Shown here piece by piece: positions 1 through 64,000 of a stretch of 64,000 nucleotides of DNA. Each line of letters starts with the position of its first letter. Positions within the stretch are counted from its first letter, which is position 1. Source of the DNA: a virus. Its lineage: Duplodnaviria > Caudoviricetes. A program made the position numbers and the translations under genes. The notes beneath the pieces were generated by a model. The model was given only the letters and a program-made list of their open reading frames with translations. It searched no databases and had not been told where the DNA came from. The stretch lies in IMG/VR virus record IMGVR_UViG_3300032007_000074, positions 7,749 to 71,748 of that record; one strand, written 5' to 3'.

Positions 1-203
1 CAGAACGGAGCGATGACGAAGATGACCAGCGGCTCGATGATGATACCGAGAAGGCCGATGGTCATGACCACCCACTTAGCGACCTCGGCGAAGAGGTTCT
101 CTTCGACAACCTTCCCGAAGAAGATGCCACACAGCGCGATGATGGCGATGACGATGACCGCCGTCCAGATAGCGAAACGCTTTACATAAGTTTTCTGTTC
201 CAT
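1..203 (-). CDS. Small two-TM membrane protein, holin candidate (3' end runs off the window)
   Basis: Translated by hand from ATG at 203: MEQKTYVKRFAIWTAVIVIAIIALCGIFFGKVVEENLFAEVAKWVVMTIGLLGIIIEPLVIFVIAPF. It has two hydrophobic helices and lies downstream of the tail-fibre genes. Confidence 0.45.
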   Translation of the reverse strand, partial: MEQKTYVKRFAIWTAVIVIAIIALCGIFFGKVVEENLFAEVAKWVVMTIGLLGIIIEPLVIFVIAPF

Positions 204-222
204 TGTAGTATTGATTTATAGG

Positions 223-3200
223 TTATTCGTCAAAAGGGCTGTTTACATATTCCGGATTAGCATCTTCGGAATGGCAGTAGTTCCACCAAGTGTCCAACTT
301 TGCAGAGTATTCGGCCCAATCCGTGTCCTCAAGGTATTGGTCCAATATTGCTTGGTCTCCGGATTCTGACTCTCCGGGACCAACATAGATTTTTGTCACT
401 TTACTCATTGACGATGCAACAAGAGCAGGAGAGGCCGCAATTCCGGCATAAGAAAGGTGAACGATTACGCCGCTCGGTTGAGCAGAACCCACAATTGCGG
501 TTGTACCACTATTTATTCCTCCGACTTCAATAAATTTAAGATTCGCGGAGCCGCAAAGACTGTTTGCGCAAGAGACATCCCCTCTAACATAAAGACTTTT
601 TATCGCGCTTGAATAAAAAATAGGACGGTTAGCATTAGTCGATGTTGCATTGCCACCTATTACTATTTTTGCAAATGCAAAAAAGCAATAACTATTATCA
701 CTGTGACCGATTATAGAACCAAGCATCTTAAACATTCCTGTTCCATTTCCAACCGCACCTGAGGAACCAGCTCCAGCAAAGGCCGTTACATAAAAAGTAG
801 AAGTTGACAAAATCAAGATATTAGTCAGCCCCGTGCAACCAGTGAAAGCACTTGTTCTAATAGATGTGACAGAGGAAGGGATGATGACGGATGTTAATCT
901 ATCCCACTTATAGCAAGCACCTGCAAAGATCGTTGTGACCGTGTTTGGAAGTACAAGGTCGCGCACTTCCTCGCCGTTGAAATAGACGTAGTGTGGGCCA
1001 GAACTTGAGCCAAACGGGTGAGATGCAGGATAGAATGCTGTCACATTCGGTAGCAACGACATCATTTGATTAAAATCAGAGCAAAAGAGTTTCTTTAATG
1101 CATTACACCCATAAAACCATTGGCTATTCGAGCCATTCAGAGTGAACGTATGATAGTAGTGTAATTCTTCCAAGGATGTACATTGATAGAAAACAGTTGC
1201 AGTTGCTCTATTTTTCAAATTCGCAGGTAAAACAATCTTTGTGATGCTCGACTGGCGGAATGCATTAGTTGTAAACGCCGTAATCCCGGTGAAATGCTGA
1301 AACTCCTCAAATGATGTAATCCCGGTCTTTTGGTAGAAAGTCGTTCCGAGTTGCGCGTTGGTCACCGCCGCCGCATCCGCTACGGTCAATCCAACTCCAT
1401 CGCTTGACCAATTCGCAACGCATATCCTTTCAACCTCCGGGTCGGCGAAGGATATGTAAATCTTTGAAGAGTCGTAGAGCAGATAGAGCGAGGTGTTGAA
1501 CAAGCGGGAGAGCACTTTCTTGATGTTTCCGTCGTAGTCTTCTTGGTGCTCGGTGTCGAGCTGCAGATCCTCAATGTTTCCCGCGGTAAGACCGCCAGCG
1601 GAAACATCTATCGTCCCTTCTATGAACGGCTTGTCCAGGACGGTTGCACCATCGGAGGAAATGCCCTTGTATTGTGCCCCGGCAAGGGACGGTAGCATGT
1701 TTACTGCGAGGCGTTCGGGATCGGTATAGGTTCCGCGCCAAAGAATGCGGATATAGGTCAAGACCTCGGATGCATCGAAAGCACGTGCAAGCATCGCAAA
1801 GGCGTCCACATCAGTATCCTCAATATGGATAGTCTGCACATGGGCGTACCCTTCCACCGTAAGGGAGGACAAGTGCTTTAAGCCACGCAAGACAATCCTC
1901 TGGGTTGCAGCAGGGAGAGAGAGTGTCTCGATCTTGCTTCCTGCGGCAAGGTCAACGGAGGGGACAGAAGATCCTGATAATAATAATGTACGGAGGCGCG
2001 TACAATTCGCAAGGCCGGAGATAGCTGTAACGCTGACCGCATTGCGGGCATCGATGATTTCCAGGCACTTATTATTCGTGAACACGAGGCCGGGGATGTT
2101 CGTCGTCACCTCCTCGGCGTCAGCAGCGCCGATCAGGAATTCGATGAGCTTCGCACCGGTGATCGTAATGTTGCCAATATCCTGGAGGCCCAGTGAAACC
2201 GCCTTGAAGTTTCCCAGCGATGCAAGCCAGTTTGACGCCTGGATGTAGAATGCGGTATTACCGTCGGATGCAGCAGCCAAAGGCGCAGTATTCCCGGGCT
2301 GTGTCCGCCCCCCTGTGATGACAGTTCCTTGGCCGACCAGAAGGGCCGGATACATCCAGATGAGCGGAGTGACTACTGCTGAGAGGGACTGCGGTCGGAA
2401 GGAGATGGTACCGAGGTTCGTGTCCGAATAGTCTCCGAACGGGCCATAGCGGAAAAGGGATAGCATGTACACAGCCCGCCTTTTTACCCAGAGCCTTTCG
2501 CCCGAATAATGGTTGCCCAAGGCTTGAGAGAGCGGAGGTACATTCTGCCCATTGACGAGCCAAGCGATCTCATACTTGAAAGTGCAGTCAACGTTGTACG
2601 CACTCGCAGGGAAGTAGTCCTGGGCATTACCCCAGAAGCACAGACCGATGTACTTAACGAAACCGTCATACGGGTTGTTTGCCGACGAGAGGCGTACCAT
2701 GGCGCTGATCACATTGCGTCCGATGGTGCGAATGCCACTTCCGGCGCCATTGTCGTAATCGTCCCAGTAGCACTCGTGGATGAGATTCCAGAATACCGAA
2801 TTGGAGCCGGCAAAGTAGGGTGTACCGCCCACGGAGTCCTCGAATTCGATCTGGTACGGCTTGGAGTCACGACCAGAGTTGTCGATGTCGAAAATGGTAT
2901 CCAGATCATCCTGTCTCCACTTCCAACGTCCACCGCTGGCCAGAGCTGCCATCTTATACGGGTATGAATTCTTGGCGAAATTGTCCGTGGCGCCGAAGAT
3001 CAGGCAGAATACATAGTGGTAGATGCTGTCGTCCAGGTCGAAATACTCAGCTGCCGAAGCCATGAACCGTGCCCGCCTTTTTGCCTTGAACCATTCATTT
3101 TTCTCCTCCGCAGTGTTCCCTGCAGGGACGCCGTTCTGTGTAGCAAGGCTGATATCCGGCTTATACTTCGCTTCCTTCTCGTCAAAGTAGTAGAGCGTGT

Positions 3201-6200
3201 AGGTCGAGTCCCCTTCGATCCAGAATTGCATATCGGCATAACCGAGCCGGGAGTTGTACTGCCCTTTGCGGAAATTCTCGGCATAGGATTCTCCGGAGAG
3301 ATGGGAATTGATATTTGCCAGTGTAGTGGCTACGTCCGAATCATAATAGGGGTGATCGCTCGTAATCGGGAAGATAAGGGTAGAGTTCTGCCATACAAGG
3401 TTGTAGGCATCCTTGAACTCGTTTGTAGGCGATCCAGAAAGGACGGACCGGACGCTGTCTTGCCCGGAGGCCTTGTCCGTATCATATCCATGGCAGTTGC
3501 CGACTTCCAACCCCGTCAAATAGTTACCTTCCCCCAGGTCGATGGCAAGGCCTTCCTCATTGTAGAAGAAGTTCACATCTTCGGTCCATGGATAAGCGAA
3601 CTTGGCAAGGGGCTGGTTGTGGTCGGTCCCTTCCAGGGAAATGAGGGAGCTCTTCACGGCATCGAAGCCGAAGGTCGGCTTGTCCCCTTTGTCGGGGCCG
3701 ATTGTAAACAGGCCGATGAAGGTGTAGGACTCCTCGCCATTATTGTTGTGGTATTCGAAACCGAAAGCGGGGTACTGGTATACGGCAACCACAGGCCGTG
3801 CTGAGCCGCTGCCATCAGCAAGCGACTGCGCTTCGTTCCGCAAGCCGATCGCATCGTGCAGCTCCGTATAGGCACGGGTTGCGCCGATCTTATGGGACTG
3901 CATGGAGGAGGCCTGGTTGATCTTCGCCGTGATCCGCATGACCGGCGGATGGTTAGTCCCATCGAAGGCAACCGTCTTTGAGGATGAGGAAGGGCCCCAG
4001 CTGTACTGGTACTTGCCTCCCACCTTCGTTCTCTCCGTCACGTAGGAAACAGGCACCTTCTTCGTGTCGTTGGACTTATCAATGCGCCAGCGGACGTTCC
4101 ATCGATAATAATTCATCGATGTCGTGCCCTGTCCCATCGTCTCAACACCTTCAATCTTCCAGTCCCATTCCGGATGTGCCCCGAAGTGCATCTCGAGAGT
4201 GGAACCCCCAGTGGTCTTCTTACCCCAGCCGTTTGCGGCTGACGGAACACCGTTGCCCTCAGCCATGGAGACAATGAAGTAGTTGAATCCATTGTCCCGG
4301 ACAGCCTCGAAGTCCACGTTCGTGCCGCCGGAGTCCAGGACGGAAGCGAATTTCGCATCCATATCATTCCTCTCCGCGACAGTCTGGAGAGAATTGATAT
4401 AATTGGTCTGTATACCGGTATCGGAAAGCGCGACGGGGTAGTGACGGACGAAATAAAGGAACACGTCGCAGTGGTCCGATCCGATTACCAGATCCCCGTT
4501 GAAACCATTCCAGTCGGTAGAACTGCCATAGCTGAAGAGGAAGTTCTTGTTCCCGTTGATATACGCCTTTACGAGCCTGTTCGATCCCTCGTAGTTCGGA
4601 TTAATGGTCAAGGCAAAGTGCACGACCTCGTCGTCGCACAGATTTGTCCCCCTCTGAGTATCGTTCGATGCGTCCGTATCCGCGGAAGAGTGGACGGTGA
4701 TGTTGTTCGGCTTGATCCGGATGCCCCTGAAGCCTGCTGCGGAAGGATTGGGAGAGATTGTAATGACGTTTTCGTCATAGTTGGAGACATTCGCCACCTT
4801 GTAGCACAGTTCGATGGTACAGTTATCTCCGGAAAGAAGGTTGAATGCCGAATGGGGGAGGATCACCTTCGTCTTGGCCGGGATGCGAAGGCACGCACGA
4901 CCGTTATCGTCGGTCGTCCAACCGTCCATCCCGTTCATGAAATCCACCTCCGTCCAGGATGCCGCGAGCTCGGAATCGCCGACCACATTGACAATCTTTT
5001 CCTTGTTGGACTGGCCGTTATTGCGGTTCGCAGCAAGCATGTAGAAATCGTATCCCGTCGTGGGCGGGAAGACGGTTGAGTTGTCAAGCGGGATCTCCGC
5101 ACCGGCTGCCGCGGCTCCCAGCTCGATAGAGAATGCGATGGCGTATCCAGATCCTTCGATACCTGGCCAGAGGGCCTCGTACGTAAGCGTCTGTTCGGTC
5201 CTTGTGGCTACATCTTCCAGGGATGAGGATTCGGTGCTTACGACAGAGCTTCCGTGTTTGTGCTGGAAGGTGACAGTAAGGTCTGCGTAACTTGCGGAAC
5301 CGTCATAGACCGAATAGGCACACACCGGGGAAGAAGAGTAGTTGAAGATCTTGTCCGCGACGTTGTTGATGCATACAAGCTTTGCCGTATCGGTATCCTC
5401 GGCCGCGACAAACATGATCTGGTACTCGACTGGTTCGGACTCCAATGCAGCGGTCGAAACATGGGCCCGCACGGTGTACACGCCGGTGACGAGGTCCAGG
5501 ATAGGGCTTCCGTTCTCGATCTGGAAGAAATAAGGCGTATTGGCATAGGCGTTCGTCGTGCCAATCAACGCGGTGACATCGTCGACGACCTTTGTACCAT
5601 CTGCGCCAAATAAGGACAGATGCAGCGTCTTGCTGCCAGCCCCGGCAATCTTGAATCCGCCCAGGCGATGGGTGGCGCTGTCACTTTCCAGGACGGGAAG
5701 ATACCAAGTATTATTGAACAGCTCGACATAGAGTTCCGCGAGGGTGACGGTATAGACGAGCGCCTGCGAGACGGAACCATCCTCGGCGTCGAACTGGAAC
5801 TTGATTCGGTTCGTCCCGTTAACCAGGAACGAGAATACATCCAGCGATATGGTGGAGCCGGCGGCGTACAGGGCTCTTTCCGTGATGGGCGTATAGGTTC
5901 CGGTCAGCCCGCGGTCGATGAGGACGGTCACATAGCATCCGGTCTGGGTGTCGTTCCAGGAAGGGTCCGTGATGGACTTGGTCTGGACCCTGAAGGTCGT
6001 AGAGAGGGTAAGCGCCCCTGCATTCGTCGCCGTATTGATCTGCGTCGTCCCCGTGTTATTGGTGATATCCACGCGGTAGAGCGTGGATGAGAAGTTCATC
6101 GGGCAGGAGAACACAGGGAGGCCCGTCTGCGACGGGTCGTTGATGAAGCTGTTCCGGTCCTCCTCACTGGCGAAGAAGTACATCGTGTAGTTCGTCGGGT

Positions 6201-6345
6201 CGAAGTAAGCCGCCGACGTTACCTTTCGGAGATACGACTTGATGAACGCCTGCACCGCCGCGCCGTCGAACGGGAGGTTGACGTTAGTGTCGTTGCCCCA
6301 ATCTTCGTCAAGATTCTGTATGCTGTTCGTGCTTGTCTTTGCCAT
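223..6345 (-). CDS. Giant (about 2040 aa) tail-associated/adhesin protein with LamG-like, CotH-kinase-like and BspA/LRR_5-like regions
   Basis: ORF track 223-6369; the likely start is MAKTST at 6345, one base after the upstream stop. CotH-like motifs are GPDKGDKPTFGF, ATDNFAKNSY and DDLDTIFDIDNSG. The C-terminus has FADPEVERICVANW and LRR_5-type repeats (SVIIPSSVTSIRTSAFTGCTGL). Confidence 0.75.
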   Translation of the reverse strand: MAKTSTNSIQNLDEDWGNDTNVNLPFDGAAVQAFIKSYLRKVTSAAYFDPTNYTMYFFASEEDRNSFINDPSQTGLPVFSCPMNFSSTLYRVDITNNTGTTQINTATNAGALTLSTTFRVQTKSITDPSWNDTQTGCYVTVLIDRGLTGTYTPITERALYAAGSTISLDVFSFLVNGTNRIKFQFDAEDGSVSQALVYTVTLAELYVELFNNTWYLPVLESDSATHRLGGFKIAGAGSKTLHLSLFGADGTKVVDDVTALIGTTNAYANTPYFFQIENGSPILDLVTGVYTVRAHVSTAALESEPVEYQIMFVAAEDTDTAKLVCINNVADKIFNYSSSPVCAYSVYDGSASYADLTVTFQHKHGSSVVSTESSSLEDVATRTEQTLTYEALWPGIEGSGYAIAFSIELGAAAAGAEIPLDNSTVFPPTTGYDFYMLAANRNNGQSNKEKIVNVVGDSELAASWTEVDFMNGMDGWTTDDNGRACLRIPAKTKVILPHSAFNLLSGDNCTIELCYKVANVSNYDENVITISPNPSAAGFRGIRIKPNNITVHSSADTDASNDTQRGTNLCDDEVVHFALTINPNYEGSNRLVKAYINGNKNFLFSYGSSTDWNGFNGDLVIGSDHCDVFLYFVRHYPVALSDTGIQTNYINSLQTVAERNDMDAKFASVLDSGGTNVDFEAVRDNGFNYFIVSMAEGNGVPSAANGWGKKTTGGSTLEMHFGAHPEWDWKIEGVETMGQGTTSMNYYRWNVRWRIDKSNDTKKVPVSYVTERTKVGGKYQYSWGPSSSSKTVAFDGTNHPPVMRITAKINQASSMQSHKIGATRAYTELHDAIGLRNEAQSLADGSGSARPVVAVYQYPAFGFEYHNNNGEESYTFIGLFTIGPDKGDKPTFGFDAVKSSLISLEGTDHNQPLAKFAYPWTEDVNFFYNEEGLAIDLGEGNYLTGLEVGNCHGYDTDKASGQDSVRSVLSGSPTNEFKDAYNLVWQNSTLIFPITSDHPYYDSDVATTLANINSHLSGESYAENFRKGQYNSRLGYADMQFWIEGDSTYTLYYFDEKEAKYKPDISLATQNGVPAGNTAEEKNEWFKAKRRARFMASAAEYFDLDDSIYHYVFCLIFGATDNFAKNSYPYKMAALASGGRWKWRQDDLDTIFDIDNSGRDSKPYQIEFEDSVGGTPYFAGSNSVFWNLIHECYWDDYDNGAGSGIRTIGRNVISAMVRLSSANNPYDGFVKYIGLCFWGNAQDYFPASAYNVDCTFKYEIAWLVNGQNVPPLSQALGNHYSGERLWVKRRAVYMLSLFRYGPFGDYSDTNLGTISFRPQSLSAVVTPLIWMYPALLVGQGTVITGGRTQPGNTAPLAAASDGNTAFYIQASNWLASLGNFKAVSLGLQDIGNITITGAKLIEFLIGAADAEEVTTNIPGLVFTNNKCLEIIDARNAVSVTAISGLANCTRLRTLLLSGSSVPSVDLAAGSKIETLSLPAATQRIVLRGLKHLSSLTVEGYAHVQTIHIEDTDVDAFAMLARAFDASEVLTYIRILWRGTYTDPERLAVNMLPSLAGAQYKGISSDGATVLDKPFIEGTIDVSAGGLTAGNIEDLQLDTEHQEDYDGNIKKVLSRLFNTSLYLLYDSSKIYISFADPEVERICVANWSSDGVGLTVADAAAVTNAQLGTTFYQKTGITSFEEFQHFTGITAFTTNAFRQSSITKIVLPANLKNRATATVFYQCTSLEELHYYHTFTLNGSNSQWFYGCNALKKLFCSDFNQMMSLLPNVTAFYPASHPFGSSSGPHYVYFNGEEVRDLVLPNTVTTIFAGACYKWDRLTSVIIPSSVTSIRTSAFTGCTGLTNILILSTSTFYVTAFAGAGSSGAVGNGTGMFKMLGSIIGHSDNSYCFFAFAKIVIGGNATSTNANRPIFYSSAIKSLYVRGDVSCANSLCGSANLKFIEVGGINSGTTAIVGSAQPSGVIVHLSYAGIAASPALVASSMSKVTKIYVGPGESESGDQAILDQYLEDTDWAEYSAKLDTWWNYCHSEDANPEYVNSPFDE

Positions 6346-6346
6346 G

Positions 6347-6520
6347 TCAATTGTTCCTCCATCCGTCATTGTTCAGCCATGGCCTATCGTTTAGCCACGC
6401 ACCGGATCCGTAGCAGGACCGGACGTTCTGCCACTTGAGCCTGAGCCCCCAATAGGCCGCCTGCTTTGAGATAGTCCCTTTGTAGATAGCGGCCGTACCT
6501 CTGCCGAACTTGTATATCAT
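6347..6520 (-). CDS. 57-aa tail-fibre-associated protein (not in ORF track)
   Basis: ATG overlaps the upstream TGA. Translation MIYKFGRGTAAIYKGTISKQAAYWGLRLKWQNVRSCYGSGAWLNDRPWLNNDGWRNN; the stop lies one base before the giant ORF start. Confidence 0.75.
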   Translation of the reverse strand: MIYKFGRGTAAIYKGTISKQAAYWGLRLKWQNVRSCYGSGAWLNDRPWLNNDGWRNN

Positions 6521-6867
6521 GTCTCATCAACGAAATACCTCTTTTTCGGGTCCACCGCCCCTGCCTGGACGAGGGCCTCATACTGCTCAGCGCTCAGGTC
6601 AACATCCCGCGCTTCAACCCATTCTTCAGTAGCGTAGCCGGTGAGGTTGATCTGCGTCGTCCCGATCTGCGTCCATCCGAACCCACCGCTAACGTCCTGG
6701 ACGGTAACATACATATCCTTGATAGTGGGGTCCTGGGAATCAGGGACGAGAAATACCGCCCCCGCAGTGGCGGATGATGCCGCCGGGAGTGCCTGGACGA
6801 GAATGAAACCAATCCCGCCCACCACGGCTCCAGGAGAGCCATAAGGATATATCGTCCTCGTCGCCAT
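6517..6867 (-). CDS. Tail-fibre adaptor-like protein
   Basis: 116 aa, translationally coupled. Its C-terminal motif LSAEQYEALVQAGAVDPKKRYFV resembles phage fibre C-termini. Confidence 0.65.
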   Translation of the reverse strand: MATRTIYPYGSPGAVVGGIGFILVQALPAASSATAGAVFLVPDSQDPTIKDMYVTVQDVSGGFGWTQIGTTQINLTGYATEEWVEARDVDLSAEQYEALVQAGAVDPKKRYFVDET

Positions 6868-7284
6868 TTATCCTTCGATGATCCCGCATTCCCTGAGGGT
6901 CGCAACCTGATCTAGCGTGACATCCCAGGAAGCATCCGTGAAAACATCCAAGGAGACGGGGGTGAGAGAAATATCCACCTCGCGGGAGAATATCTCCTGG
7001 ATGGACTTGTTGGCGTCTTTCCTTGCGGTCAGTAGGTCAAAGTGTTCGACCATGGACTTATTCTCCAGACGGTCTTTTTCCTCGGCCGCAAGTTCGTCCT
7101 TCCAGTCCTCCTGGAATTTGCGGATGATCTCTTCTTTGTCAGCACGAGCATCCTGACAGACCTTCCGGAGTAATAGATGGTTCTTCAGGAGGGTCAGACT
7201 TGCATTCCGGTCTTTCATCTTGGTAAACTTGATCCCGGCGAGGATTCCCGCCAGCTGATCGATTGTGGAGAGTTTGAGCTTCAT
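6868..7284 (-). CDS. Hypothetical helical protein of the tail-fibre region
   Basis: 138-aa ORF abutting both neighbours. Confidence 0.7.
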   Translation of the reverse strand: MKLKLSTIDQLAGILAGIKFTKMKDRNASLTLLKNHLLLRKVCQDARADKEEIIRKFQEDWKDELAAEEKDRLENKSMVEHFDLLTARKDANKSIQEIFSREVDISLTPVSLDVFTDASWDVTLDQVATLRECGIIEG

Positions 7285-7742
7285 TTTTCGATTTCCTCCC
7301 TATTTTCAGTCAATGCATCGGACTCGACAGATTCTCTCGCGTTGAGAATGCGCACACGGATTCCTTCGGCAAAAGAACGGAACCGAAACACCTCGGTTAT
7401 GCAATCTCTTTTCTCATGGAACGTCTTGTCAATATACCTTTCAGTGAAAAACACATAAGAGCCGTCTGCTTTTTTCTTGTATAGTTTCACGAGGAGACGG
7501 ATGTTTTCGTCGCTACCGCTTTCCGAAATGCCCGACAATACAACTTGCACATATTGCAAAGTATCCTTGATGAAAGACTCGAGCGACTCAATCCGCACGG
7601 AGACGTTTTGATTGGCGGAGAATACAACCGGGACGATTGTTACGCCATTCATAGAATCCGGTTTGTGGCTCTTGCTGCGGGCAAAGAGGTACGCCCCAAC
7701 GGCGACCAATGCTAAAATCAAAAAGATGATAAAGATGACCAT
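7281..7742 (-). CDS. Hypothetical protein with an N-terminal hydrophobic anchor
   Basis: 153 aa, begins MVIFIIFLILALVAVGAYLF; overlaps the next gene by 4 nt. Confidence 0.6.
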   Translation of the reverse strand: MVIFIIFLILALVAVGAYLFARSKSHKPDSMNGVTIVPVVFSANQNVSVRIESLESFIKDTLQYVQVVLSGISESGSDENIRLLVKLYKKKADGSYVFFTERYIDKTFHEKRDCITEVFRFRSFAEGIRVRILNARESVESDALTENREEIEK

Positions 7743-7755
7743 AATGTATGCTTGT

Positions 7756-8916
7756 TTAAGATAGTGACGCTGTTGCTGACAGTTTTACCGTATTGTTGGA
7801 ATCCTCGATCTCGACCTTGACGGTCTGAAACCTATTCGTGAGTTCAGGCCAGGACTCAGAATAGACTCTTTGCTGTTGCGAGATGCTCCACGATACAGTC
7901 TTTGTGTCTATAAGTGTCCAAGTGTCCTCCGTTGCACTTGTCTTTCCATATAGTTTGACATAAAAGGTCTGAGTGTACGAGGCAATGTCAGCTGACGAAC
8001 GACCTTGGGCCGAGAAGTCAACACGTTGTCGTTCCCTTATGTTTAGAGAAGTGGAGATGGTCTCATTTGAAAATGAAACGGTATTGTTTGCATCCACTAC
8101 GCGGAAAGTGTATGGTTCGGTTGGAAGAGGGAAAAGATCAAAGTTGACCATATCCGTTACAACGCCCTCACCGGTGGCATTCTCGTTCCCCGTCGACAAG
8201 ATCGGATAGATGGTGAACGTGGAGCCTGCTGCGCTCGTGAAAATGCTCGCAGGGATGTCAAGGATCGACTGCGATGCGCTTCCGATGGAGGTCTCCGATA
8301 CGATGAGCCGGTATGTCGTCCCGGTCACAAGGATGACCCCTAGATATGCATTTGCAAGAGATGTGATTCCAAGGTCAAGATCAGACAGAGAAATCATTTC
8401 ATCCGTGATATCTTGAGCCCAAAGAACGGAAAGAGAAACAGGAGCGGTATTGGCCCCGTAATTTACGTAGTGGTTCGCACTTCCGGAGTAGGAGTTCGTT
8501 CTCTTGTCATCCCCTTCGTAAAAGCACTTTGCCGTTTTTAGATAGCCTTTCCCATGTACCCAACCGTTATCCCACTTGACCCAATCGGAGAAACGATACC
8601 AATCGGTCGTGGTTTTCGGCCTCGCATAGGCATAGTTCGCTGTGTAATTGGACACTATCTGTGAAAGACTGTGCAATGCGACAGGAATGGTGAGCCCCCA
8701 ATGGTTCGCTCTGCGCTCGTCTTCCGTCAGGGGACGCTTGATGGTCGGATGCGATTCCGGCTTGTACTTCGCCCATATATTGATGAACCCATACAAAATG
8801 AGAGCGCCGATATCGTTTTTCGCAAGGCCGACCATGGCTTGTATATCCGCGATGGATACACCGATAGGTGGCGTGACCGAAGTGTCTATGTAGATCCTAT
8901 TTGCCGAGTGTGCCAT
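7756..8916 (-). CDS. Tail-fibre-region structural protein
   Basis: 386 aa with N-terminal INIWAKYKP motif typical of Bacteroidales phage tail proteins; beta-rich. Confidence 0.65.
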   Translation of the reverse strand: MAHSANRIYIDTSVTPPIGVSIADIQAMVGLAKNDIGALILYGFINIWAKYKPESHPTIKRPLTEDERRANHWGLTIPVALHSLSQIVSNYTANYAYARPKTTTDWYRFSDWVKWDNGWVHGKGYLKTAKCFYEGDDKRTNSYSGSANHYVNYGANTAPVSLSVLWAQDITDEMISLSDLDLGITSLANAYLGVILVTGTTYRLIVSETSIGSASQSILDIPASIFTSAAGSTFTIYPILSTGNENATGEGVVTDMVNFDLFPLPTEPYTFRVVDANNTVSFSNETISTSLNIRERQRVDFSAQGRSSADIASYTQTFYVKLYGKTSATEDTWTLIDTKTVSWSISQQQRVYSESWPELTNRFQTVKVEIEDSNNTVKLSATASLS

Positions 8917-8919
8917 GAT

Positions 8920-9741
8920 TTATTCGGTTATGTATGCGTTATCGCAGTTCTTAGCAAACGCTTTCAACTCAAAAAGAGTGAACAGGTATTGGACTGTCTG
9001 GCTTTCCACGCCGGTGTTCTCTCCGTAGAAAGCGTACACTTCCCTCTGATTCCCGTTGCATGAGTGGAAGGACAGAATCTTGTAGAAGTTATCCATCCCG
9101 GTCTGCGTCTGTGGGAGACGCTCCGACGGCGCATCGCTGGCGTAGTCAAGAAACATATTGTAATCAAAAAAGAGGGCGTGACGGAACTCATGAGCGATTG
9201 TGAATCGTATGCGCGGCTCATTCCCGGAAACGAGGTTACTCGTTCTCATGTGTATGGCCCCTTTCACGTCTTCAGTATAGCTTGCACTTGCAGAAGCATC
9301 AAGCAGGAACGAGGGTGTCCAAGACGAATCGAAGCTGTTGATGTTGAACCCAATGCCTATCATCTTTGTCTTGAACTCCTCGAGCAGTCCTTCCAGGAAT
9401 GTGTACTGCGACGAGTAGGATGTCGGGTCAGTTCCCTCCGCATAGCCGAGGGTGTATCGGAACGTACCGAGCGGACAGGTGGTCGCCGTGATGTGGTTCG
9501 ATTCGCTCCCGGCCACAACATAGAACTGATAGGTTGTCTGCGCTGAAAGGTCATAAACCTCCGCCGACCAAGAAGAACTGATGAAGTGAAGGTTGTTGTA
9601 CCTCTGCAAGGATACCGACGAATACGTGGAGTCGGCGCTACGCTTGTAGTACAATGTCCATGATCCAGACGAATACGCAGATGTCGTGAGGACCCTTATG
9701 ATGGCGCAGGTAGCGCCGCACATTACTGCTATCTGCGTCAT
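8920..9741 (-). CDS. FN3-like domain plus HEXXH zincin-like protein
   Basis: 273 aa; YDLSAQTTYQFYVVAG (FN3-like) and TIAHEFRHAL (HEXXH). Confidence 0.55.
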   Translation of the reverse strand: MTQIAVMCGATCAIIRVLTTSAYSSGSWTLYYKRSADSTYSSVSLQRYNNLHFISSSWSAEVYDLSAQTTYQFYVVAGSESNHITATTCPLGTFRYTLGYAEGTDPTSYSSQYTFLEGLLEEFKTKMIGIGFNINSFDSSWTPSFLLDASASASYTEDVKGAIHMRTSNLVSGNEPRIRFTIAHEFRHALFFDYNMFLDYASDAPSERLPQTQTGMDNFYKILSFHSCNGNQREVYAFYGENTGVESQTVQYLFTLFELKAFAKNCDNAYITE

Positions 9742-10847
9742 AGTATCCTCACGTTAATCGTTGAATTTGAAGAATTGCAATTATAGTATGCGAAAGTGCC
9801 ATGCGCGGCGCTTTCGGTAGTCGGAGTGATGACCGTGCCATCTGCGTTTGTCACCTCGATGTCGTTTGCTATCCCGTCGAAGAAACGGAGGTTCCTTCCG
9901 GAGAAGGTATAGGTAGTTCCGCTTGCCGAAAGGTCTATCGCACGAAGATACGAGTAGTCCCACATCCTTGAGTCGGAAAGGGCCGTCCCCTCGACAAGCT
10001 GTCCATTGATTCGGCAGAAACGGATATCCTCGCCCTCTTGCAGGATGACATGGCGGGTGAGGAGGTTACCGCTCGAGGTGAGTTTGACATCGCCGAGCCT
10101 GGCCGACGCTCCGGAATTTGCCGCGACGGTGATGGCCAGGACGGAGAGCTTCCTCTGGACGGAGATCGAGGCGGATAGCATTGTCCCGGACGCTTCGGAC
10201 GCCGCGTCGGTGGTGCAAACAGTGTCAAGGATGCGAGCGACCACCTCATTCCACTGCTCATCGTATCTGTATGTTGTATTGCCGCTGATGCGAACCACAT
10301 CATAGGCAAGACCATAGACTTTCTTGTTGACGGTTTTCCCGGACCGGGGAACAACATCAAAAGTGGTGAACCCGGCCTTTGATGCTGCAGTCCTCACACG
10401 CGGCACACCATAGTGGTCGTACTGGCCATTAACAGTGGTGGTAGCGGTATGGAAACTTCCAAGGCTTGGAGACGAGAACGACATCGTCATCACATACACT
10501 CCCGTGGAACCGCTTCCACCATATCCCCTCTGCTTCCCAAATACCGCCACGTAATTCCCGCGCCCCATGTAAAGGGGTTGGGATTTCCAGAACGCACGGT
10601 TAGAGTCCGTATAAGTGCCAGTGATGTCTCCTATGTTCCTTCCGGCCTGCAGGAGCACGACGAGGGTGCTTGTCTCATTCGTCGTTTCGTAGTCACCGGC
10701 GGATGAGGCGTATTTGAAACCGATAGGAACGACCGTCATCTCCGATTGCTTCTGGTATTTCAGAACGGAGCCGACATACTTTCTGATTACCTCGGTATTC
10801 CCAAGATAAACGCCCACTATTCCTGTATTCCCTACTTTTATCGGCAT
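9738..10847 (-). CDS. Tail-fibre/receptor-binding-like protein
   Basis: 369 aa; N-terminal motif IKVGNTGIVGVYLGNTEVIRKYVGSVLKY, remainder S/T/G-rich. Confidence 0.6.
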   Translation of the reverse strand: MPIKVGNTGIVGVYLGNTEVIRKYVGSVLKYQKQSEMTVVPIGFKYASSAGDYETTNETSTLVVLLQAGRNIGDITGTYTDSNRAFWKSQPLYMGRGNYVAVFGKQRGYGGSGSTGVYVMTMSFSSPSLGSFHTATTTVNGQYDHYGVPRVRTAASKAGFTTFDVVPRSGKTVNKKVYGLAYDVVRISGNTTYRYDEQWNEVVARILDTVCTTDAASEASGTMLSASISVQRKLSVLAITVAANSGASARLGDVKLTSSGNLLTRHVILQEGEDIRFCRINGQLVEGTALSDSRMWDYSYLRAIDLSASGTTYTFSGRNLRFFDGIANDIEVTNADGTVITPTTESAAHGTFAYYNCNSSNSTINVRIL

Positions 10848-10848
10848 C

Positions 10849-12687
10849 TTAGCTTTCGGTTATCAAGTATTCCACATTACTGTCGTATGTCCCAAGGGCA
10901 TCGTACTGCGCCTGCGTCCCGACCCATCTGCGGGCTGTAACGAAGGAATAGATGCCACTTGATTTAACAGGGTATGACGAGTTTTGTGTGACCGTGTCAT
11001 CAAGGCCGCTGCTGCCGGAGCCAGTCCCGCCGGCGGCCACGAACCCGTCCGCATAGAGTCCGACAGGACTAACCGTCCCGCCGGTCCGTTTCGTAACATG
11101 AAGTGCATTGGCAACACTGTCGTACACGAGCCGCGCCTCCCCAATGTCAATGTAGGATGATGCATTGACGGAGATACCGCTACTTGAGGCGATGGTGAGC
11201 GGGTTCGTAGAGAAGGTCTTTGCGCCCGTGATAGTCTGGGCGGTATCAAGGGTCACGAAGTTGCCCAGCTCCGCAGTAGTCGGTATCTTGTACCCGTTCG
11301 CAAGGGAAATACGGAGCGTCCCGGAAGTGGTTATCGGTGAGCCTGACACAGATAGTCCTGTCGGAACAGAGAGCCCGACAGATGTCACAGTGCCGATGCC
11401 ACCGCTTCCGCCACCGGACGGAGCAAGGATGTCGTAGTCCGTCCCGTCAATCTTGATGGTCGCAACGCGAGTGCCGGAAGATAGAAGGTTGGAGATGGAC
11501 ACATTCGAGCCGCCGGACGAGCCGCTACCGATACCGCCAGCAGCCATCCATCCGTCGGCATAGACATTCCCGTGGAAGTGCCACGCATTGTTGTCGGAGT
11601 CCCATTCAAACTTGGATGATGCCCCGCTCGCGGAGAGAGAAATGCCGTTCTTCGCGTATATGGAAAGCACATCATCGTCCGCTTCCTTGAGGTACACGTA
11701 ATTACCGTCTCCGAAGTTGATGGCGAGCCCGTAGTTCCCGGTGTTCTTGAGCCGGAGGTCGCCAGTCAATGTACCGCCCGTCAAGGGAAGATAGCCGTCC
11801 AAAGCGCCGGAGAGAAGGAGCGTCTTGGTCGTTCCGTCAACCGTGAGCGGGATTGTTCCGCCGGACTCCGTTCCCCATGAAACCGTAGAGCCACCTCCAC
11901 CGCTTTGAGCTGCTGCGCTCCACATCGCGTTGGTGGAGTCATAGACAAGGACATCGCCGTTTTGTACGGCGGACCCGTCCGAGCGGAGGATGCCGTTCTC
12001 GTTGTGGTAAATGTCCGTGAGTTCCTTGAGGAAGGACACGCCGCCCGAACTCTCTGTGCCCACGCCGCCTGCAGCAATCCATCCGGGTATCCATAGGTTG
12101 GAGTATTTCGTCGTATCCAGGGTAAGGTTTCCCTGCCCGTCGTCTATCCAGATGCGGAGGGAGGCGATGGCGCTTTCGAGATCCAGGTGCCGGTGTGTGA
12201 GGTCGACTTTCGTGACATCCCCGTTGTTCCAGGTGAAATCCAGCGTCCCATCCTCCTGGGTTGTAATCGATGTAAGCAATCCATCCAGGTCGATGTTGGA
12301 AAGGAGGGTATCAACCTGTGACTTCGTGTAGTAGTCGGAGAGCAAGGAAGACCGCTCCATGTTCACCCAATGGCTTCCATTGTAGGTCAGTAGGTCGCCT
12401 TGTTTCCTCCCATCCACGGAGACGTCCACCAGGTCATAGAGCGCACTCGCCCCGCCACCCCCTCCGGAACCGGTCCCCACACCGCCTGCGGCAATCCAAC
12501 CTTCAGCCCAAAGTCCAGTGTACTCCGACTTTAACTTAATAGAGAATTTCGTTGGGTCATCGGCATCCTGTACTTTTTCAAAATAAGAAGAGTCCTCCAG
12601 TCCGATCACGGCATCGACATGAGTTCTCGGGAAAATTGTTTTCCCGGTCTCATTGTCAAGGACATCTCTTATTTCTATAATTGCCAT
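10849..12687 (-). CDS. Tail fibre protein with four internal repeats
   Basis: 612 aa, Gly-rich. Repeats are LWAEGWIAAGG, LWIPGWIAAGG, VYADGWMAAGG and LYADGFVAAGG; C-terminus TQAQYDALGTYDSNVEYLI. Confidence 0.75.
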   Translation of the reverse strand: MAIIEIRDVLDNETGKTIFPRTHVDAVIGLEDSSYFEKVQDADDPTKFSIKLKSEYTGLWAEGWIAAGGVGTGSGGGGGASALYDLVDVSVDGRKQGDLLTYNGSHWVNMERSSLLSDYYTKSQVDTLLSNIDLDGLLTSITTQEDGTLDFTWNNGDVTKVDLTHRHLDLESAIASLRIWIDDGQGNLTLDTTKYSNLWIPGWIAAGGVGTESSGGVSFLKELTDIYHNENGILRSDGSAVQNGDVLVYDSTNAMWSAAAQSGGGGSTVSWGTESGGTIPLTVDGTTKTLLLSGALDGYLPLTGGTLTGDLRLKNTGNYGLAINFGDGNYVYLKEADDDVLSIYAKNGISLSASGASSKFEWDSDNNAWHFHGNVYADGWMAAGGIGSGSSGGSNVSISNLLSSGTRVATIKIDGTDYDILAPSGGGSGGIGTVTSVGLSVPTGLSVSGSPITTSGTLRISLANGYKIPTTAELGNFVTLDTAQTITGAKTFSTNPLTIASSSGISVNASSYIDIGEARLVYDSVANALHVTKRTGGTVSPVGLYADGFVAAGGTGSGSSGLDDTVTQNSSYPVKSSGIYSFVTARRWVGTQAQYDALGTYDSNVEYLITES

Positions 12688-15062
12688 TATATTTCGACCG
12701 TTCCGATTACTGGCCCAAGATATGAAATATTTGTGCCAATTCCAAATTTGGTTTTCTTAACTATGTTCTTTACCTCGCCGGTTGTGGTGTAGTTGTTGGT
12801 GATATAATTGACATCACCCTTCACACTCTCGTAAGTTTTCTCGCTGACGATTTTGTCAGACAGGACAATTTCTATGTCAGGAACCAATCCAGGGCTATCG
12901 CTTGACGGTTCGCTCCAGGTGAATGTAACGGACCGAATCCCAAGCTGCAGTACGGTCTGTTCGTTCTGTGCGTTCCTTGTAAATCGCGGATCGGAAATAG
13001 AAACCTGCACGCCAGCGTCAAGCCGGTCTGCCAAGAGTGTACCATAATCGTCCTCCTGCAGCGAATGTACGCGAACCTTGTCCATTCCGATTATCCAAGT
13101 CGGATTGGTCTGCGAGTTCTCCGGAAGCTTCTTTTCCTTTTCCTCGGTGAGCCTTTCCTCAGCCCATTTGACATACTGGAACGGGATGTCGATCCCAGTG
13201 AAGAAAAAGTGGTCGCCGGCAGCAGGAAGCCCTCCAGTTTCAGTGTTCGGTATGTAAAGTCCGGTTGCCTCCAGCTCAGCATCGGAACGTACAAGAGTGA
13301 TTTTCCACTCGGACTGAACAGTAATTGTATTCCCGTTTTTGTCCTTTGTCGTGATTGTCTTTGATCGGTCAACCTCGGGAATCCTTTGGATAAGGAACTC
13401 GTAATCGCTCGAAAGCGACATGAACCCATCGGAGAAGTGAACTGCAGCAGAATTTCCGATGCGGTCGCCCAAAATCGGATCCCAGACCCGGTGAGCATAA
13501 GCGATGTCGTTTTCACCGGAGCCTGGTGTGGACTCCCAAATGTTCTTGACCCAGATGGTGAAGACTTCGCGATAAGAAATATTGTCGGCAGGAGTACAGT
13601 GAAGGGAGACATCTTTAATTCCGAATCGGCCTGCGATATGCTCGTACCCATCCATCCTCCTTACCCTCAAAAAGACTTTTACATTATATGGTCCTCCGGC
13701 TGGGATACGAGAAATTCCGTACTCTTTATTGTTTTGATCGACTGTGGTGATTATGGTGTTTGTGGTATCAATAATACCGGTTGGTCCAACCCCGCGAGGA
13801 GTAGCTCTTTCAGACCAGGCATATTCGATGCGTCCGACACGACCTTCTGGAACATTAAATGTGTATTCTGAGACAACGATGTCCCGAAAAACATCCGGAT
13901 CTCCATGAGATTCCACATCTAGAAATCCCTCGAACTGCGTCGCTATATCCCACTGCGACTGCGGACTGTCCTCTGCGGTAACTTCGACGGCCACAACTTC
14001 GTCAGCCCGGCCTTGCCCGTCAAGGAACACACCCTGGATTGTAGGGAAGATATCATCGTTATCATCGAGCTTGCCTTGACGGACACCGTAAAGCGCGATG
14101 GATTCATCGTCTTTTACATATTCGACCGGCTCGAATTTCTCGTCCGTATATCCTTTTTGGTATGCCCAGTCCGTGGCTGCTCGGGCGGCATCGTATGTGT
14201 CTCCATAATGCTTCGCTTTCCAACCCTGGACATACTTTCGGAAGTTGCTATCAAGGAGCCTGGAAAAAAAGACACTCTTCAGTTCAGGAATAGCGTCCGG
14301 GTCTGCAGACCAAATGGGGTTGAACTGGTCCGTGTCCTTGAAATATCGGTACGGAAGGTTCTTCTCCCCTCCTCGACCAAGAAGGACATTGTAAATGTCA
14401 GTGTCCTCTACATGGCGCTCGAATCGAAGAAGGCCACCGTTGAATCCATACTCAAAGACATGATCATCAATAACGCCGGCATCATATCCGACACGGATAA
14501 CAGTCACGCCTTGTTCGTTTGTCACGGCCTTCCAGGTTACACCATAAACCTCGTTAATCTTCAAGAGGACATCCCAGATGTATAGGTAATCAATCTCAAA
14601 GTCCTTCACCTCTCCAGTGTCTACATACGACGGATTCAAATTCATTACGAAAGAACCGTCAGGGAAGTAATACTGAAGGACCTTGTTGAATGCAGCGACA
14701 AAGTTTGTCAGAGACAAGCGAAGAGACGCTACATATTTGTCAATGATGATTGTCCCCTGCTCGATCTCCGTCATCTCGGCGAAGAAGTAGCGCTTCAGCT
14801 CATGGATTGGAGCCGAAGTAAATACAAGGTCGATAAGTGCATTCTTTGTGGAATTGTCCTTTGACGCCTGCGGCTTCAGCGTGGGAAGAACAAAAAGTTC
14901 ATTACGAAATTTAAGGGCCCATCCATCAAAGGCAGGGATGATGGATCCGTCAATCCGAACCTGGGTGGAAATGGTTCTCTCTCCCATCTCTTCAAACTGG
15001 ACGGTTGCCTGGTGGAGCGTCGCATAGGACGGGAAATTTATTTCTTCAATTCCCGGAATCAT
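12687..15062 (-). CDS. Tail tip/baseplate hub (Tal-like) protein
   Basis: 791 aa, two genes after the tape measure; NVLLGRGGEKNLPYRY and YGVRQGKL motifs typical of phage tail hub proteins. Confidence 0.7.
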   Translation of the reverse strand: MIPGIEEINFPSYATLHQATVQFEEMGERTISTQVRIDGSIIPAFDGWALKFRNELFVLPTLKPQASKDNSTKNALIDLVFTSAPIHELKRYFFAEMTEIEQGTIIIDKYVASLRLSLTNFVAAFNKVLQYYFPDGSFVMNLNPSYVDTGEVKDFEIDYLYIWDVLLKINEVYGVTWKAVTNEQGVTVIRVGYDAGVIDDHVFEYGFNGGLLRFERHVEDTDIYNVLLGRGGEKNLPYRYFKDTDQFNPIWSADPDAIPELKSVFFSRLLDSNFRKYVQGWKAKHYGDTYDAARAATDWAYQKGYTDEKFEPVEYVKDDESIALYGVRQGKLDDNDDIFPTIQGVFLDGQGRADEVVAVEVTAEDSPQSQWDIATQFEGFLDVESHGDPDVFRDIVVSEYTFNVPEGRVGRIEYAWSERATPRGVGPTGIIDTTNTIITTVDQNNKEYGISRIPAGGPYNVKVFLRVRRMDGYEHIAGRFGIKDVSLHCTPADNISYREVFTIWVKNIWESTPGSGENDIAYAHRVWDPILGDRIGNSAAVHFSDGFMSLSSDYEFLIQRIPEVDRSKTITTKDKNGNTITVQSEWKITLVRSDAELEATGLYIPNTETGGLPAAGDHFFFTGIDIPFQYVKWAEERLTEEKEKKLPENSQTNPTWIIGMDKVRVHSLQEDDYGTLLADRLDAGVQVSISDPRFTRNAQNEQTVLQLGIRSVTFTWSEPSSDSPGLVPDIEIVLSDKIVSEKTYESVKGDVNYITNNYTTTGEVKNIVKKTKFGIGTNISYLGPVIGTVEI

Positions 15063-15529
15063 AAGCTAAAGTCACAAAGGCTAGGTTTGGTCACTCGGAT
15101 GTTCCACTCTACGACAACAATATCGTTGACGACATTGTCACGGTCACGCCAGAAGTCGGTCGCCTCTGCAATCTCACTCGGATACCCAACGATTTTGTGG
15201 CGCTTATAGTCGTTGTAGAATGTTACCTGGTAGTATTCCTTCAGTCCATTCGTGTCAGGCTCACCGTGAAGGGCTGCGTTAAATGCGACGATCTTTGCGT
15301 TTGCGTCAGCGAGAGTGTCCCCCTGGATGAAGAACTTCACCTTGTAGTCGAAAGCGTCATCGACGGTCTTCGGAAGAATGTGCTCTCCTTCCTCTTCCGG
15401 GTACGATGTCTTCTCGAATCCCTTGGATGGAGCGCCAACCCTTTTATCTGAGTCCAGGTAAATGAATCCGAAAGCGTCCTCGGTATCGACGATATTCCCG
15501 TCGCCAATCTGCAATCTGACCTTGATCAT
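15059..15529 (-). CDS. Distal tail (Dit-like) protein
   Basis: 156 aa located between the tape measure and the hub protein. Confidence 0.55.
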   Translation of the reverse strand: MIKVRLQIGDGNIVDTEDAFGFIYLDSDKRVGAPSKGFEKTSYPEEEGEHILPKTVDDAFDYKVKFFIQGDTLADANAKIVAFNAALHGEPDTNGLKEYYQVTFYNDYKRHKIVGYPSEIAEATDFWRDRDNVVNDIVVVEWNIRVTKPSLCDFSL

Positions 15530-16005
15530 TTCACATCGAACTTGTAGGTTTTACACAAAAGGTCATCGGACTGTTCAGCGCCGATCCGGTTCTCACCAAA
15601 GACGTAGAGCGGGACCCTAACCTGCATCGCAGAGCCGACTATGCCTCTGACATCCATATCGCATCCGTTTGCGAAATACAGCATAGGAATCGTCCTCTTT
15701 CCCAGGTTAATTCCTGTTCGGATTGTTCCGGTACAGTGATGGAACACATAGACCTGTTCTGAGTTGAGAACCTCATTCCGAAAATGCCTGTCGACAAAGA
15801 TACCAACATTCTCGCAATCCGAGAAATGCTTTCTGATTGTTTCTAGGTCCGGGTATCCTTCCTCAAGGGCCCAGTCAATCGTCTTCTTATAAAGGGCGAC
15901 GGCATCTCCTTTTGTTTCGACGCCAGCAAGGTCGTGGCGATTCTCCTCACACATATGATGCGCGGAGGCTTCCTTTCGCAATTGTTTTTTCCACAGGGTA
16001 TCCAT
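15526..16005 (-). CDS. Conserved phage hypothetical protein (first gene of tail-tip operon)
   Basis: Probable start MDTLWKK at 16005, directly after a TATCTTTG promoter. The upstream extension in the ORF track is AT-rich non-coding-like sequence. Confidence 0.65.
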   Translation of the reverse strand: MDTLWKKQLRKEASAHHMCEENRHDLAGVETKGDAVALYKKTIDWALEEGYPDLETIRKHFSDCENVGIFVDRHFRNEVLNSEQVYVFHHCTGTIRTGINLGKRTIPMLYFANGCDMDVRGIVGSAMQVRVPLYVFGENRIGAEQSDDLLCKTYKFDVK

Positions 16006-16012
16006 AACACCG

Positions 16013-16020
16013 CAAAGATA
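16013..16020 (-). promoter_or_regulatory. Bacteroidota sigma70 -7 element TATCTTTG
   Basis: Exact TAnnTTTG match 7 nt upstream of the ATG at 16005. Confidence 0.6.
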
Positions 16021-16135
16021 AAAAAAATAGATGTATGTAACAATATGAAAAATAAAAACGCACCACGGATTTCGCAACCAGCGGTGCGCTAGACAACAAC
16101 TGTATTTAACCATTAATCCAGGAGACAAGATAAGA

Positions 16136-16167
16136 AATCCTTGCGACTTTCACAAGCGGCAAGGATT
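16136..16167 (-). terminator. Hairpin/terminator after the tape measure gene
   Basis: AATCCTTGC/GCAAGGATT 9-bp stem with T-rich flanks. Confidence 0.5.
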
Positions 16168-16244
16168 AAAAAGATAAATTGTGAGATTATAAAATAGGTG
16201 AATAGGTATTGTTGAGCTTCTATTCTTTCAAAATATGTGCCACA

Positions 16245-19200
16245 CTACTTGATCGCGACATAATTTGTGTTCGTCGTTCCGTTTTTCGTGGTTATTACGC
16301 TTCTGACCAGGCGCAACACCTCTGCAAGGTTCGCGTCCATGTTCGGCAGGTGATCGTACACCATTCTCTGAACAGACGGCAGGACCTCGCCGGTCTCGGT
16401 TGTCTCGACAGGAGCCGTCGGACTAACGCCGCCGGTCATCGCCGCCAGAATCTGCGACACATTCTCGCTGATTGTCGGAACATACGAGATGTAGAAGTTC
16501 TGCGTATTAATCGCTGCAGCAAGTCCAAGAATAGACTCCTCCGACGCTCCGGCAATATCCTTGCTTATACCGTGGAATCCTGCAGTCGATGCGCGGACAT
16601 CCAGGCCAGCAGAAGCAAGGCTTGTCATCAAGTTCGTCATAGCGTCGTTGATCAGCGGAATCCGCTCCTGGGCCAGGGCGGCGATGGCTGCTATCTCATC
16701 GGTCGCTAGAAGTCCATCCTGTGACATTGTGTCAATCTGGTCGAAGATCTGCTGAAGCATCTCCTGCATAATCTTCGCGGCCAGAGAGCGAGTAATCATG
16801 TTCTGGATCATGTCGTTGAACTTCTCGCTCATCGCATCCGTCGTGGAACCAAACTCCTTGTATGCCTCGATCCAGGAATTCGCAAAGTCCTCGGCAGCGC
16901 TGGTAAGGTCCGTCCCTGCGAAGAACTCAGAAAGCTGGGTGCGCATGTCGGCAATCTGGTCCTCGATGTTCCTTGCCTGCTTCTCGTAGTCTTTAGCGAC
17001 ATCCTCATCCGCAGACTTGCCCTTCCCCCTCTCTAGCTCAGCCTGCTTCCTATAAGCGTCGGCCTGGGCCTGTAGGTTTTCTAGCTGCTTTTGATAATTG
17101 TAGATATATTCAGAGCCAAATGATTTTTGTATAACTTTATCAAGTCTTTCGTAAGAATACTGTAGGTCGTCAAGTAGCTTTTCTTGCTCCTCGATGTCTT
17201 CGTTTATTCTTTTGACTTTATCTTCCTGGATGTTATTAAAAATAGATATCCAAGAACTAACAGCGTCAGCTGTGGCGCCTATAACATCTCCAGACTTTAG
17301 CTTTTCCCAGCCGGAATATGTGTACTTATCAAAATCGGATACATATTTGAACCATTCTCCAACCTTATTATCTTCCGAACGCATCCGATTTAGCTCATCA
17401 ATCATTTGCTGAATACTCGTGATTGTCGAGTGAACCGCCTGGAAAATAGCATCGACAATAGCGAGTGCACCAGCGCCCTTTGACGCAATTGCGGACATGC
17501 CTTTCCCCATATTTCCTAATGCCTGTCCAGCCGCCTTCAGTCCACCAGTGTTAGAAAAAGCGTTAAGCAAATCCCCGTAGCTTTTTGCATTCTTTACACC
17601 GTCCCCTCCAAACCTTTTGAGCATGCGAGAAACATAAGATTGCTCGGCTTGGTCCAACTCTTTTCCAGACTGCATCTTTGCCGCAAGAACTGTGATGTTA
17701 TCCGCATATTCACGAAGTTTCTCGTTCGCGGCATCAAATCCGCCGGAAAGATAAGACCCTAACAATGTGGTGTTCTCACTCAGTTTCTTGAACTGCTCAT
17801 CGACCGCTCGGAGGTTTCTTCTAAGTTGGTCGGCAGATATCGCGCCATCATTAAAAGCCTTCAAGTAAGCATCTCGAAGTTTTCCTCTTACTTCAGCCGC
17901 TTGCTCTGCGGTCATTACATTGATTTCGGAAAAGAACTTTATGTAATCTTCTCCAGCCTTAAACTCGTCCAGGTCTCTTTGTCCCTCAAGGGCTCGGATG
18001 ATCTCGTCGGCTCGTTCTTGCAACGCTTTTCTCTCTTCTGGAGTAAGCTCTGTGTTTTCAAGGCTTAATTTAAGCGCGTCTTTTACTTTATTGATTTCGT
18101 TTTCCGCCTTTGCTCGAATCGTCGCAACCTTTTGCGCAGTGTCTCCATACTTTGAAATCAGCGACGCGAAATTTTTAAGAAGATCCGCGTCATACTTTTG
18201 CGAATTCTCATACGCCTGTCTCACGACTTTTTCGACCTCTTCCGGAAGACCGTCTATAGCGAGAATCTTCTTAAAGTCCATGTCGGAAAAAGCCTTTGCG
18301 ATGTCGTCGGTGACAGTGAAACTCTTATCTACTTTGAGGGACTCTAAAGCGCCATTCAGCTGCTGTTGCATCCTGTCCTTAAACTCGTCTCCGATGCCGC
18401 CATATACAGATACGCTCATAGAAGCGGCAAGTTGCTCGTCGCCAGTAAGTCCAAGAATATCCTGGTAGAAGTTCCTGGCCGTCTCGCTACGCTTAATTTC
18501 GTCAGACAACTTCTTAAGAGCGTCCTCGATAGACTTCTTCATTTGAGAGGTATCAAAGTCGGTCTTTGCGTCCCAAAGCGACTGCAGTAACTTTTGAAGA
18601 TCCTGGACATCCTTGCTGCGCCGACTCGTATCGATGCCGAGAAGGGCCGTAACCGATGTTCCACGAACACCCTTGGACTTAAGACGGGAAGATACCGTGG
18701 CAATCATATCTTCGTACCACTTCGATAGGTCGGTTGCGGCTCTTCTTTGCTCGTCAGCAGACATTCCAAGCGACATTCCGCGTCCAAGCATAATTCCACT
18801 TTCTTTTTCCAGGGCCCCGGCTCTGGCCATGTACTTACTTAAATCATCATACCCCTTCTTGAAGTCCTGCATGAACTTAATTCGCTCCTGCATACGAGTC
18901 ACGAATGGATCAGTCTGACGAGAACCGCCGCCGGAAGACTTTTTAAAGATAAAACCAAAGAATTCTCTAGCCCTCTCTATGGCGTCGAACATGGCTTGTG
19001 CATCCTCGACTTCAGTAAGGAGTTTAGCCTTAATTAGCGGCTCCGTCGCATTTTCGTAAGCCTCCTTTAATCCTTCAAGAGATGTTTTTGAATCAGTCCA
19101 GAGTTTCTTTAGTTTTTTATAGTAGTCGTAAACCGATTCAAGGTCGTCAATCTCTTGTGGCGTAAATAGCGGAATACTCCCAAGGCTTGTCTTATAAGTA

Positions 19201-21749
19201 TTTAACTCTCTGACTTGATCTTTCCACCCTTTTGTGGCTTCATCGGCCACCTTAGGATTAATATAATTTTCTAGAGAACCAATCGTTTTATTGAGGTCCG
19301 CGATACTATTTTTTGTCTCCTGTACTTTTTGGTCAAGTTCGTTATACTTCGAGACAGCCTCGTCGAGGTTCTTCTGTGAGCTATATCCGTAGAAATTAAC
19401 AAGAGCATCCTGCTCTTTCATCTTTTTGTAAGCGTCCTCTCTTTGTTGAAGAAGTTCGTCAAGTTGAGTCTGAAGAGAATTTCTGGTAATTATTGCGGCA
19501 TTAAGTGATTTTTTAGCCTCGTCTTTTGATTGAGCAAGTTCTTCTTTGTTTTTTTCTCGCAGCGCTTCAACATTCTCTTTCAAACTTTCGGTTTGAGCAT
19601 CAATTTTAGATGTCATTCCAGGAAACGCGTCTTGCAATTTGCTGATTGTCGCGTAAAGTTTATTGTTTTCTTTCTCTGTCCTCTCCGTCTTCGATGCGAG
19701 TTCCTCGTATCTGTCAATCAACTTTTCGTTCTTCCCAAACTGCTTTTCTGCGGTGGCAAAATTATCTAATGCAACCTTATAATCAGAAAGAGATGTTATC
19801 GCGTTTGCTGATTCTTTTCTCCAAAACACAAATGCAGACGCTAGGCCAATAACAGCGGAAGCAACAGCGGCATACGGATTGGACAACATTGCTAATGTCA
19901 ATTTAGCAAAAGTCCTTGACAAAATTCCGTTTGACGCAGCCAAAGCCGCGTTAGCCTTTGCCACTAGCCTTGTCGTTCTTTCATAACCTAGCAGGCGAAT
20001 AGAAGCTTTACTGACGCCGGCGCCCATGAGTTGCTTCGCCGTCATAACTTCAATTGCCGATTTCGCAACTTGCTTATTCCGCAAATTTGCTACAGCGGCA
20101 GCAGCGCTATATGTAACCCACGCGAATCCGATTGACTCGATAAGTTTCGGGACGATACGGATGTTTTTCGCTAAAACAGTAAGAATATCCAGCGCCAACT
20201 GGTTCTGCCAGGCAAATGTCTGTGTTTCTCCTGCAGCCTGAAGACCCACATCAAATGCGTCCTTAAGTTTTTCCCACTTACCCTTAATCGTCTCCGCCTG
20301 CTTCTCCTGCATCTTGTAAAACATGCCGCCCTTATCTGTAAGGTCCTCGAAAATATCAGCGATAGCGGAGAACGGTACGGCTCTTTCAGATATAAGTTTG
20401 AATACATCAGCGGTTGTGTATGTGGTTTTGTTTAATTCACCCATCTTTTCTGCTAACAAATCCACAAGCGGGATGCCGGCCTCGGTAAACTGACGCAATT
20501 CCTGTCCGCGTAACACGGATGCTGCTCGGACCTGGCCATAGGCAAGAATAAGTCGGTTCATCTCAACACCAAGTCCAGCAGAGATATCCGCAAGGCGCAT
20601 TGTCGTATCAAACAAGTTTTCCTGCTCAATACGGTATGCGGCAAGTTGCTTCGTGTATGTAACAAGCTGCGTAATACGGAACGGAGACTGCTGGGCCGCA
20701 TCTTTAATTCTTTCGAATAAGGCGGCTCCGTATTGCTCGTCCTGAATGAGACGGCCAAGAGCTACGCGCTGGTATTCTAACTCTCCGGTTACATCTCTAA
20801 GTTGCTTGGCGAAGCGAAACAAACCAAACACGGAAATGTACATCGAGGCCATAGATGTAAGTTGGCGGAGCACTGTTGACTGTGATTTCATTGCGGCAGT
20901 CGTAGACTCGACCGCAGGCTTTGCTTTTGCAGCGGTAGCCGACAAAGACTGGCCGTACTTCTCAGACTCTGCAGTAAGAGCCTTGAATTTATCAACAAGC
21001 CGTTGCGCCGACTTTGACAAGTTTCCGTTTTCGTCGAACTTAACCCTTTTGCTCATCGCGTTCCATTGGGATTCAAGTTTCGACATTTCTTCTCGAATAC
21101 GATCTATACTTCCTGGCTTAGACAATCCGCGAAGCTTCTGCTCGTATTTCGACAACTCTTTTGTTGCCTTCTCTATTTCCTTCGCAGTTTGACCCCACTC
21201 TTTACTTTTCGGGTCAATATTTTGCAACTTTCCTCGAAGTGAAGATATCTTATCGCTGAGGTCGTCCATCGTTTTTGTCTCTCTTTCAAGAGCATAATTC
21301 CCCTTATCAATCGCATCTACCACAGCAAGTTGTCTTTGAGCCTCCTCAGAAGCCAGCCTGGAACCCTTTGTGCGAAGATTTGCTTCGGACTCTAAAAGGA
21401 CGATGGCGTTCCTCAGCGCCTCCATTTCTTCAAGCTTCGCAAGAGAAAGAGTTTTCCCCTTTGCTTGGGATACATATAGTTCGTCATAACGGGTCTTTGC
21501 TTCCCTGATTGCATTGTTTAGATGCTCAGAAGCAAAGTTTATGTCTCCATATACATCTCTTACTGTCTTGAGAATCGTAGATACCCTTTGGAGGTTTGGA
21601 AGCTCTCCTTCCGACGCAACATTTATAACCAAGTCCGCCGTCTGCCTATTAATCTCTTGCTTAAGCGGACGAATTGCTGTTCCAACTCGCGTCGCTGCAT
21701 CGTTAAATGCTTTTTCAATATCAACGACTACCGGTATCTCAACTGCCAT
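16245..21749 (-). CDS. Tape measure protein
   Basis: 1834 aa, helical; tape-measure motif region (QSPFRITQLVTYTKQLAAY, LADISAGLG, ELRQFTEAGIP); canonical position. Confidence 0.9.
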   Translation of the reverse strand: MAVEIPVVVDIEKAFNDAATRVGTAIRPLKQEINRQTADLVINVASEGELPNLQRVSTILKTVRDVYGDINFASEHLNNAIREAKTRYDELYVSQAKGKTLSLAKLEEMEALRNAIVLLESEANLRTKGSRLASEEAQRQLAVVDAIDKGNYALERETKTMDDLSDKISSLRGKLQNIDPKSKEWGQTAKEIEKATKELSKYEQKLRGLSKPGSIDRIREEMSKLESQWNAMSKRVKFDENGNLSKSAQRLVDKFKALTAESEKYGQSLSATAAKAKPAVESTTAAMKSQSTVLRQLTSMASMYISVFGLFRFAKQLRDVTGELEYQRVALGRLIQDEQYGAALFERIKDAAQQSPFRITQLVTYTKQLAAYRIEQENLFDTTMRLADISAGLGVEMNRLILAYGQVRAASVLRGQELRQFTEAGIPLVDLLAEKMGELNKTTYTTADVFKLISERAVPFSAIADIFEDLTDKGGMFYKMQEKQAETIKGKWEKLKDAFDVGLQAAGETQTFAWQNQLALDILTVLAKNIRIVPKLIESIGFAWVTYSAAAAVANLRNKQVAKSAIEVMTAKQLMGAGVSKASIRLLGYERTTRLVAKANAALAASNGILSRTFAKLTLAMLSNPYAAVASAVIGLASAFVFWRKESANAITSLSDYKVALDNFATAEKQFGKNEKLIDRYEELASKTERTEKENNKLYATISKLQDAFPGMTSKIDAQTESLKENVEALREKNKEELAQSKDEAKKSLNAAIITRNSLQTQLDELLQQREDAYKKMKEQDALVNFYGYSSQKNLDEAVSKYNELDQKVQETKNSIADLNKTIGSLENYINPKVADEATKGWKDQVRELNTYKTSLGSIPLFTPQEIDDLESVYDYYKKLKKLWTDSKTSLEGLKEAYENATEPLIKAKLLTEVEDAQAMFDAIERAREFFGFIFKKSSGGGSRQTDPFVTRMQERIKFMQDFKKGYDDLSKYMARAGALEKESGIMLGRGMSLGMSADEQRRAATDLSKWYEDMIATVSSRLKSKGVRGTSVTALLGIDTSRRSKDVQDLQKLLQSLWDAKTDFDTSQMKKSIEDALKKLSDEIKRSETARNFYQDILGLTGDEQLAASMSVSVYGGIGDEFKDRMQQQLNGALESLKVDKSFTVTDDIAKAFSDMDFKKILAIDGLPEEVEKVVRQAYENSQKYDADLLKNFASLISKYGDTAQKVATIRAKAENEINKVKDALKLSLENTELTPEERKALQERADEIIRALEGQRDLDEFKAGEDYIKFFSEINVMTAEQAAEVRGKLRDAYLKAFNDGAISADQLRRNLRAVDEQFKKLSENTTLLGSYLSGGFDAANEKLREYADNITVLAAKMQSGKELDQAEQSYVSRMLKRFGGDGVKNAKSYGDLLNAFSNTGGLKAAGQALGNMGKGMSAIASKGAGALAIVDAIFQAVHSTITSIQQMIDELNRMRSEDNKVGEWFKYVSDFDKYTYSGWEKLKSGDVIGATADAVSSWISIFNNIQEDKVKRINEDIEEQEKLLDDLQYSYERLDKVIQKSFGSEYIYNYQKQLENLQAQADAYRKQAELERGKGKSADEDVAKDYEKQARNIEDQIADMRTQLSEFFAGTDLTSAAEDFANSWIEAYKEFGSTTDAMSEKFNDMIQNMITRSLAAKIMQEMLQQIFDQIDTMSQDGLLATDEIAAIAALAQERIPLINDAMTNLMTSLASAGLDVRASTAGFHGISKDIAGASEESILGLAAAINTQNFYISYVPTISENVSQILAAMTGGVSPTAPVETTETGEVLPSVQRMVYDHLPNMDANLAEVLRLVRSVITTKNGTTNTNYVAIK

Positions 21750-22218
21750 AACTTTCTTGTTTTATGATGTGGTTTTGAATTTCTTCCAAAGTTTCTGGCT
21801 TCTTCTTTCGTTTCACTCCGATTCCGAAGCCAGCCATGATGTCGCGGATTTCATCATCCGAGCGCACAGTATCTTCCCACTTAATGATTTCTTCCCGCTC
21901 TGTCTTTTCATAATCGTAGTCAAAGTAACTCTTGTCAAGTAACAACATTGTTACATAATTCGCGGAATCGACATACCAGTACCTGAACCACGACCAGAAA
22001 CCGAAGTTTCCGTAAATATGCTTGATCCTTTCGTTATGCTCGGAAGATAGGAATGCGCTTCCTATTTGTTTTCCTCCTTTATCCCCAAAGCGTCCTCTTC
22101 CAACATATTCATTACGCTTTCCAGCCGCTCTAGCGTTTGCCTGGCGGCGTCGCCAACCGGTCTCATATAAAGCTCGCGTTCCTGCTTTGAGATATCCCAG
22201 TTGGCCTTGGAAAAACCC
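21739..22218 (-). CDS. -1 frame extension of the tail assembly chaperone (gpT-like)
   Basis: The -1 frame is open from the slippery site to the stop at 21739 and is bounded upstream by a TAG four codons before the site; its first ATG is only at 21948. Confidence 0.75.
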   Translation of the reverse strand, partial: GFFQGQLGYLKAGTRALYETGWRRRQANARAAGKRNEYVGRGRFGDKGGKQIGSAFLSSEHNERIKHIYGNFGFWSWFRYWYVDSANYVTMLLLDKSYFDYDYEKTEREEIIKWEDTVRSDDEIRDIMAGFGIGVKRKKKPETLEEIQNHIIKQESYGS

Positions 22219-22595
22219 AAGTCTGCGCTAACGACTCCCGCTTCGTTGATTCTGAATGTCGTCTCGTTTCCACGGAGCTGAAGGATGTGCCATTTTAGCC
22301 ACCAAAGCCCAGGGACGAATAAGGCCCAGTTCCCGAGCAAGTAATACGCTGCCTTCTTGGAATGCAGAGAAAACAGTTTTCGCGTGATCTTTTTTGCTTC
22401 CTTCTGCGACACGCCCTGCTTGCCTTTTGCTTCAAGGACTTGCGCCTCTTGTTCTAGAAGCGCAATCTTCTCTTTTACGGCTTGGGCAACCTGCCGGACC
22501 TTGTATTTCCTCCGGCCAATCACGACCGTGCATGGCGCCCCCGTAATCGTCTCATACGCGCCGTTAAGAAATCTTTCACTTGCGGATTTTTCCAT
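22062..22595 (-). CDS. Tail assembly chaperone (gpG-like)
   Basis: 177 aa between the tail tube and tape measure genes; contains the slippery heptamer. Confidence 0.8.
   Translation of the reverse strand: MEKSASERFLNGAYETITGAPCTVVIGRRKYKVRQVAQAVKEKIALLEQEAQVLEAKGKQGVSQKEAKKITRKLFSLHSKKAAYYLLGNWALFVPGLWWLKWHILQLRGNETTFRINEAGVVSADLGFSKANWDISKQERELYMRPVGDAARQTLERLESVMNMLEEDALGIKEENK
22212..22218 (-). other. -1 ribosomal frameshift slippery heptamer G GGT TTT
   Basis: X XXY YYZ pattern in the correct phase (codons GGT TTT of the chaperone). Confidence 0.75.
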
Positions 22596-22599
22596 ATCT

Positions 22600-22630
22600 A
22601 AAAAAAAGGGACGGGCGCAAGGCCCGCCCC
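22600..22630 (-). terminator. Rho-independent terminator after the tail tube gene
   Basis: GGGGCGGGC-CTTGC-GCCCGTCCC followed by T8. Confidence 0.75.
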
Positions 22631-22654
22631 AGGAGAAAAATTTGGTTTAGGTGT

Positions 22655-23245
22655 TTACTTCTCCACGATCATACCAGTCGCAAGGACGGTCTGGCCCTGG
22701 TCGTTGCGGTTGTCCACATTCTCGGCGAGGACAACAGCGTGGATGCGCCACAGGCCGTCCGCCAGCGTCAGGTTGGCGGTGATCTTCGCCTTCGGATAAA
22801 TCCAGGCGCGGTTCAGCTCATCGTTCAGGATGCCGATCGGACGGGTCATCACAGGGAGAGCGGTGCCGAATCCGACAGCGGTGACGGTGTTGTCAGCGGT
22901 GTCGCCATCCCAGAAAAGACCGGAAAGGGAGGTACCGGTGATGTCCACACCCTTCAGGAAAGTCTTCACCATCGCGGGGGAGGTGGAGGCAATATCGAAG
23001 GAGAAACCGAGCGTACCAGCGGTAACGCGGGCCGTGATGAGGTTACCCTGCTCGTCGAGGATTTCGTCGGTGGAGATGTCCTCGCCTTCCCATGTGGTGG
23101 AGTCCTGGACAATCTGACCCAGAGACTTAGGACCGGTAAGGCTGGAAAGCGTTGCTCCAGCGTAGTCGGCGATTTCGTCGAAGATTACCAGGTCGCCCTG
23201 TCCTGCGAACAGCTTCTGAGCATTTTCGAATTTTGCAATTGCCAT
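22655..23245 (-). CDS. Major tail (tube) protein
   Basis: 196 aa, high-GC codon bias like the capsid gene, followed by a terminator and the chaperone. Confidence 0.75.
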   Translation of the reverse strand: MAIAKFENAQKLFAGQGDLVIFDEIADYAGATLSSLTGPKSLGQIVQDSTTWEGEDISTDEILDEQGNLITARVTAGTLGFSFDIASTSPAMVKTFLKGVDITGTSLSGLFWDGDTADNTVTAVGFGTALPVMTRPIGILNDELNRAWIYPKAKITANLTLADGLWRIHAVVLAENVDNRNDQGQTVLATGMIVEK

Positions 23246-23247
23246 AG

Positions 23248-23751
23248 TTATTCAGAGTTAAAATTGTTTCTTGTATGCCACATAAGGTTAAGTGTGGTGA
23301 CTGAATATCCCGATGTTTGATTCGGTGTCGTGGGAGTTATGAATCGCGGGGCGTCGTATTTGTAGACATATTTGTCGGTAACGAGGTTTTTGTAGTGCTC
23401 CGTCACCTGATTAGTCTCAGGATCTTTTATGCGCTCTATGAATATTTCGTCGATTTGACTCAGCAGTTTCTTCGTACGATTCTTCTTGACAGAGCCATCG
23501 TCATTCATCTTTGAGTACAGACTGACCATGATGTAACCACTCGCATAGTCCACATCCATTCCGACACCACCGATAGTACCGTTCTTGTACACAACGATGA
23601 AGTCGGTAGGGAGGTCATTGGTAGACCGTTCCCAGTCGCCATAGACATCCACTTTCTCCTGGGAGCCGTTTACAGTCTCCACATGGATGTTCAGTGCCTG
23701 CAGGATATCCCGCAGTTCAACATCTGGTTCTATGGAGGAAGGTTTGATCAT
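23248..23751 (-). CDS. Tail terminator/completion protein
   Basis: 167 aa; synteny directly before the tail tube gene. Confidence 0.55.
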   Translation of the reverse strand: MIKPSSIEPDVELRDILQALNIHVETVNGSQEKVDVYGDWERSTNDLPTDFIVVYKNGTIGGVGMDVDYASGYIMVSLYSKMNDDGSVKKNRTKKLLSQIDEIFIERIKDPETNQVTEHYKNLVTDKYVYKYDAPRFITPTTPNQTSGYSVTTLNLMWHTRNNFNSE

Positions 23752-24338
23752 TTCTTCTTCTTGTCAGCAACAAACACACGAGAGCGATATCCTCCGGCAC
23801 GCTTTGTGAAGTAATCTTCCACATTCGACGCGAACCGTTTGGCTAGTTCTCGCTTATATCCTGCATGTTCCGGCATCTGGTCAACCTTATCTGCGTATGG
23901 GACTCCCACGACGACTGTGGCTGCCACCCCGGGATAAAAATGCAGGACTCGCTGCATATTCTGAGCTTCGCGAATAGCCCACTCAGCACCAACAATAGGC
24001 ATCCCTTCGTAAGTCTGTACCCCATCCGCGTCTTCAGGCATATAATGGATGGCAACAGTTCTGTGCCTGTCCGAGACAATGCCTGCAACGCTATCGTGAA
24101 GGTTACCGGAGTACCACGGATAGAAATGGGATCCGCCGAAAGACATTCTCTTCCCGGTTTTGCTCTTTGCTTCCGTGTGCCTATCCCAGTCTGCGTCAAT
24201 CTGAGACAGAGAGTCCTGGACGGCTTCTGACATCCACATCTTGGCCCAGTTAGTCAGATGTTCGCCGGCATAGCCAAGCGCATACGTAAAGCCTATCACG
24301 GATTTTTTCCAGTCTACTTGTCTGCCGTACCTTGCCAT
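23748..24338 (-). CDS. Neck/tail component (HK97 gp10-like position)
   Basis: 196 aa, YSGNLHDSV motif; synteny. Confidence 0.5.
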   Translation of the reverse strand: MARYGRQVDWKKSVIGFTYALGYAGEHLTNWAKMWMSEAVQDSLSQIDADWDRHTEAKSKTGKRMSFGGSHFYPWYSGNLHDSVAGIVSDRHRTVAIHYMPEDADGVQTYEGMPIVGAEWAIREAQNMQRVLHFYPGVAATVVVGVPYADKVDQMPEHAGYKRELAKRFASNVEDYFTKRAGGYRSRVFVADKKKK

Positions 24339-24339
24339 C

Positions 24340-24678
24340 CTAGTCTCCTTGTGCTTGTTTCAGTTCAATTCGAGTCAGCTTAACATTGGTCCTCCAGGGC
24401 ATGTTGATGTCCCTAACAATGCGGCTTACGGATTTGATTACCCGTCCGAACTCGGTGGTCACTTCTACCGAATCGTTTATCCGCACCTGGACATCAACGC
24501 CGGGGATGAAGATAAGAGGATTTCTCGTCACAAAAGTCCTGGAGTACCCTGTTCCGCCCTCCTCGTAAAGGCAAGGGCCTTCATAGATTATCTCCGGGTT
24601 GACGGGATTATCCCACTCATCCCTTCCGCCGTTATCCCTTGAGATAACGCAAGTGTCGCGAAACTCAATAAACTGCAT
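24340..24678 (-). CDS. Head closure protein
   Basis: 112 aa, GGRDEWDNPV motif; synteny. Confidence 0.55.
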   Translation of the reverse strand: MQFIEFRDTCVISRDNGGRDEWDNPVNPEIIYEGPCLYEEGGTGYSRTFVTRNPLIFIPGVDVQVRINDSVEVTTEFGRVIKSVSRIVRDINMPWRTNVKLTRIELKQAQGD

Positions 24679-25072
24679 TTCTTCTCAAAGAACTCGCGTC
24701 GTACATCTCGCTTGAGGAGTCGTCCTCTTCAACATCGAAGCCCCATTTGAGGCGGAGGGCATCGCCCATTGCTTTGAAGCGAGCTCTGTCCGCCATCGTA
24801 ATGGTGTATCCGCCCCGAGAGGCGCGTACATCTCCGACCTGTTCGGAATAACCGCCGCCGGCGAAAACTCCCAGCACCGAATAGTAGATTGTCGAAGAGG
24901 CATAGTCCAGCCGTTTCTGGAACTCTTCGTCCTCGTCATAGTCGTCGATATCCTCGTCGATTTCCAGTCGCTCGAGTTTTACCTCGATGGGACTTCTAGC
25001 GGCGCGGGCGACAACCGTGTCCTGGAGATCGAGACCAGAGACCAAACTACGCAGATACTCTTCGACAGTCAT
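24665..25072 (-). CDS. Head-tail connector/adaptor
   Basis: 135 aa directly after the major capsid gene; GGYSEQVGD motif. Confidence 0.6.
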   Translation of the reverse strand: MTVEEYLRSLVSGLDLQDTVVARAARSPIEVKLERLEIDEDIDDYDEDEEFQKRLDYASSTIYYSVLGVFAGGGYSEQVGDVRASRGGYTITMADRARFKAMGDALRLKWGFDVEEDDSSSEMYDASSLRRNAVY

Positions 25073-25074
25073 AA

Positions 25075-26292
25075 CTAAATCGTATGAAGGATAAACATGT
25101 CACGAGGACGGGTAGGAACGCACAGCACGGTGAGTTCGGAAACCCAGTCCTGATACTTGGTGCGGGCATCGTACCGGTACTCGATGATGCCGTGACCTCC
25201 GAAGATCGTCGCGCTGATCGCGCTCGGGTCCGGACGGAGCGGAACGACATTCTTCTTGATGCCGACCTTGCCGGAAGGACGCACCAGATAGGTGTTCTTG
25301 TTGAAGGCCCAGAGCTTGTTTCGCACGAGCTTCTTCTGAGTGTCATCCCACACCTCGACACCACAGCGGGTCTTGCTGTACAGGACCTCGTCGGCGCCGA
25401 TAATGGCCTTGAAAGCGGCTTTGATGGCGTCGTCAGAAGCGGTGTCGGCGATAGCAGCGGCGGTCGCCTGAGCCTCCGCGGTCATGCCGGCGGAGACACG
25501 CAGGGAAGGAGTCATCTGGTAGCCCAGGGCGATCTTCCACTTGCTGTGCTTCATGTCCTCGAAGAAGGAGGACTCGTTCACCTCGACGGTCACAGAGTCG
25601 TACACTTCCTTCGCGTCGCGAACCATCTTCTTGAGGTCATTGACCGGATCGGACGCCGAACCTTCAGCGGTCTTGGCGTCGGTGGTGAACCATTTCTTCG
25701 CGTTGGTCAGCGTGGTGATGTTGGCCTGGGGGATCTGGGCGCTGAAGGTGATGTTCTGGATACCGCGAGGGTTGTTGGTGTTGGTCAAAGTGACAGCACC
25801 AGCAGACTTCATCTGGCCGACCTGGTAGGAGATGGAGCCGATGTGGGCGTCCTGAATCTCGGACAGACCGCCGAAGAGAAGCTTGGCGAGGTAGTTCTTG
25901 ATGCCGTCAGCGGGAGACTGGTTCATGAAGGTGGCGGACACCTGGATGTTCTGCAGGGTGATCAGCTCCTTGCGGTAGTCGTTTTCACCAAGCTCCCAGC
26001 GAGCCTTCTGGCGAGGGATGGAACCGCTCAGGGTGTTGAAGCCCTTGGTTCCGAGAGGAATCGGATCGGAGTTGAGGTCGACATAGGTCGCCATCACCTT
26101 GATCTGGTCTTCGACCTCAAGCATCTTGTAGTCGAAGTCGATCTGCGGGGTGTCCCACTCTTCGAAACCGATTTCGTTCAGATTCTGGCTCTCGCGACGA
26201 GAGAGAACCTGCAGGTAGTACGCCATGAAGGCGTCGGACGAAGTGATGCCGTTGGAGGCCATCAGAGTGTCAAGTCCAAAATACTGATTCAT
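25075..26292 (-). CDS. Major capsid protein
   Basis: 405 aa, strong codon bias, preceded by scaffold and decoration genes. Confidence 0.8.
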   Translation of the reverse strand: MNQYFGLDTLMASNGITSSDAFMAYYLQVLSRRESQNLNEIGFEEWDTPQIDFDYKMLEVEDQIKVMATYVDLNSDPIPLGTKGFNTLSGSIPRQKARWELGENDYRKELITLQNIQVSATFMNQSPADGIKNYLAKLLFGGLSEIQDAHIGSISYQVGQMKSAGAVTLTNTNNPRGIQNITFSAQIPQANITTLTNAKKWFTTDAKTAEGSASDPVNDLKKMVRDAKEVYDSVTVEVNESSFFEDMKHSKWKIALGYQMTPSLRVSAGMTAEAQATAAAIADTASDDAIKAAFKAIIGADEVLYSKTRCGVEVWDDTQKKLVRNKLWAFNKNTYLVRPSGKVGIKKNVVPLRPDPSAISATIFGGHGIIEYRYDARTKYQDWVSELTVLCVPTRPRDMFILHTI

Positions 26293-26296
26293 AGTT

Positions 26297-26668
26297 CTAC
26301 TCGTTTACGAAAGTGATACCAGGGAGAAGAGCCTTGACGGCTGCGGAAATGGACGGGATGCGCTTGGCGAGCACCTGCCCCTTGGTGACGATTGTGCCGG
26401 TCGCGCCGACATTTCCGATGTAGACATCCTCATAGAGGAGGCCAGTGACACCGGTCTCGGGAGCGGCGGCGTCGGCAGCGAGGACAGTGGCCTCACCACC
26501 CATCTTCGGGACATACACGACAGAGCCGGCTGGGATGGTCGTACCCTGGGTCTGACTGTTCAGGGTGCAGCCAGCCGGATAGAACTCGTCAGCATGGAGC
26601 CAAATGGGAACCTTTCCGGCAGCGAAATTCTGGCTGTCATTGTTGAAAGAGTTACCGTAGTTTTTCAT
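26297..26668 (-). CDS. Head decoration protein
   Basis: 123 aa between scaffold and capsid genes; TIPAGSVV and GLLYEDV motifs. Confidence 0.6.
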   Translation of the reverse strand: MKNYGNSFNNDSQNFAAGKVPIWLHADEFYPAGCTLNSQTQGTTIPAGSVVYVPKMGGEATVLAADAAAPETGVTGLLYEDVYIGNVGATGTIVTKGQVLAKRIPSISAAVKALLPGITFVNE

Positions 26669-26691
26669 TGGTCACAACTTTTTGGTTAAAC

Positions 26692-27387
26692 TTACTTCTT
26701 TTCTTCGGGAGGCAGAAGACCTTCGCCTTCGAGGTACTTGACCTGGGAAGAGAAATCGAAGTTCCCACCTTTTTCTCCTTCCGACTCGAAAGGCTTGGAC
26801 ACATCCGTGCCCTTTCTGTTGGTGTAAACCTTGAAATACTCCATGGCCTTGTTGGAAAGTTCCTCGGCGGTCATGTTGCCACCCTTCGCTTCGTTCAGCT
26901 CGGATGCGCGTTCCCAAGCGTCGTCTGCCTCGTCCTTGAACTTCGTTGTCCACTTGTTCGCGTAGAAGGTGTCCTTCGCCAGAGTCTTCGCTTCCTTCGC
27001 GGAAGTCTGCGACTTGAATGTCTCGAAAGCATCCTGGACGGGCTTTACGGCTGCGGCGACAGCATCCGCGACAATCTTTGCGATGTCGGGTTTCTGTTCT
27101 TCACCGCCTTTCCCTTCTTCCCCTTCCTCTTGCTTTTCGGGATGTTTCGCCTTGTAGTCGTCGTGAACGCGCTGCAGGTCGGTCCGTTTCTGGATCTCCG
27201 AGTCGCGCATCTTCTGCAACTCCTGGGCGATAAGATTCATCGTCTCCACATTGGCAATAGCGTCGGCGATTTCTTCTTCTTTGGTGACTGTCTCTTCTTT
27301 TGCTGAGGCGATCCGGTCCCAAGCCTCGTTGCTCAATCCAAAGCTTTTATACTTCGTCTTAAGCGCTTCTGCAATTTTCTTTTTCAT
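26692..27387 (-). CDS. Capsid scaffolding protein
   Basis: Start MKKKIAEALKTKYKSFGLS at 27387; charged coiled-coil sequence; first gene after the promoter. Confidence 0.65.
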   Translation of the reverse strand: MKKKIAEALKTKYKSFGLSNEAWDRIASAKEETVTKEEEIADAIANVETMNLIAQELQKMRDSEIQKRTDLQRVHDDYKAKHPEKQEEGEEGKGGEEQKPDIAKIVADAVAAAVKPVQDAFETFKSQTSAKEAKTLAKDTFYANKWTTKFKDEADDAWERASELNEAKGGNMTAEELSNKAMEYFKVYTNRKGTDVSKPFESEGEKGGNFDFSSQVKYLEGEGLLPPEEKK

Positions 27388-27417
27388 ATATAGAAGGTTA
27401 GAATTGAATTCTTGCCG

Positions 27418-27448
27418 CAAATATATCAAAAAAGTTGAAAGAAACAAA
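27418..27448 (-). promoter_or_regulatory. Bacteroidota promoter for the head-tail operon
   Basis: TTTG-19 nt-TATATTTG on the minus strand. Confidence 0.7.
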
Positions 27449-27462
27449 AGTTGGGCATGGAA

Positions 27463-27495
27463 TTTGCTAATAATCGCCCCTTTTTCGTATCTTTG
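27463..27495 (+). promoter_or_regulatory. Bacteroidota promoter for terminase-portal
   Basis: TTTG-21 nt-TATCTTTG, 6 nt before the ATG at 27502. Confidence 0.7.
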
Positions 27496-27501
27496 CGGTG
27501 T

Positions 27502-30288
27502 ATGTTTCGACTCGTAAACAAAGACGCAAACTTTCCTCCGCTGTACAAACATGTGGAAAGAAAACTCCCGACCGCAAAGGACAAAGGTTGGGATAAAGTC
27601 GGCGACTTCACTTTGCGAGAGAAGGTAGACTTCATTCCACAGCCAGGCTTGCAAGAAAATTTCCTTCAGTGCGATAGCAACATCATCTTTCTTTGCGGCG
27701 CCGCAACTATGGGGAAGGAGCAGCCTTATGACGCGGATGTACTTACTCCGTCCGGATTTGTTAAGATGGGGAGCATATCAGTGGGCGATACAATTTGTGG
27801 TGCAGATGGAAAGCCGCAGCGAGTAACGGCTATATTCGAGCAGGGCATAAAAGATGTCTATCGCTTTAATATGATTGACGGTGGAATTGTGGAGTCTGGA
27901 CTTGAACATTTATGGTATGTAAGGAAGTCTCTGGTTAAGAAAAAATCGACATGGTCCGTAGAAACGACAAAAGACATCATTAAATCTTTTGACGAAAGAG
28001 CGGATAAATACGGCGCGGTGAGAAAGATTAGCTTCCCAACATGCGCTGCGGTACATTATGGAAAGGAAATAGTTCCGGCAATCGGACCGTATACTCTAGG
28101 TCAACTTGTTGCTGATGGTTGTCTCGTTAGTTCCCCGGTCAGGGTTTATACGGACGACGATTACTGCGTTAAAAGAATTGAGAGCGAGGGGTATAGCGTA
28201 ACAAAAATGAAAAGCGATAAATTCGGTTACACTATTCACGGACGAGATATTCTGGATGCGACAAGAACTCTTGGGATTTTTGGACACAAGGCGGGTTCTA
28301 AATCACTTCCAGAAGAGTGTTTTTTCTATAGCGTTTCAGATAGGCTTTCTCTTCTTAACGGCTTGCTCGATGCGGATGGCCACTGCATGCGCAAAACGGG
28401 AAGTGTCGAATACTGTTCAATCAGCAAACAACTAGCAAAAGATGTTCAGCGCCTATGTAGGGGACTCGGATATGTCGCCAGAATTATCCAAAAGAAAACA
28501 TCTTGTGTCTACAACGGAGAAAAGAAGTATAGTGTCGCTTATAGGGTGAGAATTATATCAAATGATGCCTCAGAACTATTTGGCCTTGAAAGAAAAAAAG
28601 CGAATGCCGGAAGGTGCAAGGTCGGAACAGGATACGAGGCTTTACGCCACTTGGAATCGTATGAGTATGTAGGTAAAAAGAGATGCAGATGCTTACTGGT
28701 TTCTAACGACGATCATTTGTACGTAACGAATGATTTCATTGTTACGCACAATACATACGCGATGCTCATGAAGTTCCTTTACGGAATGGACAAGCCTGGT
28801 TTTGCTGGTCGTTTTATTTCAATGAGGCTCGCTGACTCAAAGAAGGGTACATCTATTTACAGAGATGCGATGGAGCTGCTTGGAAACTTTGCAGACTGCG
28901 AGGTAAACTCGAGCGATTCGCCGACATTCGCATGGCCCAAATACAATTCTGCAGTCCAGCTTATTCACAGCAACTTTAATGTCGAAAACCCGACCGAGTG
29001 GGAAGATTTCAAGGAACTCGCGAAGAAAAACCAGGCAAGCCTTATCCAAGTCGACGAAGGAACAGCTATGACATTCAAGATGTTTACTTATTGGATGTCG
29101 CGAAACAGAGACTCATCCGGTATGAAGCCGCAGATAGCGATGTCATTTAACCCGGAGTTTACGCATTGGACAACAGCTCTCCTCCTACTTGCCGGCTATA
29201 TCAATCCCGACACATATTACATCTATCCGGACATGAATGGAGTAACAAAGTACATGTATTTTGCCGGGGACGATGTTAACGACGTGATTGTAGGCGACAC
29301 TCCGGAAGAGGTCGCAAAGGCAGCTGGAATCAAGCTTTCGGATGCAGACCGTGCCGCAGGACTCACGGAAACCGACATGGTAAAGTCCTTCACAATGTTT
29401 ACCGGAGAGGCCGCAGACAACAGAAAGCTTGTCGCTGCGACCGGAGGTGGATCTGTCGCAAACCTCCATGCTGTAGGTAAGACACAGAGGAATGTGCTGA
29501 AGGGAGCGTACTTTGGTCCAGTAGAGAATGAGCGCTCGTCCATTACGAAGCAAATGATTCTCGACTTCACGAGCAACCCTATCAACGACGACGAGAACAT
29601 GTACGCAACGATGGATATCTCCGGGTCCGCGTCGTCGAAAAAACCAGATGCTTGTCAAATGGTAATATGGAAAGGGCTTCGATGGGTCGCTATTGAAACA
29701 TATGTTGGAGACATGAAGGCTATCGTCCCATGGATTGAGGGGACTCTAGCAAAATATGGAGTTCCACTGAAGAATTTTGCGTTTGATGCCACAGGAATGG
29801 GTTTCTTCCTCAAGGACTACATTAACGCGAACCCGGTAACGGCCAACAAGACCGCCATGCAGGAATATGACGAAAACGGAAACCCCGTTACTTTTGAACA
29901 ATATTTCAACCTTCGTAGCCAGCTTATGGGAAAGATGGCCGTCTTGATTGAGACCGGACAGATAAGCACAAGCATGGATTTGAGCGATAAAATTCCTTAT
30001 GGAAAGAACGGAGAACTACGAAGCCTCAGAGATATCCTATTTGATGGTATTGACTTGTTTGTAACAACCACAAAAAACAAGCGTATCTACTATCTTTCAA
30101 AAGACGAGTATAAGGCACGGCACCAAAAGAATTCCCCGGACTTGTGGGATACGATATGCCTTCGATCCTTATGGGAGCTCGACGCCCGTCCCAAAAAGCA
30201 GCCGGCCCCAGAGGTGCCAGATGACGCATACGATGAGTTGTTTATAGACTATTCTGGCGGACGCGCTGGTAATGTAGTCTGGGTATAA
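27502..30288 (+). CDS. terL: Terminase large subunit (intein-containing)
   Basis: Walker A GAATMGK/T is split by the intein; Walker B LIQVDE; RNase H-like C-terminal domain (TMDISG, FDATG, SPDLWD). Confidence 0.85.
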   Translation: MFRLVNKDANFPPLYKHVERKLPTAKDKGWDKVGDFTLREKVDFIPQPGLQENFLQCDSNIIFLCGAATMGKEQPYDADVLTPSGFVKMGSISVGDTICGADGKPQRVTAIFEQGIKDVYRFNMIDGGIVESGLEHLWYVRKSLVKKKSTWSVETTKDIIKSFDERADKYGAVRKISFPTCAAVHYGKEIVPAIGPYTLGQLVADGCLVSSPVRVYTDDDYCVKRIESEGYSVTKMKSDKFGYTIHGRDILDATRTLGIFGHKAGSKSLPEECFFYSVSDRLSLLNGLLDADGHCMRKTGSVEYCSISKQLAKDVQRLCRGLGYVARIIQKKTSCVYNGEKKYSVAYRVRIISNDASELFGLERKKANAGRCKVGTGYEALRHLESYEYVGKKRCRCLLVSNDDHLYVTNDFIVTHNTYAMLMKFLYGMDKPGFAGRFISMRLADSKKGTSIYRDAMELLGNFADCEVNSSDSPTFAWPKYNSAVQLIHSNFNVENPTEWEDFKELAKKNQASLIQVDEGTAMTFKMFTYWMSRNRDSSGMKPQIAMSFNPEFTHWTTALLLLAGYINPDTYYIYPDMNGVTKYMYFAGDDVNDVIVGDTPEEVAKAAGIKLSDADRAAGLTETDMVKSFTMFTGEAADNRKLVAATGGGSVANLHAVGKTQRNVLKGAYFGPVENERSSITKQMILDFTSNPINDDENMYATMDISGSASSKKPDACQMVIWKGLRWVAIETYVGDMKAIVPWIEGTLAKYGVPLKNFAFDATGMGFFLKDYINANPVTANKTAMQEYDENGNPVTFEQYFNLRSQLMGKMAVLIETGQISTSMDLSDKIPYGKNGELRSLRDILFDGIDLFVTTTKNKRIYYLSKDEYKARHQKNSPDLWDTICLRSLWELDARPKKQPAPEVPDDAYDELFIDYSGGRAGNVVWV
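27718..28752 (+). mobile_element. Class 3-type intein (345 aa) with LAGLIDADG homing endonuclease
   Basis: Begins EQPYDADVLTPSG and ends HLYVTNDFIVTHN/T; LAGLIDADG motifs LGQLVADG and LNGLLDADG; WCT signature (HLW, RCRCLLV, VTHN). Confidence 0.9.
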
Positions 30289-30310
30289 TATAAAATCGCG
30301 ATTTTAACCG

Positions 30311-31903
30311 ATGAACATCAGTGAACATTTAAAGAAAGACTATTGGGTACGAAGAGTTACACCCGATAGCGCCGGCATGTATCCGCCGTTGGGAGGAAAT
30401 CCTGGATACAGAATTCCGAGAACTGCAGGATTTGGAGTTGGGTATGTAAACCTTACCCAGGATAACTTCCTTAACGAGCTTTGCCCGGAAGCGCACAAGA
30501 TCAGTTCGAAGTATATGAGCCAGAGGCCGATTTACAAGCAGACCGACGAAACTGATCCGAAGACCGGAAAAAAGAAGTGGGTTCTTGACGGATACGACGA
30601 AGTCGAGACGGTGGCTCTGGCCATCCAGGAAATGATTGTTTCCAAGAAGGTGGCTCATTTGACCGGCGATAACTTCTGGGTGGCCAGCGAATCGAAAGAG
30701 AATGAGGAAGCGTTTCAGAAGGTAGAGTCTTGGATGGACTATGCCGGATTCTGGGATGCATGGTGCGAAGCCGTCGGGTATTGCGAACGCACTGGAGACT
30801 CCGCCCTGTATTGGTGGTATGACGGTAACACCATCAATTACGAGGTCTTTTCCTACGAAAAAGGAGACACCCTATATCCGGGTGTAGATGACGATGGAAA
30901 GCCAACATTATACAGGTCATACACTCTCAACGGAAAGCCCGCTGTCGATGTCTTCACGGTGAAGTACCGCGAGACCTGGGTAAAAGTAGACACCGATGAA
31001 GAAAATGGAAAAGCCTGGATTGATAAGGTGCTTCGAATCATCAAAAACAACACTAGCTTCAGCGAAGTGTCCGAGGACGGGTACAAGATGATTTCCAGAA
31101 AGGAAGCGCAGATTGGGAATGACATCCTGCAGGTAGTTTATTTCCGTGTGCCTGACATCGCAACCGGACCAGTCCAGGGCAGCATAGAAAAATTCGAAAA
31201 AGCACTCTCATATGTGTCCGAGGAGGTCAAGACAAGCGCGTTCCCCATTCTTTTCCTTAAGAGCGAGAAGATCACGACGCTTCCACCTTCTAAGATTAAT
31301 GGCAAGACCATCGGCGTAAGAGGAACAGCAGACTCGCTGGCACATGCTGACGGTAAGTACCTGGCTCCACCGGATGCGTCCAATATTGCGACACTGAATC
31401 TGAACACGCTTTGGAACAACATCCTCCGTGGCTCACTTTCCGCGTTGGTCGAGCCGGTTGATATTCGCCAGGGAGCAGATAGTAGCACGACCATCAAAAT
31501 CATGTTCGCGCCTGACATCCAGTGGTGCAAGAATAGGTGGAAGTTCTATGCGAAACCGGTCCGGCAGCTCGTCGAGGTATTCAAGCGCCTTGTCGGAAAG
31601 GCCGAGGGAAACATCATGACCTATGGAGATTTGAAAATCTCTTGCGGCCAGAATATCTGGATTCCCCAGAATGAGTCCGAGAGAATCAAGATGGAGCTCG
31701 ATCAGTATTATGCCGGTGTGAAGTCCCGCAAGGCGACGATGTCCGATATCGGGAACAGTCATCTGGGCGACGCAGAGCAGATCATGAAGGAGAAGGAGGA
31801 GGAAAAGGCTCTGGACGCGAAATATAAGACGACAACGCAGACCAATGACCCGAATGTCCCGAATGTGACGAACCAGGCAGAGAATCAGCCGAGGAATAAA
31901 TAA
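30311..31903 (+). CDS. Portal protein
   Basis: 530 aa directly after terL; GDSALYW and YSYEKGD-like segments typical of SPP1-like portals. Confidence 0.7.
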   Translation: MNISEHLKKDYWVRRVTPDSAGMYPPLGGNPGYRIPRTAGFGVGYVNLTQDNFLNELCPEAHKISSKYMSQRPIYKQTDETDPKTGKKKWVLDGYDEVETVALAIQEMIVSKKVAHLTGDNFWVASESKENEEAFQKVESWMDYAGFWDAWCEAVGYCERTGDSALYWWYDGNTINYEVFSYEKGDTLYPGVDDDGKPTLYRSYTLNGKPAVDVFTVKYRETWVKVDTDEENGKAWIDKVLRIIKNNTSFSEVSEDGYKMISRKEAQIGNDILQVVYFRVPDIATGPVQGSIEKFEKALSYVSEEVKTSAFPILFLKSEKITTLPPSKINGKTIGVRGTADSLAHADGKYLAPPDASNIATLNLNTLWNNILRGSLSALVEPVDIRQGADSSTTIKIMFAPDIQWCKNRWKFYAKPVRQLVEVFKRLVGKAEGNIMTYGDLKISCGQNIWIPQNESERIKMELDQYYAGVKSRKATMSDIGNSHLGDAEQIMKEKEEEKALDAKYKTTTQTNDPNVPNVTNQAENQPRNK

Positions 31904-31906
31904 AAT

Positions 31907-31931
31907 AGAGCGCTCCAAATTGGGGCGCTCT
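31907..31931. terminator. Hairpin between convergent operons
   Basis: AGAGCGCTCCA-AAT-TGGGGCGCTCT with A-rich 5' flank. Confidence 0.65.
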
Positions 31932-31962
31932 TCCATATATAGTTAAGCAAAGCTGGTAGGTT

Positions 31963-32277
31963 CTAAATCGGACCGCCGTTATAGTTGACGGTCTGCTGAG
32001 GCTGCGATGCCTGGTCGATGTTCCAGGACCAACATTTGATGTCTGTATAGACCTTTCCGTTGTATTCACGCGTCTTGAAATCAACCTTGAATGTTCCAGT
32101 GTCTCCGACCCGAATCCGTGCGAAATTCTCAGCGTCTTTCGAGTTCTGGAGTGCGATACTCTTCGGATACTGACCGGATTCATATTCCAAAACGATGGTC
32201 GCACGGGCCCATGGTCCTCTTTGACCAACACCTCTTTCAATCGGCATGACAGCCGTTACTCTTCCTTTGAATTCCAT
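31963..32277 (-). CDS. DUF3127-like OB-fold SSB-like protein
   Basis: MEFKGRV, QYPKSIAL and REYNGKVYTDIKCW motifs; Q-rich tail. Confidence 0.75.
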   Translation of the reverse strand: MEFKGRVTAVMPIERGVGQRGPWARATIVLEYESGQYPKSIALQNSKDAENFARIRVGDTGTFKVDFKTREYNGKVYTDIKCWSWNIDQASQPQQTVNYNGGPI

Positions 32278-32837
32278 TATTCTTCTTTTTCTGATTGTTC
32301 TTCAACTTCCGTGCCATCCGGAACCTCTTCGCAGTTTTCTTCTACAAATTTTCTGTAAGCGCACTCGCTACAACGGACGCCCAAAAAACGCTGAGGCTTA
32401 ACCTCGACCTCCTCATCGCCGTCAAGTAGTCCGGCTTTGTCGGCCATCTTGAGGACGAACTCTGGATCGTCAGCGCTTTCGATATTGTCCGCCAGGCTCA
32501 TCGCAAACTCAACCAACTTGGTCTTCGCCTTCGCCTTCCTTTCCTCCAACGATCCGGACACCTTTGCTTCTTCCTTCTTCTGATTCAAGAAATTGTCAAG
32601 CGTCTGCCTGTATGCTTCGATATAAGCAATGCACTCCTTTCTGGAGAAGAACTGCTTCACATAATCATCAATCGCGGCCTTCGCTTTTGACGCAAGCATG
32701 TCCGGCCTAGCAAAAGTTACAAAAGCATCCTTCCTGGAACATCCGGAAATGACAAACCAAGTCAATGCGGACTGTTCGTCCTGTGTGAGTCCCGAGACAA
32801 TAGCACTCGGGCGAAGCGGTATTAGACTCTTGGCCAT
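32277..32837 (-). CDS. Hypothetical protein, possible terminase small subunit
   Basis: 186 aa, helical, has its own promoter, close to the terL-portal module; assignment is weak. Confidence 0.4.
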   Translation of the reverse strand: MAKSLIPLRPSAIVSGLTQDEQSALTWFVISGCSRKDAFVTFARPDMLASKAKAAIDDYVKQFFSRKECIAYIEAYRQTLDNFLNQKKEEAKVSGSLEERKAKAKTKLVEFAMSLADNIESADDPEFVLKMADKAGLLDGDEEVEVKPQRFLGVRCSECAYRKFVEENCEEVPDGTEVEEQSEKEE

Positions 32838-32841
32838 AGTG

Positions 32842-32849
32842 CAAATATA
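32842..32849 (-). promoter_or_regulatory. -7 element TATATTTG
   Basis: 4 nt upstream of the ATG at 32837. Confidence 0.55.
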
Positions 32850-33065
32850 CTACTTTTCTTCCGGATTGCAAGAGCGTAAATAGTCGACGATATCAGCCAT
32901 CATATCGTACGATATTTCCCCGTCAATATAGACCCGTTCGTACTGTGTAACATCGTTGAATTCTTCGTCAAGATCGTATGGCTGGTCGTGATAAATGTCT
33001 CCTAAAATAGCGTCAATGTGCTTCCGCTTTTCTTCTGTGTCAGCCCTAATCATTAAACCATTCAT
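32850..33065 (-). CDS. Hypothetical protein
   Basis: 71-aa ORF in operon. Confidence 0.55.
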   Translation of the reverse strand: MNGLMIRADTEEKRKHIDAILGDIYHDQPYDLDEEFNDVTQYERVYIDGEISYDMMADIVDYLRSCNPEEK

Positions 33066-33459
33066 TTAAGATTTTCTTGAATTGTGCCAAACTACGGCAC
33101 AAGCAATACTTGTACCCCTGAGACTCTACAAGTTTCTGCCAGGCGACTTGGTGAGAAGACTGTCTTCCATCCTCGTCTTTGTACTCGATGCACAAACCGT
33201 GAAATCCATGGCGAGGGATAAGCATAAGTGTATCTGACACTCCGTGATAGACTCCCATAGACCTTCTGATTGCACCAGTGATCGCACCAGTGATCGCATT
33301 CGAGTCAGCCCTAGTGTTCTCGTTAGGGACTGCAAAATAAAGTCCTCGATACTGCGGATAGTTGTTCCAGAAATACTCGTAGCAAGCCGCCTGGATTTTA
33401 CCCTCCGGCATGGAATGGCCGCGCTTCTTCGGCTGCGGAGGGGTCTCAATGATCGGCAT
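33046..33459 (-). CDS. VRR-NUC domain nuclease
   Basis: EGKIQAAC, FAVPNE, GVSDTLML, IEYK and QSSHQVAW motifs. Confidence 0.8.
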   Translation of the reverse strand: MPIIETPPQPKKRGHSMPEGKIQAACYEYFWNNYPQYRGLYFAVPNENTRADSNAITGAITGAIRRSMGVYHGVSDTLMLIPRHGFHGLCIEYKDEDGRQSSHQVAWQKLVESQGYKYCLCRSLAQFKKILNEWFND

Positions 33460-33460
33460 A

Positions 33461-33685
33461 TCAAAATAGTTCTTTTAGTGGAAGTCGGCACTCCATACGA
33501 TAATATCCCAATCCCTTGTAGTCTCCAACTTCCTCGTCTTTCACAATAAGGTCATTCCAATCCACTTGACCCTGGAGATGATCGTGGTCAATGCGCCTTT
33601 GGATGCAAGCTTTGCACCATTCAAGCGCCTCTTCATGGTCGCGGTCGGTCAGACCTATGTATTCTTTCGCTATTGCAATCTGCAT
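33461..33685 (-). CDS. Hypothetical protein
   Basis: 74-aa ORF in operon. Confidence 0.55.
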   Translation of the reverse strand: MQIAIAKEYIGLTDRDHEEALEWCKACIQRRIDHDHLQGQVDWNDLIVKDEEVGDYKGLGYYRMECRLPLKELF

Positions 33686-33691
33686 GGCGTA

Positions 33692-33925
33692 TTATTCTTT
33701 GTCAATGTAGCATTTAGTCTTACAGCACGGGCATGTAACAAACCGCATATATTTGACACCACAAGCTTGGTAGCGACCACCATTATAGTCACGAACCTCT
33801 TCCGGTACATTATAAAGCAAATGCTGCTCTGTCTCGACCTCGCCCGGAAGATACCTAAATTCGCAACAGCAAACATCGCATCTGTGCAGCGTAGACGTGT
33901 CGTATCCTGGTCTAACAATTTCCAT
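33692..33925 (-). CDS. Small Cys-rich (zinc-ribbon-like) protein
   Basis: Start MEIVRPG at 33925; CDVC and CPCC motifs. Confidence 0.55.
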   Translation of the reverse strand: MEIVRPGYDTSTLHRCDVCCCEFRYLPGEVETEQHLLYNVPEEVRDYNGGRYQACGVKYMRFVTCPCCKTKCYIDKE

Positions 33926-33926
33926 A

Positions 33927-34154
33927 TCATTCAAATATTTTCCTGTAATGCTCGCACAGCGCCTCGCGGGTGGGGAAGCAGTCTTTGCCGAGGATATTCC
34001 CGCCACTACGGATAATAGCTCCGCTTGGAGTTATATATCCAATAGCGACATAAGTCTTGCGTCCATATCGAACAACATCTACACACACACCTTCAACTAT
34101 TTCTTGTGGGTTGACTTGGAACACCCACACCTTGTCTCCTGGTTTCATACCCAT
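33927..34154 (-). CDS. Hypothetical protein
   Basis: 75-aa ORF, overlap-coupled. Confidence 0.55.
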   Translation of the reverse strand: MGMKPGDKVWVFQVNPQEIVEGVCVDVVRYGRKTYVAIGYITPSGAIIRSGGNILGKDCFPTREALCEHYRKIFE

Positions 34155-34417
34155 GTCCCCCTAATTTCTGCGGTCAGTTCACGGAACCGATTTAATCTTC
34201 TTTTGTGTCTTATGTTCATAATCAGCGTGCTTATCGGATGCATCCGCTTCCACTCGGCGACTCTTTTGCAATAAATATCAACGACGAATCGGTACATGTG
34301 CTCATAGGCATCACGCGCACAATCTTCTCCATCTTTAATTGCTTCCATTTTCTTACTTTGAATGTGCGAAAGAATATCATTAAGCACTGCTATTTTCGGG
34401 TCTCTGTTAATCTTCAT
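34145..34417 (-). CDS. Hypothetical protein
   Basis: 90-aa ORF. Confidence 0.55.
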   Translation of the reverse strand: MKINRDPKIAVLNDILSHIQSKKMEAIKDGEDCARDAYEHMYRFVVDIYCKRVAEWKRMHPISTLIMNIRHKRRLNRFRELTAEIRGTWV

Positions 34418-34435
34418 TTCTCGTATTCGCTTTTC

Positions 34436-34660
34436 TTAATACCCACCATTGTTCTCCAGGAGCCACTCCTTCAATGCAACCTCCCCCTTTGCAAGTAAAA
34501 GGTTAGGGTCGCAATCCTGGTCGTTGAAGATTAGCAAATCTTCTCCGTCCGCGCCGCATCCTTTCTTCCATATATGCAACATCCAGTCGCATGTCTTGCA
34601 GTAACTAAAGTCGAGGTGCATTGTGTAACTCTCGGCTAATCTAAACCAATCTGTGTTCAT
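34436..34660 (-). CDS. Hypothetical protein
   Basis: 74-aa ORF. Confidence 0.55.
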   Translation of the reverse strand: MNTDWFRLAESYTMHLDFSYCKTCDWMLHIWKKGCGADGEDLLIFNDQDCDPNLLLAKGEVALKEWLLENNGGY

Positions 34661-34664
34661 ACGC

Positions 34665-34877
34665 CTATTCCTCCTCCATTTCTACAGTTATCTTCACTCT
34701 CTTTCCACGGAATTCGTCGAGATCAAAAGATTTTGGCCTATTCCGATTGAATGGAAAATAAAAACTTTGCCAGACCCCATTTATGCCAACAGGGTACGCG
34801 TCTACTTGGAATTGGAATCCGTCTTCTTTGTTGTATTGAAAACCGACTAGATGTCCGATTTGTTCTGAAATAATCAT
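34665..34877 (-). CDS. Hypothetical protein
   Basis: 70-aa ORF. Confidence 0.55.
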   Translation of the reverse strand: MIISEQIGHLVGFQYNKEDGFQFQVDAYPVGINGVWQSFYFPFNRNRPKSFDLDEFRGKRVKITVEMEEE

Positions 34878-34914
34878 ATCCTTATTTTTCTGCTCCTTTA
34901 TTCAAATCCCGTGC

Positions 34915-35559
34915 CTAAAACAGTGTCGGCTGTAATAGATATTCAGACCATTGATGAGCCATCGCATCTGCAATTCCCTGAAAGGTTTTAGATGCGGTTC
35001 TCGGATCGTGCGCTATACCGTGACTTCCTCCTTGTCCGCGAGAAAACCCGCCTGTGTTTGACGGCATCCAGGGTGTGTGCTGTTGAAGTATCTTCGTCGG
35101 CACCAACTTTGGAAGTCCCTTAAGCCAAAGCAGCGTCTTTTTGCTGTACGGTTCTCCAAACTCATAGGGTTGGATAGACTGAGATGGCGCCGGTAATCCT
35201 ACTATTCTCAACGGGACAGGATTCTCAATGGCTACATGCTCGCAATTGCAATTATAAAACTCCATGAAGAAAGCCTTTGCATCCATCGCCAGCCGATATC
35301 GCTCTGGCGAGATATGTCCAGCCGTCGGATACATCCACCGCGCACCTGCTTTACTCATATAAGTGCATGGAGGGTGCGCAATAATCAAATCCCATTTCTG
35401 CCCCCCCCCCCTAATTAGCGGCAAAACATCTTGCTTAAGGTGCCATTCTGGATGTCCACCACTGCAATCTTGTATGTCACAACTGTACGCCTCGTGTCCG
35501 AGTGCACGAAAAGCCTTACATACGGCCTGGCTTTCTTCACATGCTATCAATACTCTCAT
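34915..35559 (-). CDS. Phage DNA cytosine methyltransferase-like protein
   Basis: Start MRVLIACEESQ at 35559; EAYSCD, DLIIAHPPCTY (catalytic PC) and IENP motifs. Confidence 0.75.
   Translation of the reverse strand: MRVLIACEESQAVCKAFRALGHEAYSCDIQDCSGGHPEWHLKQDVLPLIRGGGQKWDLIIAHPPCTYMSKAGARWMYPTAGHISPERYRLAMDAKAFFMEFYNCNCEHVAIENPVPLRIVGLPAPSQSIQPYEFGEPYSKKTLLWLKGLPKLVPTKILQQHTPWMPSNTGGFSRGQGGSHGIAHDPRTASKTFQGIADAMAHQWSEYLLQPTLF
35401..35411 (-). repeat. G11 homopolymer inside the cytosine MTase
   Basis: Plus-strand C11, encoding R-G-G-G. Confidence 0.9.
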
Positions 35560-35560
35560 A

Positions 35561-36148
35561 TCAAAACAGTTTCGGCGAGGAGTCCTCGCGCAATGATTCG
35601 ATTTCTTTGAGTCGTTTTGCGTCATCGGCGTAACACCAAATATATCCGCCTGCCGTATAATGATGTATCTTGCATGCTTGCACAATGTTCTGATGCGGGA
35701 TATTGGTTGCCCTCTCGGCCATCCTTGAGGATATGTGTTCTGCAACAAACAATCCGCTCTTATCATATTGCCTAACGGGTCGAAGCTTCCAACCGCGAAA
35801 CATCGCATACTCACTCAGTTTGTCTCTGTGAGTTCCATAATTAGAATTATACTTGCAGTCGCACCACTCTAAATTGTCGACGAAGTTATTTGCTTTATTC
35901 TCGTCCTTGTGGTTTATTTGCGGGAATTTATTGGGATTAGGAATGAAAGCAATGGCCACCAACCGATGAACTTTTTTTACATATCTCTTCCCGCCACTTG
36001 ACAAGAGACACATCATATACCCGTCTTTGTCCTTAAATTGGCTAAGAATATGCATAGATGTTCCTCTCGCAAAAGAGCCTACGCGGCCCATCGTGCTTAT
36101 TTGATATTTGCCGCCCCATCCTTCAACGTCTTTCCAAATTTCTTCCAT
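35561..36148 (-). CDS. NUMOD4-HNH-NUMOD1 homing endonuclease
   Basis: Start MEEIWKDVEGW; VHRLVAIAF, INHKDENKANNFVDNLEWC; C-terminal NUMOD1 (VRQYD...TAGGYIW). Confidence 0.85.
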   Translation of the reverse strand: MEEIWKDVEGWGGKYQISTMGRVGSFARGTSMHILSQFKDKDGYMMCLLSSGGKRYVKKVHRLVAIAFIPNPNKFPQINHKDENKANNFVDNLEWCDCKYNSNYGTHRDKLSEYAMFRGWKLRPVRQYDKSGLFVAEHISSRMAERATNIPHQNIVQACKIHHYTAGGYIWCYADDAKRLKEIESLREDSSPKLF

Positions 36149-36161
36149 CTTTAAAAAAACA

Positions 36162-36239
36162 ATCCCCGAATTTTCATACAGAGGTCGCAGCTCTGCACTA
36201 CTCATCCGGGGTGTTAAATTTCTGCTCATCGTCTGCGAC
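36162..36239 (-). ncRNA. Putative pseudoknotted 5' leader RNA (copy 1)
   Basis: Position-for-position homologous to 42399-42476 with compensatory base changes. Confidence 0.65.
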
Positions 36240-36251
36240 ACGATGCTTATG

Positions 36252-36259
36252 CAAAGATA
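36252..36259 (-). promoter_or_regulatory. -7 element TATCTTTG of HNH cassette 1
   Basis: TTGCTATCTTTG, identical in cassette 2. Confidence 0.65.
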
Positions 36260-36265
36260 GCAATT

Positions 36266-37771
36266 TTATTTGAATAACGAAGGGCTGTTGTCCTTTTTTT
36301 TAGCCTTTACTTTCGAGAGTATCTGAGTGCGAAAGAAGTACCAGAATTTCGGTGATATGTTTGCTCCATGCTTCGTCCGAAGAACTTCTATAGCATGCAT
36401 AAAGGCTTCCTTTTGATTATCAGGATTCTTTATGCAAACTTGGACCAATATCCAGTTGTTAGATTTTCCTTCAAGTTTCTTTCGGGCGACATAGGACTCA
36501 AGGGATTCTTCATCTGCCTTAGCGACTATTTCGTTTAACTCAGCGTTGTAGATGTCTTGCTGCGTCGGCCAAACATACTGACAAAACTGGCACTGTTTCC
36601 ACGAAACTGGGACCATTTTTCCGCACTGTGGACATATTTTTGTAGGTGGTACACCGCCCCCCGCGCCAGTCGAATGCCAGACGGACCACACTCGGTCATC
36701 CTCATACCTGCCAAGCCTCTCATAGTTTCGGCCAAAGTCCAGGCAAAGAAACTCATTATCTTTCCCTGGCGCTATTCTCGATGCCCGACCCAGGCACTGC
36801 ATGTACTTCACTAGCGATGTCGTCGAGAACATCAGCATTACGACCTTGATGTCCGGAATGTCGATGCCGGTCGTGAAAAGACCGTAGTTGACCAATACTG
36901 GGAACTCTCCGTGGGCAAAAGCGTCCACGACATCCTTCCGTTCACCGCTGTACTCCTCGTTCTCGTCAAAGTCGCCGGAAAGGCAGTAACGAGCCTCAAT
37001 CCCGGCCTCACAAAACGCCTTCGTTAGCTCAATCGTCTGCTCTGAGCTGCAGCAGAACACCAAAGTCTTCTCTCCCGGGCAGATCCGCTTATAGTTCTCG
37101 ACGGCACCAACATATCTGGCCCGAGACTTGAACTTAGCCGACATCTGACTGAGATTGTAGTCACCGCGACCGTAACTCCATTCGACATCATCCATCGAGG
37201 GAGCGTCCAGCGAGAACAAACGGCATCGGCAGAGATAACCGAGATCAATCAGCTCCTTCACTTGCGGCCCAACAACGACGGCGCCATAGTCCATACCGAG
37301 CTGGCGCATCTGGCCGTAACGGGCCGGGCTAGCAGAAAGTCCGACGACATATGTCATATCGACCGCCGGCTGCTCGAATACGAAGTCAAACTCAGCCCTA
37401 TGGCACTCGTCCAGGATAATCAACTTGAATGTGTCGAACCAGTTCGCCCATTCGTCCTTTTTAAGCCGCTGACGAAGCGTCTGAGCCATCATACAGCAGC
37501 ACTCTGCATCGGGACACTTTCTGGTCTTAGCGAAGACTTCTGCTGCATTTACGCCCCATTTCCGAGCGTGATTGGCGTCTTGCTTCAATATTTCTTCGCT
37601 ATGCGCCAAAATCAAGACGCGGTTATGCTTACCAACGGACATTGATGCCATCGAACCGATAAGAACCCCTTTCCCGCTTCCGGTCGGGGACTGTACAATA
37701 ATATGCTTGTGCTTCGCGAGAGCCTGGCGGGACTCAGTAATAAGTGTTTGCTGGTATTCTCTTAGTTGCAT
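36266..37771 (-). CDS. SF2 DEAD/DEAH-box helicase
   Basis: LREYQ, PTGSGK, IILDECH, SAS, TTGIDIP and QCLGRASR motifs; C-terminal Zn ribbon. Confidence 0.9.
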   Translation of the reverse strand: MQLREYQQTLITESRQALAKHKHIIVQSPTGSGKGVLIGSMASMSVGKHNRVLILAHSEEILKQDANHARKWGVNAAEVFAKTRKCPDAECCCMMAQTLRQRLKKDEWANWFDTFKLIILDECHRAEFDFVFEQPAVDMTYVVGLSASPARYGQMRQLGMDYGAVVVGPQVKELIDLGYLCRCRLFSLDAPSMDDVEWSYGRGDYNLSQMSAKFKSRARYVGAVENYKRICPGEKTLVFCCSSEQTIELTKAFCEAGIEARYCLSGDFDENEEYSGERKDVVDAFAHGEFPVLVNYGLFTTGIDIPDIKVVMLMFSTTSLVKYMQCLGRASRIAPGKDNEFLCLDFGRNYERLGRYEDDRVWSVWHSTGAGGGVPPTKICPQCGKMVPVSWKQCQFCQYVWPTQQDIYNAELNEIVAKADEESLESYVARKKLEGKSNNWILVQVCIKNPDNQKEAFMHAIEVLRTKHGANISPKFWYFFRTQILSKVKAKKKDNSPSLFK

Positions 37772-37772
37772 G

Positions 37773-38198
37773 TCAAAACACTACTACCATTGACGGGAAT
37801 GGTGCCCCCTGCTTTGAGTCGTTGAAATGAAGTCGACCACGGATGAAGCGGATTTCCTTGGCCTTGTGATAGATGTAGTCGTGGAAGTAGGCCGTGTCTG
37901 TCCTGGCTGGTATGAGCATAACCACAACTTCGCAGTTCTTGCTCTCCTCGTAGCACTTCTTGACCCACTTGCCGATCTCTCTGCCGTAAGGAGGGTTGCA
38001 GAACACTCTCGTTCCCGCCCCCCCCCATTTTTGCGTAAGTCCGTCATTATCAATAGTATAATGACGCTCGCACTTGGCGTTCTCGTGGGTACAGCACGGG
38101 TCGAGATTGAAGTGGAACTCCGCGTCCAGACTCTTATAGAAGTCGGTCGGAGTTGCCCATTCGCTACTGTTCGATGAAAATAGTCCTTTGTTAATCAT
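37773..38198 (-). CDS. dam: Phage N6-adenine DNA methyltransferase
   Basis: EWATP, FNLDPC, VFCNPPY, LIPARTDT and IRGRLHF motifs. Confidence 0.85.
   Translation of the reverse strand: MINKGLFSSNSSEWATPTDFYKSLDAEFHFNLDPCCTHENAKCERHYTIDNDGLTQKWGGAGTRVFCNPPYGREIGKWVKKCYEESKNCEVVVMLIPARTDTAYFHDYIYHKAKEIRFIRGRLHFNDSKQGAPFPSMVVVF
38018..38026 (-). repeat. G9 homopolymer inside the adenine MTase
   Basis: Plus-strand C9, encoding W-G-G-A just before NPPY. Confidence 0.9.
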
Positions 38199-38203
38199 AA
38201 TTG

Positions 38204-38317
38204 CGGACGGGGCGGAACTCGAATCCGCGACTTGGCCTCGTGTGTGCAGACATAGCGATCAACCGCCGCATACTCCTACATACACTGTCCCCCTCTAACC
38301 TGCTGAGGTACCCGTCC
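38204..38317 (-). ncRNA. tRNA-like RNA with an extended anticodon arm (114 nt)
   Basis: Acceptor GGACGGG/CCCGTCC, D-arm CCTC/GAGG, T-arm GCGGA-TTCGAGT-TCCGC; about 41 extra nt in the anticodon arm. Confidence 0.7.
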
Positions 38318-38324
38318 AAAAAAA

Positions 38325-38383
38325 GGGAGCGTATGCTTTTCAGAGTCGCGTAAAGCCGCTATCCAAATTGCTTTACCGCTCCC
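38325..38383 (-). ncRNA. Candidate structured RNA
   Basis: GGGAGCG/CGCTCCC closing stem, inner GTAAAGC/GCTTTAC, followed by T7. Confidence 0.4.
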
Positions 38384-38462
38384 TCGCCGCCGTTAGTGCA
38401 CTCCTTGGGAATTACCCCGTGGTCTGTCGGCCCTCACGCCTCATGGTCTCACGCGGCGGCAA
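38384..38462 (-). ncRNA. Candidate structured RNA
   Basis: TTGCCGCCG/CGGCGGCGA closing stem around a GC-rich interior. Confidence 0.4.
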
Positions 38463-38467
38463 TCCTA

Positions 38468-39052
38468 CTATAGCCCCTTTTTCGGAGTAAACTTCTTGAT
38501 ATAGACCTTAACCTTGTCACCGACTGCCCATCTACCGTCGTCGCCACGGAAGCCAACGATGTCCTTTCTGTCGGTAAACACGAACTTCTTTGCGTGTTTT
38601 ATTCCATCCTCTGAATAAGCATCGACTATTTCTCCGACACCGATGTTCTCGTAGTCGTCTTCCTTCTCATCGTCTGATTTCGGTTCTTTCTTCAGCTCGG
38701 CGATGAGCTCGTCTGCCATCGCAACGGCACCATCAATATCCGCAAGGCCATCCGTCACAAACTCCTTCGCCAGCTCGTACCGCCTCTGCTCCCACGGATC
38801 AATCCCTTTCGCTTCCTCCAGCAGCTTGTCCATCCTAGCTTGCCAAGTGTCATCGTCCTTGAAGTCAAACTGTACATTCAAGTGCTCCTTGATGTGCTCG
38901 ACACCATTGGAGTCAATGTAAGACACCCAGTCCTCGCCAGAGCGAGCCCCGTATTCCGGAGTATTGGACGCGATAACCTCTACAACCTCTCCGGTCTTGC
39001 GTATTGTCTTCTTTCCGGCCAATACGCCAAACATTGAATCAGAAAATCCCAT
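38468..39052 (-). CDS. Hypothetical protein
   Basis: 194-aa ORF. Confidence 0.65.
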   Translation of the reverse strand: MGFSDSMFGVLAGKKTIRKTGEVVEVIASNTPEYGARSGEDWVSYIDSNGVEHIKEHLNVQFDFKDDDTWQARMDKLLEEAKGIDPWEQRRYELAKEFVTDGLADIDGAVAMADELIAELKKEPKSDDEKEDDYENIGVGEIVDAYSEDGIKHAKKFVFTDRKDIVGFRGDDGRWAVGDKVKVYIKKFTPKKGL

Positions 39053-39059
39053 AATTAAT

Positions 39060-39335
39060 CTATTTTATCATTTTTACCAAATGCCAATACACATCGACTC
39101 TTCCTAGCCGGCTTATCCAAATAGACCTGATAGTCGAGAACGGACAACCGAATCTATGCTGGCAGACATCTTCTAACTCTCCGTCATAACTTCCATCCGA
39201 GTTGTTCCATGTAGCCACATATTCAAGCCTACAAAAAATCCCATCCATAGTCTCGTAAGAGTACGCTTGCCGAAGCGCATTTGCCGGAGCAAGCATGTAT
39301 TCTGCGAATTTACACTGGATTTTCATAAATAACAA
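39060..39335 (-). CDS. Hypothetical protein
   Basis: 91-aa ORF. Confidence 0.55.
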   Translation of the reverse strand: MLFMKIQCKFAEYMLAPANALRQAYSYETMDGIFCRLEYVATWNNSDGSYDGELEDVCQHRFGCPFSTIRSIWISRLGRVDVYWHLVKMIK

Positions 39336-39660
39336 GAATACATTTCGATTTGCTCAAAATATCTTTTCCGTTCCCTTCCAGCCTGGCATAGCTGAGCCAC
39401 CTCTTAAAAGCCTTGTCCCAGGTTATTCCGTATCGCATTTTACACAGAAAGTCGCAAGTCTTGTCGCACGCAATAAGCATTACGCTCTTGATTGACACAT
39501 CACGACCATTATAGAACCGAAGCGTGTCTCCCTCTTTTGCCTCCAGGAACACTTTCGTCTTCGTGTAATATTCCCCATACGGCAAAAGAATGTAGTTCAG
39601 CCACATCTTACCAGGCTCCTCGTGTGCCGGCCTAAAGATCTTCTTCCGACTTTCGCTCAT
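39310..39660 (-). CDS. Hypothetical protein
   Basis: 116-aa ORF. Confidence 0.6.
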   Translation of the reverse strand: MSESRKKIFRPAHEEPGKMWLNYILLPYGEYYTKTKVFLEAKEGDTLRFYNGRDVSIKSVMLIACDKTCDFLCKMRYGITWDKAFKRWLSYARLEGNGKDILSKSKCILVIYENPV

Positions 39661-40216
39661 ACTTCCTTGTCAGGTCAAAGATCGCCAAGCAGAAGCTGTC
39701 CATTGAAGCATCTGATACTTCCTTCTCATCTTCCGGCCTGCGCCGGTAATCGTACGCGAACTCGTGCATGTACGATATAAAGTCTCCGGTCGTGATCTTG
39801 TAAGGCGTCACCGAAGGGTTCCAGTGCACCTTGCTCGAGTGCTTAAACATCTCGATGTTGACCGGATTCGGATAATCCAGCCACTCCTTGATGCCCATAA
39901 GGTAAAACCGAAGACAATATGGCAACAAACACCAGGTGTAGTTCTTCGAACGGACCTTAAAAATATAGTCCTCCGCGAACTTCGTGAGATGGTTCTCCCT
40001 CGCCCAGAAATACATCGTAAATCTGAACATCTGCCAGTCCAGATCCTCCGGCTTCCCGATAACCCCGAAACGCCAGTCTTCCAGCCGAGATTCAAGGAAG
40101 TCCTTCGCTTCCAGGTCATCCCCAAGCTCGTACGCATCAATGACGCCACGCTTGAAGCATACATCAAAGAAGCGCACGACCTGGGGCGCAGTTGTCCTGT
40201 TTAAGACCTGTTTCAT
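39632..40216 (-). CDS. Hypothetical protein
   Basis: 194-aa ORF. Confidence 0.65.
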   Translation of the reverse strand: MKQVLNRTTAPQVVRFFDVCFKRGVIDAYELGDDLEAKDFLESRLEDWRFGVIGKPEDLDWQMFRFTMYFWARENHLTKFAEDYIFKVRSKNYTWCLLPYCLRFYLMGIKEWLDYPNPVNIEMFKHSSKVHWNPSVTPYKITTGDFISYMHEFAYDYRRRPEDEKEVSDASMDSFCLAIFDLTRKYERKSEEDL

Positions 40217-40404
40217 TCACACTTGAATCCGAGATCACGAAGATAGCCGAGAATGTAGAAATACATACCAAGAGAACATGAAGTGAACTTATGCACGACG
40301 AGGACACCGTCATTCTCCTCGATTCTAGCCAGTGCACCACCGTTCTCGTCGCGGATAATGCATCCGTCCATATTCATTATGTCATTCGCCGTCTTTACAC
40401 TCAT
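40213..40404 (-). CDS. Hypothetical protein
   Basis: 63 aa, ATGA overlaps at both ends. Confidence 0.55.
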   Translation of the reverse strand: MSVKTANDIMNMDGCIIRDENGGALARIEENDGVLVVHKFTSCSLGMYFYILGYLRDLGFKCE

Positions 40405-41129
40405 AACTTGATAAGTTTTCCGTCAACTACGGACCATTCTCCCTTCTTGAACTCTGCAGGATTTATCGGAGCATCAATCATCTTGTCGAACAGAATGATA
40501 CGCTTCCGCATTTCGTCGATCGACGCCTCGTAATCCTTCCTGGCAAACTTAAAGACAAGGCCACGCCAAGGAGCAAGAGGATCAGCCGGCTCAAACTCGT
40601 TAAACTCGTCGCAGTAGATATGCTTGACAATCCACACCTCTTCGGCCTTTGGATTGGAAAGCCAGAGACCCAGGATTTGGTCTCCGTGTTCATCCCAGAC
40701 CTTCGCTTTCTTCTCCTCATAGGATGTGTACTCGTCGGCGAAGAACTCGATATTAGAATTACTTACGACCGTCTTTGCATCTATGATAATCCGCTCGTCT
40801 TCCGTGAAAGCGTCTGGGGACGCTCCAAACTTCGCCCAGTCAACCGTCCAGAATGGAATACCTTCTTCAATCTCTTGAGAATAGATGATAGGGACGTCCG
40901 GATATTGCTGACGGAACCACTCAATGACATACTTCTCATTCTCGGTCCCTATTTCCATTGTGCGAGATGACACCTGCAGGGGGTATCCATATTTTCGCTC
41001 GAATCTCTTAGAACGGATTGCTGTCAGGTTTCCGTCAATAATCTTTCCGGACTTCGATGTGATATCCGAAAGCATGGATGCGGTAATGTATCCGCATCTC
41101 TCTAATCTCCACTTGTGCTCTTTATCCAT
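40401..41129 (-). CDS. YqaJ/lambda-exonuclease-family recombination nuclease
   Basis: WRLERCGYITAS, GTENE, FGASPDA and IDAK motifs. Confidence 0.8.
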   Translation of the reverse strand: MDKEHKWRLERCGYITASMLSDITSKSGKIIDGNLTAIRSKRFERKYGYPLQVSSRTMEIGTENEKYVIEWFRQQYPDVPIIYSQEIEEGIPFWTVDWAKFGASPDAFTEDERIIIDAKTVVSNSNIEFFADEYTSYEEKKAKVWDEHGDQILGLWLSNPKAEEVWIVKHIYCDEFNEFEPADPLAPWRGLVFKFARKDYEASIDEMRKRIILFDKMIDAPINPAEFKKGEWSVVDGKLIKL

Positions 41130-41132
41130 AAA

Positions 41133-41672
41133 CTATTCAGGCAAATCGTCCAATGCATCAGCAATTGCATTCTTCACGGTTTCAGAATCGAAATCATAAA
41201 GAGCTGCAATGTCATCGATAGTCTTCCCGTTCTTCTTTGCCCAGTCAACGATTGTCTGGACTTGGTTCTCCTGGATGGACTTCCGCTTTGGAGCTTCCGG
41301 CTGTTTGGCCGGTATAAGGCTGACCCTAAGACCCCAGCACTCACCCCCCTCTTGTGGATCGCGTGTCTTTTCCTTCGTGAGCCGGATTGCCACATTATGC
41401 AGCCTTGCAAGGTAGCCATCGCATTCAGGGAAGAGTTTGGCAAGCCTTCTACGATTCGTGCTATTGATCACCCATGGGAGACTCGTGTACGGGTTTGGAG
41501 CGAAGTGCCCAATCCAGACACCTGATTGCTTTCGCCCGTTAATCTGTTCGGACTCTTTGAATTCGATGCTTTCGAGGACAATGTACTCAATGTCCTTGCC
41601 GCTGGGAAGAACCTCAATTCCCGCATGAGAAATTGTCCCGCCTGTACGATAATGTATGTCAGTTTGTTGCAT
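41133..41672 (-). CDS. Putative recombination partner/ssDNA-binding protein
   Basis: 179 aa directly upstream of YqaJ; PWVINSTN motif; function inferred from synteny only. Confidence 0.45.
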   Translation of the reverse strand: MQQTDIHYRTGGTISHAGIEVLPSGKDIEYIVLESIEFKESEQINGRKQSGVWIGHFAPNPYTSLPWVINSTNRRRLAKLFPECDGYLARLHNVAIRLTKEKTRDPQEGGECWGLRVSLIPAKQPEAPKRKSIQENQVQTIVDWAKKNGKTIDDIAALYDFDSETVKNAIADALDDLPE

Positions 41673-41689
41673 ATTGATGTTTTTGTTGG

Positions 41690-42385
41690 TTACTCAGCAT
41701 CAAAAACCGTGCCATTTTTCTTGTTGTCATCCTTATATTCCCATTTATACCCAGCGGCACTTTTCCTTCCCTTATAATGTCTACATACCGAAGTAATCTT
41801 ACCGGAAGAAATCCCATAAAACCTCTCTGCCTCGGCAGCGCAACTCCACTCACGAATAAAATCTCCGTTCATAGAATATTGCAACACTTCATAATGTAAT
41901 GGACTATCAGCGCCGTAACGATGTATTCCATACATAGGATTCTTTGAGCCAGAAAGCCTCCCTCTATTCTTGGTACTGATTGATATTTTCGCTTCTTCCG
42001 TGTGCTTCCGTCCAAAAAAATTATTCTTTGTGCCCATACTTGCATTCCTGTGCCTTTCCCTTGTTATCGGGTTATTCACATTCTCCGCGTGCGTACACCA
42101 CCTTAAATTCCATGACACATCATTGTCTCGACTACCATCAATATGGTCAATCTCTGGCAGGTTGTATGGGTTTGGTATAAAAGCCATCGCTACAAGGCGA
42201 TATACTTTCATGCACTTAGATTCCCCATCCTTTGATAAGCACACATATCTATATCCTTTATTATTCCTTGCTGGAGACAGTAATTGCTTGTATCTTCTTC
42301 TATATAATCCGCGAACATTACCATAATTACTAACCTCATACAATCCTTCGTAGCCTATCACCGGTTTCCAAATTTCCTTTTTCAT
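41690..42385 (-). CDS. NUMOD4-HNH-NUMOD3-NUMOD1 homing endonuclease
   Basis: Start MKKEIWKPVIGYEGLYEVSNYG; IDHIDGSRDNDVSWNLRWCTHAEN; FFGRKHTEEAK (NUMOD3); KSAAGYKW. Confidence 0.85.
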   Translation of the reverse strand: MKKEIWKPVIGYEGLYEVSNYGNVRGLYRRRYKQLLSPARNNKGYRYVCLSKDGESKCMKVYRLVAMAFIPNPYNLPEIDHIDGSRDNDVSWNLRWCTHAENVNNPITRERHRNASMGTKNNFFGRKHTEEAKISISTKNRGRLSGSKNPMYGIHRYGADSPLHYEVLQYSMNGDFIREWSCAAEAERFYGISSGKITSVCRHYKGRKSAAGYKWEYKDDNKKNGTVFDAE

Positions 42386-42398
42386 TTTTGTAAAAGTA

Positions 42399-42476
42399 GT
42401 GCCCGAACTTTCAGTGAATGGGTCGAGCATCCGCCTACTTATCCGGGCATCCTATATTTCTTCCGCTATCTCGACC
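42399..42476 (-). ncRNA. Putative pseudoknotted 5' leader RNA (copy 2)
   Basis: Homologous to 36162-36239. Confidence 0.65.
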
Positions 42477-42486
42477 ATAGCAAGAG

Positions 42487-42494
42487 CAAAGATA
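42487..42494 (-). promoter_or_regulatory. -7 element TATCTTTG of HNH cassette 2
   Basis: TTGCTATCTTTG as in cassette 1. Confidence 0.65.
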
Positions 42495-42520
42495 GCAAAT
42501 TATTCGGACTTATGCAAATC

Positions 42521-42937
42521 TCATGCCTCCTTCTCTTGCAAATCCTGGGCCAGGGCATCAAGCATCTCTTCCTTGGTGTATGGAGAGCCTCCGCAAGACT
42601 CCCACTCTTCGAAAAGAGCAACTATGGCATCGATTTTTTTGAGGTCATCCATCCTCTGCCAACAATACTCACAACAAGGGAAGAATCCATGGTCCTCGTC
42701 AACATCAATGAAATGGATCCCGCAATCTATTTCGGACTCTCGCACTGCCTCCCAAGGCAGGCCACAATTATAACAGGTACTATTGGTCGGATATTTCCCC
42801 TGATAATACCTAACGACCGGCCTCAGCCTCTTGAACCAGTCTACAAATATAAGCCATCCCGCATAAATCCTCCCCTTCAGCGTCAATCTGTACGGGACGC
42901 CTTTAAACATAACCGTTTTACGCTTCCTGCACGTCAT
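42521..42937 (-). CDS. Hypothetical Cys-containing protein
   Basis: 138 aa; CYNC and CCEYC motifs. Confidence 0.6.
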   Translation of the reverse strand: MTCRKRKTVMFKGVPYRLTLKGRIYAGWLIFVDWFKRLRPVVRYYQGKYPTNSTCYNCGLPWEAVRESEIDCGIHFIDVDEDHGFFPCCEYCWQRMDDLKKIDAIVALFEEWESCGGSPYTKEEMLDALAQDLQEKEA

Positions 42938-43406
42938 TCACAGCCTTCTTGAAACGACCGTTAATATCGCGCTCCACCTTTCTGCGCTCCTTCTTCGGCA
43001 GCTCTACATGCTCCTGGATCGCCTTCTCCGTCTCGAGCGCAATCTTCTCCTCGGTCTCATCCTCTACTACATCACCAGCGGCCTGTTTCTCGAGACGCTT
43101 CCGGTACTTCACGATGGCCCTCTGAACATCGTCCACAAAACCCTGGTCCGTAGTAAGCAGCTTCCCGATCTCGTACATCGTCAATGCGAATCCGTGGATG
43201 TTCGTGTCATCTTTGCCGGCTGCGAGGTATCCGTACGGGTTTTCGTCGGCAATGAAACGAACCTTAAAGTTCCCGCTGACTGTTGTAATGTCAAGCCAGA
43301 ATCTGCGAAAGGTCCAACGAAACCCACCGGCCTCGCCTTTGCGCACAACGGGGTTTGCAATGTGGAAGTACCACCATTTGACAATCTTTGTCCAAATCTT
43401 TTTCAT
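42918..43406 (-). CDS. Hypothetical protein
   Basis: 162-aa ORF. Confidence 0.65.
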   Translation of the reverse strand: MKKIWTKIVKWWYFHIANPVVRKGEAGGFRWTFRRFWLDITTVSGNFKVRFIADENPYGYLAAGKDDTNIHGFALTMYEIGKLLTTDQGFVDDVQRAIVKYRKRLEKQAAGDVVEDETEEKIALETEKAIQEHVELPKKERRKVERDINGRFKKAVNDVQEA

Positions 43407-43410
43407 AACG

Positions 43411-43779
43411 CTATTGATTTAATTGTTTCTGGAATTCTTCCCAAACCTCCGCCTCGTCCTTATACATGGACGGCGCCAAGAGCATCCTCCTAACCTGTTG
43501 CTCGCAATGCACAACCGTTGAATGGTCCAGGTCAAGCAGCCTACCTATCGAAGTAAGAGAATATCCGTCAAGCCGAAGCTGATAAGCAACCATGTTACGA
43601 GCCCATACAATGTTCTGTTTCCTGGACTTAAGCAAAATGTTCGCTCCGACGATATCAGACATCAACTTCACATACCTGTTCGCCCTTTTGTCCCTTAACC
43701 TGTCTGGGTGACGCTCGCATCCGACATAATTACAATACTTGCATTGCCTCTCAGAGGCTTTCACCGGCCAGATGCACAT
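43411..43779 (-). CDS. DnaA C-terminal-like helix-turn-helix protein
   Basis: IVWARNMVAY...SLTSIGRLLDLDHSTVVH matches the DnaA domain IV signature. Confidence 0.65.
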   Translation of the reverse strand: MCIWPVKASERQCKYCNYVGCERHPDRLRDKRANRYVKLMSDIVGANILLKSRKQNIVWARNMVAYQLRLDGYSLTSIGRLLDLDHSTVVHCEQQVRRMLLAPSMYKDEAEVWEEFQKQLNQ

Positions 43780-44696
43780 AGCTTCCTCTCTATAAGGTCT
43801 CCGATATCAGCATGATCCGGCACAACTTCCCCAGCCGGCCACTTCTCCCACCAGGGCCAAACCGCTCCCTTCTCTTCCCATTCCATCCTGGCGTCCATGT
43901 CCGGGACTAGCATCATGTTCTCATCTATTTCCCGTAAATTGCCTTTTCCACCAGTCGCAAGGAACCGCCGCCCTCCGTAATATAACGATGCAAGGATCGA
44001 AGACTTCTCTGACTCGACAATGAATGCCTTACGGCCATCGTCCGGAACACACGCGCCGAAATAGCACCGACCGGTGTACCCGTCAGCGACTCGAAACTGC
44101 CGGCCAGGGAAGAACTCTTTGTCCCTATGACCATCTTCCTTGTACAAAATCCTCTTGTCATATAGAATCCTTCCGCTTTGATCTACATACCAAAAAACGC
44201 AGTTCCCGTGCGAGTCGGTAGTCACATTATACTTCGCCCAGGTTTCTCTCACCCTATCTTCAGGGAACAGCCGACACATCCACCGAAACAGCGAGCAGTT
44301 CTCCAAAGGAAACCGCCTGGCACCCTCCAGAACATCCCGGCTGACATATTGCAACTTAGGAGCCACTCTTTCGCGGAACTCCCGGTTCCATTCAATCGCC
44401 TGTGGCTTCCCGTTGATGATCTTCAGAGCATCCTTGAAATCGCTAGCACCTCCGAACTCAATCAACCACTGAGGAAGCGACACGCAGCGGCCACCCTCCT
44501 CGCTCACCCAGATACAGCCACGGCTGATGAATACCTTCAGCTTGTCCCTTCTATAGGCATGGCGGTCTCCATTCAAGTAGTACCCGCCCTGCAGACCCTG
44601 GCCATGCTTGACCAGTTCCATCCCGAGCAGCGCCGGCACATTCTGCATCGTAGAAACGGGATCATAATACCCTCTATATTTGTCTTCCTTTCCCAT
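43761..44696 (-). CDS. Bacteroidetes-type primase-like (DUF6371/TOPRIM-like) protein
   Basis: Start MGKEDKY at 44696; VFWYVDQSG, IVESEKS, FLATGG and PDMD motifs. Confidence 0.6.
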   Translation of the reverse strand: MGKEDKYRGYYDPVSTMQNVPALLGMELVKHGQGLQGGYYLNGDRHAYRRDKLKVFISRGCIWVSEEGGRCVSLPQWLIEFGGASDFKDALKIINGKPQAIEWNREFRERVAPKLQYVSRDVLEGARRFPLENCSLFRWMCRLFPEDRVRETWAKYNVTTDSHGNCVFWYVDQSGRILYDKRILYKEDGHRDKEFFPGRQFRVADGYTGRCYFGACVPDDGRKAFIVESEKSSILASLYYGGRRFLATGGKGNLREIDENMMLVPDMDARMEWEEKGAVWPWWEKWPAGEVVPDHADIGDLIERKLCASGR

Positions 44697-44697
44697 A

Positions 44698-46194
44698 TCA
44701 GAACGGCAGATTTTCCATATCATCCTCTGGAGGCAGGTCCTCAAGCGCAGTCTTCACAACACTCTTATCCTTCTCCTCTTTCTCAACCTCAACGGCCCGC
44801 TGCTCCATGTAGTACCACACGCCATCGGTCCTCCTCTTGCTCAACACGCCCATCTTCTTGAACATCTCGGTGACCGCCGAGCGAGAGCGAGGCGTTTCAC
44901 CCCAATCCTTGCAGTAGTTGATGTATTCCTGGACCCACTCCTTCAAACTCTTCCACCCGGGGGCGCTCCAGCTCTCCGGATCCTCAGCGGCCACATATCC
45001 CATGGTCGAGATCCAGCGGCGCAACGAGTTCGAATTCTCCTTCATCTCCTCGACAACCTCCTTCACGGCGGAAGCAATGTCAATCTTCCCCTCGTTCGCT
45101 ATGAAAGACTTGTACCCTTCCAGCATCCAACTGAAAATCGCCGACTTCACCTCCGGAGCCTTCAACTTCATCTCGAGCATCGGGTCCTTGTCGCGGTCAT
45201 CAATGTGATTCGGAGCCAATATAATCAAAAAACGGCGGAAATACCCCTCTGTGTCGTCTGTTGTCGGCGGAATCTTGTTCGCGCAACACAACATCAGAGG
45301 AATCTTGTCCACCTTCGTCGGTCTCTTCGAGTATGGATGACGGCCCGTGAAGGCGCCGCCGGATACGAATTGCTTGAAATCGCCTCCGGAAAAGTCCTTG
45401 TTCGACACCTCGTCGCAGTAATTCACGACCTTTCCGTTTACATCAGCAAGATGGTACTCCATCTGAGAACTCTTGAACAACTGCTCCGGAGAATACGAGC
45501 TCGCCACATCGTGACCAAGCATGTTGATCACGGCCTTGCAGATGATACTCTTGCCGTTCTGGCCTTCGCCGACCACGAAGCAGATGTACTCGATCTTGTA
45601 TTCCTTCCGGTCCGCAAGGAAACACCCGCAAAACTGGTGGAATGTCTCCCTCATGCTCTCGTCAGGAACCGTCTGGCCCAAAACCTTGTCCCACAATGCC
45701 GATTTGGCGCCGGCCACATAGTCGAAATCCAGGACGATATCCGTCTTATACTTCACCGAAAACGGCATCAAACGCATCGTCTTCAGGTCCAAAACACCGT
45801 TCGTGAAGCAAATATACCGCCTATCCGGCTCAAATTTGCACCTCTCATCGCCCTTCAGCCGATTCAGCACGAAATCCTTGACGATCTTCGCAGAACCGGT
45901 CCTATACACGATTCCGACATTGCATTTCTCCATTACGACAATAATCAGCTCGAGCAACGTCTCCTCAAGCATGAGCTCGAAATACCTTCCGTTATACACA
46001 TACAGCATCCCGTCCTCGTCAACCTTGAAGAAATCGTTGCCCTCATCCCCGTCGATGCCGCAAATGTACCTACGGAAGTCCATCGCCATGAGGGCCTCCG
46101 TCCGCTTGTTAACCCTATCGTCGCTCAAGCCGGCGTCTTGGAGCGATGGCCCAGCCGTCGAGCATAAATAGTCTATGATATCACCATACTTCAC
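44698..46194 (-). CDS. D5/P4-family SF3 helicase (primase-associated)
   Basis: ICFTNGVLDL, Walker A GEGQNGKS, Walker B VNYCDE, and TEGYFRRFLII motifs. Confidence 0.85.
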   Translation of the reverse strand: MKYGDIIDYLCSTAGPSLQDAGLSDDRVNKRTEALMAMDFRRYICGIDGDEGNDFFKVDEDGMLYVYNGRYFELMLEETLLELIIVVMEKCNVGIVYRTGSAKIVKDFVLNRLKGDERCKFEPDRRYICFTNGVLDLKTMRLMPFSVKYKTDIVLDFDYVAGAKSALWDKVLGQTVPDESMRETFHQFCGCFLADRKEYKIEYICFVVGEGQNGKSIICKAVINMLGHDVASSYSPEQLFKSSQMEYHLADVNGKVVNYCDEVSNKDFSGGDFKQFVSGGAFTGRHPYSKRPTKVDKIPLMLCCANKIPPTTDDTEGYFRRFLIILAPNHIDDRDKDPMLEMKLKAPEVKSAIFSWMLEGYKSFIANEGKIDIASAVKEVVEEMKENSNSLRRWISTMGYVAAEDPESWSAPGWKSLKEWVQEYINYCKDWGETPRSRSAVTEMFKKMGVLSKRRTDGVWYYMEQRAVEVEKEEKDKSVVKTALEDLPPEDDMENLPF

Positions 46195-46206
46195 TGAATT
46201 CTGCGG

Positions 46207-46400
46207 GGTAGTTATGGTTTAACATATTGACGCTTCACAGTGTCCACCAATGCGGACCACTCCACGCCCTCTTCCCCTCCTACCGAGGGTGATTTAACTC
46301 CTATGAGATTCTGTCCTTGTAGGCCAAATCTCTTAATGTTTATAGCGGCAAGAAGGTCTCTGTCGTTCAATCGACCACAAGTAGGACAAACCCATTCTCT
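46207..46400 (-). ncRNA. Predicted TnpB omega/reRNA (scaffold overlapping the tnpB 3' end, plus guide)
   Basis: Scaffold likely ends at GAAGCGTCAA (46227); the following TATGTTAAACCATAAC... would be the guide. Boundaries are approximate. Confidence 0.5.
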
Positions 46401-47408
46401 ATCCGAGAGTTTCAATTCGTGATTGATATGGCCACAGATACACATTTTGCTACTTGGATCAAATTTCCCAATTTTAACAAAATTCTTGCCATAGTAATCG
46501 CATTTATATTCAAGCATCTTAAAGAAAGAAGACCAACTTGCATTTGCGATAGGCTTAGAAAGATTAGGATTCTTCATCATATTCTTCACGCTTAGGTCCT
46601 CTACGATTATCGTTTGATTCTCACTGACAATCCTCGCGGAAACCTGATGCAAGTAATTTTCTCTCTTATTTTTTATTTTTTCATATTGTTTTGCGATAGC
46701 CAATCTCTGAGATTCGTATCTGTTACTGCCCTTTACTTTTTTAGAAAGCCTCCTTTGCAAGACTTTCAATCGCTTTTCATCGTCCTTAAAATAATCGTTC
46801 TTTGGGTACACTTTTCCGTCAGAAAGAACTGCAAAATCTTTGATTCCGACATCAATCCCGACTGCGGTTTCGACTGATATATGCGGCTTTTCCGGATAAG
46901 TTAAACCATTATCTACATTTATAGATACATAATACTTTCCAGAAGGGGACTTTGTTATTGTAACCGTTCCTACTCTCCCGGAGAATGTCCTATCCTTGAA
47001 ATATTTTACCCATCCGACCTTCGGGATCCGAATTTTGTGCGCATCCTGGTCAATGATGATATTATTTACACATTGAAATGATTTCCGAGACTTCTTTTTC
47101 GTCTTGAACTGCGGGAAAGACTGCTTTTCTCTGAAAAATCTCGTAAATGCACCATCAACACATCTTATGGCTTGCTGTAACGAGTCGTTTCCAACCTCTG
47201 CGAGCCAGCGCTTATCTTCATCCTTCTTTAGAGATGTAAGCATCTTGCATAAATCAGGATAAGAAAGACGAGTTCCATCCTTCTGGTATGCCTCCACCCT
47301 TATCGCTAACGCCCAATTATAAATATATCGAGCACAGCCAAATGACTTCTCGAAATACTCAATTTGAGCCTTCGTCGGCTTGAGTCTATATTTATAGGAT
47401 CTGTTCAC
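46212..47408 (-). CDS. tnpB: IS200/IS605-family TnpB RNA-guided nuclease (no TnpA nearby)
   Basis: YKYRLKP N-terminus (GTG start); RuvC triad GIDVG / IVEDL / DRDLLAAINI; Zn ribbon CICG...CPTCG. Confidence 0.92.
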   Translation of the reverse strand: MNRSYKYRLKPTKAQIEYFEKSFGCARYIYNWALAIRVEAYQKDGTRLSYPDLCKMLTSLKKDEDKRWLAEVGNDSLQQAIRCVDGAFTRFFREKQSFPQFKTKKKSRKSFQCVNNIIIDQDAHKIRIPKVGWVKYFKDRTFSGRVGTVTITKSPSGKYYVSINVDNGLTYPEKPHISVETAVGIDVGIKDFAVLSDGKVYPKNDYFKDDEKRLKVLQRRLSKKVKGSNRYESQRLAIAKQYEKIKNKRENYLHQVSARIVSENQTIIVEDLSVKNMMKNPNLSKPIANASWSSFFKMLEYKCDYYGKNFVKIGKFDPSSKMCICGHINHELKLSDREWVCPTCGRLNDRDLLAAINIKRFGLQGQNLIGVKSPSVGGEEGVEWSALVDTVKRQYVKP

Positions 47409-47410
47409 GA

Positions 47411-47461
47411 CACAAATATAATAAAAAAACTAAAAACAAACAATTTTAGTTTTTATTTGTG
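47411..47461 (-). promoter_or_regulatory. AT-rich hairpin (possible IS left end) containing the tnpB promoter TATATTTG
   Basis: AAAAACTAAAA/TTTTAGTTTTT inverted repeat; -7 element at 47413-47420, 4 nt before the GTG. Confidence 0.5.
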
Positions 47462-47508
47462 CCGACTTTTCTAATTTATCCATTTCTATGCGGTTTTTTC
47501 AGTACAAA

Positions 47509-47819
47509 AGACTGGACAAACAGGGCCTCTCCGAAGAAAGGTGGGTACCCCCTGTCTGACCAGTCTGTATTTCCTTGTTCGCGCCGTACCCCTTAGCGCT
47601 CCTGGTGGACGGACCCAGATCCCTCCGGATCCGCCCTTGATAACTAATAAAAACACAAAACTAATGACCGAAGTCCTATGCGCATCACTGCGGGTTTCTT
47701 GGACCCTGGCGCAACTCCCGCCGGACCAGGGTCATTGGTTACGTAAAAACAACTATCCATTCTACAGGAGTTTTTCACTCCGCCCGGCTCCTTAACCGGG
47801 CATTTGCGGTTTGGATAAT
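47509..47819 (-). ncRNA. Three GC-rich structured modules separated by T-rich linkers
   Basis: Modules 47752-47819, 47665-47734 and 47509-47636, each with multiple complementary helices. Confidence 0.55.
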
Positions 47820-47823
47820 GTCG

Positions 47824-47927
47824 TTAGCGGTGGAGGACTCGAACCTCCGACTCCGGACTTACTTCGAGGCTCCGCGGACCCTCCCTTACCTCTACTCGCC
47901 GGTGTTTCCCCCGTAAACTAACCGCTA
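47824..47927 (-). ncRNA. tRNA-like RNA with a replaced anticodon arm (104 nt)
   Basis: Acceptor TAGCGGT/ACCGCTA, D-arm GTTT/AAAC, CCGG/CCGG stem, T-arm GGAGG-TTCGAGT-CCTCC; no canonical 7-nt anticodon loop. Confidence 0.7.
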
Positions 47928-47936
47928 ATTCCACGG

Positions 47937-48221
47937 CTACTCGCCACGCGCGAACCACTCGCGATACCAGGCGACGCACTCCTCGCGGCTAGCGAACAGA
48001 ACCTCGGCGTCGATAATCCCCTGATGACCGCACAGCTGATACTGCTCCTGCACCTTCATCTGGCCGGCCTCCAGCTTCTCCGCAATGCTCTTGCCAGAGT
48101 CCTGCTGGACACCCTCGACCGGAACAGGCACATACAAAGCGCCGTACACATCATCCTCCTCGATACGCATCGAGAGGCTGTTGAAAAGCCAGACGTGCTG
48201 GCCACACTTGAACTTACTCAT
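47937..48221 (-). CDS. Hypothetical protein
   Basis: Start MSKFKCGQ after an AT-rich leader. Confidence 0.6.
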   Translation of the reverse strand: MSKFKCGQHVWLFNSLSMRIEEDDVYGALYVPVPVEGVQQDSGKSIAEKLEAGQMKVQEQYQLCGHQGIIDAEVLFASREECVAWYREWFARGE

Positions 48222-48274
48222 ATGACTAAAACTTAACCTTAAAACATTCGGACTCGCTTGCAAATCCCGTGCCA

Positions 48275-48703
48275 TTAACGGCCCGTGCTTCCAAATCCTC
48301 CGGCCTCTCGATCGCTATCGCTCAAATTCTCCGCCTCAACCATCTCAAACTCCGGCAACTGGACAATCACAATCTGGCCGATTCGGTCTCCGCTGCAGTA
48401 ACGGCTGATATGAGGCTGGACCACGCGGTATTTAAACAGAATCTCACCTCGATAGCCGCTGTCGATCACGCCGACGCAGTTAGACAGGACCAACTGGTGC
48501 TTGTAAACGCTGCTCCGGGGGAAGACAAGCCCGACATATCCCTCCGGGATTTCCATGGCGATACCGGTGTGGTATGTCACGATCTCCCTCTTTCGGTCTT
48601 CTTCAACACTGACGGCAACCAGGTCGAACCCGGCGTCGCTAGCATGGGCCTTCTTAGGCAATACGGCCTCAGGCACCAATTTCTTAACTCTAATACTTTT
48701 CAT
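48275..48703 (-). CDS. dut: dUTPase (trimeric)
   Basis: AGFDL, PRSS, GVIDSGYRGE, RIGQIV and REAGGFGSTG motifs. Confidence 0.95.
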   Translation of the reverse strand: MKSIRVKKLVPEAVLPKKAHASDAGFDLVAVSVEEDRKREIVTYHTGIAMEIPEGYVGLVFPRSSVYKHQLVLSNCVGVIDSGYRGEILFKYRVVQPHISRYCSGDRIGQIVIVQLPEFEMVEAENLSDSDREAGGFGSTGR

Positions 48704-48860
48704 TCTCTATTCCGTCTCCGACATAATCGCAAAAATCAACGCTGGCTACCGGCTTCCTCTCGCGGCGGTCAATCTCGTCACGGACCTCAATCAACGCAGC
48801 CTTGCGGGCCTCGAACTCACGCTCAAGTTCCTTCCGGCTCAACTTTCTCAAATCTTGCAT
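48690..48860 (-). CDS. 56-aa hypothetical protein (not in ORF track)
   Basis: MQDLRKLSRKELEREFEARK...; TATCTTTG at 48865-48872 lies 4 nt before the ATG. Confidence 0.55.
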   Translation of the reverse strand: MQDLRKLSRKELEREFEARKAALIEVRDEIDRRERKPVASVDFCDYVGDGIENEKY

Positions 48861-48872
48861 GCGACAAAGATA

Positions 48873-49292
48873 CTACTTTTTCTTTTCTCCGCAAACACCA
48901 TAGTCAACCATCTTCCATCCAGTCTTCCTGGTCCACCCACGGATCAGCCTCACGCGCTCATCCCAGGCCCTGTCCCGGATCGCCTTCACCCTTCTCGCCT
49001 CCGTCTCCTCGTCAAACCGGTGACCCTTCTCGAACCGGCGACCGCCAGGGCTCTTCCGGATCTTCTGGCCGGTCACCTTCATGTATTCGACCCACCTAAC
49101 AGCACCACGGCTCGCGAGACGCTGCCTACGCTCCATGAACTCCTGGCTCTTCTTCACACCCAGCTTCGCGGCATGCCTCTCCAGGGTCCTCAGGCCGACA
49201 CCGAGTTCCTTCACCAACACAGCGTTCTCCTCGTCCGCATACCTCTCGAGCAACACCGCGTCCATCCAGTCCTTCCAAACACTCTTGCCCAT
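48873..49292 (-). CDS. HTH-like DNA-binding protein
   Basis: Start MGKSVW; ENAVLVKELGVGLRTLERHAAKLG. Confidence 0.55.
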   Translation of the reverse strand: MGKSVWKDWMDAVLLERYADEENAVLVKELGVGLRTLERHAAKLGVKKSQEFMERRQRLASRGAVRWVEYMKVTGQKIRKSPGGRRFEKGHRFDEETEARRVKAIRDRAWDERVRLIRGWTRKTGWKMVDYGVCGEKKK

Positions 49293-49759
49293 CACACCCT
49301 CCTCCACAACAAACCGCCGGCGCTCTTCTGCAGACCGTTCACCGCACGCCTCACAGCGTCCACCTTCACACCGCAAGCCTCGGCGGCTTCGCTCACCGTA
49401 CGCCAGGTACCTACCACCTCGCCATCCAGATCCCAGGCACGGCACCAGCAAACACACGCCTTCCGACCCCTGCGCTTCTCCTCCTTCTCGTCACTCCACT
49501 CCAAATTGCAAGCCCGGTTATCCGTCACGTCTCCGTTCTTGTGCCGCACATACTGCCGGCACTCAGCATTCGGCACGAACGCCCGGGCCACCAGATACGC
49601 GACCTTCACGCGCTTCCCGCCCAGGTTCACACCGACACCACCGATAGCCGACAACGGCATCCCGTCACTGTACACGTTCCCGTCATCCCCGACGGCATAG
49701 CGCCCCCAGAGCTTCTTCTTGCGCACCTCGCGACGGCCACTGAAAATTCCACTACTCAT
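49292..49759 (-). CDS. Degenerate HNH plus NUMOD1 protein
   Basis: VAYLVARAF...VRHKNGDVTDNRACNLEW; C-terminal SEAAEACG...KSAGGLLW. Confidence 0.7.
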   Translation of the reverse strand: MSSGIFSGRREVRKKKLWGRYAVGDDGNVYSDGMPLSAIGGVGVNLGGKRVKVAYLVARAFVPNAECRQYVRHKNGDVTDNRACNLEWSDEKEEKRRGRKACVCWCRAWDLDGEVVGTWRTVSEAAEACGVKVDAVRRAVNGLQKSAGGLLWRRV

Positions 49760-50085
49760 AAATCACCACCCTCTTGCAAATACCATACCGAAGTCAGATC
49801 TTTCACCTGAACCACATTCTCCTTCCTGATCGCCGGCTCCACCTGGCTCACCGGTACATAGCGAGAATTCCTTCCGTTCAAGACGCACACACGCCATCTC
49901 CCGGTCGCCTTCTCCTTGACGGCATAGACCCTGGACACCCACCTCAGCTGCACCCCGTGATACTTCCCTGATTCACTGATCGCCCTGGACACATTGCTTG
50001 CCGTACCACCGAGATCGAGCGCGGCCTCGTCCAGGTTCTGATAAACACCTCCGCCATCTACGCGGACAATTACTTGCTTGCTCAT
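49756..50085 (-). CDS. NUMOD1-like DNA-binding protein
   Basis: VYQNLDEAALDLGGTASNVSRAI; TATTTTTG promoter at 50110-50117. Confidence 0.6.
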   Translation of the reverse strand: MSKQVIVRVDGGGVYQNLDEAALDLGGTASNVSRAISESGKYHGVQLRWVSRVYAVKEKATGRWRVCVLNGRNSRYVPVSQVEPAIRKENVVQVKDLTSVWYLQEGGDL

Positions 50086-50175
50086 TTTTTATCCATTCAA
50101 GTTTGTCGGCAAAAATAGACACTTTCCGCTTAAAATCCAAAAAAATCCGCCAAAAAGGCTCTTCCCGAGGTGAAA

Positions 50176-50468
50176 ATGTAGTTTTCATGTAGAAACTACA
50201 TAAGCAACTACATAACCACATCCCGCTGAAAATCAAGCCGGTAGACCCATTTTATGTAGTTTTATGTAGAAAATGTAGTCGATTTTCCAGGAAGTCCCTC
50301 ATATAGCCCCCTCTTCTACACCCCTACTTACTTTAATACATTATTTAATTAATACCTAACTACATATAACTACATAACATTACAATATATTATAAAAGAG
50401 AGAGTTATAGAATGTAGTTGCCGTGAAGGATGGTAAGTATTTCGTTTTCGCGCTACATCTCGCTACAT
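50176..50468. repeat. Twelve CTACAT/ATGTAG hexamers in both orientations; candidate replication origin iterons
   Basis: Copies at 50176, 50187, 50196, 50208, 50254, 50264, 50273, 50360, 50370, 50412, 50453 and 50463, around an AT-rich core. Confidence 0.7.
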
Positions 50469-50714
50469 AAATCAAAAGCGCACCGGCTTAACAAAAATCG
50501 TGCTACGGGCTCCGTCTCAGAAAAAAAATAAAAAAAATTTCAGAATCGCACCCTGGTTTCGGTCCGCGGGTGGCGTCTCACACCTTGATACCCTTTTGAT
50601 TTTTAAGCGCTTACAGACAAAAAACGGTCGTTTGCTCCTTGAAAGTAACAAAAATGTTACAAAAGGGGCCTTTTTAAAATTTTTTAAAAACTCAGGGGCC
50701 CAGGGCGCCCAGGT

Positions 50715-50767
50715 CTGCCATTTTGTCAGTTGTCTGCCAATTTGTCAGTTGACCTGACATTTTGTCA
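50715..50767. promoter_or_regulatory. Three tandem quasi-palindromic operator-like repeats
   Basis: CTGCCATTTTGTCAGTTG, CTGCCAATTTGTCAGTTG and CTGACATTTTGTCA at 19-20 bp spacing. Confidence 0.55.
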
Positions 50768-51021
50768 TATTTTCGGATCCGCTGGCGTTACTTAACATAA
50801 TATTTTTTGTGTAACAAATACGGCGCTGGGGATTTTTCGCGTATATAGAGGTACGCACGCGTATATATGCTAAATGCTTGATAGTCAGCGTGTTATGGTT
50901 TTTGGTGGGATCCCTGCAATTTTTTTCGCTTGTAACTCATTGAAAATCAATAAGTTATAAACTTTGCGTGTTTTGTGGTGTAATTTTGCGTAATTTAGGC
51001 GTAAATTGCCTAAAATTGCCG

Positions 51022-51029
51022 TAACTTTG
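51022..51029 (+). promoter_or_regulatory. -7 element TAACTTTG of the early operon
   Basis: Consensus match upstream of the first plus-strand early gene. Confidence 0.6.
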
Positions 51030-51092
51030 CAACAGAAACAAGGACGAAAGATAAAGCAAACATATTTTAAAAACCTTTAAAAAATTAGTATC

Positions 51093-51593
51093 ATGAAACA
51101 GTCTGAAATTAACGCCGCCGCCGTCAAAGTTTTTGAGGCTTGTAGTACATGTAAAGCCGCCGCCGCCGAATACGGCAAACTTTCTGAAATGTACGGGAAA
51201 GAAAACGCCGCCGCAATCATTAAAGCGGCAAAGGGATTAATTAACGCCGATAAGGCCGAAAACCGGAACGAGAGGAACGGCGTAAAAAATTGGTTTTCCG
51301 ATTTTAATAAAATCGGCCTCCCTATTTTTGCCGCTTATTGTAAGGACGACAAAAAGGCCGGAAAAGTTGCCGCCGCTTTTAATAACGATTTAACGGCTTT
51401 TATTTCAGCTTGGTATCCGTGCACGGACGAAAACGGACGGCCTGCAAAGGTTGTCAAGGGTACTGCAAAGTTGGTTCGTATCAATGCCGCCGCCGTCCGT
51501 ACTATTTTAAGGGCCTGTTTTGATAATATCGTATTATCCCGTATTGGAAGGGACAAACACAATACGGTGACAATTGAAAACGCTGCAGAATAA
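51093..51593 (+). CDS. Hypothetical early protein
   Basis: 166 aa, Ala/Lys-rich, distinct codon usage (GCC GCC runs). Confidence 0.7.
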   Translation: MKQSEINAAAVKVFEACSTCKAAAAEYGKLSEMYGKENAAAIIKAAKGLINADKAENRNERNGVKNWFSDFNKIGLPIFAAYCKDDKKAGKVAAAFNNDLTAFISAWYPCTDENGRPAKVVKGTAKLVRINAAAVRTILRACFDNIVLSRIGRDKHNTVTIENAAE

Positions 51594-52135
51594 ATAGCGT
51601 TTTCCGGCCTTGAAAGTTTGAACGTATTTTCAAGGCTACAAATAAAAGACCGTCCACAAATAGGGACGGCGGGAAAATTTTCCGGAAATGCACGAACGTG
51701 CAAAGTAGTGGAAAACGGCCGAACGGCTGCAAAGATTTTCCGGCAAACTCTTTGAAAATATTGAACGACGATAGTAGCCGACAACCCGCGACGGGTTTAG
51801 TATGTCGTAAAACGGTGTGAGACTCTCGAAAAGAGCGGCTGGCCGTGTGTCGAAAGGGAATGATCGACGCGAACGGAACGACTGAACGATAAGGGCGAAC
51901 GAAGTGACTGAACGGCCAGGGATATAGGCCGGTGGGTCTGTGTATGTTAAGCTGAATCATGCACGGACGATAATAGGCGGAAAATAGAAGCAACAAAAGC
52001 GAACAAAACGACTTAAGAAGGACAACGAGATACGGAGTATCGGATTGGATAAACGTTTAATGCGTGAGCGAGTTGCCTCCAGGCATCATGTGCGACGGCG
52101 TACGTGAGCAAAGCGAGTGAGCGCGTGAACGGATC

Positions 52136-52170
52136 CGGCTGGGTGGGTTCGACTCCCACTGCAGCCGCCA
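52136..52170 (+). ncRNA. tRNA-like T-arm, acceptor strand and CCA
   Basis: GTGGG-TTCGACT-CCCAC-TGCAGCC-G-CCA. Confidence 0.55.
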
Positions 52171-52171
52171 A

Positions 52172-52276
52172 ATGGAACAACAATTTACGCAATACGACTG
52201 GGCGCTCAATAGGGCGGCGGTCCTTTCTTGGGAAGAGCAAGAAGAGCAACTATTAGAAGAAATCGACAACAACTAA
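52172..52276 (+). CDS. 34-aa acidic protein
   Basis: MEQQFTQYDWALNRAAVLSWEEQEEQLLEEIDNN; ATG 1 nt after the CCA. Confidence 0.45.
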   Translation: MEQQFTQYDWALNRAAVLSWEEQEEQLLEEIDNN

Positions 52277-52303
52277 ACCAACCGCCGAAGGAGGGCGGAG
52301 GAA

Positions 52304-52489
52304 ATGAAACTAAACAAGACAGAAACTACACAGCTGTACACCGTGTTGTACATGTTTGCGAAGGGTATAAGCGGATTGGACGACAAGAAAGGTTTTCCGA
52401 TTGACGGCAGGGCCCGTGAACTTGCCGGGCGTATTGCATGGGAACTTGCCAAAATGGGCGAGACAGAAATAACGACTAACAACCTTTAG
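52304..52489 (+). CDS. Hypothetical protein
   Basis: 61 aa with purine-rich leader. Confidence 0.6.
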   Translation: MKLNKTETTQLYTVLYMFAKGISGLDDKKGFPIDGRARELAGRIAWELAKMGETEITTNNL

Positions 52490-52522
52490 AGCCGGGGACG
52501 GGGATACCGAACAAATTGAGCG

Positions 52523-52762
52523 ATGAAAGCTAAAGTAAATGTGGGCGATGTCATTGTCGCCCTGCCTGTTGAGTATCTGGACCAGCAGACCTGCAGCAGC
52601 AGCGTGTTTGAGAATGTTCCGATTGAGAGCGTGGATGTATCCGCGCTGATTGAGGCGAACCGGACGGTCGGTGTGACGTGGTATCAGAAATGGATCATCG
52701 GCGAAGACCGGAAGGCTTTGCATATCAGCGTGCCGACGGAACTGATTAAATGGGAGGAGTAA
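52523..52762 (+). CDS. Hypothetical protein
   Basis: 79-aa ORF. Confidence 0.6.
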   Translation: MKAKVNVGDVIVALPVEYLDQQTCSSSVFENVPIESVDVSALIEANRTVGVTWYQKWIIGEDRKALHISVPTELIKWEE

Positions 52763-52765
52763 GCG

Positions 52766-52888
52766 ATGGCGGACCTGTGCAAGGAGTTGGGCCTGAACCT
52801 CGAGGAGGTGATGGCCTGCGAGCCGAAGGGCATGGAGATGTGGAGCAACTACGAGGAACAGTTGGTTGCGGAGGGCCTGGGCGAGTGA
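52766..52888 (+). CDS. 40-aa acidic protein
   Basis: MADLCKELGLNLEEVMACEPKGMEMWSNYEEQLVAEGLGE. Confidence 0.5.
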   Translation: MADLCKELGLNLEEVMACEPKGMEMWSNYEEQLVAEGLGE

Positions 52889-52980
52889 TGGGCGACTGGT
52901 TGTGGATTCTTGGAGGGCTGGGCCTTTTGGCCTGGCTCTTCATTGACGCTCTTAGATGGGAGCAAGAGGACAACGAATAA
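52888..52980 (+). CDS. 30-aa single-pass membrane protein
   Basis: MGDWLWILGGLGLLAWLFIDALRWEQEDNE; TGATG overlap. Confidence 0.5.
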   Translation: MGDWLWILGGLGLLAWLFIDALRWEQEDNE

Positions 52981-52997
52981 AATTGGAGGAACGAAAA

Positions 52998-53297
52998 ATG
53001 AAAAAGCAAATTACTTATTACTACGACTCTACAAATGACGAGTACAGGTTTGCCGTTATAGAGGACGACCATGTGCACACGCATGGAGAAGTGAAGGTGC
53101 TGTGGGAATCCAAGGACCGCGTGAGCCTTGTCGGCTCTCAATGGGGCGTGGACGGGAATTTTGGAAATAAATATTCGGTTGACCCTGTCTATTGGAGATA
53201 CCAACCGCACACTGAGCTTTGTCGGGTAATGAAAGAAATCGTCAAGCTAAACCCGTCATATAGTGACGCTGATTTAATATGTATTCAGATTGATTGA
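52998..53297 (+). CDS. Hypothetical protein
   Basis: Start MKKQITYYY after GGAGGAACGAAAA. Confidence 0.6.
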   Translation: MKKQITYYYDSTNDEYRFAVIEDDHVHTHGEVKVLWESKDRVSLVGSQWGVDGNFGNKYSVDPVYWRYQPHTELCRVMKEIVKLNPSYSDADLICIQID

Positions 53298-53335
53298 GGC
53301 GTAAGGACAATAAATAAAGTAGGGAGGAACGAAAA

Positions 53336-53554
53336 ATGAAAGACTACTTCATAATGTTGAGGGCCAAAGATGAGTCTGGCTCCTTCTTTAGAGAATTTCC
53401 ACTCTTGCATTCTTACAACGAGGATGAAATCTTGGCGACATTTAAAAAGCTTCACGACTTGTTTATTCCTTTTGGATGGGAAGTTGGTAACGAAACGATA
53501 GGTTCTAAGAGCGGAACGCAAATTTATCTGAAAGTATTTGGGGACGAGGCGTAA
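53336..53554 (+). CDS. Hypothetical protein
   Basis: 72 aa flanked by the junction repeats. Confidence 0.6.
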   Translation: MKDYFIMLRAKDESGSFFREFPLLHSYNEDEILATFKKLHDLFIPFGWEVGNETIGSKSGTQIYLKVFGDEA

Positions 53555-53580
53555 GGACAACGAATAAAAAGCAAAGCAAA

Positions 53581-54018
53581 ATGTACGAGTATGTAGTAAT
53601 CAGGCGCGAGCTGCACGATAGCGCGGAGCCTGTAAAGGTGCTGACCGCAACGGACGTGGTCAATTATGTATTGAAGAACTGCCAGAGCCGCGAGGAAATG
53701 TGGAAGGAGATGGCGTGGGTACTGGTGTTGCATGGCGGGAGAATAACCGGCCACTACTGCCTCAGTGTCGGCAGCACGAAGGCGACCGGATTCGACGCGA
53801 AGGAGGTTGCGAAGGTAGCGATTGACCAGCTTGCCGATGCGGTGATCCTGGTGCATAACCACCCGAGCGGAAGTTGCCTGCCGAGTCAGGCTGACATTGC
53901 AGCTACAGATTCAGTAAGGAAGGCCCTACGCCTTTTTGACATCGACCTTCTGGACCATGTGGTTATCGGAACGGACGAACATTTCAGTTTCGCAATAGAT
54001 GAAAAAGTAAAGGACTAA
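53581..54018 (+). CDS. radC: RadC-like JAB/MPN domain protein
   Basis: E...ILVHNHPSG..PSQAD and LLDHVVIG motifs intact. Confidence 0.85.
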   Translation: MYEYVVIRRELHDSAEPVKVLTATDVVNYVLKNCQSREEMWKEMAWVLVLHGGRITGHYCLSVGSTKATGFDAKEVAKVAIDQLADAVILVHNHPSGSCLPSQADIAATDSVRKALRLFDIDLLDHVVIGTDEHFSFAIDEKVKD

Positions 54019-54022
54019 CATT

Positions 54023-55489
54023 ATGAGAACGACAAACACCATTAAGTTGCAGGGCGTGGACTACGTGCCTGTGAAAGTAGAATGTGAAATCACTCCGGGT
54101 ATCGGCATCCACCTGGTTGGACTGGCCGACGAGGCGGTGAAGTGCTCACTGCTGCGGACAGTAACGGCCATGCAGGCTTGCGGATATCGTATCCCTGGCA
54201 AGAAGATTGTTATCAACCTGGCGCCGGCCGACTTGAACAAGAGCGGTAGCGGATACGATCTGGCCATAGCACTTACGACGATTGCGGAGAGCGGGCAGGC
54301 TTCGCTGGATTTCCTAGAGAGTTTTGTAGTCCTGGGCGAGCTGGCATTGGACGGACATATCCGGGCGGTGCCGGGCGTGGTGCAGGCTGTGCAGGCGGCA
54401 AAGGACCAGGGCTACGGAGTTATCGTGCCGAGGGCGAATGCGGCAGAGGTCGAGGGACTGTTCGACGACTACAAGCCGGTGTACTATGTGGACCATCTGG
54501 ACGAGGCTATTGCAGTGGTCAATACGCTGACAGGTGCGAGGGTCCCGGGAGAGGTAGACGAGCAGCCGGCGCCCGAGGGCTGGTGGGACAGGATCACCGG
54601 TCATGTCGGAGCGAAGCGAGCCCTGGAGATTGCTGCTGCAGGCGGGCATCATGTGCTGATGATGGGTGCGCCTGGGTGTTGCAGGAGTGTATTGGCGAAG
54701 GCTGTCTTGGATATCCTGCCACCGATTACGAAAGAGGAGGAGATGGAGGTCGCGAAGGTGTACAGCGTGTCCGGTAGGTTCCGACCTGTGGGACGTAGGC
54801 CGTTCCGTGCACCTCATTGCAGCGCGAGCATGGCTGCGATGCTTGGTGGCGGAGCGGGCGAGTGTGTTCTGCCCGGAGAGGTGAGCCTTGCCAATAATGG
54901 CGTTCTGTACCTGGATGAGTACAATGAGCTGCCGAGGGCCATGAAGGATGCTCTGCGGGGACCGATGGAGGACGGCAAGGTGGTAATCAGCCGGCTGAAG
55001 AGCAAGGTTGAGTATCCGGCGCGGTTCCTCATGATTGCAGGCACGAATCCTTGCCCGTGTGGATACTACGGAGAGGGCGACCGCTGCACCTGCACGAAAG
55101 GGCCGAGGGAAGCGTATCTGGCGAAGCTGTCCGGTCCTGTGTGTGATATGCTTACCATGCAGGTATGGGTTCATCCGGAAGTCGGAGGGCTGAAAGGCGA
55201 GCCTGCTACCGTAGTTGCCGAGAGAGTGGCGAAGGCGAGGGAACTGCAGATGAAGCGACAGGGCAAGCTCAATGACGAGCTGAAGGCATCAGAGCTTCCG
55301 GAACTGGGTGAGAACAGCAAGGATATGGCAGAGACGCTTATGGAGCGCATGAGCCTGAGCGCCAGGGCATACACTCGGATGCTGAAGATCGCAAGGACGA
55401 TAGCCGACCTTGATGAATGCGAGGCAGTGCTACCGCAGCACCTGGCCGAGGCTGCAAGTTACCGTTTTTTAGATAGGAGGACAATCTAA
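54023..55489 (+). CDS. comM: ComM/YifB-family (Mg-chelatase-like) AAA+ protein with degenerate ATPase motifs
   Basis: INLAPADLNKSGSGYDLAIA, GELALDG, PGEVSLANNGVLYLDE, NPCPCGY and ARTIADL motifs; Walker A reads GAPGCCRS. Confidence 0.9.
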   Translation: MRTTNTIKLQGVDYVPVKVECEITPGIGIHLVGLADEAVKCSLLRTVTAMQACGYRIPGKKIVINLAPADLNKSGSGYDLAIALTTIAESGQASLDFLESFVVLGELALDGHIRAVPGVVQAVQAAKDQGYGVIVPRANAAEVEGLFDDYKPVYYVDHLDEAIAVVNTLTGARVPGEVDEQPAPEGWWDRITGHVGAKRALEIAAAGGHHVLMMGAPGCCRSVLAKAVLDILPPITKEEEMEVAKVYSVSGRFRPVGRRPFRAPHCSASMAAMLGGGAGECVLPGEVSLANNGVLYLDEYNELPRAMKDALRGPMEDGKVVISRLKSKVEYPARFLMIAGTNPCPCGYYGEGDRCTCTKGPREAYLAKLSGPVCDMLTMQVWVHPEVGGLKGEPATVVAERVAKARELQMKRQGKLNDELKASELPELGENSKDMAETLMERMSLSARAYTRMLKIARTIADLDECEAVLPQHLAEAASYRFLDRRTI

Positions 55490-55737
55490 TGGACAAGATG
55501 AAGGAAATCGCCGCCTATGTGCGGAACAATGTTGAGGACTACGAGGAGCGCCTGCAGTTGGCGCTCAATCGTATGGACCTGATGCGCGAGCCGTTGCGGA
55601 TGGCGGACGGTTCGCTTTATGACGAGATTGTCGACGCCATCAGCGAGTGGTGCGACGACAACGAGGTGTCGCTTGAGTTTGACGAGGACTGGGACGAGTT
55701 GATCGAAGGCGACGAAGGAATTATTTGGGAGGAATAA
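55489..55737 (+). CDS. Acidic hypothetical protein
   Basis: 82 aa. Confidence 0.6.
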   Translation: MDKMKEIAAYVRNNVEDYEERLQLALNRMDLMREPLRMADGSLYDEIVDAISEWCDDNEVSLEFDEDWDELIEGDEGIIWEE

Positions 55738-55739
55738 TT

Positions 55740-56348
55740 ATGGCACAGACAATGACGATTGAGCAGGCGAAGGCGTACCTGCTTGAACACACTTACGGAA
55801 AACTGCGTGCGCTGATTCACGACCCGTTTTATGGCACGAGGAACGCGACCATCTGCAACGGACGGAGTTCGGTGATGGTCTTGAGTCCTCGTAGCCGGAC
55901 GCGAGGATATAACCTGCAGTGGAACTGGGTGATGCAGGTGTTCGCACCGACCGAGCAGAAGAACCCGACGCTTAAGTTCATAAAGGAAGCCAAGAAAGCA
56001 GACTTTTCGAACAGCTTCATCGGGAAGTGTCTGACTTCGGATCCAGAGAAGGGGCCGTGTCAGAACGGACTGACAACCGGGACGAGCATTGACGGGAAAT
56101 GCATCACGGTGAAGGCCCTGGAGGACGAGTTCCCATACACGATGAAGGCATTTTGGGAGGCTTTCAATGAGGGTCGCGATTTCCATAGTCACAGGAAGCG
56201 CTGGCGTGGCTACGACATGAGCGTCTGGGTAAGCAATGTAAACGGCGACATCTGCGCCGGCCTAAACATGGAGTATCTGAACTGCGGTAACGGATACTAC
56301 TACATGCTTATCAACCGCGAGAAGTTTATCGGGATAGACATTGACTGA
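55740..56348 (+). CDS. Hypothetical protein
   Basis: Start MAQTMT; 202 aa. Confidence 0.65.
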   Translation: MAQTMTIEQAKAYLLEHTYGKLRALIHDPFYGTRNATICNGRSSVMVLSPRSRTRGYNLQWNWVMQVFAPTEQKNPTLKFIKEAKKADFSNSFIGKCLTSDPEKGPCQNGLTTGTSIDGKCITVKALEDEFPYTMKAFWEAFNEGRDFHSHRKRWRGYDMSVWVSNVNGDICAGLNMEYLNCGNGYYYMLINREKFIGIDID

Positions 56349-56350
56349 TC

Positions 56351-56512
56351 ATGAAAGTCGCAGTATTAGACTACAGCTCGGGATGCGTTGACATCTTCGA
56401 GGTGCCGAAAGGCGAGCACATCGAGTGGTACCTGACCGAAGAGAAAGGGTACAGGATGGATGACATCTTCTATATGGAAGTAAAGTGTATTAACATTAAC
56501 ATAGGAGTGTAA
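56351..56512 (+). CDS. 53-aa hypothetical protein (not in ORF track)
   Basis: MKVAVLDYSSGCVDIFEVPKGEHIEWYLTEEKGY... Confidence 0.55.
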   Translation: MKVAVLDYSSGCVDIFEVPKGEHIEWYLTEEKGYRMDDIFYMEVKCININIGV

Positions 56513-56516
56513 AGAA

Positions 56517-56867
56517 ATGTTTGAATTACCCAACAACAGCAAGCCTCAGGTGAGGCCGGAGGTGGTTAATAGACTTGTGGCCGCCATGTTCACGAAAGGA
56601 CACCTTGATTACTGCGACACCCATGTGTCAATGGATGGTAAGCCCGGGTTTACCGGATACCATGACTACCATGACCCGAAGGACACAAGGAAGTTTAAGG
56701 AGTTCACGATGGATGAGCGCAAGGCAGCGTTTGACGAGTTCAGGAAGAAGGGATACCATATTGCCAAGGAGGAATGGTACGGAGCGAGGTGTCAGACGCT
56801 TTGGTGCTACATCGTCAAGGAAACGAAAGACACGCCGGAAGACAGACAGTTTCACTACATATTCTAA
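56517..56867 (+). CDS. Hypothetical protein
   Basis: 116 aa. Confidence 0.6.
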   Translation: MFELPNNSKPQVRPEVVNRLVAAMFTKGHLDYCDTHVSMDGKPGFTGYHDYHDPKDTRKFKEFTMDERKAAFDEFRKKGYHIAKEEWYGARCQTLWCYIVKETKDTPEDRQFHYIF

Positions 56868-56873
56868 CAAGTT

Positions 56874-57164
56874 ATGGATAAAATGAGTTTCAGAGAGGCG
56901 CAGCTTGCTGTGCTGGGCGCCGACCGGATCCGCAGGACCAACAAAGTAATACCGGAGGGTATGCAGATTATCCCGATAGGAGACATGATTGAAATTGTTG
57001 AAATCTGCTTGGACAAGCCATTCGTGGTTGTTAGGATGGGCGATGGCGGTCCGGAAAGTTACTGCCCGATAGACAAGTTTTCGGAGTCAGTGCAGGACGA
57101 ATGCATCGACCTCCTGCGCGAGGTGGCATTCAATATAGACCAAGAGTTTGCAAAGGAGGACTAA
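56874..57164 (+). CDS. Hypothetical protein
   Basis: 96 aa. Confidence 0.6.
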   Translation: MDKMSFREAQLAVLGADRIRRTNKVIPEGMQIIPIGDMIEIVEICLDKPFVVVRMGDGGPESYCPIDKFSESVQDECIDLLREVAFNIDQEFAKED

Positions 57165-57166
57165 CC

Positions 57167-57418
57167 ATGAAAGGACAGAAAGTTTACACCGTGACCGAGG
57201 AGTCTGCGGTGGAAGGGATGCACGACATTGACGTGCGAGTTTATGCTGAGCGCAAAGACGCTCTGAAAAGATGGAAAGAGCGCGTGCAGGCATGGAGGTG
57301 CAACCTAGGCAACTGGATTGAGTCGGAAGAGCGCGAGGGTTCGTACGAAGCCTGGCACGATGGCTACTACGACGAGGACCATGTGACCATTTATCTGGAT
57401 GAAAAGGAGGTGGAGTAA
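57167..57418 (+). CDS. Hypothetical protein
   Basis: Start MKGQKVY. Confidence 0.6.
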   Translation: MKGQKVYTVTEESAVEGMHDIDVRVYAERKDALKRWKERVQAWRCNLGNWIESEEREGSYEAWHDGYYDEDHVTIYLDEKEVE

Positions 57419-57603
57419 TGAAACGCCTACAACTCAGAACCGTTCACACATGTATGGGCGAGTTCGTAATCTGCCAGGCCGGTCACGACTTATGGGCCGA
57501 GCCGATGCCGAACAGAGACGAGGTCTATCCGCTGCCTATGCCGGATATGACCAATGATGAAATCAAGGATTATTTCAGAATACTTAAAGAAGAGGAGGAT
57601 TAG
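57418..57603 (+). CDS. Hypothetical protein
   Basis: 61 aa, TAATG overlap. Confidence 0.55.
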   Translation: MKRLQLRTVHTCMGEFVICQAGHDLWAEPMPNRDEVYPLPMPDMTNDEIKDYFRILKEEED

Positions 57604-57605
57604 CC

Positions 57606-57797
57606 ATGGACGAACTTTCACGCTTTGCCCAGGATTTGTACGATGTCCTCGGCATGAACACAAATCACTGCACTCAGCAGCGGTTCTTCGACCAATACGT
57701 CATGGATGACAACGCGTTCATGATATCAGACGAAGGACAAAACAAACAGGTCATCTACTTCGATGACTATACAATAACCATCAAAAGAAACAAGTAA
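57606..57797 (+). CDS. Hypothetical protein
   Basis: 63 aa. Confidence 0.55.
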   Translation: MDELSRFAQDLYDVLGMNTNHCTQQRFFDQYVMDDNAFMISDEGQNKQVIYFDDYTITIKRNK

Positions 57798-57798
57798 C

Positions 57799-58527
57799 AT
57801 GGCATCACACGCAGCACTTAAAGGCGTACACATCTATGCCGAATTCAAGGACGAGACCATCATCGCGAGAGTGAAGAAGATGGTGGAGATGGCCGGCAAG
57901 GTGGATGTGTCAAATGAGCACATCCGCATCAGTTACGGAAACAGAAAGACGACCGCGATGGTCCCGAGCGTTTCGCTGATTCCTATCCACGATTGCGGGA
58001 ACTGCAAGGCGTGCAAGAACGGATGCTATGACATCCGCAATGTATGCTGCTACAAAGGTAGTCAGCAGCAGCGGGCGGTCAACAGCGCGATTCTCAAGCA
58101 GGACCGCGAACGCTTCTTCAAAGAGGTTGAGCTGCATGTCCAGTTCCACCGTTGGTTCCGCTGGTTCATCGGCGGAGACATCAAGGACTTCGACTTCTTT
58201 GGACGGGTTGTCGGCATCGCGGTGAGGACTCCTGGTTGTCAGTTCCTCTTGTTCACGAAGATGTTCGATGTGGTCAATGAGTGGCTGGATAATGTAGGCG
58301 AGCTTCCCGAGAACCTCCATGTGATCTTCTCCGATTGGCGTGGCCAGGACATGGACAACCCGCACAACATGCCAGTGAGCAGTCCGCTCTGGAAGGACGG
58401 GACGAAGGGGCCGCACTGCACCGAGAAGCAGTTCATGTGCCCTGGCAACTGCAGCGAATGCGCGATTGTCGGGTGCGGGTGCTGGAATGCGAAGAAAGGT
58501 GACACGATCTTGTTTGAAGCACACTGA
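57799..58527 (+). CDS. Gp88-like Cys-cluster (radical-SAM-related) phage protein
   Basis: CGNCKACKNGCY, FRWFIGGD, FLLFTK, NLHVIFS and CPGNCSEC motifs. Confidence 0.6.
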   Translation: MASHAALKGVHIYAEFKDETIIARVKKMVEMAGKVDVSNEHIRISYGNRKTTAMVPSVSLIPIHDCGNCKACKNGCYDIRNVCCYKGSQQQRAVNSAILKQDRERFFKEVELHVQFHRWFRWFIGGDIKDFDFFGRVVGIAVRTPGCQFLLFTKMFDVVNEWLDNVGELPENLHVIFSDWRGQDMDNPHNMPVSSPLWKDGTKGPHCTEKQFMCPGNCSECAIVGCGCWNAKKGDTILFEAH

Positions 58528-58528
58528 T

Positions 58529-58828
58529 ATGGAAGCAACAATCATCATCACGGAATGCACGAACCCGTACGGAAAGTATTGGGAGTTCAGGGAAAAGGAG
58601 TCAGGCCAGGTCCTGGCAGAGGTAGACAAGAAGAAGGAGAAAGAGTTTGGTCCAGGACCGCTCTACTTTGTCTATACACCGAGATGCGGCATGTCATATG
58701 AGACCGCCCGCCACTCCAAGAAGGATGTGGCGATTGAGTTCGCAAAGCAGTCCATCCGCGAACAGTTCTCCGGCGTGGACATCAAGTTCAAGATGAACGT
58801 AATTGTAAGACACTATAAATGGAGCTAG
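58529..58828 (+). CDS. Hypothetical protein
   Basis: Start MEATIII; 99 aa. Confidence 0.6.
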   Translation: MEATIIITECTNPYGKYWEFREKESGQVLAEVDKKKEKEFGPGPLYFVYTPRCGMSYETARHSKKDVAIEFAKQSIREQFSGVDIKFKMNVIVRHYKWS

Positions 58829-58917
58829 CAATGACAGCAAGAGAGAAATTTGAAGCCCGGCTCAAGGAGTTGGGGCTTGGCATAGAACTTGCAGTAAACT
58901 TACTAAACTTTTAAGAT

Positions 58918-59193
58918 ATGAACAAGGAAAGACGAAAGCAACTGGCGGAGGCCGTGTCTGTGCTGAATGCCGCACAGCAGAAACTCGATTACGCGAAGGA
59001 AATCATCGACGGAGTGCATGACGATGAAGAAGATGCTATGGATGCGCTTCCGGACGGGATCCGGGACGGAGAGCGTGGCGAGGCGATGCAGGAGAACATT
59101 GACGAACTCGAGAATGTATCGTACGAGCTCGAGACGCTGTCGGACAGCGTCCAGGAGCAGATTGACGCGGTGCAGGAGGTCATCGACCGATGA
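58918..59193 (+). CDS. Acidic coiled-coil protein
   Basis: 91 aa, heptad pattern. Confidence 0.65.
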   Translation: MNKERRKQLAEAVSVLNAAQQKLDYAKEIIDGVHDDEEDAMDALPDGIRDGERGEAMQENIDELENVSYELETLSDSVQEQIDAVQEVIDR

Positions 59194-59333
59194 GCGCAGT
59201 GCTGACTTACGAAGGCTACGCCCTCTACGAATGGGGGCGTGGCTGGAAATCCGAAATCAACGGCGAGTGGGTCAAGTTCGACACCGCCGGCCAGTGGGTA
59301 CAATACATTAACCAAATAATCAAAAAGAAATGA
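59190..59333 (+). CDS. 47-aa hypothetical protein
   Basis: MSAVLTYEGYALYEWGRGWKSEINGEWVKFDTAGQWVQYINQIIKKK; ATGA overlaps at both ends. Confidence 0.5.
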   Translation: MSAVLTYEGYALYEWGRGWKSEINGEWVKFDTAGQWVQYINQIIKKK

Positions 59334-59557
59334 GAAACTTAAGAAAAGTAATCGCTATTCACGAGATCACCGGCGAGCGCAGGGAGTTTGCGAGCGCCTA
59401 CGAGGCTGCTACCGTCCTGGGCTGCACGAGGCAGGGTGCGCTTCACGCTCTTGAGTGCCTGCAGGCCGTCAAGGGTTGGAAACTCTATGACACTCCGGAA
59501 AAGTACCGGGAGCGTATCAAGGAATTCGAAGGAATCATCAAAATGTTGGAGGGATAA
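59330..59557 (+). CDS. NUMOD1-like DNA-binding protein
   Basis: REFASAYEAATVLG...VKGWKL. Confidence 0.6.
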   Translation: MRNLRKVIAIHEITGERREFASAYEAATVLGCTRQGALHALECLQAVKGWKLYDTPEKYRERIKEFEGIIKMLEG

Positions 59558-59559
59558 AA

Positions 59560-59865
59560 ATGAAAACGAAAGAACAGCTGGTGAGTCTCGGTCTCACCGA
59601 AATCAAGGCCGACGAGGTTATGCTGCTTGAGAGCAAGATGCTGGAGCAGGCGGTTAAGTTTCAGTTCAGAAAGAAGTCGGGTGAGGTGAGGGATGCAGTG
59701 GGGACTCGCAACCTTGAGATGATGATCCAGGAAGACGGCAAGCGGTATGAGTTCAAGACCGCAGGCAAGCCGGAGTGCCCGACCACGCTTGGTTACTGGG
59801 ACCTCGAGAAGAAGGCATGGCGCAGCTTCGTGCTGACGTCGTTCATCGGGCTTGTAAAAGCGTAA
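59560..59865 (+). CDS. WYL_2/DUF2693 SH3-barrel protein
   Basis: VKFQFRKKSGEVRDAVGTRN...YWDLEKKAWRSF. Confidence 0.75.
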   Translation: MKTKEQLVSLGLTEIKADEVMLLESKMLEQAVKFQFRKKSGEVRDAVGTRNLEMMIQEDGKRYEFKTAGKPECPTTLGYWDLEKKAWRSFVLTSFIGLVKA

Positions 59866-59946
59866 AGATATGAAACTTTCAGAGCTCACTTACGAGGTAT
59901 CAACCGCAAAGGTTACAATAGTCAAATCTCAAAAGAGTAAATAGTT

Positions 59947-60411
59947 ATGCAGAAGAATAGTGCTATCGAGGTGGCATACAACCACAAAATAAAAGAGGCT
60001 GTGGATATGTTCTACAGCCTGACTCTCAACAGAACGCTCAATTTTGGCATAAGACGATTCCGACACTCCAACATTATGATGGACACGGGGCTCGCTCTTC
60101 TTGATATGGGTATTATCGTAAACCTGGGAAACCCTTCTCATCCTAAATACCAATGGGTAGACCGCAGTATTTCCCCAGATGATGACTTATATATCAAGGT
60201 AAGAACTCGTATCACTGAAAGAACTCGCGAAGAACATAGGTTCGAACCTTTTGTCTTCCCATTTGAGAAAACACAAGAGACGCAGACTCCCTCTATTTCG
60301 GCTCCAGCCTCCGAGTCAAATCTTTCATCCGTTTCCGATGCAGAACTTTGGGCAGAACTCAAGATGCGCGGATATTATATTGAAAACAACAAACTCATAA
60401 AAGCTCTATAG
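59947..60411 (+). CDS. Hypothetical protein
   Basis: 154 aa, lower GC. Confidence 0.55.
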   Translation: MQKNSAIEVAYNHKIKEAVDMFYSLTLNRTLNFGIRRFRHSNIMMDTGLALLDMGIIVNLGNPSHPKYQWVDRSISPDDDLYIKVRTRITERTREEHRFEPFVFPFEKTQETQTPSISAPASESNLSSVSDAELWAELKMRGYYIENNKLIKAL

Positions 60412-60413
60412 AT

Positions 60414-60671
60414 ATGTACTTCAAACTAATAGACAAAAACCGCACGGACGGCTTCATTGACATCTTCAAGGCTTCAAGAGGGAGCCAGGTTATGTTCTAC
60501 AAAATAGAGGACATCGTCGGGATGAAACCGCATCCTCTAACCGATGTTCCATACGCTCTGGAACTTGACGGTTGGGCAGATGACGACGCTTTCCCCGGAG
60601 ATATTTACGAGACAGAGGACTTCGTGGTCGAATGTCTTTCCGAAGAAGAATATTTAGAATATCAATATTAA
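60414..60671 (+). CDS. Hypothetical protein
   Basis: 85 aa. Confidence 0.6.
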   Translation: MYFKLIDKNRTDGFIDIFKASRGSQVMFYKIEDIVGMKPHPLTDVPYALELDGWADDDAFPGDIYETEDFVVECLSEEEYLEYQY

Positions 60672-60674
60672 GCC

Positions 60675-61097
60675 ATGGAACTTTCATACGAAAAGCTCTT
60701 GCCGGTGCTTCAATATTTCTTGATCCTTCATGAGGCAGAAGCGGTGAATAATATGCTTACGGACGAAGAGTACACCGCAGATGATATTCTCGAATACATT
60801 GACTGGTGCCGGAAGCGCTATGAGTTCGGCGAAGACACCGAGTTCGGTTCTTGGCTCGAGGACCGCAAGCGCAGGGTCCACATTGAGATTCTCGTAACTG
60901 AATGCGGAACGCCGATCCACGAGGAGCTGGATTTCCCGAAGCGAGACGAGGATATGGAGCACGGAACGGAGTACGAGTGGTACTACTCCCTTCGTGAAGT
61001 AACTGACCAGATTATGGCTCTTCCGGTAGGAGGTTCCATGAACTTCAAAATCCGGGACAACAAAGATTCTCACGGAGTTATCATCCGCACGGCATAG
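60675..61097 (+). CDS. Hypothetical protein
   Basis: 140 aa, acidic. Confidence 0.6.
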   Translation: MELSYEKLLPVLQYFLILHEAEAVNNMLTDEEYTADDILEYIDWCRKRYEFGEDTEFGSWLEDRKRRVHIEILVTECGTPIHEELDFPKRDEDMEHGTEYEWYYSLREVTDQIMALPVGGSMNFKIRDNKDSHGVIIRTA

Positions 61098-61138
61098 TTC
61101 TTGCAAGTAAACACAAAAACACTTAACTTTACACTCAT

Positions 61139-61399
61139 ATGACTAACACGATGATTGACCTTCTCAAGAAGGCGCACGAAGTCCAGATTAAGGTCGCAGA
61201 GCTCAATGACGGCCACAGCATCCATATCGATCACAGCAGCCACGAGAACCTTTACGGTGGCGGACACTATATGTCCTTCGATGTAACACTCTTCGAGGAC
61301 AACAGTCTCGAGAAGTCCTGGACATTTGACTCGCTTGACAGCGAATACGAACTTAATCATATCTATGAGGACATGATGTTCCATATTAACAGACTGTAG
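61139..61399 (+). CDS. Hypothetical protein
   Basis: 86 aa. Confidence 0.6.
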   Translation: MTNTMIDLLKKAHEVQIKVAELNDGHSIHIDHSSHENLYGGGHYMSFDVTLFEDNSLEKSWTFDSLDSEYELNHIYEDMMFHINRL

Positions 61400-61401
61400 C
61401 C

Positions 61402-61635
61402 ATGTACACCATCAACTATGTCGAGGACGGTCGGGTTATTACCGCCATCGGAGCGCCGGTAAGGACGATTGTAGAATGCCAGGCTCAGATTAACAAGCTT
61501 ACAGAGAAGACCGACAGGGATCCGCTCAACTCTATTATTGGCTGCAGGTGGGACCGCAACGGCGTGACATGCATTTTGTATGTCGTAGATGATTTCGGAC
61601 TTCCGATTTCAACTAAAGAGCAGGAGGACGCGTAA
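61402..61635 (+). CDS. Hypothetical protein
   Basis: 77 aa. Confidence 0.55.
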   Translation: MYTINYVEDGRVITAIGAPVRTIVECQAQINKLTEKTDRDPLNSIIGCRWDRNGVTCILYVVDDFGLPISTKEQEDA

Positions 61636-61771
61636 TGTTCGTAATCGTCTACATTCTCTGCGCCCTGGCTTTCATTCCAGAGGTGTTTAACGAAAAAAGA
61701 TAAGGATATGTTTCTACTGATTATGTTGGCCGCATATCTTGACGACATGCTCGCCAGACGAGACTAATACA

Positions 61772-62530
61772 ATGACTTACAGCTACATAAGATTCTCCAC
61801 AAACAAGCAGGATGATCTCCAGCAGCAGCAGGCGATAAAGGAGTGGGCCCTTCCTCGCGGCATCGTCATCGACGAATTCGTCAAGGATGAGGGCATCTCC
61901 GGCGGAGTATCTTACCGCGACAGAAACCTGTATAAGCTCGTCCAGAAGATGGGTCCAGGGGACATCCTTATCGTGTCTGAGATATCTCGTTTGGGCAGAT
62001 CCATGAGCGATCTTAACCTCCTCATTACCCAGGAACTCAAGCCGCGAAAAGTCCGCCTCGTCTGCATTAAGCTCAACCTTGACCTCGACTGCGCGAACAT
62101 CAAGGCCATTGACGAGATGTTACTATTCAGTTTCTCCTTCGCAGCGCAGCTCGAAAAGGAGCTCATTCAGTCCAGAACCCAGTCCGCCATCGACGCCCGC
62201 AAGGAGGCAATCAAGAAGGACGGAGGTTTCTTCTCCAAGACGGACCGCTGGTGTACGCACCTGGGCCGCAAGAAAGGTACGAAGGCTCCTGGAGCCGGCA
62301 GGGCATCCGGAATGGCTGCGATGAAGAAGGCCGGCGAGTGGAGAGATGGATCCGCACTGTACACGATGGTATCTGATGAGATTGCACACGGCGTCAGCCA
62401 AAAGGACATCCTTGCAAAGGCGCTCAGGCTTTACGAAAAGCACCCGTCCATCTACTGCACAAGAAACGGAAAACCGCTCTGCTGGGGAACACTTTCCAGG
62501 TGGGCGAAAGAAATTCAGATTGGGATATGA
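61772..62530 (+). CDS. Serine recombinase (resolvase/invertase family)
   Basis: YSYIRFSTNKQ (catalytic Ser), DEGISGG, VSEISRLGRS and IQSRT motifs. Confidence 0.88.
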   Translation: MTYSYIRFSTNKQDDLQQQQAIKEWALPRGIVIDEFVKDEGISGGVSYRDRNLYKLVQKMGPGDILIVSEISRLGRSMSDLNLLITQELKPRKVRLVCIKLNLDLDCANIKAIDEMLLFSFSFAAQLEKELIQSRTQSAIDARKEAIKKDGGFFSKTDRWCTHLGRKKGTKAPGAGRASGMAAMKKAGEWRDGSALYTMVSDEIAHGVSQKDILAKALRLYEKHPSIYCTRNGKPLCWGTLSRWAKEIQIGI

Positions 62531-62691
62531 CCTACACCGTCACCATCACCCGTCCCGGCTACGGGAGGTATTCCGGCGGGAGTTACATCACAAGCCAGAC
62601 CTTCGTAGATGAGAAGAAGGCGAGGGATTACTACACGGATTGCCTTGTTAGGTATCCGAACTACAATGTCGAATTTTTGAAAGGAGATTAA
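62527..62691 (+). CDS. Hypothetical protein
   Basis: Start MTYTVT; 54 aa. Confidence 0.55.
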   Translation: MTYTVTITRPGYGRYSGGSYITSQTFVDEKKARDYYTDCLVRYPNYNVEFLKGD

Positions 62692-63497
62692 TGAGCACTA
62701 AAATCAAAATCCAGATTAAGAATAGATGGACGGGTTCAGTCCTGTTCGAGTACGAAAAAGAGGATAACACCGTCAAGGACACGCTTATTGAGGCGGTCAA
62801 GAATCACGCAGACCTCGGTGGCGCATACCTCGGTGGCGCAAACCTCCGTGGCACAGACCTCGGTGACGCAAACCTCAGTGGCGCAGACCTCCGTGGCGCA
62901 AACCTCCGTGGCGCAAACCTCGGTGGCACAAACCTCCGTGGCGCAAACCTCGGTGGCGCAAACCTCGGTGACGCATACCTCTTTGGCGCATGCCTCTTTG
63001 GCGCATGCCTCTTTGGCGCAAACCTCGGTGACGCAAACCTCAGTGGCGCAAACCTCGGTGACGCAAACCTCGGTGGCGCAAACCTCCGTGGCACAGACCT
63101 CCGTGGCGCAAACCTCGGTGACGCATACCTCCGTGGCGCAAACCTCGGTGACGCAAAAAATATTCCCTTCATTCCTCTCGCCTGTCCTTCGGACGGGGCG
63201 TTCATTGGGTGGAAGAAAGTCAAAGAGAAACTCATTATGCTGGAAATCCCGGAGGACGCCAAAAGATGTTCCGCAATCGGGAGAAAGTGCAGATGCGACA
63301 AGGCAAAGGTCCTCGGCATAACCGACTTGGACGGTAGTAACCCGATCGAGAGCATCGTAAATGAATCCTATACCCCTTGTGTAACCTACACTGTCGGCGA
63401 AATGGTCTATCCTGATTCGTTTGACGAGAACCGCTGGAAAGAATGCTCAAACGGCATCCACTTCTTCATCAATCGGCAAGAAGCTGTCGAGTATTAA
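62691..63497 (+). CDS. Pentapeptide-repeat protein with DUF5758-like C-terminal domain
   Basis: 23 A(N/D/Y/C)L(G/R/S/F)(G/D) repeats; C-terminal GAFIGWKK...LEIPEDAKR...KCRCDKAKV...ECSNGIHFF. Confidence 0.9.
   Translation: MSTKIKIQIKNRWTGSVLFEYEKEDNTVKDTLIEAVKNHADLGGAYLGGANLRGTDLGDANLSGADLRGANLRGANLGGTNLRGANLGGANLGDAYLFGACLFGACLFGANLGDANLSGANLGDANLGGANLRGTDLRGANLGDAYLRGANLGDAKNIPFIPLACPSDGAFIGWKKVKEKLIMLEIPEDAKRCSAIGRKCRCDKAKVLGITDLDGSNPIESIVNESYTPCVTYTVGEMVYPDSFDENRWKECSNGIHFFINRQEAVEY
62808..63152 (+). repeat. 15-bp tandem repeat, 23 copies (coding)
   Basis: Consensus GCAAACCTCGGTGGC. Confidence 0.9.
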
Positions 63498-63516
63498 CTT
63501 TTTGAAGGAGATTAAG

Positions 63517-63651
63517 ATGGTTTGGAGAGACCACAACCTCGGCAAGAGTCCGTTCGACCCGGATTATGACGACACCTACGACCGTATGCAGGACTACGAG
63601 GATTTCTGCACGGCAATGGAAGAAAGAGAAGAATATAGACGAGAAGAATAA
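63517..63651 (+). CDS. 44-aa acidic protein
   Basis: MVWRDHNLGKSPFDPDYDDTYDRMQDYEDFCTAMEEREEYRREE. Confidence 0.5.
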   Translation: MVWRDHNLGKSPFDPDYDDTYDRMQDYEDFCTAMEEREEYRREE

Positions 63652-63656
63652 CCAAT

Positions 63657-63760
63657 GGCGCGTATAAGGCAGTGAATAAGAGTAGCCACGCAAGCAAATT
63701 TGGGATTGCTGGTGAAGCCGGAATCGTAGAGCCAAAGTGAGGATTCCACGCGCCTTTTTT
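63657..63760 (+). ncRNA. Candidate multibranch structured RNA/terminator
   Basis: GGCGCGT/ACGCGCC closing stem plus T6, with three internal hairpins. Confidence 0.4.
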
Positions 63761-63772
63761 AACTTGAAGAAT

Positions 63773-64000
63773 ATGACGACAGAACAGAAAGCAAAAGCAT
63801 ACGATGCGGCTTTGAATTGGATGCGAGAATTGTATCCGGGGCTTCACGGTGCAACTAAAGAGGATGCAGAGCATTATTTCCCCGAACTCCGCGAGAGCGA
63901 GGATGAGAGGATAAGGAAAGGACTGATTGAAGCCCTAAAAACATCAAAAACTGTTGGTGAATTGAAATTCGTTCTTCCTGAACCAACAAGAGAAGAGTGC
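63773..64000 (+). CDS. Bacteroidales phage hypothetical protein (partial)
   Basis: MTTEQKAKAYD...FPELRESEDERIRKGLI; open to the window end. Confidence 0.65.
   Translation, partial: MTTEQKAKAYDAALNWMRELYPGLHGATKEDAEHYFPELRESEDERIRKGLIEALKTSKTVGELKFVLPEPTREEC

Follow-up and report, generated by a model that had tools for sequence, protein, structure and literature searches.

A covarying leader RNA with a kissing helix upstream of mobile nuclease genes in rumen phages

Introduction

Among the selfish genes of phages, free-standing homing endonucleases are the most common. To our knowledge, control of the harm done by homing endonuclease genes (HEGs) is understood only for a small number of T-even cases, which all rely on simple hairpins. 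In the T-even phages, HEGs are under the control of RNA hairpins upstream of the gene, of 5' terminators and of processing by RNase E (PMC2988022). Hairpins precede I-TevI, I-TevII, I-TevIII, segB, mobE of Aeh1 and seg43(25), while 5' terminators precede mobE of T4 and segF (PMC2988022). The T-even elements are single, gene-specific hairpins that sequester the Shine-Dalgarno sequence and carry a late promoter inside the hairpin (PMC2988022).

Related principles are found outside the T-even phages. HEARO, the omega-RNA of IscB, is a 200-300-nt guide RNA for a RuvC-HNH protein in IS200/605 elements. The c4 antisense RNA of P1 and P7 and the CI RNA of P4 are immunity RNAs processed from the leader of the transcript that they control; they act in trans after processing, and their targets overlap the ribosome binding site or act on a downstream terminator. 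The lysine riboswitch is built on a five-way junction with a conserved ligand pocket and precedes lysine genes.

The leader RNA analysed here occurs twice in a window of 64,000 nt, the whole stretch of DNA under study, which was taken from an IMG/VR phage genome of 71.7 kb, estimated to be 97% complete. It is probably the 5' module of free-standing HEG cassettes in rumen phages of about 70 kb with Bacteroidota-type promoters. The leader resembles the T-even structures in that an RNA fold lies directly upstream of a free-standing or intron-borne HEG together with a dedicated promoter, in that it presumably serves to restrict nuclease expression or fix its timing, and, as for seg43(25), in that a stable hairpin stands a short way upstream of a ribosome binding site that it leaves unsequestered (PMC2988022). 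It differs from them in its several helices, its covarying kissing helix and loop-E motif, its putative host-type promoter upstream of the fold, its unsequestered AUG, and in that one RNA family serves five nuclease families. Like c4 and CI, it is a short structured RNA from the 5' part of an operon, with loops complementary to sites in the same transcript and a complementary “code” that differs between related elements; unlike them, both partners are loops of one compact leader. Its GC-rich closing stem (CCC/GGG), A-rich upstream and U-rich downstream sequences recall intrinsic terminators and attenuators, from which it departs in its 48-nt hairpin, 5x4 internal loop, loop held in a tertiary contact, variable start of the U-run, and downstream genes that appear to need read-through. 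The likeness to the lysine riboswitch concerns architecture only, namely a loop E in one helix and a kissing contact that packs two hairpins. As with HEARO, a structured RNA is adjacent to and mobile with an HNH-domain ORF, but no Rfam family, with HEARO among them, reaches threshold for the leader, and its proteins are classical sequence-specific homing endonucleases.

Results

Architecture of the leader RNA

The features of both copies and of the neighbouring genes are collected in Table 1. When copy 1 and copy 2 were each folded alone, L1 was found to be the 7-nt loop of a 6-bp P1, and L3 the 7-nt loop of P3. From 5' to 3', the order of the fold is P1, the A-rich linker, P2, the AGUA-GAA internal loop, P3, the U-run and the AUG, and in copy 1 the non-coding sequence between the -7 box and the ATG (36148) of HNH1 amounts to 103 nt. 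The P1 stems of the two copies are different in sequence, CAUCGU/ACGAUG in copy 1 versus UGCUAU/AUAGCG in copy 2. The J1/2 linker is variable in length across the family in both alignments described below.

Table 1. Positions of the leader copies, their structural elements and the adjoining genes in the window.
Feature	Positions	Strand	Remarks
Copy 1 of leader RNA	36149-36245	minus	~97 nt
Copy 1 -7 box TATCTTTG (TAnnTTTG), Bacteroidota-type	36252-36259	minus	putative promoter; published consensus
Copy 1 P1 hairpin	36227-36245	minus	6-bp stem 36240-36245/36227-36232; MFE fold
Copy 1 loop L1 GUCGCAG, 7 nt	36233-36239	minus	apical loop of P1
Copy 1 J1/2 linker, A-rich	36212-36226	minus	semi-conserved GAAAUNU; alignments A3 and A4
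Copy 1 long hairpin P2/internal loop/P3	36164-36211	minus	MFE fold, alignments
Copy 1 P2	36204-36211 with 36164-36171	minus	CCC/GGG near-invariant in family
Copy 1 internal loop GAGUA/GAAA	36199-36203 / 36172-36175	minus	loop-E-like
Copy 1 P3	36191-36198 with 36176-36183	minus	
Copy 1 loop L3 CUGCGAC, 7 nt	36184-36190	minus	pairs with L1
Copy 1 U-rich spacer AUUGUUUUUUUAAAG, P2 to AUG	36149-36163	minus	terminator-like context
HNH1, free-standing NUMOD4-HNH homing-endonuclease gene, 195 aa	35561-36148	minus	Pfam NUMOD4 4e-12, HNH_3 4e-5
Helicase gene	36266-37771	minus	stop codon, then TATCTTTG box
Recoded 3' end of helicase gene, ..DNSPSLFK (stop)	36266-36292	minus	cassette-supplied; left edge of insertion
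Copy 2 of leader RNA	42386-42482 (with box: 42386-42494)	minus	covariance-model score 102 bits
Copy 2 -7 box	42487-42494	minus	
Copy 2 P1	42464-42482	minus	L1 GGUCGAG
Copy 2 P2/loop E/P3	42401-42448	minus	L3 CUCGACC
Copy 2 spacer	42386-42400	minus	
HNH2, NUMOD4-HNH-NUMOD3/NUMOD1 homing-endonuclease gene, 231 aa	41690-42385	minus	Pfam domain search

The leader had been recognized from its sequence in an original prediction, whose sequence blocks and N19 and N13 spacers are borne out in both copies. The shared TTGCTATCTTTG that it reported is also real, with two exact matches and one containing a single mismatch, where 0.3 would be expected. Its “pseudoknot” holds as far as the long-range pairing is concerned; the 5' partner is the loop of the covarying P1, which had been missed, and because both partners are hairpin loops (of P1 and P3), L1:L3 is a kissing helix rather than a simple pseudoknot. 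Similarly, the stretches GAURAGUAG and UGAAARUU are conserved as described, but they belong to one internal loop, GAGUA/GAAA, and are not linkers. This internal loop corresponds to AGUA/GAA, which we take to be the consensus of the loop-E (sarcin-ricin, bulged-G) motif. All 41 rows of alignment A3 show AGUAG and GAA unchanged, in keeping with that consensus, and GAGUA/GAAA thus matches a loop-E motif as judged by sequence.

Covariation and distribution of the leader family

IMG/VR was scanned with exact and degenerate patterns and then with a covariance model, which yielded 41 matches, 38 of them distinct (alignment A3). One metagenome scan contributed 72 further matches (alignment A4), bringing the family to 113 matches and 80 distinct leaders in IMG/VR virus contigs and metagenomes. 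A relaxed pattern scan returned a single true extra member (L021), and its remaining new matches were coding-sequence noise. Standard pairs fill 94.5% of the cells in A3, compared with 69% after shuffling and about 40% when the partner is slid by 1-3 columns; the corresponding values for A4 are 93.8%, 70% and 36-45%. Changes on both sides of a pair are observed for 23 of 29 pairs in A3 and 22 of 29 in A4, and all six pairs of P1 vary on both sides across the family. RNAalifold independently recovers P1, P2 and P3.

The kissing helix lay outside the covariance model, so that the alignments were not fitted to this pairing. Nevertheless, it is paired in 98% of cells in A3 and 99.1% in A4, with up to four pair types per column. 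L1 and L3 are perfect 7-nt Watson-Crick complements in 78 of the 80 leaders, among which 14 loop sequences are in use, whereas a 7-nt match arises in only 0.8% of draws when the loops are taken from different copies. Two leaders deviate: one match lacks its 5' end, and in a natural variant (L228, 7369-7471) P1 is absent and L3 is kept. Compensatory change therefore maintains the loop pairing, while the stems P1 and P3 both covary. Several G-U pairs are also kept on the leader strand in A3, namely G59-U82 (33 of 38 sequences), G51-U89 and U53-G87. These positions would be A-C mismatches on the opposite strand, and because the G-U pairs are conserved, the constraint acts on RNA of the leader polarity and not on DNA. 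The leader is confirmed as a real, covarying structured RNA family with a pattern far beyond chance, as had been proposed from the two copies, and the covariance model retrieves homologues in which the covariation is present.

A search of the whole window against Rfam 15 gave no match at the gathering threshold, so the check that had been suggested points to no known family. Searches in E-value mode with four leaders (copies 1 and 2 and two divergent members) returned inconsistent noise only. One candidate, FuFi-1, reached 16 bits (E 0.13) for copy 1 against a threshold of 59.6 and was absent from the other members; it was rejected. Full-text literature searches found no description of the leader RNA, and the family is apparently undescribed. 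When the cassette was compared with cultured phages by blastn, only the HNH core was matched. A terminator/promoter scanner did not flag the leader; it uses a sigma-70 promoter model and a loop limit of 3-8 nt, and is therefore blind to this element.

The contigs that bear leaders are rumen or gut metagenome assemblies, and the sequencing runs that contain the window phage derive from bovine or goat gut; no RNA run is listed among them. Of four runs whose contigs were compared with the window, one bears a metatranscriptomic label but is probably DNA, and the four yielded no transcript information. Near-complete phage genomes carry one to four leader copies in the genomes checked. In a scan of 185,579 bacterial and archaeal species genomes, 58 of 59 stretches were chance matches in unrelated genomes, and the one true match (L203) lies on a 20-kb contig of a Bacteroidales MAG. 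The helicase is nearest to those of Parabacteroides phages (41%), followed by Cellulophaga and Flavobacterium phages. The helicase relatives and the TAnnTTTG box together indicate that the host probably belongs to the Bacteroidota. No leader was found in Parabacteroides phage PF672P2, the nearest cultured relative by helicase.

Insertion of the cassette at the helicase gene

Eighteen loci that encode close relatives of the helicase were compared at the helicase 3' end. Three of these sites (L134, L145 and L143) are empty: the helicase ends in ..EDSSPKLF (stop), the next phage gene follows within about 40 nt, and there is no box, leader or nuclease. At the filled sites, comprising the window and at least eight loci (among them L139, L144, L146, L136 and L137), the helicase ends in ..SPSLFK (stop), and all carry, in this order, CCTTCGTTATTCAAATAA, the promoter box, the leader and an HNH ORF. 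It can be observed that HNH1 finishes with eight codons that are the displaced original end of the helicase, EDSSPKLF (stop), and that the HNH gene of L139 likewise terminates in the displaced helicase 3' end, ..SPKLF (stop). In addition, contigs from other sequencing runs skip from 35589 to 36348/36398, i.e., they lack the cassette. Because the empty sites lack all three parts and the filled allele is recoded, the alignments show that promoter, leader and ORF were evidently inserted as one unit into the helicase 3' end, with recoding of the target. The view of promoter, RNA and nuclease gene as one cassette, which had originally been put forward, is thus upheld. The presence/absence polymorphism, with an altered target in the filled allele and an ORF of a homing-endonuclease family, is, to judge from these alleles, the usual signature of intronless homing.

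The helicase site holds three different leader loop codes, and the HNH proteins found there in relatives share only 33-43% identity with HNH1. Among the loci compared, none offered a clean empty allele for copy 2. A C5-cytosine-methylase-like gene (34915-35556, minus strand) is located directly after HNH1 and starts 2 nt past its stop. It ends in ..QPTLF (stop), followed by GCACGGGATTTGAA, which is the sequence after the helicase stop in the empty sites, and filled-site relatives such as L139 are without it. This gene resembles an additional insertion at that helicase-end site.

Exchange of the open reading frames behind the leader

The majority of the ORFs behind the leader, about 60, encode NUMOD4-HNH proteins. 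The others comprise Zn-ribbon HNH (phrog_374), DUF723-HNH (phrog_953), EndoVII-like (phrog_2340) and GIY-YIG nucleases, one N6_N4 DNA methylase, two small ORFs (one in L010) and a decayed HNH remnant, so that nucleases of at least five protein families follow the same RNA. Conversely, among 80 loci with HNH1 homologues the leader is present in only two and absent from 78, and a third NUMOD4-HNH gene in the genome of the window phage lacks it, as do other NUMOD4-HNH genes in the same phages. The proposed tie of the leader to NUMOD4-HNH genes is consequently not sustained.

The comparison of L084 (1331-2326) with L126 (reverse strand, 5363-6081) is the clearest with respect to exchange. Promoter and leader are 97.7% identical and the flanks 81-83%, while the ORFs, NUMOD4-HNH and EndoVII-like, respectively, are unrelated and the sequences diverge exactly at the AUG; the leader is here more conserved than both flanks and ORF. 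The pair shows the leader in the apparent role of a homology arm for nuclease replacement, with ORFs swapped at the AUG. Because near-identical leaders precede unrelated ORFs, the leader is a module common to unrelated nucleases. An autoregulatory switch bound by the HNH protein, or a nuclease cofactor, had been suggested; both are unlikely, since the leader is shared by unrelated nucleases.

Two loci illustrate leaders that have lost their gene. In L119 (3732-4054) a solo leader with promoter remains, the nuclease ORF having been deleted, and the next phage gene now follows the leader; in L132 (7796-8040) the leader is followed only by a C-terminal DNA-binding remnant of the HNH gene. Both leaders keep a perfect fold. 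In the multi-copy contigs (G000, G001 (L125), L005, L008/L011, L110 and L132), the copies compared differ in their L1/L3 loops, and G001 holds four different loop codes. By a rough estimate from code frequencies, a within-genome difference would arise by chance in about 13% of cases, and copy-specific loop codes within one genome or contig are only suggestive.

Sequence context of promoter, spacer and AUG

A TAnnTTT[GA] box is found 3-19 nt (mostly 3-9 nt) upstream of P1 in 75 of 79 leaders, and on the basis of the published consensus we infer that the TAnnTTTG box functions as a promoter. One leader without a box (L227, 883-1689) provides a different arrangement: it occupies 960-1055 behind a tRNA-Met gene (883-956) and ahead of a GIY-YIG ORF, with P1 beginning 4 nt past the tRNA gene, and its 5' end would arise by tRNA processing. 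No TAnnTTTG box was found inside the leader in either copy on either strand; a phage-specific promoter in the J1/2 GAAAUAU is possible. On the leader strand from the HNH1 stop down to about 32850, no intergenic TAnnTTTG box was found, so that the genes downstream of HNH1 appear to need read-through.

In 77 of 79 leaders, P2 is separated from the AUG by 10-16 nt. The longest U-run in the spacer is at least 4 nt in 71 of 79 and starts 0-7 nt past P2; its start and the gap between it and the AUG vary by some 7 nt each, whereas the two added together vary less. Position -3 is A in 53 of 79 leaders. The conserved helices do not sequester the AUG, which is located 10-16 nt 3' of the last conserved pair. 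Its predicted accessibility is 0.5-0.7, and the predicted pairing of the spacer is ambiguous, about one quarter with J1/2 and about one quarter with the A-rich first codons.

A second, unrelated leader class precedes other nuclease genes of the same phages, with NUMOD4-HNH in four of five loci (L288 1538-1663, which is the G000 contig at about 1538-1663 and outside the window, L290, L291, L292, and L140 2870-3010). A TAnnTTTG box is present, and a covarying outer stem, behind which lies a U-rich stretch, encloses UAGG, a 6-bp hairpin whose loop has 8 nt, and a segment X of 6-7 nt. This segment is complementary to a downstream X', present in most loci as two exact copies, the second of which ends 3-4 nt before the AUG, and X and X' covary (five examples). 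This second class looks like a switch that sequesters the translation start.

Discussion

Alternative explanations

The same leader could be read as a stand-alone small RNA gene, whose abundant product of about 100 nt has a function of its own (as a decoy or protein sponge) or acts through its copy-specific 7-nt loops on the cassette's own nascent transcripts, in the manner of the antisense RNAs c4 and CI. We consider this rather unlikely, and equally so its corollary that the nuclease is made only by rare read-through. It speaks for the small RNA that a promoter, a compact RNA with a GC-clamped closing stem behind an A-rich tract, and a U-run form the canonical layout of such genes, that the leader is better conserved than flanks and ORF, and that intact folds persist where the nuclease ORF has been deleted (L119) or has decayed (L132), observations of which the layout and the persistence also count against our preferred reading. 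The 14 loop codes, their differences between the compared copies of one genome or contig, and the second leader class, whose segment complementary to downstream sites resembles the c4/CI layout, point in the same direction. However, both complementary loops reside in one molecule about 40 nt from the AUG, so that a trans target is not evident; the downstream co-oriented genes need read-through; the fixed AUG distance points to a translation link; and within-genome code differences are expected by chance at the rate roughly estimated above. That the RNA is bound by the nuclease encoded behind it, and so serves as an autoregulatory operator or as a cofactor, appears very unlikely. Loop-E motifs are common protein-binding sites, and the presence of one here would suit this explanation. 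I-TevI does autoregulate, though at the DNA level (PMC2988022). Against such binding stand the occurrence of the same fold before five unrelated nuclease families and a methylase, the near-identical leaders before NUMOD4-HNH and EndoVII-like ORFs, and the lack of a leader at most NUMOD4-HNH genes, including others in the same phages.

The compact tertiary fold with some invariant unpaired nucleotides could also belong to a self-cleaving ribozyme or an RNase processing signal that frees the nuclease mRNA from upstream transcripts. Processing is known for segB and segG of T4, which are cut by RNase E (PMC2988022), and it would account for the 5' end of the leader that begins 4 nt after a tRNA; yet no known ribozyme family matches in Rfam, hardly any unpaired positions are invariant apart from the loop-E consensus, with a few semi-conserved linker positions, and the promoter of the leader itself would already yield a separate transcript, which makes this explanation highly improbable. 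We attach as little credence to a riboswitch or other ligand-sensing attenuator, in spite of the promoter-proximal position, the terminator-like hairpin, and the combination of loop E and loop-loop contact that is shared with the lysine riboswitch. J1/2 is variable in both length and sequence, invariant unpaired positions are confined to loop E, A3 and A4 show no alternative helix (anti-terminator) with covariation, and the genes downstream are selfish nucleases and not metabolic or transport genes, with no riboswitch match in Rfam. A DNA-level element, in which nested inverted repeats would give the cassette a site for recombination, cruciform formation or protein binding, is hardly credible: the leader is indeed the shared homology at ORF exchange, but the conserved G-U pairs work on one strand only, the orientation relative to promoter and AUG is fixed, and compensatory changes keep pairing and not sequence.

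Proposed function of the leader

The reading that we prefer, and rate as somewhat better than even, is that the leader is a portable, cis-acting element controlling the expression of its cassette independently of the protein family encoded. Transcription from the host-type TAnnTTTG promoter would start at or just before P1, and the RNA would fold into a compact body of P1 and P2/loop-E/P3, locked by the 7-bp L1:L3 kissing helix. Acting in cis, as we infer, the leader would set the amount of nuclease mRNA and protein, as well as the timing, and would also supply the shared homology for exchanging nuclease ORFs.

Two routes of control are the likeliest, alone or in combination. Tentatively, the leader may act on translation or stability, with a rigid structure at -11 to -16 and P1 at the extreme 5' end modulating ribosome access or 5'-end stability; because the AUG distance is kept so constant, a link to translation is pointed to. 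Attenuation fits almost as well, and would proceed by leaky intrinsic termination at the U-run past the GC-clamped P2. The near-invariant CCC/GGG clamp, the A-rich tract upstream and the prevalent U-run are terminator-like. Polarity argues against a strong terminator, the HNH1 stop being immediately followed by the C5-methylase gene, and a plain insulator or terminator would require nothing as elaborate as the loop-E motif and the tertiary kissing contact. Motif and contact may hold the fold together or offer a protein-binding site, but that control depends on a factor of phage or host origin binding loop E seems most improbable. Bacteroidota hosts do not employ Shine-Dalgarno pairing, and both translation control and attenuation must therefore differ there.

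A more speculative version, for which we see only a slim chance, is a self-addressed regulator, in which the loop code of the ~100-nt RNA acts on the nascent transcripts of its own cassette only. If this were true, each cassette in a genome would possess a negative-feedback circuit of its own, orthogonal to the others and a small counterpart, carried by the cassette, of P1 c4 and P4 CI immunity, and the second leader class, with its downstream targets at the AUG, would be a variation on the same principle.

Conclusions

The 14 orthogonal 7-bp kissing pairs presented by one scaffold may be of use in RNA structural work and in Bacteroides synthetic biology. With respect to the phages themselves, one tertiary-structured RNA travels with five unrelated nuclease families whose ORFs appear to be exchanged at its boundary, and the leader thereby opens to test the idea of a portable RNA “expression adaptor” for the selfish genes of Bacteroidota phages.

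Follow-up and report, generated by a model that had tools for sequence, protein, structure and literature searches.

We found that a tailed phage carries a gene of the ComM/YifB family whose ATP site is eroded and which is nevertheless maintained by selection. The encoded protein, P0001, is probably a selected pseudo-ATPase descendant of Bacteroidota ComM that resides on mobile elements and acts by binding, together with a RadC-JAB protein. ComM/YifB is the hexameric branch-migration helicase of natural transformation, and its motor has only recently been understood. The proteins described here would be a clear pseudoenzyme case in the ComM family, where none was recorded, and we found no prior description of a large mobile-element group of motor-eroded ComM copies in Bacteroidota. 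The gene lies in the window, which is the whole 64,000-nt stretch of DNA that was analysed and belongs to a 71.7-kb tailed phage. Its relevant features are:

50200-51400, no strand: divergent intergenic switch region at which the GC skew flips (composition profile, motif search)
53581-54018, plus strand: gene for a RadC-like JAB-domain protein of 145 aa with an intact HNHPSG...PSQxD metal motif (PF04002, E 3.3e-30; phrog_10276, 'DNA repair protein')
54023-55489, plus strand: gene of the ComM/YifB fold with an eroded ATP site, read as a pseudo-ATPase ComM paralogue (profile, alignment, AF2 model, dN/dS, clade membership)
54023-54532, plus strand: N-terminal Lon-protease-like (ChlI) domain, residues 1-170 (PF13541, column contrast, 8rxd alignment, PMC11612176)
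54665-54688, plus strand: degenerate Walker A GAPGCCRS, residues 215-222, cellular form GAPGSGK[ST], changes G220C and K221R (sequence, 8rxd alignment)
54905-54919, plus strand: Walker B LYLDE, residues 295-299, with D298 and E299 kept and F296Y off the cellular consensus (alignment, column contrast)
55046-55093, plus strand: sensor 1 N342 and the embedded Zn ribbon C344/C346/C355/C357, all kept (alignment, column contrast)
55127-55159, plus strand: LSGPVCDMLTM segment, residues 369-379, with Met376 in place of the classical finger arginine (Lp R381) and Thr in place of D378 (8rxd alignment, PLLDRIDM vs PVCDMLTM)
55364-55411, plus strand: lid-domain R448 (Lp R463, classical sensor 2) and ARTIADL, residues 457-463, both kept (8rxd alignment, PMC11612176)

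P0001 is encoded by a single unbroken ORF of 488 aa. An alternative genetic code or a frameshift was ruled out, since the ORF reads through cleanly with table 11 and has a conserved start. Three Pfam domains were found in the family order, each well above its gathering score: ChlI/Lon-like PF13541 (residues 19-139), the Mg_chelatase AAA+ domain PF01078 (190-385) and Mg_chelatase_C PF13335 (393-481). The protein scored 429.8 bits with the TIGR00368 YifB profile (cutoff 362.4), which places it in the family, and 359.2 bits with the E. coli-type YifB equivalog NF007365, below the cutoff of 530. It matched the solved Legionella pneumophila (Lp) ComM structure 8rxd with an E value of 7e-92 and an identity of 36-37%. 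The AF2 model (pLDDT 83.7, pTM 0.84) has the ComM fold, and its best PDB matches in Foldseek were ComM 8rxd and 8rxt, with TM 0.79-0.80 over the full length. P0001 thus shares with ComM/YifB (PDB 8rxd/8rxt/8rxs) the Lon-like N-terminal domain, the MCM/Mg-chelatase-type AAA+ domain with its embedded Zn ribbon and the Mg-chelatase C lid. The original prediction of a full-length, uninterrupted homologue was confirmed by the clean ORF and the TIGR00368 score, and the Lon-like domain, Walker B LYLDE, Zn site and ARTIADL that it listed as retained were all recovered by Pfam and residue mapping.

The PADLOC and PHROGs searches gave no defence- or phage-family match for P0001 beyond a weak likeness to the Lon domain of BrxL and a weak helicase hit. 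BrxL of the BREX system also combines Lon-like and MCM-like AAA+ domains, but in the reversed order. P0001 was rejected as a BrxL: the scores were low (PADLOC 23.8 bits, E 2.9e-6; TIGR02653 18.3 bits, E 5.8e-4, cutoff 628), the match covered the Lon-like part only and no BREX genes were found nearby.

The ATP site of P0001 departs from the family at its centre. Where 8rxd has GAPGSGKT, P0001 has GAPGCCRS, which does not fit the canonical Walker A pattern GxxGxGK[ST]. The original prediction had given the same letters at the same coordinates, and the site is truly degenerate. It had also called the arginine finger lost. This holds for the classical MCM/BchI finger position, the arginine of SGPLLDRID, where M376 replaces Lp R381, but not for the finger named from cryo-EM. 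In that ComM structure R463 is the arginine finger, R316 is 'sensor 3' and R381 was given only a tentative sensing role (PMC11612176). R448 and R312 of P0001 align to Lp R463 and R316, so both trans-acting arginines are present. D298 and E299 of Walker B and the sensor 1 residue N342 are also kept, whereas they are often lost elsewhere in the clade to which P0001 belongs. The column contrast added three departures from cellular-conserved residues that the original prediction had not listed: Q194H, F296Y and D378T. Based on the sequence, we predict that the helicase and branch-migration activity of P0001 is lost. This particular copy may have a weak residual activity because it keeps the Walker B DE, the sensor 1 Asn and both cryo-EM trans-acting arginines.

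P0001 shares with ComM the pore-loop arginine, one Lon-domain DNA-contact lysine, the Zn ribbon, sensor 3 and the lid arginine. The pre-sensor-1 hairpin (pore-loop) arginine R324 (Lp R328) and the C4 Zn ribbon are kept; R324, C344, C346, C355 and C357 are invariant among close relatives and at least 90% conserved across the whole clade, and for the Zn-ribbon cysteines the same level holds in cellular ComM. In the Lon-like domain K40 is kept at the DNA-contact position Lp K43. In contrast, the ComM DNA-contact helix around Lp K46 carries a clade-specific Leu-Leu, and the conserved residues peculiar to the clade are I29, H30, L43 (the Lp K46 position), L44 and T48.

To place P0001 we used a phylogeny of 264 proteins, 109 in the degenerate clade and 155 outside it, and scored 10 core ATP-site positions. 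P0001 falls within one clade with a support of 0.97, in which 107 of the 109 members carry catalytic lesions. Outside it, 153 of 155 proteins are canonical at all 10 positions and two are degenerate. Its sister group consists of cellular Bacteroidales ComM, with about 53% identity to the host-type copy. Within the clade, G220 is lost in 56/109 members and the classical finger arginine in 70/109, compared with a weighted frequency of 0.98 for this arginine in cellular ComM. K221 is lost in 28/109, and 19 of these 28 have arginine, so that the site of the Walker A lysine is basic (K or R) in 100/109. Single members have up to 8 of the 10 core lesions, and non-conservative residues were found at every catalytic position. 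Parsimony required 12-28 separate losses for each catalytic residue, while the 'any lesion' state changed only 5 times. This shows that the hydrolysis site was given up about once in the clade and has drifted freely since then. An unbiased column contrast gave the same picture: among cellular-conserved columns the ATP-site residues relax most, and retention stays at or above 90% for the Zn-ribbon cysteines, R324, the Lon core and the lid. The retention of the predefined ATP-site columns was 0.65 vs 0.88 for the other conserved columns (p = 2e-4).

Such lesions could come from a recently captured comM drifting towards a pseudogene, with the motif losses as noise, and it is true that the lesions differ from relative to relative. 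However, the dN/dS of the ComM-like gene was 0.16-0.27 across seven sister-phage copies (dS 0.46-1.5), and the cellular ComM control gave 0.13-0.17. Purifying selection acts on all three domains, the AAA+ domain itself included, and the lowest pN was found in the Lon-like domain. The sister copies are all full length and share the start, with no stop or frameshift in any of them. Furthermore, 52 of the 91 columns conserved in cellular ComM still show a retention of at least 90%, and the clade is deep and diverse, with many 50%-identity clusters. Each of the 18 closest full-length relatives (59-85% identity) has at least one lesion in the ATP site. This last result, together with the dN/dS values, means that the gene is maintained and not decaying. 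The recurrent motif loss with low dN/dS that the original prediction had named as a check on the relatives was therefore found, and the opposite outcome, intact motifs in related phage copies, was not. We rejected decay as extremely improbable, and the selection analysis effectively refutes it.

The RadC-like gene immediately precedes the ComM-like gene. Its stop codon is 4 nt ahead of the ComM-like start, and in the sister phages the junction is a 4-bp overlap or a small gap. Across 7 orthologues the JAB motif shows no variation. RadC was found directly upstream of the ComM-like gene at 9 of 26 degenerate loci and at 0 of 159 canonical loci (Fisher p = 5e-9). The remaining 17 of the 26 scored degenerate loci have no adjoining RadC, several of them outside the clade, so RadC is not an obligate partner. 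To our knowledge, RadC is a widespread competence-regulon protein whose role has stayed unestablished for decades. Where the context of clade members could be read, it was that of phages and conjugative elements (portal, Mu-F, endolysin, relaxase, T4CP, PcfJ/K), and the neighbours in mobile-element loci included ArdC-N plus MPTase and SSB. P0001 and its clade thus differ from ComM in being carried by phages and conjugative elements rather than by chromosomal core genomes, and in the coupling to RadC.

In the window, the ComM-like gene is part of an early-type run of small ORFs on the same strand. This agrees with the early expression proposed in the original prediction as far as location goes; the expression itself is deduced from gene position only. 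The region 50200-51400 would be the promoter region of this rightward block with RadC and the ComM-like gene. It has plus-strand TAnnTTTG boxes at 50981, 51022 and 51323, and the next plus-strand box does not come before 58 kb; the assignment is tentative, since the count of TAnnTTTG across the window is not above chance. A sigma-70 promoter scan, with a model that is ill-suited to Bacteroidota, was not above the shuffled expectation.

Our preferred reading of P0001 as a binding pseudo-ATPase has a cellular likeness. BchD/ChlD of Mg-chelatase, an inactive AAA+ paralogue, works alongside the active BchI/ChlI ring and belongs to the same AAA+ subgroup as ComM. Its nucleotide-site motifs are degenerate and it is retained for a structural or binding role rather than for hydrolysis. 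P0001 likewise combines a degenerate nucleotide site with purifying selection. BchD, however, is a cellular protein that makes up one enzyme with its active paralogue, to which it is an obligate partner, whereas P0001 is borne by a mobile element. We propose that P0001 would still assemble on DNA, possibly nucleotide-bound without hydrolysis, and would be unable to translocate. The ComM hexamer needs only nucleotide binding to form and hydrolysis to unwind (PMC6158740); since K or R is kept in 100/109 clade members, such a non-hydrolysing assembly is possible. Acting early after the entry of the element, P0001 could sit on DNA or junctions as an immobile platform and bring RadC into position on element DNA or on recombination-intermediate DNA, and it would compete with the branch migration driven by host ComM/DprA/RecA instead of performing it. 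The selected benefit would be either that the DNA of the element itself is protected or processed, or that the host pathway is interfered with. The ComM K224A mutant loses DNA binding and is inactive both in vivo and in vitro (PMC6158740). The K-to-R and G-to-C changes in the P-loop might abolish nucleotide binding, and by analogy with K224A this would weaken DNA binding and ring assembly too. This would undercut the step of a static ring on DNA.

The retained residues could also mean that P0001 is still an active, non-canonical ATPase which tolerates its substitutions and serves the element as its own branch-migration or replication-restart helicase. P0001 keeps the Walker B DE, the sensor 1 Asn, R312 and R448, and its AAA+ domain is under strong purifying selection. 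The Walker A lysine can be partly replaced by arginine in some P-loop proteins. However, a second P-loop glycine changed to Cys, Glu, Asp or Pro is incompatible with canonical phosphate binding. The relaxation is specific to the ATP site, clade members carry as many as 8 of the 10 core lesions and show non-conservative replacements at each catalytic position, and the phenotype of K224A in ComM also argues against activity. We regard this explanation as quite unlikely.

Somewhat better placed, though still rather doubtful, is a dominant-negative role of the kind put forward in the original prediction, in which the hydrolysis-dead subunit joins host ComM hexamers or titrates a ComM partner, for example the DprA winged-helix domain. 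Branch migration would then be blocked, and with it transformation-mediated curing or recombination against the element. The closeness of the clade to its sister, host-type Bacteroidales ComM, and the conserved fold and lid domain are consistent with this, as is the combination of cis (Walker A/B) and trans (Arg) lesions, which is of the classic poison-subunit type. DprA recruits ComM via the Mg-chelatase C domain (bioRxiv 10.1101/2024.10.21.619469), and attacks of mobile elements on comM, by insertion and through the sRNA RocRp, are well documented (PMC12378983). Against it, a simple poison subunit would not need RadC and leaves this specific, translationally coupled partner unexplained. The ring-forming Lon-like domain, with its conserved I29, H30, L43, L44 and T48, is also unlike that of host ComM. 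This tailed phage would gain little from blocking chromosomal curing, since no large integrase was found within the window, where the only recombinase is a 263-aa resolvase. Moreover, we know of no established natural transformation in rumen Bacteroidales. A version in which phages and conjugative elements of Bacteroidota use the protein, usually with RadC, as a trans-acting weapon that jams host ComM/DprA branch migration through hetero-hexamers or as a DprA/junction decoy is similarly doubtful.

Mobile elements are known to act on competence by inserting into comM (AbaR islands, prophages, ICEs) and by the plasmid sRNA RocRp, which silences comM, radC, comEA, comEC and comF (PMC12378983). 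These cases and P0001 have in common the target pathway, the logic of element versus host recombination and the recurring pairing of comM with radC. They work by cis disruption or RNA silencing, unlike the P0001 gene, which encodes a protein. A 2025 review of anti-competence mechanisms does not list an element-encoded ComM protein homologue (PMC12378983). The gene resembles the RadC/SSB/ArdC-N/MPTase 'establishment' genes in its neighbourhood and in its presumed early post-entry timing (Iyer et al. 2017, PMC5512222). ComM, YifB and Mg-chelatase-like domains go unmentioned in that survey of polyvalent-protein domains (PMC5512222), and a ComM-like member of the RadC/SSB/ArdC establishment gene set appears to be unrecorded.

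The clade is a natural separation-of-function set for ComM, since it points to the surfaces that matter without the motor, and it provides the first strong genomic link of RadC to ComM. P0001 is also a concrete candidate for a protein with which phages and conjugative elements of gut and rumen Bacteroidota counter host recombination or hijack it. Should it act as a weapon, it would be the first protein to inhibit transformation and recombination at their post-synaptic stage, and RadC would be functionally tied to ComM. Should it only lend structural help while the element handles its own DNA, the pseudoenzyme case still stands.

A scan of GTDB species genomes returned 80 cellular ComM copies, of which 79 were canonical, and no members of the degenerate clade. 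The best 'Bacteriophage sp.' records in an INPHARED tblastn search (H3, H5 and H11) were fully canonical ComM without RadC; these are unannotated 'UNVERIFIED' contigs and are uninformative on phage-borne copies. Apart from L001, the IMG/VR scan with the clade alignment gave mostly partial comM at contig or prophage edges, or distant lineages, not this clade. Such partial copies at the edges reflect comM serving as an attachment site, and comM is a conspicuous insertion target of mobile elements.

P0001, the ComM-like protein of the window, is a full-length ComM-fold protein maintained by selection. It is encoded by an uninterrupted ORF:

54023-55489, plus strand: ComM-like gene P0001, 488 aa

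The domain order is that of ComM/YifB, with a ChlI/Lon-like domain (19-139), a Mg_chelatase AAA+ domain (190-385) and a Mg_chelatase_C domain (393-481) found by Pfam. The protein scored above the cutoff of the NCBIfam YifB family TIGR00368 (429.8 bits, cutoff 362.4) and below that of the E. coli-type equivalog NF007365, while no PHROGs family matched it. The nearest solved structure was Legionella pneumophila ComM (PDB 8rxd, E 7e-92). An AlphaFold2 model, computed with 28 sequences of the clade described below as input, was confident (pLDDT 83.7, pTM 0.84), and its top PDB matches were ComM 8rxd and 8rxt over the full length (TM 0.79-0.80), with the ComM Lon ring, Lon, MCM and BchI ranking next.

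The ORF and motif coordinates of the original prediction were correct, and the Walker A lesion it had claimed was evident in the alignment, where P0001 has GAPGCCRS and 8rxd has GAPGSGKT. Its second claim, the loss of the arginine finger, holds for one arginine only. In the finger segment P0001 reads PVCDMLTM against PLLDRIDM in 8rxd, and M376 stands at the position of the DRID arginine (R381 in Legionella numbering), for which only a tentative sensing role was proposed (PMC11612176). The residue that the cryo-EM paper names the arginine finger, lid R463, is kept as R448, as is its sensor 3 arginine, R316, as R312 (PMC11612176). P0001 also retains Walker B (LYLDE), sensor 1 N342, the Zn ribbon (C344/346/355/357) and ARTIADL.

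A large protein search ranked 18 full-length relatives (59-85% identity) ahead of cellular Bacteroidales YifB, which came in at about 53%. All 18 carry at least one catalytic lesion, a recurrence that the original prediction had proposed to look for. The lesions vary (GSCK, GSGR, GSMK, DQ, CD and DM/DH/DY), and a subtype with only the Walker A lysine changed to arginine was seen in L001, L002 and P0007-P0012. Low dN/dS had also been proposed as a check, and we compared the DNA of seven ComM-like copies (the window and loci L001, L002, L003, L071, L151 and L152). Pairwise Nei-Gojobori dN/dS was 0.16-0.27 at dS 0.46-1.5, and the cellular Bacteroidales comM control gave 0.13-0.17 at similar dS. 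All three domains were constrained (pN/pS 0.30 in Lon, 0.28 in AAA+ and 0.41 in the lid), and the start (MRTTNT...) and length are conserved. On these grounds we rejected the reading of the gene as a decaying allele, and decay is essentially excluded.

We then placed P0001 among 264 aligned proteins from a word-indexed search and an exhaustive 50%-cluster search. In this FastTree approximation, with sequences picked by similarity to P0001 and incomplete sampling of the wider family, 109 proteins formed one clade (support 0.97) whose sister group is cellular Bacteroidales ComM. So few catalytic positions could not have driven the similarity ranking. At least one of ten core ATP-site positions is lesioned in 107/109 clade members, whereas 153 of the 155 proteins outside are canonical at all ten. 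The R381 equivalent is lost in 70 members; Walker A lost its Ser/Thr in 59, its second P-loop Gly in 56 and its Lys in 28 (19 of them to Arg), and Walker B its Glu in 45 and its Asp in 33. Sensor 1 Asn is missing in 55, sensor 3 Arg in 18 and lid Arg in 16. By Fitch parsimony the minimum number of losses was 12-28 per residue, against just 5 changes over the whole tree in the state of carrying any lesion. At the level of sequence, this fits a loss of hydrolysis that happened about once, close to the base of the clade, after which the other active-site positions would have drifted independently.

An unbiased contrast of the 91 columns at least 90% conserved in cellular ComM gave the same picture: the ATP-hydrolysis site is abandoned clade-wide, and DNA-contact and structural features are retained. 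The most relaxed columns were nearly all at the nucleotide site (Q194, R376, F296, D378, N342, E302, G220, E299, S370, D298 and K221). Fifty-two of the 91 stay at least 90% conserved in the clade, including the four Zn cysteines, pore-loop R324 (Legionella R328), the Lon core and lid residues. Predefined ATP-site columns had a retention of 0.65; among the remaining conserved columns it was 0.88 (Mann-Whitney p = 2e-4). The clade has its own conserved residues (G28, I29, H30, L43, L44, T48, L325, R362 and F482). It carries Leu at the position of Legionella K46, a listed DNA contact (PMC11612176), and the adjacent contact K43 is kept as K40.

Wherever context was readable, clade members lie in phages and conjugative elements, and a GTDB scan found none among the retrieved species-representative genomes. 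One of the two motif-intact members likewise has small ORFs around it, in an array that resembles a mobile element. The window covers most of a 71.7-kb virus record (CheckV completeness 97%) with a single ComM-like gene, and it encodes a tape-measure protein, portal, helicase and primase in addition to the following:

27451-30288, plus strand: large terminase, unusually long, 945 aa
46212-47408, minus strand: TnpB/IS200-IS605-type transposase homologue (phrog_506, E 1.8e-122)
57799-58527, plus strand: GP88-family protein (PF17338)
61739-62530, plus strand: small serine recombinase, resolvase type, 263 aa (PF00239)
62691-63497, plus strand: pentapeptide repeats and C-terminal DUF5758 (Pfam), 268 aa, matching several PHROGs of unknown function

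GC skew flips near 50 kb, and the rightward block, in which numerous small ORFs share one strand, reaches the ComM-like gene after about 3 kb. A RadC-JAB gene is directly upstream (RadC stop 54018, ComM-like start 54023); GP88, the resolvase and the pentapeptide-repeat protein are downstream. Gene order is shared with the sister phages (71-77 kb), where RadC either overlaps the ComM-like gene or abuts it, and the JAB metal motif is intact in phage RadC. More distant clade members occur in a phage that has an SPP1-type portal and Mu-F, or in conjugative elements that encode relaxase, T4 coupling protein, PcfJ/PcfK and DUF4121. These distant members repeatedly adjoin SSB, ArdC-N with MPTase-PolyVal, and RadC. 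Scored with a RadC HMM built from these loci, RadC was found within 100 bp upstream at 9/26 degenerate loci versus 0/159 canonical ComM loci (80 metagenomic, 79 from named GTDB genomes; Fisher p = 5e-9). The ComM-like protein is thus specifically coupled to RadC.

P0001 would work through binding and not translocation. It would probably serve, early after element entry, as a platform for delivering RadC to DNA or to recombination intermediates. Since the Walker A Lys position is basic in 100/109 clade members, a nucleotide-bound, locked state is possible. In ComM, ATP, ADP or AMP-PNP is each enough for hexamer formation, unwinding requires hydrolysis, and K224A is non-functional in vivo with ssDNA binding, helicase activity and branch migration all lost (PMC6158740); residual helicase activity in P0001 is unlikely. 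ComM is recruited by DprA via the C-terminal Mg-chelatase domain (bioRxiv 10.1101/2024.10.21.619469).

The original prediction of a dominant-negative subunit that poisons host ComM/YifB is a live rival, if a rather improbable one. It agrees with the documented antagonism of mobile elements towards comM, which includes insertion into comM and the sRNA RocRp silencing comM, radC and other genes (PMC12378983), but, taken as the whole explanation, it is made less economical by the coupling to RadC, by a Lon-domain surface that has diverged and by a phage lifestyle that appears to be non-integrating (the window showed no large integrase). That 2025 review of anti-competence strategies lists no element-encoded ComM homologue, and a polyvalent-protein survey covers RadC, ArdC and SSB with no mention of ComM, YifB or chelatase (PMC5512222). 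Our literature searches found no prior description of a degenerate element-borne ComM.

Outside the clade, viral-contig ComM-like genes in IMG/VR (L010, L017, L023, L033, L037, L043 and L049/L050; 29-39% identity to P0001) show apparent ATP-site substitutions, including at the R381 equivalent, sensor 3 and Walker B, with alignment error or host-flank contamination possible. Judged from these alignments, ATP-site erosion may extend to them too.

Two to three separate SSB genes and an ArdC-N/MPTase-PolyVal protein lie within a few kb of the ComM-like gene in L004, L005 and the P0029 contig (conjugative and phage elements). RadC, the ComM-like gene, SSB and ArdC here look like a recurring "incoming ssDNA kit". 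Every sister phage keeps GP88 downstream of the RadC/ComM-like pair, at a distance of a few kb, and, among these phages, L003 and L151 have a resolvase homologue at the equivalent position. The TnpB homologue sits within the phage replication module. The terminase has an N-terminal P-loop part with additional matches to primase, DnaC-like and helicase PHROGs, so this protein may be a fusion or carry an insertion. Pentapeptide-repeat proteins are often DNA mimics, and the DUF5758 gene, which shares the early-type block with the ComM-like gene, is therefore a candidate anti-restriction or anti-defence gene.
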